The notes beneath the pieces were generated by a model. The model had not been told where the DNA came from, did no database searches, and was given only the letters and a program-made list of their open reading frames with translations. A stretch of 21,096 nucleotides of DNA from Candidatus Micrarchaeia archaeon (GTDB taxonomy: Archaea; Micrarchaeota; Micrarchaeia; Anstonellales; J096), in contig JBGQMB010000018.1 in the NCBI GenBank assembly GCA_041500405.1, positions 1 through 21,096 on the forward strand, in the 5' to 3' direction. The translations under genes were made by a program, and so were the position numbers. Of the stretch, positions 1-21,096 are shown piece after piece (the first letter of the stretch is position 1; every line of letters starts with the position of its first letter).

Positions 1-654
1 TCCGTTTTGCCGATGTCCTCATTGATAATAAAGGACGGCGGAGTGCTGAGGATGGACAATGGCAAAAAAGCGGGCATGGCTTTGGAGCTTTTCAAAAAGA
101 AAGCCAAGCGTTTCATAAAAGACATAAGGGAAAGCCCGATATGGGGGCCAGAGCCGGAAGTGAAAAAAGGGACAGCGTTGAGGATAGACGCCAATCCTGA
201 CAAGATAATAACGTCGCCGCCCTATCTCAATGCAATAGACTACACAAAGGTCTACAATCTGGAGATTTCTCTGCTCCACCTTGACTTCAGGGCGCCATCA
301 AGGGACAGGGCGGACTCAATGCCGTCATTCATAACAAAGAACGTGGAAGCGGAACTTACGGGCAGGGATTACATAGACAAGTATGCATTCATCCCAATAG
401 TGGGAAGCTATTTCGCGTTCACTGCAAAAGCGATAAAGGAGATGCACAGGGCGCTGAAACCAGGCGGAAAGGCGGTTTACGTGGTTGCGGACGCAGTCAT
501 AAACGGCGCATATGTTCCAGTGGACCAGATATGCGCAACCATTGCGGAAGAAGAGGGTTTTGAGGCAAAGCTCATAATAGGGCTAAAGAGGAAAACAAGG
601 ATAAATGGAAGGATGTTTGACACAAGGGAATCCGCCGTGGTCATGGAGAAATAA
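1..654 (+). CDS. Amino-group (N4-C/N6-A) DNA methyltransferase, 5'-truncated by the window edge
   Basis: Frame is open from base 1. Catalytic motif IV IITSPPYLNAIDY, followed by EMHRALKPGGKAVYVV and a C-terminal RESAVVMEK typical of this family. The SAM-binding motif is not seen and is presumably upstream of the window. Confidence 0.8.
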   Translation, partial: SVLPMSSLIIKDGGVLRMDNGKKAGMALELFKKKAKRFIKDIRESPIWGPEPEVKKGTALRIDANPDKIITSPPYLNAIDYTKVYNLEISLLHLDFRAPSRDRADSMPSFITKNVEAELTGRDYIDKYAFIPIVGSYFAFTAKAIKEMHRALKPGGKAVYVVADAVINGAYVPVDQICATIAEEEGFEAKLIIGLKRKTRINGRMFDTRESAVVMEK

Positions 655-658
655 GAAA

Positions 659-668
659 ATTTATATAA
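659..668 (+). promoter_or_regulatory. Archaeal TATA box for the small ORF at 700
   Basis: ATTTATATAA preceded by an A-rich BRE-like stretch, about 30 nt upstream of ATG 700. Confidence 0.45.
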
Positions 669-699
669 CATTCACATAAAACTAATTATAGGAATTTAT

Positions 700-855
700 A
701 TGGTTGATACCACTATAGGCATTATTCCGCCTGGGGATAACGAAGGCGAATACACCGACGACTTCCGCACATCCATGGCGCGCGCCCTTATTGACATAAA
801 GAAAGGCAGGACCCATTCCCTCGAAGATGTCAAGCGCCAACTGAGATTAGAGTGA
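700..855 (+). CDS. 51-aa orphan antitoxin-like protein (not in the ORF track)
   Basis: Manual translation: MVDTTIGIIPPGDNEGEYTDDFRTSMARALIDIKKGRTHSLEDVKRQLRLE*. The C-terminal DIKKGRTHSLEDVKRQL resembles the toxin-binding tail of archaeal RelB-like antitoxins. It has its own TATA box and fills the gap between the MTase and glyA. Confidence 0.6.
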   Translation: MVDTTIGIIPPGDNEGEYTDDFRTSMARALIDIKKGRTHSLEDVKRQLRLE

Positions 856-868
856 TGTTCAACTGAAA

Positions 869-2221
869 TTATTGCAGTATCTCCATGCCAGGATAAAGCG
901 GGAACTTTTTGCAAAGCTCAAGGACTTCTTTCCTTGTTTTGGCAACCACGGAATTTGATGACAGGCCGTCCTTGAACTTCTTGACAACAATGTTTCTCTC
1001 TTCCTTGCCGTCCGGCAGCTCGCTTTTGCACGCCTCTTTCGCTATATCGGCAATCCATTTGCCTATAGCCTTCATCTCCGGCTCCTTCATCCCGCGCGTG
1101 GTTATCGCAGGCGTCCCCAGCCTTATGCCGCTTGGGTAAAATGGAGATGACGGGTCTGCCGGAATCGTGTTCTTGTTAACAGTCAAGCCGGCCTCGTCTA
1201 AGGCCTCCTGGACAAAAATGCCCTTTCCCTTTCCGAAAGGCGTCAAATCAATAAGCACCATATGGTTGTCAGTGCCGTTTGTGACTATCTTGATGCCGTT
1301 GTCCATAAGCGACTGGCCCAATGCCTTTGCATTTTTCACAATTTGCGCTGCATAAGCCTTGAACTCCGGCTTCAGCGCCTCGCCAAGCGCAACTGCAATC
1401 GCTGCAGTCGTATGGTCATGCGGACCTCCCTGCAGGCCCGGGAATATTGCCCTGTCTATCTTCTGCGGAAGCTCGGGGTCTTTCTGGATTCCCTTTTTCG
1501 TAACCATTATCATGCCGCCGCGGGGCCCCCTCAATGTCTTGTGCGTTGTCGTAGTTATTATATGGGCATAAGGCACCGGGCTCTTGTGCACCCCGGCAAT
1601 GACAAGGCCGGAGATGTGCGCAATGTCCGCAGCAAGGTAAGCGCCAACCTCATCTGCGATTTTCCCAAGCGCCTCAAACGGGAACTCGCGCACGTACGCA
1701 GTTGCGCCTACCCAAATGAGCTTTGGCTTGTTCTCATGTGCAAGCCTCCTTATTTCCTCGATGTCAAGGTATCCGTCCGCCTTCACATGGTACGGAACTG
1801 ACTTGAACAGCTGGCCTGTCATCGACGCCTTCCATCCGTGCGTCAAATGCCCGCCGTCTGGCAGGTTCTGGCCCATTATGGTGTCGCCGGCCTTGCACAC
1901 TGCAAAATAGACTGCAAGATTGGCGGGGCTTCCGGAATACGGCTGGACGTTCGCGTGCTCAACCCCGAATGCCTTTTTGGCCCTTTCAATCGCAATGTTC
2001 TCAATGATGTCGATGTTCTTGTTTCCGGCGTAATATCTCTTGCCAGAATAGCCTTCGGAATACTTGTTTGTCAAGATGCTTCCCATGGCCTGCAAAACTG
2101 CCTTTGAGACGTAATTTTCTGAAGGGATGAGCTCAAGGCCTTCCTTCTGCCTTTTAACCTCGTCCTTTATCGCCTTGGATATTTCCGGGTCGGTTTTTTC
2201 AATAGGGTCCATCATTGCCAT
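869..2221 (-). CDS. glyA: Serine hydroxymethyltransferase
   Basis: Motifs LELIPSENY, NKYSEGY..RYY, NVQPYSGSPAN, GGHLTHG, the PLP-lysine motif TTTHKTLRGPRGG, FPGLQGGP and SGIRLGTPAITTRG. Start chosen at ATG 2221; other in-frame starts lie within a few codons. Confidence 0.97.
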   Translation of the reverse strand: MAMMDPIEKTDPEISKAIKDEVKRQKEGLELIPSENYVSKAVLQAMGSILTNKYSEGYSGKRYYAGNKNIDIIENIAIERAKKAFGVEHANVQPYSGSPANLAVYFAVCKAGDTIMGQNLPDGGHLTHGWKASMTGQLFKSVPYHVKADGYLDIEEIRRLAHENKPKLIWVGATAYVREFPFEALGKIADEVGAYLAADIAHISGLVIAGVHKSPVPYAHIITTTTHKTLRGPRGGMIMVTKKGIQKDPELPQKIDRAIFPGLQGGPHDHTTAAIAVALGEALKPEFKAYAAQIVKNAKALGQSLMDNGIKIVTNGTDNHMVLIDLTPFGKGKGIFVQEALDEAGLTVNKNTIPADPSSPFYPSGIRLGTPAITTRGMKEPEMKAIGKWIADIAKEACKSELPDGKEERNIVVKKFKDGLSSNSVVAKTRKEVLELCKKFPLYPGMEILQ

Positions 2222-2265
2222 GAAAATCACAGTTGGCGCTATATGGAAAAAGCCCGTTTAAATAA

Positions 2266-2976
2266 TTAGCGGAACATTTGGTTGAGCTTATTAAGCCTTC
2301 CTATGCTGATAACCTCGTCGTCGGCAATCGCATATATCTCGGCATTGTTGACATCGCATTTTTCCATTATCGGGCTAAGCCACTTCTGCCCCCTTATTAT
2401 ATTGGAGCCCCTGCTCAGCGGGTTGAAGGCGGGAAGGACAAGGACGTTTTCCTTTTTCATGAACATGTAAGCTTGGTATTCGTGCAAGGCGCCAAGCTCG
2501 TCCCTTATCTTGGCCATCGGGTGCTCGTTCCCTATTATGGTGGCCTTCTTTTTTGAAGGGGGCAAATCAAGGTTGCCGTGCGTTATCCTGAAGCCCGGCG
2601 TTTCGTAAATCTCCTTGACTTCCGCGCCCCCTACCATATTCTGCAAATAAAAATCGTGGTTTCCCTTTATTGCGATTATTTTCACCAGCTTTCCGATCTC
2701 GTGGATAAAGTTGGAAAGCTCGTCCCATTCCTGCCTAGCCGCCTTTCCGAAAGAGAACTTGAGGTCGCCGTTGAGCACGAGCGTTTGCAGCTTATAGTCG
2801 TTTATGAGCATTTTCGTTTTTTTCATCATCTCGGCCGTCTGAATGCACGTGGATATCATGCCGCTTTCCTCCATGCCTATGTGGAGATCCGCTATCACGC
2901 CGGTTTTCTCCTTTTCCAGCACTGCGGCCGAGTATTCCGTGATGATAAGGCCTTTCGCTATCCTTATTCCTGCCAT
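2266..2976 (-). CDS. Calcineurin-like metallophosphoesterase (Lhr/ligase-associated, COG1407-like)
   Basis: Motifs ADLHIG, NGDLK, KGNHD, THG, GNEHP and VLPAFNPL. Confidence 0.85.
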   Translation of the reverse strand: MAGIRIAKGLIITEYSAAVLEKEKTGVIADLHIGMEESGMISTCIQTAEMMKKTKMLINDYKLQTLVLNGDLKFSFGKAARQEWDELSNFIHEIGKLVKIIAIKGNHDFYLQNMVGGAEVKEIYETPGFRITHGNLDLPPSKKKATIIGNEHPMAKIRDELGALHEYQAYMFMKKENVLVLPAFNPLSRGSNIIRGQKWLSPIMEKCDVNNAEIYAIADDEVISIGRLNKLNQMFR

Positions 2977-3015
2977 TGATTGGGGTTGGCTTGAACATTA
3001 TAAAAAGATGGCGAT

Positions 3016-3759
3016 TCACTTGACTGGAATCCAGGGCACGGTGATTATCTTCTTTCCATATTCAAGCATCATCTCATAGAAGAAAGCCCTGTATCCATTC
3101 ATATGGACGGAGAACTGCTTTGCCATGCCAGTGCCGCCTATGGAAAAGTCTATGGTTTTGCCTTCGATTGCATCGCTGGCATGCTCAAAGCGCGGCTCCT
3201 CCAGTATTATGTAGTCTATCTCGCTTTCCATGTTCCTTTCAGTGAAGAAAGGCGTGAAGGTCCCGAACTCTGTGTCCGACGGCGGCTCCTTTGCAAGCGC
3301 AATCATCCCTTTGAGCATGTCCCTTGACATCCTCCTGCATTCGCGCAGGGTGGAGAAAAGCCTCGGGAAGTCCACGCTGTCATCCTTGCTTACCATGCCT
3401 ATCGCGTATTTTTTCCTTTCCATCTCAGCGACGAGGACCTTGAATGTCAGCTTGTCCCAGCCTATCAGGTCCAGCTTCTCCTGGCAGCTCCTTGTCGCGG
3501 TCTCGAAGAACCTTGGCTCTGCCATGCCCTTTTCAATCAGCCTTTTCAGCAGCGGCCTCATCTCCACTATTGAAACAAGCGCCCTGATTATCTCGGAAGC
3601 AAGCATCTCCCTTTCGTCTTCCTGCTTTTTGCTTAGGAAATGCCTTGCCTTTATGTCATCTTTCAGGGCCTGCTTCCAGTCCCTTCCTGCAAGCGGCTGC
3701 ATTTCCGTCCTTACGGTGCCCCTCTTACTTGCGATTTCGGCTGCCACTATCCCTGCCAT
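3016..3759 (-). CDS. Hypothetical protein (247 aa)
   Basis: Long ATG-initiated ORF that fits between neighbouring genes, with TATA-like sequence upstream (3781-3800). No recognisable motif. Confidence 0.7.
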   Translation of the reverse strand: MAGIVAAEIASKRGTVRTEMQPLAGRDWKQALKDDIKARHFLSKKQEDEREMLASEIIRALVSIVEMRPLLKRLIEKGMAEPRFFETATRSCQEKLDLIGWDKLTFKVLVAEMERKKYAIGMVSKDDSVDFPRLFSTLRECRRMSRDMLKGMIALAKEPPSDTEFGTFTPFFTERNMESEIDYIILEEPRFEHASDAIEGKTIDFSIGGTGMAKQFSVHMNGYRAFFYEMMLEYGKKIITVPWIPVK

Positions 3760-3862
3760 GCAGACACACGCGGAGCCGCCATATATAAGCCTTTATAAAA
3801 AAAGTCCGGGCAACATCCGGCATTATATCATTTTATAATCCTTTTGTTGGATATTGTCCAAC

Positions 3863-4318
3863 ATGAAGGATATAAAGCTGGATGAAAGCGACAGGGAACT
3901 GCTCAGGGCGCTGAAAAAGGACTCAAGGATGACTGTTGCGGAGCTATCCAAGGATTTGCGCATGCCACGCTCAACGGTCCACGAAAGGATAGCAAGGATG
4001 AGGGACAATGGCGTGATAACGCGCTTCACGATACAGGAGGACTACAAGAAGACCGGGCTTCCGACAATGGCTTTTGCGTTCGCCTCCTACGACCCGCAGC
4101 AGAAGGCTGACCAGCACGAGGTCGCTAAGGAGGTTTCAAAGATTCCCGGCGTTTTGGGCGTGTACATCATATCCGGCGAATGGGACATGCTGATAAAAAT
4201 ACGCGGAAAAAGCATAGAGGATATCGGAATGACTGTGCTTGACAGGATAAGGAACGTGCGCGGAATACTGAAAACATACACGATGTCATGCTTTGAAACG
4301 GTCAAGGAAGAGCTTTGA
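3863..4318 (+). CDS. Lrp/AsnC family transcriptional regulator
   Basis: N-terminal LDESDRELLRALKKDSRMTVAELSK..PRSTVHERIARM..GVI HTH and a C-terminal RAM domain (VYIISGEWDMLIKI). ATG 3863 preferred over TTG 3854. Confidence 0.92.
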   Translation: MKDIKLDESDRELLRALKKDSRMTVAELSKDLRMPRSTVHERIARMRDNGVITRFTIQEDYKKTGLPTMAFAFASYDPQQKADQHEVAKEVSKIPGVLGVYIISGEWDMLIKIRGKSIEDIGMTVLDRIRNVRGILKTYTMSCFETVKEEL

Positions 4319-4328
4319 CTATTCTGCA

Positions 4329-5282
4329 TCAAAAATACCTCAGTTTCACGATGCGGCTGTATATCTCGAACCGGTAATCGCGTACTTCATCAAAAAATTT
4401 CATTTTGAAGCGCTCCACCGCTTCTTTGAATTCCTGGTATGACGGGCAAAGAAGATCCAGCTCGAAGTCAGCAAAACCGATGCTCTCGTCCGTATAGATG
4501 CTCCATTTTTCATTCATTGCATACGCGAGCATCTCCTTTCTTTTGGACGTGCTCTTCAGCTGGAAATCCACCTTGTAGAGCGTCAGGTCATCCAGGAAGA
4601 TGTTCGCCCTAAATCCTCTCACCACCCCGTCCTTAACCAGCTTTTTGATGCGGTATACAACCTGAACCGGGGTCAGCCCGGTCATCTTCGCTATTTCAAG
4701 TGTCCCTAGCCTGGCCTGGTTTGCAAGCACGCCAAGCAGCTTGATGTCCTTTCCGTCGATTTTTGCCGTTCCGCCCGCGCCGGTGACATACTCCCTTCTT
4801 TCTTCGTTTCCCTCCAACAGAAAAGTCTGCGAGTAGGTATGGGAACGCAGGTATATCGACACCCTGCTCTGCTCTATGGATTCCTGGTATTCAGATGTGA
4901 AAGCATCCCAGAATTTCTCGAATTCGTAATGGTCAGCCACCCAGACCACAAAACCCACGTCCCATTCGCCGTCCATCTCTCCTACCCACCACGTGCTTTG
5001 GGATGCTGCCAAATACTCAAGCAGGCCGTTGTATTCCTCTTTTTTCATGGGATGGAGCTTCAGGTAGATGCGGTAGGACTGCCGGCCAAGCCGCGACATG
5101 TCGATTACGCTGTAATAATTCTTTATGACGCCCCTTTTCTCCAGTTGTGCTATCCTGTATGAAACCACGTGCTTGCCCAGCCTGAGATTGCGTGCAATCT
5201 CGGCATTGCTCTGCCTGCAGTTCCTGTCCAGCTCAGACAATATTGCCCGGTCCTTCCTGTCCAGCTCCACCAAGGAAACCAT
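4329..5282 (-). CDS. Double-length Lrp/AsnC-type regulator (two HTH-RAM units)
   Basis: Two AsnC-type HTHs: LDRKDRAILSELDRNCRQSNAEIAR..VSYRIAQLEKRGVI and IDGKDIKLLGVLANQARLGTLEIAK..VVYRIKKLVKDGVV. Each is followed by a RAM-like segment (GEWDV; GFADFE). Confidence 0.88.
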   Translation of the reverse strand: MVSLVELDRKDRAILSELDRNCRQSNAEIARNLRLGKHVVSYRIAQLEKRGVIKNYYSVIDMSRLGRQSYRIYLKLHPMKKEEYNGLLEYLAASQSTWWVGEMDGEWDVGFVVWVADHYEFEKFWDAFTSEYQESIEQSRVSIYLRSHTYSQTFLLEGNEERREYVTGAGGTAKIDGKDIKLLGVLANQARLGTLEIAKMTGLTPVQVVYRIKKLVKDGVVRGFRANIFLDDLTLYKVDFQLKSTSKRKEMLAYAMNEKWSIYTDESIGFADFELDLLCPSYQEFKEAVERFKMKFFDEVRDYRFEIYSRIVKLRYF

Positions 5283-5290
5283 GAATGATT

Positions 5291-5370
5291 ATTATGACAA
5301 ATGTATATAAAATTATCATTTTGGAACAAAAAATGAAAGTTATTTATATTAAATACATTATCCACATAAT
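5291..5370. promoter_or_regulatory. Divergent promoter region with a central inverted-repeat operator
   Basis: Very AT-rich. TATA on the minus strand at 5304-5312 and TTTATATT on the plus strand at 5343-5350. TCATTTT-N7-AAAATGA lies between them at 5316-5336. Confidence 0.55.
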
Positions 5371-5375
5371 TAAAC

Positions 5376-6179
5376 ATGAAATACAAACAAATCGAGAAAC
5401 CTCCCAGAAGGGCAGCGGTTCGCAGCGCGAATCCCCTTTATTCTAACGTCCTTGTTGACATGTGGGATGATTTTGTCGATGCGAAAAAGCGCATGAAGAC
5501 AGAAGGTCCGTTCCTTATGGAACAGCTCGGCATCTGCCGCCGGAGGGTTTTTGATGCGTGCGCCGGAACCGGCGTTGACTCCATCTTCCTGCTCAAAAAT
5601 GGGTATGACGTGACCAGCAATGAGATTGACCGCAATTTCATGGCAAAGGCGATTGAGAATTCGCGGCGCGAAGGGGTAAGGCTGAATTTCGTCAGCCATA
5701 ACTGGCTGGACCTGGATAATCACATGAGCACGGGATATCTTGATGGCGTGCTCTGCCTTGGAAATTCCATCATCCATCTTTTTGAGCGGAATGACCAGCT
5801 CAGGGCGCTCAGGAATTTCCTACGCCTGCTTGACCGGAACGGCATCCTGATAATCGACGTGCGGAATTACGAGTACATGCTGAGAAACCGCGAAGACATA
5901 CTCAGAACCAAAAAATTCCGCTATTCAGGCAACTATGTCTATTGCGGCACTGACAAGGTGCACAGCCTGCCGGTATACATTTCCGACAAAAGGATAAAGA
6001 TAGAATATACTCATCTCAGCACAGGGAACAAGGCATATATCGACCTATATCCCTTCCGGCTTGATGAGATGGGCGGCCTTTTGGATGACGCAGGATTCAG
6101 GGAGATAACGCTGTTTTCGGATTATCGGCAGCATTACGACCCAAGGGCGGATTTCTACCAATTCGTCTGCAGGCGCTAA
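5376..6179 (+). CDS. Class I SAM methyltransferase, glycine/sarcosine N-methyltransferase-like
   Basis: VDMWDDFVD..EGPF, the SAM motif VFDACAGTGVDS, DGVLCLGNSIIHLF, GILIIDVRNY, YVYCG and a C-terminal ADFYQFV match the GNMT/GSMT family pattern. Confidence 0.8.
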   Translation: MKYKQIEKPPRRAAVRSANPLYSNVLVDMWDDFVDAKKRMKTEGPFLMEQLGICRRRVFDACAGTGVDSIFLLKNGYDVTSNEIDRNFMAKAIENSRREGVRLNFVSHNWLDLDNHMSTGYLDGVLCLGNSIIHLFERNDQLRALRNFLRLLDRNGILIIDVRNYEYMLRNREDILRTKKFRYSGNYVYCGTDKVHSLPVYISDKRIKIEYTHLSTGNKAYIDLYPFRLDEMGGLLDDAGFREITLFSDYRQHYDPRADFYQFVCRR

Positions 6180-6198
6180 GCCTCAGCAGATTTATTTT

Positions 6199-8739
6199 TC
6201 ACTTCTTCCCAACAAGCTTCTGATGAAGCTCCTTGATGAATGCCTTCCTGTCCTCTATTATGACAATGTCGCTGGCCCCGAGCGCGGCTATGGAGAACCC
6301 GAACGGCGTTGGGACATCCCTGCCTCTCAGCAAAATCAGGCTCCTTTTGCCGATGTCCTCCAAACACTGGATTGCATCGTCAACGTGTATCGCCTCCTCC
6401 ATGACCTCGCGGTACGCCTCCTTCAGAAGCGGGAAATCCGGGTAATAGAGGTTTATCAGCCTGTAGAGCATGTCCGAGTTGAACTGCTGCTTTTTCAGCG
6501 AAATCATCTTTCCTGGATATCTCTTCAGCACCAAAAGGCCCCTTACGCTGACGTTCTTGAACCTCCTTCTCAAAAGCTCGCTTTTTGATATGGACGCCTT
6601 GAGGTTGGACAAAAACCTTTCCTTTGACATTGAAAGCGCCGTCCTGATGTCGTCCTCGCCAAGGTGCTTCCACCTTCCGACCGTTATCATGAACCCGTAG
6701 TCGTTTATCGTCACCCTCACGTTTGTCTTCAGCCTTTCGCTGAACGCGTTTGCGAACGCCCTTCCCAGCGCGTCGGTCGCCTTCCTGCCTGCAACGGCGT
6801 GGAATATGTAGCTCTTGAGCCCGCCATCGTCAACGTATTCCTCAACCAGCATCTCTTTCGGGCTGGGCACTGCGCCGTATTTCTTCTGCTCCAGCACGTA
6901 GCTCCTTGCCGCCTTCAGCGTTATTTCGTCAAGATGGTATTTTTCGGAAAGCTCCTTTTCCTTCATGGTCAGCGCCTCCCACCTGAATCTCTCCAGGTCC
7001 CTTGCGGACTCATAGGGCAGGGGAAGCATCTCGGAGAACCACGCCGGTATAGTCGGCTTTTTTCCGATAGCCGGATTCACAAAGACCTTGCTTCCGCGCG
7101 CGGAAATGAACTCATATGTCCTTCCGCCAAGGACAAAGATGTCGCCCGGCACAAGCCTTTCTATGAACCCCCCCTCAAGCTTTCCTATGAACTTGTTGTT
7201 CGGCATGAAAACAGGCGCGGAGCTCTCGTCCGGGATGGTGCCGGTGTTCATTATGTATATGGCGCGCGCCAGCTTTCCGCGCTTCCCGAACTTCCCGTCC
7301 TGTATCCAGATTTTTCCATATACGTATTTTGCCTCAAGCTCATTGAACTCGCCGGAAAGATACCTGATGACATTGTGGAAATCGGACTTGTCCAGCGTCG
7401 CGTAGTTGTAGCATTTGCGCACGGTTTCGTATGCCTCGTCTATGCTCCATACCCTTTCAAGGCTCATGCCAAGCACGTGCTGCACGAGCACGTCAAGCGG
7501 GTTTTTCACGACCTTTATCGACTCGAACTTCCCGTCCCTTGCGTTCTGCGCAAGGACAACGGACTCCATCATGTCGTCCCTGTCCAGCACTACCACATGG
7601 CCTACGCTGGTCTCGCTAAGCCTGTGCCCGCTTCTCCCAATCCTTTGCACGAGCCGCGTTGCGCTCTTCGGGGAGCCCAGCAGAACCACAAGGTCTATGC
7701 TTCCGATGTCTATCCCGAGCTCAAGGCTTGTCGAGCAAACGACCGCCCTCAGAAGCCCCTGCTTGAGCCTGTCCTCCGTTTCCAGCCTGGTTTCCCTGCT
7801 TATGCTGGAATGGTGCGCCTCGACGCTGTCCACGTATTTGTTTCCGTAAATGGACTTGAGGTGGAACACAACCCTTTCAGTGGCGCTCCTTGTGTTGGTG
7901 AAAATCAGCGTGGTCTGGTGCCCCTCTATCTCCTCATCCAGAAGCTTATAGAGCGCCGCGTTCGCCTGGTCCGCAGGCGTGTAAATGAAATCGTCAACAG
8001 GGCTTTTCACGCTTATCTCTATCGCCTTTATCGCGTTGACGTCAACCACGGTGCAGTCCCTTTCTGTTCCAACAAGGTATTTTGCAACCTCGTCCAATGG
8101 ATGTATTGTTGCGGAAAGGCCTATTCTCACAGGCTCGGGCTTCATCCCCGCGCTCAGCCTTTCAACAGAGAGCGCGAAGTGCGCGCCCCTCTTGTTTCCT
8201 GCCAGCGAATGTATCTCGTCCGCTATGACCCAGCTGACGTTCGTCAAAAGCATCCTGAACTTCGGCGCGTTCAGCATGATGGCAAAGCTTTCAGGCGTAG
8301 TTATGAGTATGTGGGGCGGCTTCCGAAGCATCTTCGCCTTTTCGGATGCGGTTGTGTCGCTTGTCCTTATGCCGACCCTTATGTCTAAATCTTCAATCTT
8401 CTTGCTTATGGACTCAAGCGGCACCATGAGGTTCTTTTTGATGTCGTTGTTGAGCGCCCTCAAAGGGGATACATAGATTACGTAGACCTTGTCCTCCAGC
8501 TCATTCCCTTTTCTCAGCCTTATGAGCTCGTTGAGGATAGCAAGGAACGCAGAAAGCGTCTTTCCGCTTCCTGTTGGCGAGGAGACAAGCACGTTCTTCC
8601 TGTTGTGGATTGACATGACCGCGTGCCTTTGGGCTGGGGTGAACGACTTGAACTTTTTCCTGAACCAGTCGCTGACTTCCGGCTCAAGAACGTCGTAAAT
8701 CTCCTTGTCATCGAAGGAGAACAGCGATTTTGTTATCAT
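6199..8739 (-). CDS. lhr: Lhr-type (Lhr-core) ATP-dependent SF2 helicase
   Basis: Q motif FTPAQ, Walker A SPTGSGKT, SPLRALNND, ITTPES, DEIH, GLSAT, HHSS, SLELGIDIG, QRIGRSGH, GTIPD and IPAWFSE. ATG 8739 has a GGGGTG/GAGG RBS-like sequence upstream; 8757 is an alternative start. Confidence 0.93.
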   Translation of the reverse strand: MITKSLFSFDDKEIYDVLEPEVSDWFRKKFKSFTPAQRHAVMSIHNRKNVLVSSPTGSGKTLSAFLAILNELIRLRKGNELEDKVYVIYVSPLRALNNDIKKNLMVPLESISKKIEDLDIRVGIRTSDTTASEKAKMLRKPPHILITTPESFAIMLNAPKFRMLLTNVSWVIADEIHSLAGNKRGAHFALSVERLSAGMKPEPVRIGLSATIHPLDEVAKYLVGTERDCTVVDVNAIKAIEISVKSPVDDFIYTPADQANAALYKLLDEEIEGHQTTLIFTNTRSATERVVFHLKSIYGNKYVDSVEAHHSSISRETRLETEDRLKQGLLRAVVCSTSLELGIDIGSIDLVVLLGSPKSATRLVQRIGRSGHRLSETSVGHVVVLDRDDMMESVVLAQNARDGKFESIKVVKNPLDVLVQHVLGMSLERVWSIDEAYETVRKCYNYATLDKSDFHNVIRYLSGEFNELEAKYVYGKIWIQDGKFGKRGKLARAIYIMNTGTIPDESSAPVFMPNNKFIGKLEGGFIERLVPGDIFVLGGRTYEFISARGSKVFVNPAIGKKPTIPAWFSEMLPLPYESARDLERFRWEALTMKEKELSEKYHLDEITLKAARSYVLEQKKYGAVPSPKEMLVEEYVDDGGLKSYIFHAVAGRKATDALGRAFANAFSERLKTNVRVTINDYGFMITVGRWKHLGEDDIRTALSMSKERFLSNLKASISKSELLRRRFKNVSVRGLLVLKRYPGKMISLKKQQFNSDMLYRLINLYYPDFPLLKEAYREVMEEAIHVDDAIQCLEDIGKRSLILLRGRDVPTPFGFSIAALGASDIVIIEDRKAFIKELHQKLVGKK

Positions 8740-8865
8740 AATCCTCGCACCCCTCATTATGCGGAAAAGGGTTTTTAACCCTGCCCAAAAACAGCGCCAT
8801 TACTATAAACAGCAAAATTCCAGGCTGGAACTAAGAAATACGGAATAAGCCAAATCCCTGGCTTT

Positions 8866-9174
8866 TCACTTTGTCAGGTAAATCTCTATCGTCGAAACCC
8901 TGTTGACCCTGCCGTCCTCGCCGGTCAGCTCCTCTGTGCCTATTTTGATTTCCTTTATCTGGACATCGGTCAGGTACCTGTTCTTGAGGATTTGGACCAC
9001 GTCTATTGCCTTCGAGGTGAGCTTGCCCCTTGCCTTCACGCCTATCTCCTTTGAGCCGTTCGTGAACTGGGTAAGCGCCGCAAGCACGTAACCCATGGAC
9101 GGCTTCTTTCCGACGAATATCGTGTTGTCGTCGGCCCTGTGCCCGCTGTGCTGTTCCTGTGTTTCATCTGCCAT
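8866..9174 (-). CDS. albA: Archaeal chromatin protein Alba
   Basis: IFVGKKPSMGYVLA, VKARGKLTSKAIDVV, IKIGTEEL and VSTIEIYL. GGGGTGA RBS upstream. Confidence 0.95.
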   Translation of the reverse strand: MADETQEQHSGHRADDNTIFVGKKPSMGYVLAALTQFTNGSKEIGVKARGKLTSKAIDVVQILKNRYLTDVQIKEIKIGTEELTGEDGRVNRVSTIEIYLTK

Positions 9175-9226
9175 CTCTTTTCACCCCTGTTTTCATTATT
9201 GCCTGACGCCCTTTTTATGCCTTCGC

Positions 9227-9916
9227 CTATCCGATTTCCTCGACTCTCTTTTTGACTTCGGGGCTTTCCAGCTCCCTGAGCGCGTCCTTGGATATCCATT
9301 TGGAGGACTTTGAGCTCATCTTCGCAATGCCTTTCGCGGTCTTTATCGCCATCCTGTTGAGCTTTGCGTTTCTCTTTCCGATTTGCCTGAGCGCCCAGTT
9401 GACCGCCTTTTTCACGTAGTTGCGCTCATCGCCCGATTCGCGCTTTATGGCATCAAGGAAATTTACAAAGCCCAGGTCCATGACGCCGCTGTCCTTCTGC
9501 GCAAGGCACGCCATCAGCGTGAAGCTCGCCCTTTTCACGAACTCCTCGCGCCGCTTGCTCCATTCCTGCGCCTTTTTCCTTGCGAACGGCGTTTCGCAGA
9601 ACAGGTTCATGCACACCTGGTCGCACAGGTCCCACGAGTCAAACGAAATGACCTGGTGCTCCATCTGCATTTCCGACACCTTTTCAGGCTCGTCAATAAT
9701 GGAAGACAATATCATGGCCTCGTGCATCCCGGAATTCCAGAGCTCAATGGCGAGCGAATGGTTTTTTGGGATTGATTTCGCAAGCTTCCTCAGGTCAACG
9801 ATGCTTATGCCGAACGCCGTTTCAACGTTTATGCCAAACCGCGCCATGCCAGCCCTGTTCTTCTCGTTTTTTTTGCTTTCCATCCAGGCCATTATTTCTT
9901 GGAATGACATCGCCAT
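9227..9916 (-). CDS. DNA alkylation repair enzyme (AlkD-like HEAT-repeat family)
   Basis: GMARFGI, LAIELWNSGMHEA, FDSWDLCDQ, W..RREEFVKRA and DERNYVKKAVNWALRQIGKRN. Confidence 0.88.
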   Translation of the reverse strand: MAMSFQEIMAWMESKKNEKNRAGMARFGINVETAFGISIVDLRKLAKSIPKNHSLAIELWNSGMHEAMILSSIIDEPEKVSEMQMEHQVISFDSWDLCDQVCMNLFCETPFARKKAQEWSKRREEFVKRASFTLMACLAQKDSGVMDLGFVNFLDAIKRESGDERNYVKKAVNWALRQIGKRNAKLNRMAIKTAKGIAKMSSKSSKWISKDALRELESPEVKKRVEEIG

Positions 9917-9938
9917 ATCCTATTATAGGGCTTGAACC

Positions 9939-9946
9939 TTTATAAT
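9939..9946. promoter_or_regulatory. Putative bidirectional TATA box shared by the alkD-like gene and endA
   Basis: TTTATAAT on plus and ATTATAAA on minus, equidistant (22 intervening nt each side) from ATG 9916 (-) and GTG 9969 (+). Confidence 0.45.
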
Positions 9947-9968
9947 CTCTTTGCTTCACCATGATAGC

Positions 9969-10994
9969 GTGATTTCGGCGCAGGGAAAAAAGCTTGTCCT
10001 TTCAGAGAGGGCAGAGCAGAGCAAGGCCCTGAACTTCGGGCTCGGCGAGCTGAAGGGCGGAATCCTTTACCTTGAGCCGGTTGAGGCGCTCTACCTTCAC
10101 GAGATAAAGGGGTTTGAAGCTGAAAACATCGGGACGCTTTTGGAATCTGTCGAGGGCCTGCTGGACAAATACATCGTTTTCAGGGACCTTTCAACGCGCG
10201 GATACAGGACAGGGTTCAGGGCCGGGCCAGCCGGCCAGCCAACAAAGCCCAGCGAATACAGGGGCCAGAAGGCCTCGTTCCAGGGAAAGGCGATAAGGGG
10301 CGCCGCGTCAAAGGGCCTTGTTATCTGTGAAGGCGGCATTGACCTTTACGGAAAATACTGGTTCGGCCAGCATGGCGTATACAAAAGGGAGGGGCTCGGA
10401 AGCGCGCTCATACTTGACCAGTTTGAGGCCGAGTTTTTGAAAAAGCTCGGCTTATTGAAATATTCCGGAAAGCTGAAGAAGATAAGGTATTTTGACGAAT
10501 ACTTCAAGATATACACTGAATGGAGGAGCCTCGGGTTCATACCAAAGGCGGGGTTCAAGTTCGGCGGGGACTTCAGGATATACTTTCCTGGAACAACGCC
10601 ATCCGAGTTTGAGCATTCGAAGCACGTGATGCAGGTTTTCCCTGAAAAATACACGATCGGCGCCGGGGAATGGGCGCGCGCGGTAAGGATTTCGCACGGC
10701 ATAAGGAAGACGTTCATACTCGCGATACCGGAGCTGGTCTCAAGGGTTCCGTTCAAGCCGGACATGTTCGCCGAAAGGGAGGGCGCGGGATACGCGGTAA
10801 AGGTTTTCTACGAATCAGACATCATAAGCGGGAGGGCGCTCCATTCCGCATTGTCATATTGCGCGGAAAAGGGAATCAAGATGTTAATAGCGATTGTGGA
10901 TAGGGACACATCGGTCTCCTATTACACGGTTGAGCGGGTCCTTTTGGAAGGAAGCAAGAACATGTATTTTGAGATTGGCTGGTTCAGGCCCTAA
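9969..10994 (+). CDS. endA: tRNA-intron lyase (splicing endonuclease), three-unit epsilon2-like architecture
   Basis: N-terminal unit LYLEPVEALYL..KYIVFRDLSTRGY. Catalytic unit with GFKFGGDFRIY (Tyr), EHSKH (His) and RISHGIRK (Lys). Extra C-terminal unit MLIAIVDRDTSVSYY. Inserted loop YWFGQHGVYK. GTG 9969 chosen from TATA spacing; the ORF track uses TTG 9951. Confidence 0.9.
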   Translation: MISAQGKKLVLSERAEQSKALNFGLGELKGGILYLEPVEALYLHEIKGFEAENIGTLLESVEGLLDKYIVFRDLSTRGYRTGFRAGPAGQPTKPSEYRGQKASFQGKAIRGAASKGLVICEGGIDLYGKYWFGQHGVYKREGLGSALILDQFEAEFLKKLGLLKYSGKLKKIRYFDEYFKIYTEWRSLGFIPKAGFKFGGDFRIYFPGTTPSEFEHSKHVMQVFPEKYTIGAGEWARAVRISHGIRKTFILAIPELVSRVPFKPDMFAEREGAGYAVKVFYESDIISGRALHSALSYCAEKGIKMLIAIVDRDTSVSYYTVERVLLEGSKNMYFEIGWFRP

Positions 10995-10997
10995 GTC

Positions 10998-11019
10998 CCT
11001 TTTCTTTGCAAAGAAAAGG
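10998..11019. repeat. Perfect 22-bp palindrome just after the endA stop (terminator- or boundary-like)
   Basis: CCTTTTCTTTG|CAAAGAAAAGG is self-complementary. It is followed by two copies of CTTGGGGAAA (11022-11031, 11049-11058). Confidence 0.75.
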
Positions 11020-11111
11020 CCCTTGGGGAAAAAGAAAGCATAGTGGCACTTGGGGAAAGAAAAGACCGAGAGACCCGAACCGTCGCACAACTGTGGTAAA
11101 ACGTGTTTAAA

Positions 11112-11126
11112 GATATATTTAAAAAG
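11112..11126 (+). promoter_or_regulatory. TATA box of the DGR target gene
   Basis: GATATATTTAAAAAG ending about 23 nt upstream of ATG 11149. Confidence 0.5.
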
Positions 11127-11148
11127 ACTTTGGCGCACATTCATATCC

Positions 11149-11949
11149 ATGGCAGAAACAGTCCAACTGATAAGAGGGAAGAGCCTGGAAATATTCAGAA
11201 CAAACAGCAACGGCCTTTCTGCGCGCGACGCCATAAGGAAGGTCGGCGAGGCAGGGCGTGTGATCGCCTCAAATGCAAGGATTGGCAAGGCGCTTGCAGG
11301 AGATGAATATAAATCAATAAAAGCGGTTTTCCCGTGCTGGACAGGCACGATGACCGCATATGTTGAGCCAGGAACCGCGTTCAACAAGAGCAAAATGTTC
11401 AGCAAGGAACTTCAGGCCATAGTTTATACTGATCCGGAAACAAAAGAGCGCTGGATATTCCCAGTAGGGAATTATAGAAGTGAGAAGAACGCCATCCTGG
11501 TTTCAGAGCATCCGGACTACTCGCTTGAAATCAACGGAAAGGAAATTCTGGTAAAATCAAGCGTCATTGACATTATTCCAAACTTCCCCGAAAAGGACGG
11601 CTGGTATCTCACAGACCCGAAGCATGGCATACCGGTTGGAAGTGAAGTCGGTTCAGATAATCCGAAATCAAGGCATCTGTGGCGGGTTGATGGCGCTGGC
11701 AGGGTCGGCCCTGTTGCCCGCGGCTGCGGCAGCCTCTGCTACGGCGGCAGGGGGCTCGTCCTCATCGGCGACGGGCCGTCGGTCGCTTTCGAGGTGGCGG
11801 TAGAAGCCCCCGAAGGGGGCGCGGCAGTCGAAGCCAAGCCCGCACAGATAACTGTGACAGTGAGCGGCGATACGCTGACTGTCAAGGGAACTCCTGAACA
11901 GCTGAAAGCCGTCCTGGAAATCATCAAATCCGCAAAAAGGCAGACTTGA
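11149..11949 (+). CDS. DGR target (variable) protein, 266 aa, probable C-type-lectin-fold variable domain plus a constant C-terminal extension
   Basis: Contains the VR encoding GPVARGCGSLCYGGRGLVLIGDGPSVAFE, followed by 51 constant residues. ATG 11149 is supported by TATA spacing; the track's TTG 11050 extension runs through the promoter. The fold is inferred. Confidence 0.88.
   Translation: MAETVQLIRGKSLEIFRTNSNGLSARDAIRKVGEAGRVIASNARIGKALAGDEYKSIKAVFPCWTGTMTAYVEPGTAFNKSKMFSKELQAIVYTDPETKERWIFPVGNYRSEKNAILVSEHPDYSLEINGKEILVKSSVIDIIPNFPEKDGWYLTDPKHGIPVGSEVGSDNPKSRHLWRVDGAGRVGPVARGCGSLCYGGRGLVLIGDGPSVAFEVAVEAPEGGAAVEAKPAQITVTVSGDTLTVKGTPEQLKAVLEIIKSAKRQT
11706..11792 (+). repeat. DGR variable region (VR)
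   Basis: CGGCCCTGTTGCCCGCGGCTGCGGCAGCCTCTGCTACGGCGGCAGGGGGCTCGTCCTCATCGGCGACGGGCCGTCGGTCGCTTTCGA aligns gap-free to 12154-12240 with 67/87 identity. All 20 differences are opposite TR A. Confidence 0.97.
11806..11820 (+). other. DGR homing hairpin/cruciform with GAA triloop, inside the coding sequence
   Basis: GCCCCC-GAA-GGGGGC is a perfect 6-bp GC stem starting 14 nt after the VR. It also encodes A-P-E-G-G. Confidence 0.8.
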
Positions 11950-12000
11950 ATAGTGCCCGTAACGCCTTGATTTTTAATTCCTTGTTTTATACTCATAATT

Positions 12001-12135
12001 CCCAGAGTGTGAGGCTGGGCCACACACCCGTCTGTAGTTCCGGCTTAAGCCGGATGTAAAATTCAGCCGCAACACACAGTAAGCCGGTTTGGCGGAAAAC
12101 GTGAAGCGGCGGTGCAGGCTCTTTTGGGCCTTTTT
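12001..12135 (+). ncRNA. Putative structured 5' leader of the TR-containing DGR RNA
   Basis: Non-coding interval downstream of an AT-rich TATA-like tract (11971-12000). It contains the perfect 16-nt palindrome TCCGGCTTAAGCCGGA (12039-12054), a possible long-range pairing GTGTG-A-GGCTG (12007-12017) with CAGCC-GCAA-CACAC (12064-12077), and the hairpin AGGCTC-TTTT-GGGCCT (12116-12131). Confidence 0.45.
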
Positions 12136-12153
12136 GGCAGATGGGTTACCTTG

Positions 12154-12240
12154 CGGCCCTGTTGCCCGCGGCTACAACAACCTCAACTACAACAACAGGA
12201 GGAACGTCAACATCAACAACAGGCCGTCGGACGCTTTCGA
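12154..12240 (+). repeat. DGR template region (TR)
   Basis: CGGCCCTGTTGCCCGCGGCTACAACAACCTCAACTACAACAACAGGAGGAACGTCAACATCAACAACAGGCCGTCGGACGCTTTCGA. It has 26 adenines, with nine AAC codons in the VR reading frame, and ends 33 nt before the RT start. Confidence 0.97.
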
Positions 12241-12273
12241 ATGACCCAGCCCCCTCTGGAAAAGGCGGAGCAT

Positions 12274-13344
12274 ATGAAGACATACAGGAACCTGTATCCG
12301 CAGCTTTGCTCCTATGAAAACCTTGTGCTTGCGTTCAGAAGGGCAAGGAAAAGGAAGACCCACAAACAGTATGTCGTTGAATTTGAGGCGCGCCTTGAGG
12401 AAAATCTCATGCGGCTTAAGCACGAACTGGAAACGTTTTCATATCGGCCGGCGCCTGTTGCCACATTTATAATAAAGGACCCGAAGACAAGGCGGATAAG
12501 CGCATCGGATTTCCGCGACCGCGTCGTGCACCACGCGCTATGCAACATAATCGGCCCGGTTTTCGAGAGCAGGTTCATCTTCGACTCGTTTGCCAACAGG
12601 AAGGGCAAGGGAACACATTCGGCGATAATAAGGTTTGAGAAATTCATGCGGGGCGTTTCGCTGAACAGAAGGAATTGTACGGACGATATGCATCCACACG
12701 GCAATGCGGTAATCGGCTATGCCTTGAAAGCGGACGTAAGGCACTATTTTGACACCGTGGATCATCGGATTCTGCTTAGCATAATCAAGCGCCGCATAAT
12801 GGATCCAAGTGCGCTTTGGCTGATAAGGATAATCCTCGAGCATCACAAGTCCGCCGCCCCAGAAAAGGGCATGCCGCTCGGCAACTTGACATCTCAGCTC
12901 TTTGCCAACATATACCTGAACGAGTTAGACCAGTTCGTGAAGCATGCGCTGAAGGCCAGATATTATATGCGCTATGTTGATGATTTTGCCATTCTCCACC
13001 GCGACAGGAAAACGTTGGAATGCTGGAAAGGCGGAATATCCGCCTTTCTTGAGCAATGCCTTAATTTAAGCCTGCATCCGGAAAAATCAAAGGTCATTCC
13101 GCTCAGGAATGGCATAACGCTGCTTGGCTTCAGGGTATTCTGCCATTACAGGCTGCTCAAAAAGAGCAACGTCCGCCGCATCTGGAAACGCCTCAGGTTA
13201 TTCAAGCGGAAATTCAATAAAAGCGAAATGGAGAAGACAGAGATTGAGCAGAGCATGGCCGGCTGGTTCGCCTATGCCGCTTTCGCCAATTCATACAGCC
13301 TGAGGCAAAGGGTCGCTGCACGTCTAAATGGGCTTTTTGGATAG
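12274..13344 (+). CDS. DGR reverse transcriptase (356 aa)
   Basis: KTRRISASDFRDRVVHHAL, DSFANRKGKGTH, ALKADVRHYFDTVDH, the DGR-type GMPLGNLTSQLFANIYLNELD, catalytic YMRYVDDF, LHPEKS and GITLLGF. GGAG RBS at 12267-12270 precedes ATG 12274. Confidence 0.96.
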   Translation: MKTYRNLYPQLCSYENLVLAFRRARKRKTHKQYVVEFEARLEENLMRLKHELETFSYRPAPVATFIIKDPKTRRISASDFRDRVVHHALCNIIGPVFESRFIFDSFANRKGKGTHSAIIRFEKFMRGVSLNRRNCTDDMHPHGNAVIGYALKADVRHYFDTVDHRILLSIIKRRIMDPSALWLIRIILEHHKSAAPEKGMPLGNLTSQLFANIYLNELDQFVKHALKARYYMRYVDDFAILHRDRKTLECWKGGISAFLEQCLNLSLHPEKSKVIPLRNGITLLGFRVFCHYRLLKKSNVRRIWKRLRLFKRKFNKSEMEKTEIEQSMAGWFAYAAFANSYSLRQRVAARLNGLFG

Positions 13345-13375
13345 AAAAGCATCTTTTTCAAAGAAGTTTCTTTTT
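13332..13375 (+). terminator. Probable terminator of the RT transcript
   Basis: Short stems GCTTTT/AAAAGC (13332-13350) and AAAGAA-GT-TTCTTT (13360-13373), with T-tracts just after the RT stop. Confidence 0.4.
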
Positions 13376-13457
13376 ATGGGCTCTGGCAACGACGTCTGCC
13401 AAAGCTTTAAAGCAAGGAATTAGTTTATCCGCCATGGAGGCTAGCGAAACATGCCCG

Positions 13458-13500
13458 CGCATATCATATTTATATATTTTTGCTATCAAAATGATATGCG
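13458..13500 (+). promoter_or_regulatory. TA operon promoter with inverted-repeat operator
   Basis: CGCATATCAT (13458-13467) and ATGATATGCG (13491-13500) form a perfect 10-bp inverted repeat bracketing TATA box TTTATATA (13469-13476). TATCA-AAA-TGATA is nested at 13484-13496. GGTGAGG RBS follows. Confidence 0.7.
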
Positions 13501-13508
13501 GTGAGGCA

Positions 13509-13760
13509 ATGAACATACTTGTAAGGCTCGAGGGGGTTCCGGAAAAGGCCCTTGAATTCATGATAAGCAAGGGATTCTTCAAGACAAAGAACGAGGCGAT
13601 AAGGGCGGCCCTGGTCGGCATGGCAAAGGAATATTCGCTGCTCAACGACGAGGATTTCCTTGCCGCAATAAAGCTGCGCGGCCTTGAGGCAAGGCGGAAA
13701 GCAGGAAAGCTCAGGACCGAAACCCTTGGCGAAGTCAGGAAAAGATACGGGATAAAGTGA
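13509..13760 (+). CDS. Ribbon-helix-helix antitoxin (83 aa)
   Basis: MNILVRLEG..ALEFMISKGFFKTKNEAIRAAL fits the RHH (G-x-F/Y-x-x-x-x-E-A-I-R) pattern. GGTGAGG RBS upstream. The stop overlaps the next start (GTGA). Confidence 0.8.
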   Translation: MNILVRLEGVPEKALEFMISKGFFKTKNEAIRAALVGMAKEYSLLNDEDFLAAIKLRGLEARRKAGKLRTETLGEVRKRYGIK

Positions 13761-14017
13761 AGTATGAAATAATATTCGGCGAAGGATGGGAGCGTTTTTT
13801 CTCCTTTCTCGACAATTCAGTAAAGAAAAACATCCTGCGCAGAATAGGGCGCATGGCCGAAATGCCGCCAGGAAGGCATCTCCGCTTCGGCTCCGGGTTC
13901 TTTGTCGAGGAAATCGGGCAGTACAGGATACTGTATGCCGTTGATGGGCAAACAAAGATAATCTATTTTGTCGGGACGCACAAGGATTACGAAAAATTCA
14001 TAGGCTTGAGGAAATGA
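13757..14017 (+). CDS. RelE/ParE-family toxin (86 aa)
   Basis: MKYEIIF....ERFFSFLD....KNILRRI...IGQYRILYAVD..TKIIYFVGTHKDY fits the RelE fold pattern. Translationally coupled to the antitoxin. Confidence 0.82.
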   Translation: MKYEIIFGEGWERFFSFLDNSVKKNILRRIGRMAEMPPGRHLRFGSGFFVEEIGQYRILYAVDGQTKIIYFVGTHKDYEKFIGLRK

Positions 14018-14021
14018 GCGT

Positions 14022-15119
14022 TCAGTTCCTCGTGACCAGCGTTATTATGTCGCCGTCCTTCAAGACGTGGTCTCCGCCCACGCGCTGGCCCCCGAACTTT
14101 GCGCTCGGCCCCCAAACAAGGCAGTAGCGCAGGCTCTTCGCAAGCTCCCTGTGCAGGACCTTCGCGGCCTCCCTCACGGTTGATCTGCTCTTGAGCATCA
14201 TCGGCTTTTCCATATCGGGCTTTCCCCCGGCCGGCTTCGTGAAAACGCGGATGAAGTCCAAATCCCTGAAAATCCTTTCCTTGAGCAGCTCAAGGCCCGT
14301 CTGGTCCTTCGCAGAGACGAAAACGGCATCCCTGAACTTCCTTTTCAGCTCGTCCCTCATTTTGTCGTCGGCAAGGTCTATCTTGTTGATTATCACTATC
14401 ATTTTCGAGTAAATCCTGTTTCTTTCAAGCGCATCTATGAACCTGTCCGCGTCAACGTCCTCACGGACAATCACGGTCGCGTTGTGGATGCTGTATTCGT
14501 TGAGTATCCCCTTCATGGTCCTGTCGTCGATTTTCGTTATTTTCCTTGTCTTTATGATGTTGAGCCCTCCGCGCGGGTGCTTCTCAACTGTCACATCAGG
14601 GAACTTCTCGTTCAGCCTCATGCCCACGCCCCTGAGCTCCCTCATTATGGCGTTGAACTCCTTTTCCGCGGAAAACGGGGTCAGTATTATTATGAGCATG
14701 TCCGAGCTTCTTGCCACGCCGATGATTTCCCTTCCCCTTCCCTTTCCCTCCTTCGCGCCCTCTATTATTCCCGGAAGGTCAAGAATCTGGATTTCGGTCT
14801 CATTGTACTTCATCATGCCCGGAATCACGGTAAGCGTGGTGAACGCGTATTCCGCGACCTTGCTTTTCGCGTTTGTAATGCTCGTCAGTATCATTGATTT
14901 TCCGACTGAAGGGAAGCCTATGAGCGCAACGGTCGCGTCGCCGGTCTTTATTACGTCAAAGCCGCCCCCGCCTCCGCCGCCCTTGCCCCTTTCAAGCTGC
15001 GCCCGCCTGAGCTTGGCTATCTTTGCCTTGAGCAGTCCGATGTGGTGCTCCGTAGCCTTGTTCTTCTGCGTGCGGAGTATCTCATCCTCGATTTCCTTGA
15101 TTTTTTCCGGTATTCCCAT
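14022..15119 (-). CDS. DRG/Rbg1-family OBG GTPase with C-terminal TGS domain
   Basis: TQKNKATEHHIGLLKAKIAKL, G1 GFPSVGKS, YAFTTL, G3 DLPGIIEGA, G4 NKID and TGS WGPSAKFGGQRVG.DHVLKDGD. Confidence 0.95.
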   Translation of the reverse strand: MGIPEKIKEIEDEILRTQKNKATEHHIGLLKAKIAKLRRAQLERGKGGGGGGGFDVIKTGDATVALIGFPSVGKSMILTSITNAKSKVAEYAFTTLTVIPGMMKYNETEIQILDLPGIIEGAKEGKGRGREIIGVARSSDMLIIILTPFSAEKEFNAIMRELRGVGMRLNEKFPDVTVEKHPRGGLNIIKTRKITKIDDRTMKGILNEYSIHNATVIVREDVDADRFIDALERNRIYSKMIVIINKIDLADDKMRDELKRKFRDAVFVSAKDQTGLELLKERIFRDLDFIRVFTKPAGGKPDMEKPMMLKSRSTVREAAKVLHRELAKSLRYCLVWGPSAKFGGQRVGGDHVLKDGDIITLVTRN

Positions 15120-15223
15120 CCTGTTTCAGGATTGGGCAATATCGCTTAAAAAGGATGATGTGGCTGGTTACTGTTGCAAACGGTGTTTTATTGTAGTCAA
15201 AACTATCTAAAACACACCAAAGT

Positions 15224-15250
15224 TATTTATATATGTCTGCGATATAAAAA
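15224..15250 (+). promoter_or_regulatory. TATA-like elements upstream of the giant subtilase gene
   Basis: TTATTTATATAT (15224-15235) and GATATAAAAA (15241-15250) precede ATG 15275. Confidence 0.4.
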
Positions 15251-15274
15251 GAACAGGTCGAAGAGGCCTAACCT

Positions 15275-18200
15275 ATGAAGGGCTATGTATACGCAACCAA
15301 GATGTTCAGCGTTGCGTTTGTAGCGTTGGTGCTGTTGCTAGCAGGGCTTAGCTTAACTTCAGCCAATGGCGGAACCTCAATCCTTGATGAAATAAACGCC
15401 TCGCTCTCCAACGCGACGGAATGCCAGGACGGCTCGATGTGCCTGCTCAACGGCTCTATGCTGAACGAGAGCGTTCCGCAAAATGATACGGAGATTCCGG
15501 CAAACGAGACTCCGATTTTGTCTGTCAACGAAACCTGGCTATGGCTGGATGTGGACGGCGAAACCGCCAACGAGACTGCTGCAAATGGCACAGAGTCCAA
15601 CACCCCTGGGCTGAACGAAACAATCTTGAACGAAACCGCTGTTGAAAACGAAACCCTTGCCCCAGAGCCGCCAACAATGGAAACATGGCTGGACTCCAAG
15701 CCGCCTATAAACGGCTCCTTCAAGGACATTTCCGCAAAGCGCATAAAAGCCAGCGGGAAGACCAAGCTGTCTTCAGGAGGATACAAGTCCGAAATCGACA
15801 CATCCGCATACGACATGCTGGCAAAGAACAGGACCGTGCGCATAATCGTGAAAGCGGACAAGATGGAGCTGCACAGCAAAAACATGACAGAGTTGGGTTC
15901 CATCGATGGCAGGGGCCTGCAAGTGCTTGAGATGAACCAGAAATGGCTCGCAACCCTTGTGCAGTCCGGCGCAACAAAGATTTACCTTGACACGGAGATG
16001 TCCCTTTCGCTTGATGAAAGCATCCCGCTGATAAGGGCGGATGCGGCAAAGGACTCTTTCGGCGTTTCGGGAAGCGGCATCGCAATCTGTTTGCTGGACA
16101 CTGGCGTGGACTACAGCGACGAACAATTTGAGGGCACTGCTGCAAGCGGATACGACTTCATAAACAACGACACAGACGCCATGGACGACAACGGCCACGG
16201 CACGCTGATGGCATCGGCGATACACAGGATTGCGCCAGGCGCAACGATTATCGCAGTGAAGGTGCTTGACAGCTCAGGCCACGGCTACGCCTCTGATGTA
16301 ATCTCCGGCATAGACTTTTGCAGGGAAGTTGCGGCAAACAACGACATAACAGGGGACAAAATCAAAATCATCTCAATGAGCTTCGGCGGCGGGAATTTCA
16401 CAGGATACTGCGACTCAAGCCCAATTGCAGCAGCAATCCAGGATGCATATGACGCCGGCATCCTTTCGGTCGCATCTTCGGGCAACGGCGGATTGGATGC
16501 GATAACGATGCCTGCGTGCGCAGCAAGCGCAACAGCGGTCGCGTCAACGAACAAGTCAGACGCGATATCCTCTTTCTCAAATATAAACCCGATGGTGGAC
16601 CTGCTTGCGCCGGGCGAGGAGATAATTGCGCAGGGGCTTGGCGGCGCGCAAACGGTTTCAGGAACCTCAATGAGCGCAGCGCACGTCTCAGGGGCAGCGG
16701 CATTGCTGTTTGAGACGGATGGCGACATGGCTCCTTTTGACGCAGAGGAAAGGTTCAGGGCAACAGGCATACTTGTCCAGCAGGGCAGCGTATCCTACCC
16801 GCGCATAGACGCGCTCAATGCCCTTATGAACAATCTTACTGGCATACCAGAAACGCCGGCAGTGAACGAAACAAACGAGACGTACGAGGGAGGGTTCGAG
16901 ACGGCGGCATGGGCCGACGCAACGTTCGACAGGTGCAAGAACATAACCGTATGGAACACGGGAGCTACGGTGCTGACAAACTTTCCTGCGCTTGTCAACC
17001 TCACCTATGACAGCGACATGATGGCGGATTATTCAGACCTGCGCTTCTACAACACGTCATGCGGTGGCGACCCCGCCAGCAAGCTTGACTATGAAATAGA
17101 AAACTACACGGCGTCAAACGCATTGATTTGGGTTCGTGTCCCGTCAATCGCAGTCGGCAACATAACCAACATATCGGTCTATTACAAGAACAACACGGCA
17201 CACAACGGAGAGCAGAACAAAACAGGCGTGTGGAACGTGAACTATGTCGGCGTATGGCATTTGCAGGAACAGCCAAATGCCACTGCACCGCAAATGAAGG
17301 ACAGCACCGCCAACACCAACGACTGCACAACGGCAGGCTCAATGACAGGCGCACAGCAGGTCGCGGGGAAGGTTGACGGAAGCCTGAACTTCTTGGGAAC
17401 AGATGATACCGCAAACTGCGGAAATGACGCAGAACTGCGCATATTGGGGAACCTGACTGTTGAGGCTTGGGCAAAGCCGAGTGCCAATGCAACAACAATA
17501 GGCATTTTTACAAAGATGAACGCCACAAGCCCATATACCGGCTGGCAGTTGAGGAGGCAGAGCAACAATACATTCGCCTTTGTCACGACAAACACCACAG
17601 CCGACACCATATTCAGCAACCTGACATATACTGATAATAACTGGCATCATATCGTAGGAACGCTGGCAGGAACGCAGAAATTCCTGTTTGTTGATGGAGT
17701 AAGACAATTGTCAAATAGCACATCGCAAGGCATGGTTTCAAACTTTGAGAACGTTACGATAGGCAGGAGATATGCAGACGGAACAGGCTGGTGGACTGGC
17801 GGGATTGACGAGGTTCGCATCTCCAACACCACAAGGACGCCTGAATGGATTAACATGACCTATTCCATGATGGCGACAAACAATGGACGGCTTTCGTTTG
17901 GCGCTGAACAAAACCAGCCGACGATAGACACAGCCAGCCCGGCGATAGAATTCGCAACGCCCACTGACAACTCCAGCACGACTGTGAACAGGGCATTCAT
18001 CCAAACCAACGTTTCTGCCGAAGATTCCGGCGCAGGGCTCAAGAACATAACCATCTACCTCCACAATGCCACAGGCGCGCTGATTAACTCCAGCACAAGC
18101 GCAACAAGCCCGCTCTTCGCCAACTTCAGCGTGTCGGCGGCTGGCACATACTACTTCAACGCAACGGCCTATGACAACGCAGGCAACCTCAACAAGACCG

Positions 18201-21096
18201 AAACAAGAAATATCACGATAGCACCCGCGGCTTCGCCAACAGTGGCGCTGGTTTCGCCGCATGGCAACTACACCAACACAGATGGGAATGTCTCGTTCAT
18301 ATTCAACGTTTCCTCATCCCAAAACATCCTGAACTGCACGCTGATAATCAACAGCACGGTGAACCAGACCATTGCGGATGTTGCCAGGGGCCAGAACCAG
18401 GCATTCAATCTCACGGGCCTTGAGGCAGGCTGCCTGGACTGGGGCGTAAACTGCATGGATGGCCTTGGGAACAGCGGCGCCTCGGAAACAAGGCGCCTGG
18501 ACCTGGTGCTGGCCACGGAGTTCAGCGGCGAGTCCACAAACCTGTCGCAGGTTCCGGATTTGTCCAGCATAGCCAACCTAACGCTGGAGAAGCCCTTGAT
18601 TGCCAAACTGGAGTTCCAGGAACAGGTAGACCTGAGCTGCGGGGCGGACCTTGACGCCGCCGTAAAAATCGCGCCTGCATCGATTTCCGTAAACTCGACC
18701 AAGGAGCCCAGGCTCAACAAGAAGGCGCGCCTGTATTTTTTCAATCTTCCATACGCGCAGACGCCCATACTGCTGAAGGACGGCGCGCCGTGCGAGGACT
18801 GCACCATAATGTCCTATATAAACAGCACTCTCAAAGCGAACGTGACTCACTTCACAAACTACACAACCGGCGCAAACAGCAACCTCACAATATGGGACGA
18901 GACTGACGGTTTGGGCGGCTCGCAGACAAGATACGCCGGAAACCAAACCCGCTTCTTTGCGAACTACAGCAACAGGACAAGCAATGCGCCGATAAATGGC
19001 AGCGGAATAGGCTGCAGCATCGCATTTTCCGATTCAGGCAGCAACATGCCATACAATGCGACCTCAAAGCTTTACGAGTACAACAGGAGCTTCGGCTCCC
19101 CGGGCGCATATGCGTGGAACGTGACATGCAACGGCTCTTCCCTGGGCTACGAGGTTCTGAACGCCACGGACACGGTTTCGGTTTCCGCGCCAGGCACTGT
19201 GCAATACAACTTCAGCCAGGGCGGCGCGGCAAACAAGGCATACCAGGGCAACACCTCGGGCGCCCTGCCGCCGGCATCAGGGCCGGCCGTACTGAACGAG
19301 ACTGAGTTCAACGCCACCCATTATGCCCAGATAAACAGCTCAGACAGCTCCTTTGTGCTGACTACATCGTCATCAGGCTACAGGACGCAGCGGTTCCTTT
19401 TCAACATAACCCAGGACAGGGCTTCCCTGCTCCAGATAAACATAACCTGGAAAGGCAACAGCAGCGGCAATACTGCCAGCAGGTGGGTCAGCATATACGC
19501 GTGGAACTTCACAAGCAGCAGCTGGGGCAGCCCCCTTTTCAGGTACAACCCGAGCGCCAGCACATTGTTCAATGTATCGCTCAATTCCGGGTTCAGCGAC
19601 TACGTGAACGGCTCGGGCGCGTTCACGTTCATTGCAGAGGGCGAATCCGCGACCGCGCTGACGCTTGCAGGCGACTATGCGGCGCTGACGGTCTATTACG
19701 ATTCCGTTGCCCCAACCGCGGCGCCGGCAAGCCCTGCCGACGGAAACATTACAGCAATTGACGAGGCTGATTTCGTCTGCAACGCAACTGACGACGCCAG
19801 CCTGAAAAACGTGACGCTATATTGGAATTATTCAGGGGCCTGGCAGGCTAACGCAACAGCCAGCATAACCGGCATATCCAACTCAAGCACATTCTCAAAG
19901 TCCCAACTTGCCAACGGCGCCATCTCATGGAACTGCTATGCATGCGACAACTCCGGCAAGTGCTCATTTGCGGAATTCAACTCCACCGTTATCGTGAACT
20001 CCTCAACAAGCACGATTTTCTTCGACGGCTTCGAGTCAGGGAACCTGGACCAGTGGAATAGGACTGCTGTATCAGGCGCGAACAACTGGACCGTGCTTAC
20101 GACAAGCCCCTACAAAGGGACATACCACGCGCAGTCCAACCCGGTAAGCACGTCCAACCCGGCAAGCATAATGGACATCAACATAAGCACGTCCGGATAC
20201 AACAACATAACATTCAGCTATTACAGGTGGCTCGTGCTCGGCACCGCGCTCAAGAACTTCACAGTGAAATGGTACGACGGCGCAAGCTGGAATACCCTGG
20301 AATCAACGGTCAATGTTGACGAGGCAAACTACACCTACAAAACGTTTGCCCTTCCTGCATCCGCAAGCAAAAACCAGAACCTCCGCATCAGGTTCGAGTG
20401 CACGTCAGGCGCGACCGGGGACTTCTGCAGGCTTGACAACGTCAAGGTCACTGGCATCGCGGTTTCCACGGTTCCGATTGTAAATTCCGTGTCAGTTTCC
20501 CCGGACCCGGTCGCTGCCAGCAGCGGGACAAAGATAACCGCGAACGCGACAGACGACATAAACATCTCTTCAGTCATATTGGAGATTATGGACACCAACT
20601 ACAGCATGGCCCAGCAGTCGCCCATAGGCGGCAGCTATGCGAACCTGTTTGAGGACGGCTTTGAGTCAGGGAGCGTGGCCTCCAACTGGGCCATGAACGG
20701 CACAAAATACTGGTCTGCCTCCTCTGCAAGCGGAGGCTATTCGGCCCAGATACAGCAAAGCGGCGCAGGGGAGCCTAGCTCGATAGAGGCAAGCATAAGC
20801 ACAGCAGGGTACCAGGACATCACAATCAGCTACCGCAAGCAATTGGTCGGCCTGGACGCCGCTGATGCGTTCACGGCGGAGTGGTACAACGGCTCTGTCT
20901 GGACGACGATTGAGGATAAGGGAAGCGGCTCTGAAGACGACGCAGACTTCATCTATGCCAATTTCTCGCTTCCTGCAGGCGCCAGCAACACCGCTTCATT
21001 CAAGATAAGGTTCACGTGCGAATGCGGCGCAGTGACCGAATACTGCAGGATAGACGACGTCGATGTCGGCGGGTCGCACCTCTCGGGCTCAACAGA
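15275..21096 (+). CDS. Giant secreted multidomain S8 (subtilisin-like) peptidase / surface glycoprotein, >1940 aa, 3'-truncated by the window edge
   Basis: Absent from the ORF track because it has no stop in the window. Manual translation gives a signal peptide (MKGYVYATKMFSVAFVALVLLLAGLSLTSA) and the triad D (LLDTGVD, 16097), H (DNGHGT, 16196), S (SGTSMSAAHVSGAAALL, 16667) plus the oxyanion SSGN. Then a DUF2341-like segment (SDLRFY..LDYEIE..IWVRVP), a LamG/ConA-like domain (WHHIVGT..LFVDG..GGIDEVRISN), several Ig-like beta modules and two F-x-D-G-F-E-S-G modules. Confidence 0.9.
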   Translation, partial: MKGYVYATKMFSVAFVALVLLLAGLSLTSANGGTSILDEINASLSNATECQDGSMCLLNGSMLNESVPQNDTEIPANETPILSVNETWLWLDVDGETANETAANGTESNTPGLNETILNETAVENETLAPEPPTMETWLDSKPPINGSFKDISAKRIKASGKTKLSSGGYKSEIDTSAYDMLAKNRTVRIIVKADKMELHSKNMTELGSIDGRGLQVLEMNQKWLATLVQSGATKIYLDTEMSLSLDESIPLIRADAAKDSFGVSGSGIAICLLDTGVDYSDEQFEGTAASGYDFINNDTDAMDDNGHGTLMASAIHRIAPGATIIAVKVLDSSGHGYASDVISGIDFCREVAANNDITGDKIKIISMSFGGGNFTGYCDSSPIAAAIQDAYDAGILSVASSGNGGLDAITMPACAASATAVASTNKSDAISSFSNINPMVDLLAPGEEIIAQGLGGAQTVSGTSMSAAHVSGAAALLFETDGDMAPFDAEERFRATGILVQQGSVSYPRIDALNALMNNLTGIPETPAVNETNETYEGGFETAAWADATFDRCKNITVWNTGATVLTNFPALVNLTYDSDMMADYSDLRFYNTSCGGDPASKLDYEIENYTASNALIWVRVPSIAVGNITNISVYYKNNTAHNGEQNKTGVWNVNYVGVWHLQEQPNATAPQMKDSTANTNDCTTAGSMTGAQQVAGKVDGSLNFLGTDDTANCGNDAELRILGNLTVEAWAKPSANATTIGIFTKMNATSPYTGWQLRRQSNNTFAFVTTNTTADTIFSNLTYTDNNWHHIVGTLAGTQKFLFVDGVRQLSNSTSQGMVSNFENVTIGRRYADGTGWWTGGIDEVRISNTTRTPEWINMTYSMMATNNGRLSFGAEQNQPTIDTASPAIEFATPTDNSSTTVNRAFIQTNVSAEDSGAGLKNITIYLHNATGALINSSTSATSPLFANFSVSAAGTYYFNATAYDNAGNLNKTETRNITIAPAASPTVALVSPHGNYTNTDGNVSFIFNVSSSQNILNCTLIINSTVNQTIADVARGQNQAFNLTGLEAGCLDWGVNCMDGLGNSGASETRRLDLVLATEFSGESTNLSQVPDLSSIANLTLEKPLIAKLEFQEQVDLSCGADLDAAVKIAPASISVNSTKEPRLNKKARLYFFNLPYAQTPILLKDGAPCEDCTIMSYINSTLKANVTHFTNYTTGANSNLTIWDETDGLGGSQTRYAGNQTRFFANYSNRTSNAPINGSGIGCSIAFSDSGSNMPYNATSKLYEYNRSFGSPGAYAWNVTCNGSSLGYEVLNATDTVSVSAPGTVQYNFSQGGAANKAYQGNTSGALPPASGPAVLNETEFNATHYAQINSSDSSFVLTTSSSGYRTQRFLFNITQDRASLLQINITWKGNSSGNTASRWVSIYAWNFTSSSWGSPLFRYNPSASTLFNVSLNSGFSDYVNGSGAFTFIAEGESATALTLAGDYAALTVYYDSVAPTAAPASPADGNITAIDEADFVCNATDDASLKNVTLYWNYSGAWQANATASITGISNSSTFSKSQLANGAISWNCYACDNSGKCSFAEFNSTVIVNSSTSTIFFDGFESGNLDQWNRTAVSGANNWTVLTTSPYKGTYHAQSNPVSTSNPASIMDINISTSGYNNITFSYYRWLVLGTALKNFTVKWYDGASWNTLESTVNVDEANYTYKTFALPASASKNQNLRIRFECTSGATGDFCRLDNVKVTGIAVSTVPIVNSVSVSPDPVAASSGTKITANATDDINISSVILEIMDTNYSMAQQSPIGGSYANLFEDGFESGSVASNWAMNGTKYWSASSASGGYSAQIQQSGAGEPSSIEASISTAGYQDITISYRKQLVGLDAADAFTAEWYNGSVWTTIEDKGSGSEDDADFIYANFSLPAGASNTASFKIRFTCECGAVTEYCRIDDVDVGGSHLSGST
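20015..21070 (+). repeat. Internal duplication of a ~145-aa beta-sandwich module in the giant protein
   Basis: Copy 1 (~20015-20455): IFFDGFESG..ISTSGYNNITFSY..WYDGASW..FALPASAS..IRFECT..FCRLDNV. Copy 2 (~20645-21070): LFEDGFESG..ISTAGYQDITISY..WYNGSVW..FSLPAGAS..IRFTCE..YCRIDDV. Confidence 0.8.

Follow-up and report, generated by a model that had tools for sequence, protein, structure and literature searches.

Organization and genomic setting of the locus

The analyzed DNA, referred to below as the window, is a stretch of 21,096 nucleotides from a Micrarchaeota archaeon (GenBank assembly GCA_041500405.1, contig JBGQMB010000018.1, here C18). Four features follow one another on the forward strand, which also carries all other cassette features described below: a target gene encoding a 266-aa variable protein (11149..11949), a structured RNA leader of the RT-16 family (Rfam RF03019; 11980..12154), a template repeat (TR; 12154..12241), and an intact reverse transcriptase (RT) frame of 356 aa (12274..13344). 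The variable repeat of the target gene (VR1; 11706..11793) lies 448 nt upstream of the TR. We read this arrangement as a compact and complete archaeal diversity-generating retroelement (DGR), apparently recently active, with all of its cis elements contained in 2.3 kb of a genome of ∼1 Mb.

The element is flanked by EndA (9951-10994) and a DRG-type GTPase (14022-15119, reverse strand), located as in a preliminary description of this DNA, which had not mentioned a small toxin-antitoxin-like pair between the RT and the GTPase (RHH-like, 13509-13760; ParE-like, 13757-14017). Further neighbors are Alba, Lhr helicase, and SHMT, and the window showed no capsid, terminase, integrase, or tRNA, in agreement with the cellular setting without phage genes that had been proposed earlier. 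A virus, provirus, or mobile island, with a cassette for diversifying the receptor-binding protein of a virus as known from BPP-1 or ANMV-1, could be suspected from the toxin-antitoxin-like pair behind the RT and from how commonly phages carry DGR RTs (177 phage records matched). We consider this very unlikely, because core archaeal genes lie ≤ 1 kb away on both flanks, followed by the other cellular genes listed above, and because the window holds none of the genes searched for as signs of a virus. Furthermore, two more paralogues of the target gene with the same putative promoter are located on other contigs, and the target family is present at about 50 Micrarchaeota genome loci, often with multiple copies per genome. 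Loose ends of metagenome contigs at 11039-11047 were also considered as a cassette boundary; this was rejected, as the site is a multi-copy palindromic intergenic repeat.

Repeats, target genes, and variation in metagenomes

VR1 (11706-11792) and the TR (12154-12240) aligned over 87 nt without gaps, and each of the 20 mismatches fell at a TR adenine; the realignment gave the same result as had been claimed for this pair. The TR contains 26 A, 30 C, 19 G, and 12 T over these positions, and the probability that all 20 mismatches fall on 26 A among 87 positions by chance is C(26,20)/C(87,20) = 9.7e-15. The changes from TR to VR1 were A>G in 14 cases, A>T in 4, and A>C in 2. The homology extends by one base (TR A at 12241 against VR G at 11793), which gives 21 mismatches at 21 adenine sites over 88 nt and 27 adenines in the TR, and non-A mismatches bound the 88 nt at either end. 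In the target frame, the TR comprises 9 AAC, 3 AGG, 2 TAC, 1 ATC, and 1 GAC codons, all of which had been tallied before, and a terminal GAA that had been left uncounted, making 17 variable codons. The predicted number of protein variants is 2.7e14 without the GAA codon and 1.3e15 with it, and the earlier estimate of about 10^14 was therefore right in order.

A paralogue of the target gene on contig C3, 75% identical, carries a second variable repeat (VR2), in which 15 of 15 mismatches within the repeat are at TR adenines (P ∼4e-10). The rule for DGR surveys given in the methods of PMC5006420 is at least five A-specific mismatches and a single other at most; within the repeats here, VR1 has 20 of 20 and VR2 15 of 15 at TR adenines, and the number of non-A mismatches is 0. 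All 61 non-A positions of the TR are the same in TR, VR1, and VR2 (VR2 counted from its second base), whereas identity between the C18 and C3 target genes is 84% upstream of the VR and drops to 75% over the 150 nt immediately preceding it. Based on this difference between repeats and flanks, we infer that both VRs were overwritten from the TR after the genes had diverged. The element has two live targets, VR1 on C18 and VR2 on C3, and not one, as had been assumed; in a third paralogue, on contig C39, the VR is decayed and the target site is lost. An A/T-rich, TATA-like stretch before the target gene (11091..11148), common to the C3 and C39 paralogues, is a putative promoter or 5' region. Its 58 nt are the same in C18 and C3, against 84% identity of the coding parts, and the C39 copy has 3 differences in the 36 nt searched. 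A genome-wide search that tolerated as many as 7 mismatches located it at the three paralogues and nowhere else.

The existence of repeats is all that would favor an ordinary diverged repeat or gene conversion, differing at adenines by accident. This explanation can practically be dismissed, given the probabilities of ∼1e-14 for VR1 and ∼4e-10 for the independent VR2, a DGR-type RT 33 nt away, and the same architecture in relatives. When TR/VR pairs were sought in relatives by A-tolerant extension, 57 of 88 related RT loci had an A-biased pair within the DNA examined.

The 3' end of VR1 (…GCTTTCGAGGTGGCGG; 11785..11800) is IMH-like and differs from the TR end (…GCTTTCGAATGACCC), where the IMH*-like sequence is CGAATGACC; VR2 has CGGGGTGG at its IMH-like end. 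The VRs end in GAGGTGG or GGGGTGG and the TR in GAATGAC, and GGAATGAC-like ends are kept behind the TRs of relatives in the alignment. These ends probably act as IMH and IMH*; the same contrast of GGGG(T) and GAAT is given for nanoarchaeal DGRs in PMC4372165. A GC-rich hairpin or cruciform, GCCCCC-GAA-GGGGGC (11806..11820), follows 13 nt behind VR1, inside the target ORF, where it codes for APEGG. Its predicted DNA fold has a 6-bp stem and a 3-nt loop (-8.3 kcal/mol over a 43-nt stretch). There is a weaker copy at VR2, and in the relative L007 the hairpin is kept with a different stem, GCCAGC-GAA-GCTGGC; PMC4372165 also places a GRA tri-loop hairpin within the target gene of nanoarchaeal DGRs. 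At the level of sequence, the locus has the DGR arrangement of an IMH at the VR, an IMH* at the TR, and a hairpin downstream of the VR.

The target protein had no family match in Pfam or NCBIfam, and neither a signal peptide nor a hydrophobic segment was found in it (highest 19-residue Kyte-Doolittle mean, 1.2). Its AF2 model (pLDDT 91.9) was used in a VIA wide search, in which the best 50 rows were all C-type-lectin folds, with Z scores in a middling range (6.2-8.1). These included AvpA (5ioo_B; Z 7.5, rmsd 3.8, 151 aligned residues, 9% identity) and TaqVP (5vf4_A; Z 7.0), both of which are DGR variable proteins. In its model, the target adopts a C-type-lectin fold resembling that of nanoarchaeal AvpA, with residues 9-222 in the predicted fold, the VR at residues 186-216, and 50 residues after it; the VR is located in the 3' part of a protein-coding gene, at the end of the predicted fold. 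A Foldseek comparison of the model with the PDB gave no match at E ≤ 0.001, with unrelated OB folds and a superantigen ranking highest; it took the VIA search to reveal the lectin fold. When a profile of 62 target-family members was compared with all PDB sequences, AvpA (5ioo) was absent at E ≤ 10, and a PurT-type formyltransferase match (20 bits, E 0.002) was taken as chance. The likeness to AvpA is one of fold and layout only and does not extend to sequence homology. The search for homologues returned 73, and those with names all belong to Micrarchaeota/Bilamarchaeaceae. With this locus, a family of variable proteins with a lectin fold is defined that is specific to Micrarchaeota and goes unrecognized by domain libraries. 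A role in host attachment is usually proposed for the targets of DPANN DGRs. If the lack of an export signal holds, hypervariation would affect a binder that stays inside the cell or is exported by an unconventional route, which would be unusual for such a role.

The locus was compared with five metagenome runs, all in the form of DNA contigs. In the sediment run X2, two 116-nt contigs cover 11698-11813, one identical to the window and one with 11 differences, and both lie between shared flanking contigs (ending at 11727 and starting at 11784). The C3 paralogue would give 22 differences over this span, and the variant is therefore interpreted as a second VR1 allele. Variants had been expected to concentrate at TR adenines. 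The variation in X2 is restricted to the A-bearing part of the VR, with shared flanks, but by a tally of change types that may mix records at most 10 of the 11 differences are at TR A (3 changes are from C, and VR1 has 2 C at TR-A sites). In runs X3 (contig covering 11531-11894) and X4 (11502-12182), VR1 is the same as in the window, with 0 differences; therefore, the dominant allele remains stable from one sample to the next, without fast turnover. The suggestion of recent or ongoing activity in the preliminary description is borne out only in part, as the second allele in X2 speaks for it and the same VR1 in two other metagenomes speaks against it.

The identical VR1 in X3, in X4, and in one of the two X2 alleles, and the finding of no Avd-type gene in the assembly (916 kb, 86% complete), would also fit a DGR that was active until recently and is now frozen, that is, an intact-looking cassette without retrohoming, for example after the loss of Avd. 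This seems quite improbable to us, since the two VRs have zero non-A differences while their flanks have diverged by 16-25%, the RT frame is intact with its catalytic and signature motifs, and X2 holds a second VR1 allele. In addition, 19 of 21 RT-16-bearing relatives that were scanned for small ORFs also have no Avd-type ORF near the RT. We are highly confident that the locus is a chromosomal DGR of a Micrarchaeota (DPANN) archaeon that addresses two target genes.

Reverse transcriptase, RT-16 leader, and the place of Avd

The RT gene begins 33 nt after position 12240, and its unbroken frame with the LGNLTSQ and YVDD motifs is as previously described. The RT matched RVT_1 at 2.7e-20 and was the only RVT_1 match in the genome. 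The group II, retron, and Drt models all scored far below their cut-offs (retron St85, 44 bits against 235). The best solved relative was the 328-aa RT of 8ub7-8ube (8ub7_A, E 4e-48), which covers the same residues as BPP-1 brt, and the best group II RT reached E 1e-22. By tblastn, the identity was 35% to the ANMV-1 RT (5e-65) and 31% to BPP-1 brt (1e-45). DGR RTs have the signature [I/V/L]GxxxSQ instead of QGxxxSP, plus YxDD (PMC7826257); LGNLTSQ matches this signature, and R73 of the window RT aligns with bRT R74 (residues from PMC7826257). In an RT tree that took in no retron RT, five group II RTs were separated with 100/100 from 31 RTs, among them those of BPP-1 (brt), ANMV-1, and the window, the last of which was placed within a Micrarchaeota clade (100/97). 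Judged from its sequence, the window RT groups with DGR RTs and not with group II RTs, the placement by which the preliminary description had proposed to check its reading. The DGR identity given there is supported by the A-only mismatches, the RT placement, the lectin-fold target model, and the hairpin.

The breaks in the RT genes of relatives coincide with runs of 8-12 G or C, and both 3n+1 and 3n+2 occur as spacer lengths; slippage or assembly error is therefore favored over a fixed frameshift site. An intron or programmed frameshift was rejected for these genes, as slippage tracts or assembly errors fit better. The window RT has no G/C homopolymer run of that kind. A literature search on homopolymers, frameshifts, or phase variation in DGR RTs returned no fitting title or abstract.

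RT-16 matched over the full covariance model (1-158) with 70.5 bits against a gathering threshold of 50 (E 2e-9), and it occupies the 175 nt ahead of the TR; a MAFFT alignment with relatives suggests that its conserved core starts near 12000. All 8 RT-bearing Micrarchaeota loci have it, as do 14 of 18 other DPANN RT loci, and its 3' end is no more than about 25 nt from the TR start wherever both were found. RNAalifold analysis of 19 RT-16 sequences gave 21 pairs, 19 of them with compensatory changes. The same analysis over RT-16, the TR, and the start of the RT, on an alignment so poor that it says little, gave no conserved upstream/downstream pairing around the TR. In BPP-1, a "cPRT stop" duplex reportedly pairs across the TR. 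Two inverted repeats were also observed in the window (12029-12056/12408-12435 and 12181-12197/12372-12388). In the main text of Weinberg et al. (2017; PMC5737381), RT-1 to RT-19 are motifs near RT genes, of which only RT-10 is tied to a DGR and others are speculated to be DGR-linked; here, RT-16 lies in the very interval that separates the target gene of a DGR from the TR. A literature search for RF03019 yielded database or method papers only, three in number. With the position seen here, a concrete job can be assigned to the orphan family RT-16, in that it would form the 5' leader of the template RNA of DPANN DGRs.

The Bordetella phage system depends on Avd; DGR survey definitions do not include it. 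No match to PF05635 or PF22296 was found in the genome at E ≤ 1; as a control, BPP-1 bbp7 matched PF22296 at 7e-36. A tblastn search of the genome with the Avd-like ORFs of two relatives (L013 and L018) gave nothing below E 1.9. There may be a small, divergent, or unassembled helper protein in the genome. No ORF of ≥ 60 aa lies wholly inside the interval between target and RT, which is occupied by the RT-16 RNA. The 19 of 21 scanned relatives without a nearby Avd-type ORF indicate that its absence is the norm of the clade and not a recent loss. A speculative reading, possible but doubtful in our estimate, is that Avd is dispensable in the DPANN DGR clade, that RT-16, 5' of the template, takes its place in holding the RT and positioning the template for priming (an RNA-scaffolded, Avd-free retrohoming), and that the homopolymer runs of G/C in relatives' RT genes are on/off switches, with the window RT locked on. 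The locus is a natural test case for the question of whether Avd can be missing from a working DGR that has its structured RNA upstream of the template, and the answer matters for the minimal set of parts that directed-evolution tools built on DGRs require.

For the DGR with two targets that we favor, the following sequence of steps is proposed. A transcript would start shortly before 12000 and comprise the RT-16 leader, the 88-nt TR, and the RT frame. The RT would copy the TR into cDNA, presumably after priming, and misincorporate opposite adenines. The cDNA would then replace the VR in targets with a matching IMH-like 3' end (GAGGTGG/GGGGTGG) and a GC hairpin with a GAA loop, namely the adjacent 266-aa gene (VR1) and the C3 paralogue (VR2). 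This would vary 17 codons at the C-terminal end of the lectin-like fold and yield ∼1e14-1e15 proteins. The function of RT-16 might be that of an RT-binding and positioning RNA, perhaps with no Avd protein involved.

Comparison with known DGRs

The hairpin and target layout seen here have already been published for DPANN DGRs (PMC4372165 and PMC5006420). The present locus is a clean new example and not a new mechanism, and Paul et al. (2017) and the supplement of Weinberg et al. (2017) may already state the points on architecture and RT-16. As the locus descriptions of Paul et al. (2015; PMC4372165) and Handa et al. (2016; PMC5006420) have it, the AvpA DGRs of nanoarchaea (DUSEL4 single-cell genomes) share the order target - TR - RT, the GRA tri-loop hairpin in the target gene, and the G-run IMH against a GAAT IMH*, and their VR ends a C-type-lectin fold that is followed by a tail (46 residues in AvpA and 50 here; PMC5006420). 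The RT of Nanoarchaeota SCGC AAA011-G17 falls in the same DPANN-dominated group, and RT-16 abuts the TR there too. In contrast, the host here belongs to Micrarchaeota, and the target family has no sequence link to AvpA. In the same two papers, small basic ORFs between target and RT are, where they are described, termed "Avd-like" by size and charge only; here, the RT-16 RNA fills the space given to these ORFs.

The DGR of BPP-1 (mtd-avd-TR-brt) is alike in the adenine-specific transfer from TR to VR, in the [I/V/L]GxxxSQ signature of its RT, in a C-type-lectin-fold target with a C-terminal VR, and, as far as PMC3240598 treats these elements, in an IMH and hairpin behind the VR. It differs in having avd (PF22296) between target and TR, where none was found here, and a structured RNA (Rfam Phage_DGR, RF03022) 3' of the TR, whereas RT-16 is 5' of it. 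BPP-1 is phage-borne; the present element is cellular, has a gap of only 33 nt between TR and RT, and addresses two targets, one of them remote. The ANMV-1 archaeal virus DGR (KP703175) is likewise archaeal, has its target, TR, and RT in the same order, and leaves a short gap from the target gene to the RT. RT-16 had no match in KP703175 at the gathering threshold. Unlike the Micrarchaeota element, ANMV-1 is viral and has a tail-fiber context, and in the tree its RT does not fall within the DPANN-dominated group.

Repeat pair, target genes, and genomic setting

Realignment of the template repeat (TR, 12154-12240) with the first variable repeat (VR1, 11706-11792) confirmed the pattern on which the preliminary description was based: the two repeats are colinear over 87 nt without gaps, and 20/20 mismatches lie at TR adenines. 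The TR consists of 26 A, 30 C, 19 G, and 12 T, and the computed probability that all 20 mismatches would fall on the 26 A among 87 positions by chance is 9.7e-15. The changes from TR to VR1 were A>G at 14 positions, A>T at 4, and A>C at 2. The pattern extends by one base (TR A at 12241 versus VR G at 11793), and non-A differences bound the homology past that base and before 11706/12154. In the frame of the target ORF (11149-11949; no Pfam or NCBIfam family), the TR contains nine AAC, three AGG, two TAC, one ATC, and one GAC codons, exactly as first counted, and additionally a terminal GAA. The original estimate of about 10^14 encodable protein variants was recomputed as 2.7e14 without GAA and 1.3e15 with it.

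The assembly (916 kb in 60 contigs, 51% G+C, 86% complete; the window is its contig C18) was scanned as a whole for stretches that agree with the TR at its non-A positions, which revealed one further VR copy (VR2), on contig C3, in a minus-strand gene (33909-34700) whose 263-aa protein is 75% identical to that of the window. VR2 has 15 differences from the TR inside the repeat, all at TR adenines (P ~4e-10), and the C3 copy differs from VR1 at 22 positions over 11698-11813. At the DNA level, the C18 and C3 genes share 84% identity in the part preceding the VR, and 75% identity in the 150 nt nearest to it. At the non-A template positions, VR1 and VR2 have 0 differences despite these diverged flanks, which indicates that both VRs were overwritten from the window TR after the genes split. 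The stretch GGTGGCGGTAGAA…CCCCGAAGGGGGCGCGGC follows VR1 and VR2 alike. A third paralogue, on contig C39 (5979-6704, minus strand), is 57% identical; its VR-like region is altered by an insertion of 6 nt and by several changes at non-A positions, it has no hairpin, and it is not addressable by the window TR. The upstream regions of the three genes are near-identical (window 11091-11148; C3 ~34701-34758; C39 ~6705-6762), with C18 and C3 sharing 58 identical nt, while the three coding parts are 57-84% identical. No fourth copy of this region was found in the genome at ≤7 mismatches in 36 nt. It is either a promoter under strong constraint or a region that has been recently homogenised.

The locus occurs in five sediment-metagenome runs, one of which may be the origin of the assembly; four were compared, all as contigs, which cannot reveal rare variants. 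In one run (X2), the assembly breaks precisely at the VR, in that the flanking contigs end at 11727 and resume at 11784. Two 116-nt X2 contigs span 11698-11813, of which one is identical to the window (depth 3.2) and the other has 11 differences (depth 2), with no more than 10 of these at TR-A sites, provided that the change-type tally comes from that contig alone. We interpreted the latter as a second VR1 allele with identical flanks, because the C3 paralogue would give 22 differences. The claim of recent or ongoing activity is therefore supported in part: the second allele in X2 favours it, whereas contigs from two other runs, X3 (11531-11894) and X4 (11502-12182), carry VR1 of the window unchanged. 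The remaining run, X5, represents a diverged strain. Our reading is that retrohoming took place at both loci in the recent past, that some standing variation exists, and that one VR1 allele is dominant and stable between samples.

The setting among core genes was also borne out. The tRNA-splicing endonuclease gene endA (9951-10994) lies directly upstream of the target, an adjacency that we regard as coincidental, since the gap-free TR-VR alignment leaves no room for an intron-like insert in the TR, and a DRG-type GTPase gene (14022-15119, minus strand) follows downstream; farther from the cassette are genes for Alba, an Lhr-type helicase, SHMT, and a giant subtilase-like ORF. A Pfam scan of 17 ORFs detected no capsid, terminase, or integrase families, and no tRNA was found within the window. 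The giant ORF (15275-21094, >1940 aa, continuing beyond the window end) carries a subtilisin-like protease domain towards the N-terminus, as well as fimbrial/beta-barrel-like repeats, and is presumably a surface protease or adhesin. Between the RT gene and the GTPase gene lies a small module (13509-14017) formed by an 83-aa ORF with an RHH-like N-terminus and no family match, and an 86-aa ORF that overlaps it by 4 nt and has a weak, below-cut-off ParE_toxin match (E 5e-4); it is likely a toxin-antitoxin pair. Toxin-antitoxin genes also occur near several related DGR loci (HicAB in L062, the Nanoarchaeota SCGC AAA011-G17 locus; PIN/MazE in L060). An intergenic element of ~45-50 nt (10998-11047), containing the perfect palindrome CCCTTTTCTTTGCAAAGAAAAGGG, is present at at least 12 further genome sites, including C17 13858, C11 7933, C15 1353 and 4526, C40 1512, C12 20385, and C39 5870 and 6869, and lies on either side of the C39 paralogue. 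This element probably represents a terminator-like repeat or a miniature mobile one, and its presence in many copies accounts for both the high depth and the loose contig ends that the metagenomes show at 11039-11047.

Reverse transcriptase and Avd

The RT was intact as first described: its frame (12274-13344) has no interruptions, begins 33 nt past 12240, contains LGNLTSQ and YVDD, and accounts for the sole RVT_1 match in the genome (2.7e-20). The scores for other RT classes fell far below the NCBIfam cut-offs (group II RT/maturase, 161 bits versus 300; retron St85, 44 versus 235; Drt2-5 likewise). The closest solved structure is a 328-aa RT (entries 8ub7-8ube; E 4.3e-48, residues 2-343), and the next solved relatives are group II RTs at 1e-22 or weaker. 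With tblastn, BPP-1 brt was 31% identical over the same span (1e-45) and the RT of the archaeal virus ANMV-1 35% identical (5e-65); phage RTs were also numerous. In the alignment to 8ub7, R73 corresponds to R74 of bRT, and L202 of LGNLTSQ to I181, with which the DGR signature [I/V/L]GxxxSQ begins; both bRT residues promote adenine mutagenesis (PMC7826257).

We placed the RT in a maximum-likelihood tree of 36 RTs, comprising the window RT, 24 genome-contig loci, BPP-1 brt, ANMV-1, three further phage RTs, an RT from a Fischerella plasmid, and five RTs annotated as group II. The window RT grouped with the DGR RTs, as proposed, and the five group II RTs were separated from all other rows (100/100). 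Because the ingroup rows were selected for their similarity to the query and retron RTs were not among the rows, the tree informs only the question of DGR versus group II. The window RT belongs to a clade of five Micrarchaeota rows (100/97) within a DPANN-dominated group.

Neither PF05635 nor PF22296 matched in the window's genome at E≤1 (the positive control, BPP-1 bbp7, matched PF22296 at 7e-36), and tblastn of the Avd-like ORFs of two relatives against this genome gave nothing under E 1.9. Since the assembly is 86% complete, the absence of Avd is provisional. Of 133 short ORFs (75-190 aa) scanned in the vicinity of the RT-16 RNA at 21 related loci, 2 are PF05635 proteins (L013 and L018), each downstream of the RT, and a third Avd-like ORF was found by tblastn (L006). 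Avd-type helpers are present in the clade, yet are not the rule close to the RT. A 465-aa RT homologue (P0166) carries RVT_1 and a bAvd-like domain (PF22296), an apparent RT-Avd fusion.

Between RFEKFMR and GYALKADI, the frame is broken in six of the eight RT genes adjoining target homologues (L004, L013, L018, L022, L023, and L036), and every break region contains a homopolymer of 8-12 G or C residues (G12, G9, G8, C9, C10, and C8). The corresponding 63 nt of the window RT are in frame and contain no run. G or C runs of 8-12 also occur in the RT genes of L060, L073, L080, L097, L100, L113, and L130, and are in frame at other related loci. Among the best-scoring 80 further RT loci, a set biased to unbroken genes, nine have G runs of 7-11 and six are frame-split, three of them at the run. 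These runs may act as an on/off slippage switch (phase variation) of the mutagenic RT, or may reflect programmed slippage or assembly error; judged by titles and abstracts, we found no fitting literature report of homopolymer switching in DGR RTs.

Fold of the target protein

The target has 73 relatives among the 5.8 billion proteins searched, none (0) with a Pfam domain, and the named ones come from Micrarchaeota-type archaea or an "uncultured archaeon" only. Relatives of the target and the RT are assigned to Candidatus Micrarchaeota, Micrarchaeia, or Bilamarchaeaceae. In a 62-member alignment, RVGPVARG and PS…GVAVEAP are conserved and the intervening stretch is hypervariable. The AlphaFold2 model built from this alignment has a mean pLDDT of 91.9, dipping to 63 at residues 191-200, within the VR. 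Foldseek found no PDB match at E≤0.001. An alignment-based structure search of 48,161 representative chains returned C-type-lectin folds in all of its best 50 rows (Z 6.2-8.1, middling by the tool's own guidance), including two variable proteins of DGRs, nanoarchaeal AvpA (5ioo_B; Z 7.5, rmsd 3.8, 151 residues) and TaqVP (5vf4_A; Z 7.0). The assignment to the lectin fold is thus based on the uniformity of these 50 rows and on the matched span (model residues 9-222) rather than on the Z values. Because the sequence profile of the target family does not find AvpA, we filed the target, from its predicted structure, as a lectin-fold variable protein with an AvpA-like layout rather than as an AvpA homologue. 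The sequence has no hydrophobic segment and no signal-like N-terminus, so the protein is by default predicted to be cytoplasmic.

RT-16 RNA and comparison with known systems

A full-length match to the RNA family RT-16 (RF03019) spans 11980-12154 and scores 70.5 bits against a gathering score of 50; its last base is also the first of the TR. RT-16 was found in 8/8 RT-bearing loci that encode a target homologue and in 14 of 18 further DPANN RT loci (L053-L070), including Nanoarchaeota SCGC AAA011-G17 and, on the opposite strand and ~1 kb off, L069; the other four have none, and ANMV-1 gave no match. At loci with both RT-16 and an A-biased TR, the 3' end of the RNA lies ≤~25 nt from the TR start, and often on it. 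RNAalifold predicted 21 pairs from 19 RT-16 sequences, 19 of them with compensatory changes, including a 10-bp closing helix immediately before the TR. No ORF ≥60 aa is fully contained in the interval from the stop codon of the target (11949) to the TR. RT-1 to RT-19 were described as motifs near RT genes, and in the available text of that report only RT-10 (the BPP-1 spacer) is tied to a DGR, with DGR membership of the others speculated (Weinberg et al., PMC5737381). The three papers found to mention RF03019 all deal with databases or methods. As far as searched, and within the accessible text of these sources, it is unstated in print that RT-16 is the 5' leader of the DPANN DGR template RNA.

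An A/T-rich, TATA-like stretch (~11963-11991) may drive a transcript from near 12000 that carries RT-16 and the TR together with the RT frame. This transcript would be bound by the RT, which would introduce errors specific to adenines as it copies the TR; the resulting cDNA would replace, in cis and in trans, VRs marked by the IMH and the hairpin. In the BPP-1 particle, bRT-Avd is enveloped by the RNA surrounding the TR, which also positions a cis-primer (bioRxiv 10.1101/2023.10.23.563531); by analogy, RT-16 is likely an RT-binding and positioning module. The hairpin GCCCCC-GAA-GGGGGC (11806-11820), 13 nt past VR1, folds to a 6-bp stem with a 3-nt loop. RT-adjoining target genes of relatives (L004, L005, L018, and L022) have a hairpin at the same position, as does L007 with an altered stem, GCCAGC-GAA-GCTGGC, and many target paralogues without a nearby RT have none; the automatic flag marked 2/26 hits only, and the remainder were judged by eye from folds.

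DGRs of Nanoarchaeota, Pacearchaeota, and Woesearchaeota have been published (PMC6349945; PMC5758913), and by titles and abstract openings we found no paper devoted to a Micrarchaeota DGR. Useful additions from this locus are two live targets and one decayed one, a lectin-fold target family that lacks annotation, the placement of RT-16, and, provisionally, Avd independence. The system differs from BPP-1 in that RT-16 lies 5' of the TR, whereas the Rfam Phage_DGR family lies between the TR and brt in the BPP-1 control scan, and in that Avd was not found in the 86%-complete genome. In BPP-1, a hairpin/cruciform and the IMH are sufficient for targeting (Guo et al., PMC3240598). The VR of the target lies at the fold end and is followed by a tail of 50 residues that contains the hairpin; in AvpA the tail, also enclosing the hairpin, is 46 residues long (PMC5006420). 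Nanoarchaeal DGRs have GRA tri-loop hairpins within the target gene and an IMH of TGGGGT versus an IMH* of TGGAAT (Paul et al., PMC4372165), a contrast matched in the window by CGAGGTGG (VR1) and CGGGGTGG (VR2) versus CGAATGAC (TR).

Follow-up and report, generated by a model that had tools for sequence, protein, structure and literature searches.

The stretch of DNA analyzed here (the window) comprises 21,096 nucleotides from a Candidatus Micrarchaeia archaeon and carries a DGR on its forward strand. The target gene (11149-11949, +), a 266-aa ORF with 73 homologues, the named ones from Micrarchaeota, contains a variable repeat (VR) at 11706-11792 (+), whose variable positions span 11726-11783. 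The corresponding template repeat (TR; 12154-12240, +) lies beyond a non-coding spacer (11950-12153; longest ORF 15 aa, no avd gene). The reverse transcriptase gene (RT; 12274-13344, +; RVT_1 E 2.7e-20) begins 33 nt past the TR end. VR and TR differ at 20 of 87 nt, and all 20 mismatches coincide with TR adenines, of which there are 26. The VR/TR pair and the adjoining RT, together with IMH/IMH* and hairpin signals, identify the locus as a DGR. We placed the RT start at MKTY by comparison with relatives, there being another in-frame ATG upstream, at 12241; an overlap between the TR and the RT start codon was considered and dropped, since relatives place the RT start further down, at MKT.

The VR ends in an IMH-like sequence, TTC GAG GTG GCG (11788-11799, +), recognized by comparison with the IMH TGGGGT given in PMC4372165. 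It is followed by a DNA hairpin, GCCCCC-GAA-GGGGGC, with a 6-bp stem and a GAA loop (11806-11820, +), which codes for A-P-E-G-G. The linker encoded here (residues 221-233; 11809-11847, +) is predicted to be flexible, with low pLDDT and no secondary structure. Since both the IMH and the GRA-loop hairpin are inside the gene, the reading frame runs through both of them and the hairpin would become a hinge. A 6-bp hairpin occupies the same place, with compensatory changes, in 13 of 13 gene copies having a cis TR (duplicate and near-identical loci included) and in 10 of 58 copies without a TR, which suggests that the APEGG linker is mostly a DNA signal. The window and 106 loci, together 107 sources, supplied 130 gene copies for these counts; 71 copies were parsed by motif and 59 were dropped because of contig ends or an unparsed motif. 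The stability of the window hairpin is no better than that of shuffled sequences (z -0.5), so its support is conservation, not energy. At the TR side the IMH*-like end reads TTC GAA TGA (12236-12244, +). All 12 of the 12 relatives compared have a TR ending in G(A/G)A ATG AC, as opposed to GGG GTG GC in the VR; the window TR is one A shorter than in all of them, and as a result TGA falls in the VR frame. At the VR end, the window has E215 (11791-11793) at an alignment position where 90% or more of the homologues have G. Judging from the sequence, homing that extended a few bases further would remove both the last strand and the tail.

A first-pass annotation made from the letters alone had noticed that the ORF continues for 51 residues past the VR, and this is indeed the case: the run after E215 is as quoted and the ORF ends in ...EIIKSAKRQT. 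The same annotation held that no TR codon can turn into a stop by A-to-N change and that the tail is therefore always retained. The former statement is correct: of 30 TR codons read in this frame, none can. The latter holds for A-to-N changes but not otherwise, because just beyond the homology the TR continues as TTC GAA TGA in the VR frame and because the tail has been shifted out of frame in three decoupled relatives. We also considered whether a sequencing error might have removed a stop after the VR, and rejected this explanation. Contigs of runs X2, X3 and X4 cross the VR-tail junction without a gap or a single difference, and the shortened TR end is identical across contigs of X1, X2 and X3, so that neither feature is an assembly error; one of the four runs may be the source sample of the window, and the studies may belong to a single campaign. 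The VR itself is identical among contigs of X2, X3 and X4, although contigs lose rare variants. The X1 contigs break at either end of the variable part of the VR, which is a weak hint only.

The genome holds two further copies of the target gene. A paralogue on contig C3 (33918-34700), 75% identical, has both the tail and the hairpin, and its VR differs from the same window TR at 14 positions, all 14 at adenines, which makes it a remote target of this TR. The other copy, on contig C39 (5985-6704), stops directly after the last strand, has no tail and no longer fits the TR. All three copies have upstream sequence in common. The C3 copy adjoins a tRNA-like gene and a ribonucleotide reductase region. 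The genome, which is 86% complete, yielded no Avd-like gene.

The AlphaFold2 (AF2) model of the whole protein, built from 72 sequences, has a pLDDT of 92 and consists of a globular head, a loose linker and a tail. The head (residues 8-220; 11170-11808, +) ends in strand 214-220 (FEVAVEA), the final strand of a lectin domain. As these residues belong to the domain, the true extension amounts to 46 aa. In VIA-align searches with residues 8-222 the 50 matches listed, which we take to be CLec-fold domains, in part from their titles, have Z of 5.5-7.3. These values are middling, but the match list is uniform. The longest alignments among the matches listed are to the DGR proteins TaqVP (Z 6.8, 162 residues aligned, rmsd 3.9, 10% identity) and AvpA (Z 6.7, 152 aligned, rmsd 4.1, 10% identity). 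The modeled head thus has a C-type lectin fold with the VR at the last loop and strand. The Foldseek check proposed in the first-pass annotation failed to add to this, with no match at E≤0.001 in PDB or viral models for either the protein or the tail. In sequence searches the head has no Pfam, NCBIfam or PDB match, in agreement with the earlier suggestion of an uncharacterized target family, and the profile of the head family does not match AvpA (5IOO) in PDB at E≤10. The uniform CLec list together with the absent AvpA match points to a CLec family distinct from AvpA. In the ESM Atlas the whole protein matches Nanobdellota/Woesearchaeota clusters, and the tail has no match. The protein has no signal peptide or TM helix, as noted before: hydropathy over 19 residues peaks at 1.2, no hydrophobic stretch is present at the N-terminus, and just 1 of the 73 homologues reaches 1.6.

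The tail, designated type A (residues 234-265; 11848-11943, +), was delineated from AF2 models, profiles and pS/pN. It is predicted to form a beta-beta-alpha unit with strands 235-239 and 242-246 and a helix 249-265, at pLDDT 84-91. The same unit is obtained when the tail is modeled alone (pLDDT 86). Being conserved in 20 of 73 homologues as well, it is neither disordered nor unconserved, either of which would have spoken against the first-pass proposal. Pairwise comparison of 18 type-A tails gave a mean pS of 0.79 and a mean pN of 0.39, pS being the higher in 151 of 153 pairs, and synonymous codons are free to vary at invariant residues, which indicates that the tail is kept as protein. The conserved hydrophobic residues occupy three consecutive strand positions (243-245) and seven helix positions.

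A search for homologues and their tails, also suggested earlier, was productive. Of the 73 homologues found, 20 have tail A and 12 have a different tail, B, whereas 41 have neither, though some of the latter may be truncated records. The loci come from genomes that are nearly all Micrarchaeota; no relative was found on viral contigs. Tail B is a longer strand-helix-helix module at the same position on the same head groups. An attempt to relate the two tails by homology was unsuccessful, as only their last helix aligns, with a probability of 17%, and tail B did not match AvpA in PDB. In a phylum survey of 401 genomes tail A occurs in 30 and tail B in 44. All tail-A genomes belong to the window's order, with 28 of 76 genomes of one family and 1 of 16 of the window's own family. 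When the tail profile was compared with 1.84 billion representatives, 46 matches were obtained. Wherever a single stretch scores strongly (34-71 bits), the match is a C-terminal tail, either in the window's family, in another VR-type protein or in a fragment. Secretins, KH proteins and repeat proteins, by contrast, reach the threshold only when several stretches, none above 23 bits, are added up.

At 29 tail-A loci, 29 of the 30 tail-bearing frames place the tail within 9 aa of the C-terminus; 25 frames have full VR-type heads of several groups, 4 are short and 1 (L139) is a weak internal match. Five head groups beyond the window's family bear A, B or both. Adenine-specific TRs adjoin members of three of these groups (L136; L144, L149 and L153; L163 and L168) and are also found beside L142, L152 and L155, while 16 of the 25 loci tested have no TR with adenine-specific mismatches within their 1.5-kb flanks. 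A tree was built from 70 heads belonging to the window's family, with 2 short rows and P0020 omitted. Across it the tail state changes 21 times, compared with a shuffled mean of 27, and the starred branches require 7 changes for A and 5 for B. Tails A and B are swapped among at least six divergent head groups of variable proteins. Either tail is commoner beside a cis TR (12 of 13 copies) than in copies lacking one (26 of 58), duplicates and kin included; the exception is L072, with a cis TR and no tail. In three decoupled copies (L124, L172 and L173) a shift in or beside the hairpin has thrown the tail out of frame but left the head intact, and what was the tail can still be recognized. In other words, the head can persist without the tail. 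Tandem arrays of up to five paralogues with near-identical 3' ends and no RT were observed at L018, L021, L030, L035 and L038. In several of the array copies the tail is reduced to the helix, fused to the last lectin strand, so the beta-hairpin is dispensable there.

Many of these properties have precedents in DGRs of other DPANN archaea. According to Paul et al. 2015 (PMC4372165), nanoarchaeal DGRs have the pair IMH TGGGGT and IMH* TGGAAT and carry GRA-loop hairpins within the target gene; they run no risk of nonsense codons and also serve remote targets. Handa et al. 2016 (PMC5006420) describe AvpA as having an internal VR followed by 46 residues that hold the hairpin and lack crystal density, and as a monomer in solution. 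Set against these descriptions, AvpA (PDB 5IOO) and the DUSEL4 Nanoarchaeota targets are like the window protein in their DPANN host, CLec fold, internal VR, 46 residues past the domain and in-gene GRA-loop hairpin, and also in a similar IMH/IMH* pair, the absence of nonsense risk, remote targets and the absence of a signal peptide. The first-pass annotation had regarded the internal VR as a departure from C-terminal VRs. It is internal here, but this is not unusual, being the norm for nanoarchaeal DGR targets according to PMC5006420 and PMC4372165. Thus, the internal VR, the in-gene hairpin and the stop-free template constitute a known layout. What appears to be new is the head family and the two swappable constant tails, A and B. 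AvpA differs from the window protein in having no sequence match at E≤10 and 10% identity in the structural alignment. Of the AvpA family motifs GXXVVVYAH, HPXXXPFXG and RFXGV the first two are absent from both the window sequence and the family consensus. The AvpA extension was predicted as two helices and proved disordered in the crystal, whereas the window tail is a confidently predicted beta-beta-alpha unit common to several head groups. The window cassette also differs from that of AvpA in having no Avd-like ORF between target and RT. TaqVP (PDB 5VF4), despite giving the longest structural alignment to the head among the matches listed, is bacterial (Thermus aquaticus) and 10% identical, and the match stops at residue 222, with no tail. 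Literature on DGRs in Micrarchaeota, on AvpA and on tails or oligomerization yielded no description of the tails, although Paul et al. 2017 or the AvpA supplement may list the family. The supplement of Wu et al. 2018 (PMC5758913), in which long sequence runs are incomplete in the version available to us, gave no match to GPVAR or GTPEQ.

What might such a tail do? The analysis shows the DGR anatomy, the predicted folds and the conservation, sharing and exchange of the tail; we infer an interaction role, a partner and a cellular location. In the proposed scheme a DPANN-type DGR consisting of target, spacer, TR and RT would hypermutate a binding patch on a cytoplasmic-looking CLec head, with one TR serving two genes, the window target and the remote C3 paralogue. 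The frame passes through the homing hairpin, read as a flexible hinge, and behind it the constant 32-residue beta-beta-alpha tail would complete a beta-sheet with a partner. An incomplete alpha/beta unit having more conserved hydrophobic residues than it can bury alone is most likely a protein-interaction module. Furthermore, a half-domain of two strands, both of its faces carrying hydrophobic residues, calls for a partner, which implies either self-assembly or a single conserved cellular protein. We therefore favor a constant assembly or docking module and give this reading a probability of roughly 55%. Within it, self-association into a dimer or small oligomer, providing avidity for weak variable binders, is our tentative first choice; docking on one conserved cellular partner is a possible but less likely second. 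Sheet completion by a free unit of such shape may be illustrated by MciZ, which according to PMC4929429 is a free peptide adding two strands to FtsZ. This 40-aa FtsZ-capping peptide (PDB 4U39) is likewise a free-standing beta-hairpin plus helix of the same size (VIA Z 3.0, 31 of 36 residues). However, the identity is 13% and the Z is tied with those of unrelated matches, so that we draw an analogy, not kinship or FtsZ binding. Against assembly or docking speaks the monomeric state reported for AvpA (PMC5006420), albeit with a different 46-residue extension, as do the 41 of 73 homologues with neither tail and the lack of any neighbor gene pointing to a partner. The three out-of-frame tails, the helix-only copies in tandem arrays and the low Z (at most 3.0) of every fold match to the tail count against it as well.

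The first-pass annotation had compared the tail with a secretin-N/NolW pattern, and a true ring-building domain of this kind would arrange the variable heads as a ring or attach them to a secretion or pilus machine. The local likeness is real. When 18 tails were compared with Pfam, Secretin_N (PF03958) was the family matched most often, by 11 of them (the best at E 4e-4, which extrapolates to about 21 bits), the secretin DR_0774 is the best PDB sequence match (E 2.2e-5 over two summed stretches) and a GspD N-domain is among the top VIA matches (Z 3.0, rmsd 1.7). The family assignment did not survive, however, as the window tail scores 12.9 bits against the Pfam cut-off of 28.2 bits and other folds match comparably. 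KH_1 is matched by 8 of the 18 tails, the best Pfam match of the window tail is TrkA_C, PDB sequence matches also include a miniprotein designed de novo (1.2e-4) as well as KH domains, and structural matches, all with Z≤3.0, tie at 2.4-3.0 between secretin N domains, MciZ, KEOPS, KH and designed proteins. The Secretin_N match covers profile positions 34-62 of 69, i.e. beta-beta-alpha only, behind an unstructured linker. Secretin N1-N5 domains are beta-alpha-beta-beta-alpha according to PMC12114550, and the tail is without their first two elements (beta-alpha). The KH-like Secretin_N repeat and the window tail share the strand-strand-G-T-x-E-Q-helix ending and the local shape (Z 3.0), but the window has half a domain, in a single copy at the C-terminus of a lectin, and no secretin barrel or export signal. 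Indeed, no secretin domain, signal peptide or TM segment is present in the window protein. Kinship with KH domains was rejected as well: only the last strand-helix matches (best E 0.011) and the tail has no GxxG loop, whereas a KH domain is defined by the whole domain including that loop. The tail is not a member of these families. What it has is a common strand-Gly-Thr-helix ending, and it may work like such a unit; we consider a genuine ring-building domain highly improbable.

Three other explanations have to be weighed against an assembly or docking module. The tail might be a C-terminal signal for export or surface targeting of a binder that has no other signal, acting in host attachment. 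Its invariable place at the extreme C-terminus would fit, and so would the terminal amphipathic helix, which is kept in helix-only fusions and is the sole part common to A and B (at that probability of 17%). According to Roux et al. 2021 (PMC8144416), archaeal DGR targets usually show neither TM nor signal features, most lack a known domain beyond the variable region, and it is left open whether they act inside or outside the cell. Two dissimilar tails would nonetheless have to do the same job, and no export gene is linked to the loci. We know of no archaeal C-terminal sorting motif that is visible in the tail, and consider this explanation unlikely. It is quite unlikely, too, that the tail has a function within the element or in turnover, by binding the RT/RNA complex in cassettes without avd or by setting the half-life of variants. 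Such a role would account for the enrichment of tails in cis-TR copies and their loss in decoupled ones, and avd is absent from the spacer and from the window's genome; on the other hand, tails under purifying selection persist in tandem arrays far from any RT, an Avd-like ORF is present at some tail-B loci, and the cis-TR locus L072 is tail-less. Passive read-through, with the tail hitchhiking on the 3' DNA signals of the cassette whenever a new head is recruited, would explain how unrelated heads came to have common tails behind the VR-IMH-hairpin end and why many homologues are tail-less. Yet the excess of pS over pN and the free synonymous change at invariant residues largely refute it. 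The linker, whose length varies in frame among homologues while the tail is kept, also speaks against it, and we regard read-through as very unlikely.

Returning to assembly or docking, it is tempting to speculate about an antibody-like build, in which a hypervariable lectin head, a hairpin-written hinge and interchangeable 'isotype' tails A and B would plug variants into a shared oligomer or cellular effector. Although this extension is doubtful, if true it would offer the first handle on the function of signal-less DPANN DGR targets. A 32-residue constant module common to several head groups is also a small, expressible bait, whose oligomeric state and partner would point to the function of the class. 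If the tail only self-associates, the outcome would be a modest extension of the avidity theme, which is known from phage DGR proteins.

Several observations concern the tails in other settings. We looked for a tail on an effector enzyme, as in adaptor-coupled conflict systems, and found none among the loci fetched, the only candidates being the weak internal match in L139 and a small protein in L162 (1492-2001, -), which has no VR-type head and carries a C-terminal tail B. Free-standing tail genes were rejected likewise: of eight short frames, three are frameshifted behind an intact head, two come after a VR-like end, one of these at the edge of a contig, and three have neither a clear head upstream nor a good start. 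Different head groups stand in tandem within one locus at L013 and L090. Across loci no neighbor gene is conserved but the RT and, in a few, the Avd-like ORF; this putative, four-helix-bundle-like ORF lies near some tail-B loci (L010, 8665-9129; also L004, L015, L050, L052 and L056). In the window itself, a tRNA intron endonuclease gene (9951-10994) lies directly upstream of the DGR. Directly past the RT are a small antitoxin-like ORF and a RelE/ParE-like ORF (13509-14017), both under family cut-offs, and further downstream (15275-21094) there is an open-ended gene for a secreted subtilase of 1940 aa with DUF2341 and LamG domains.
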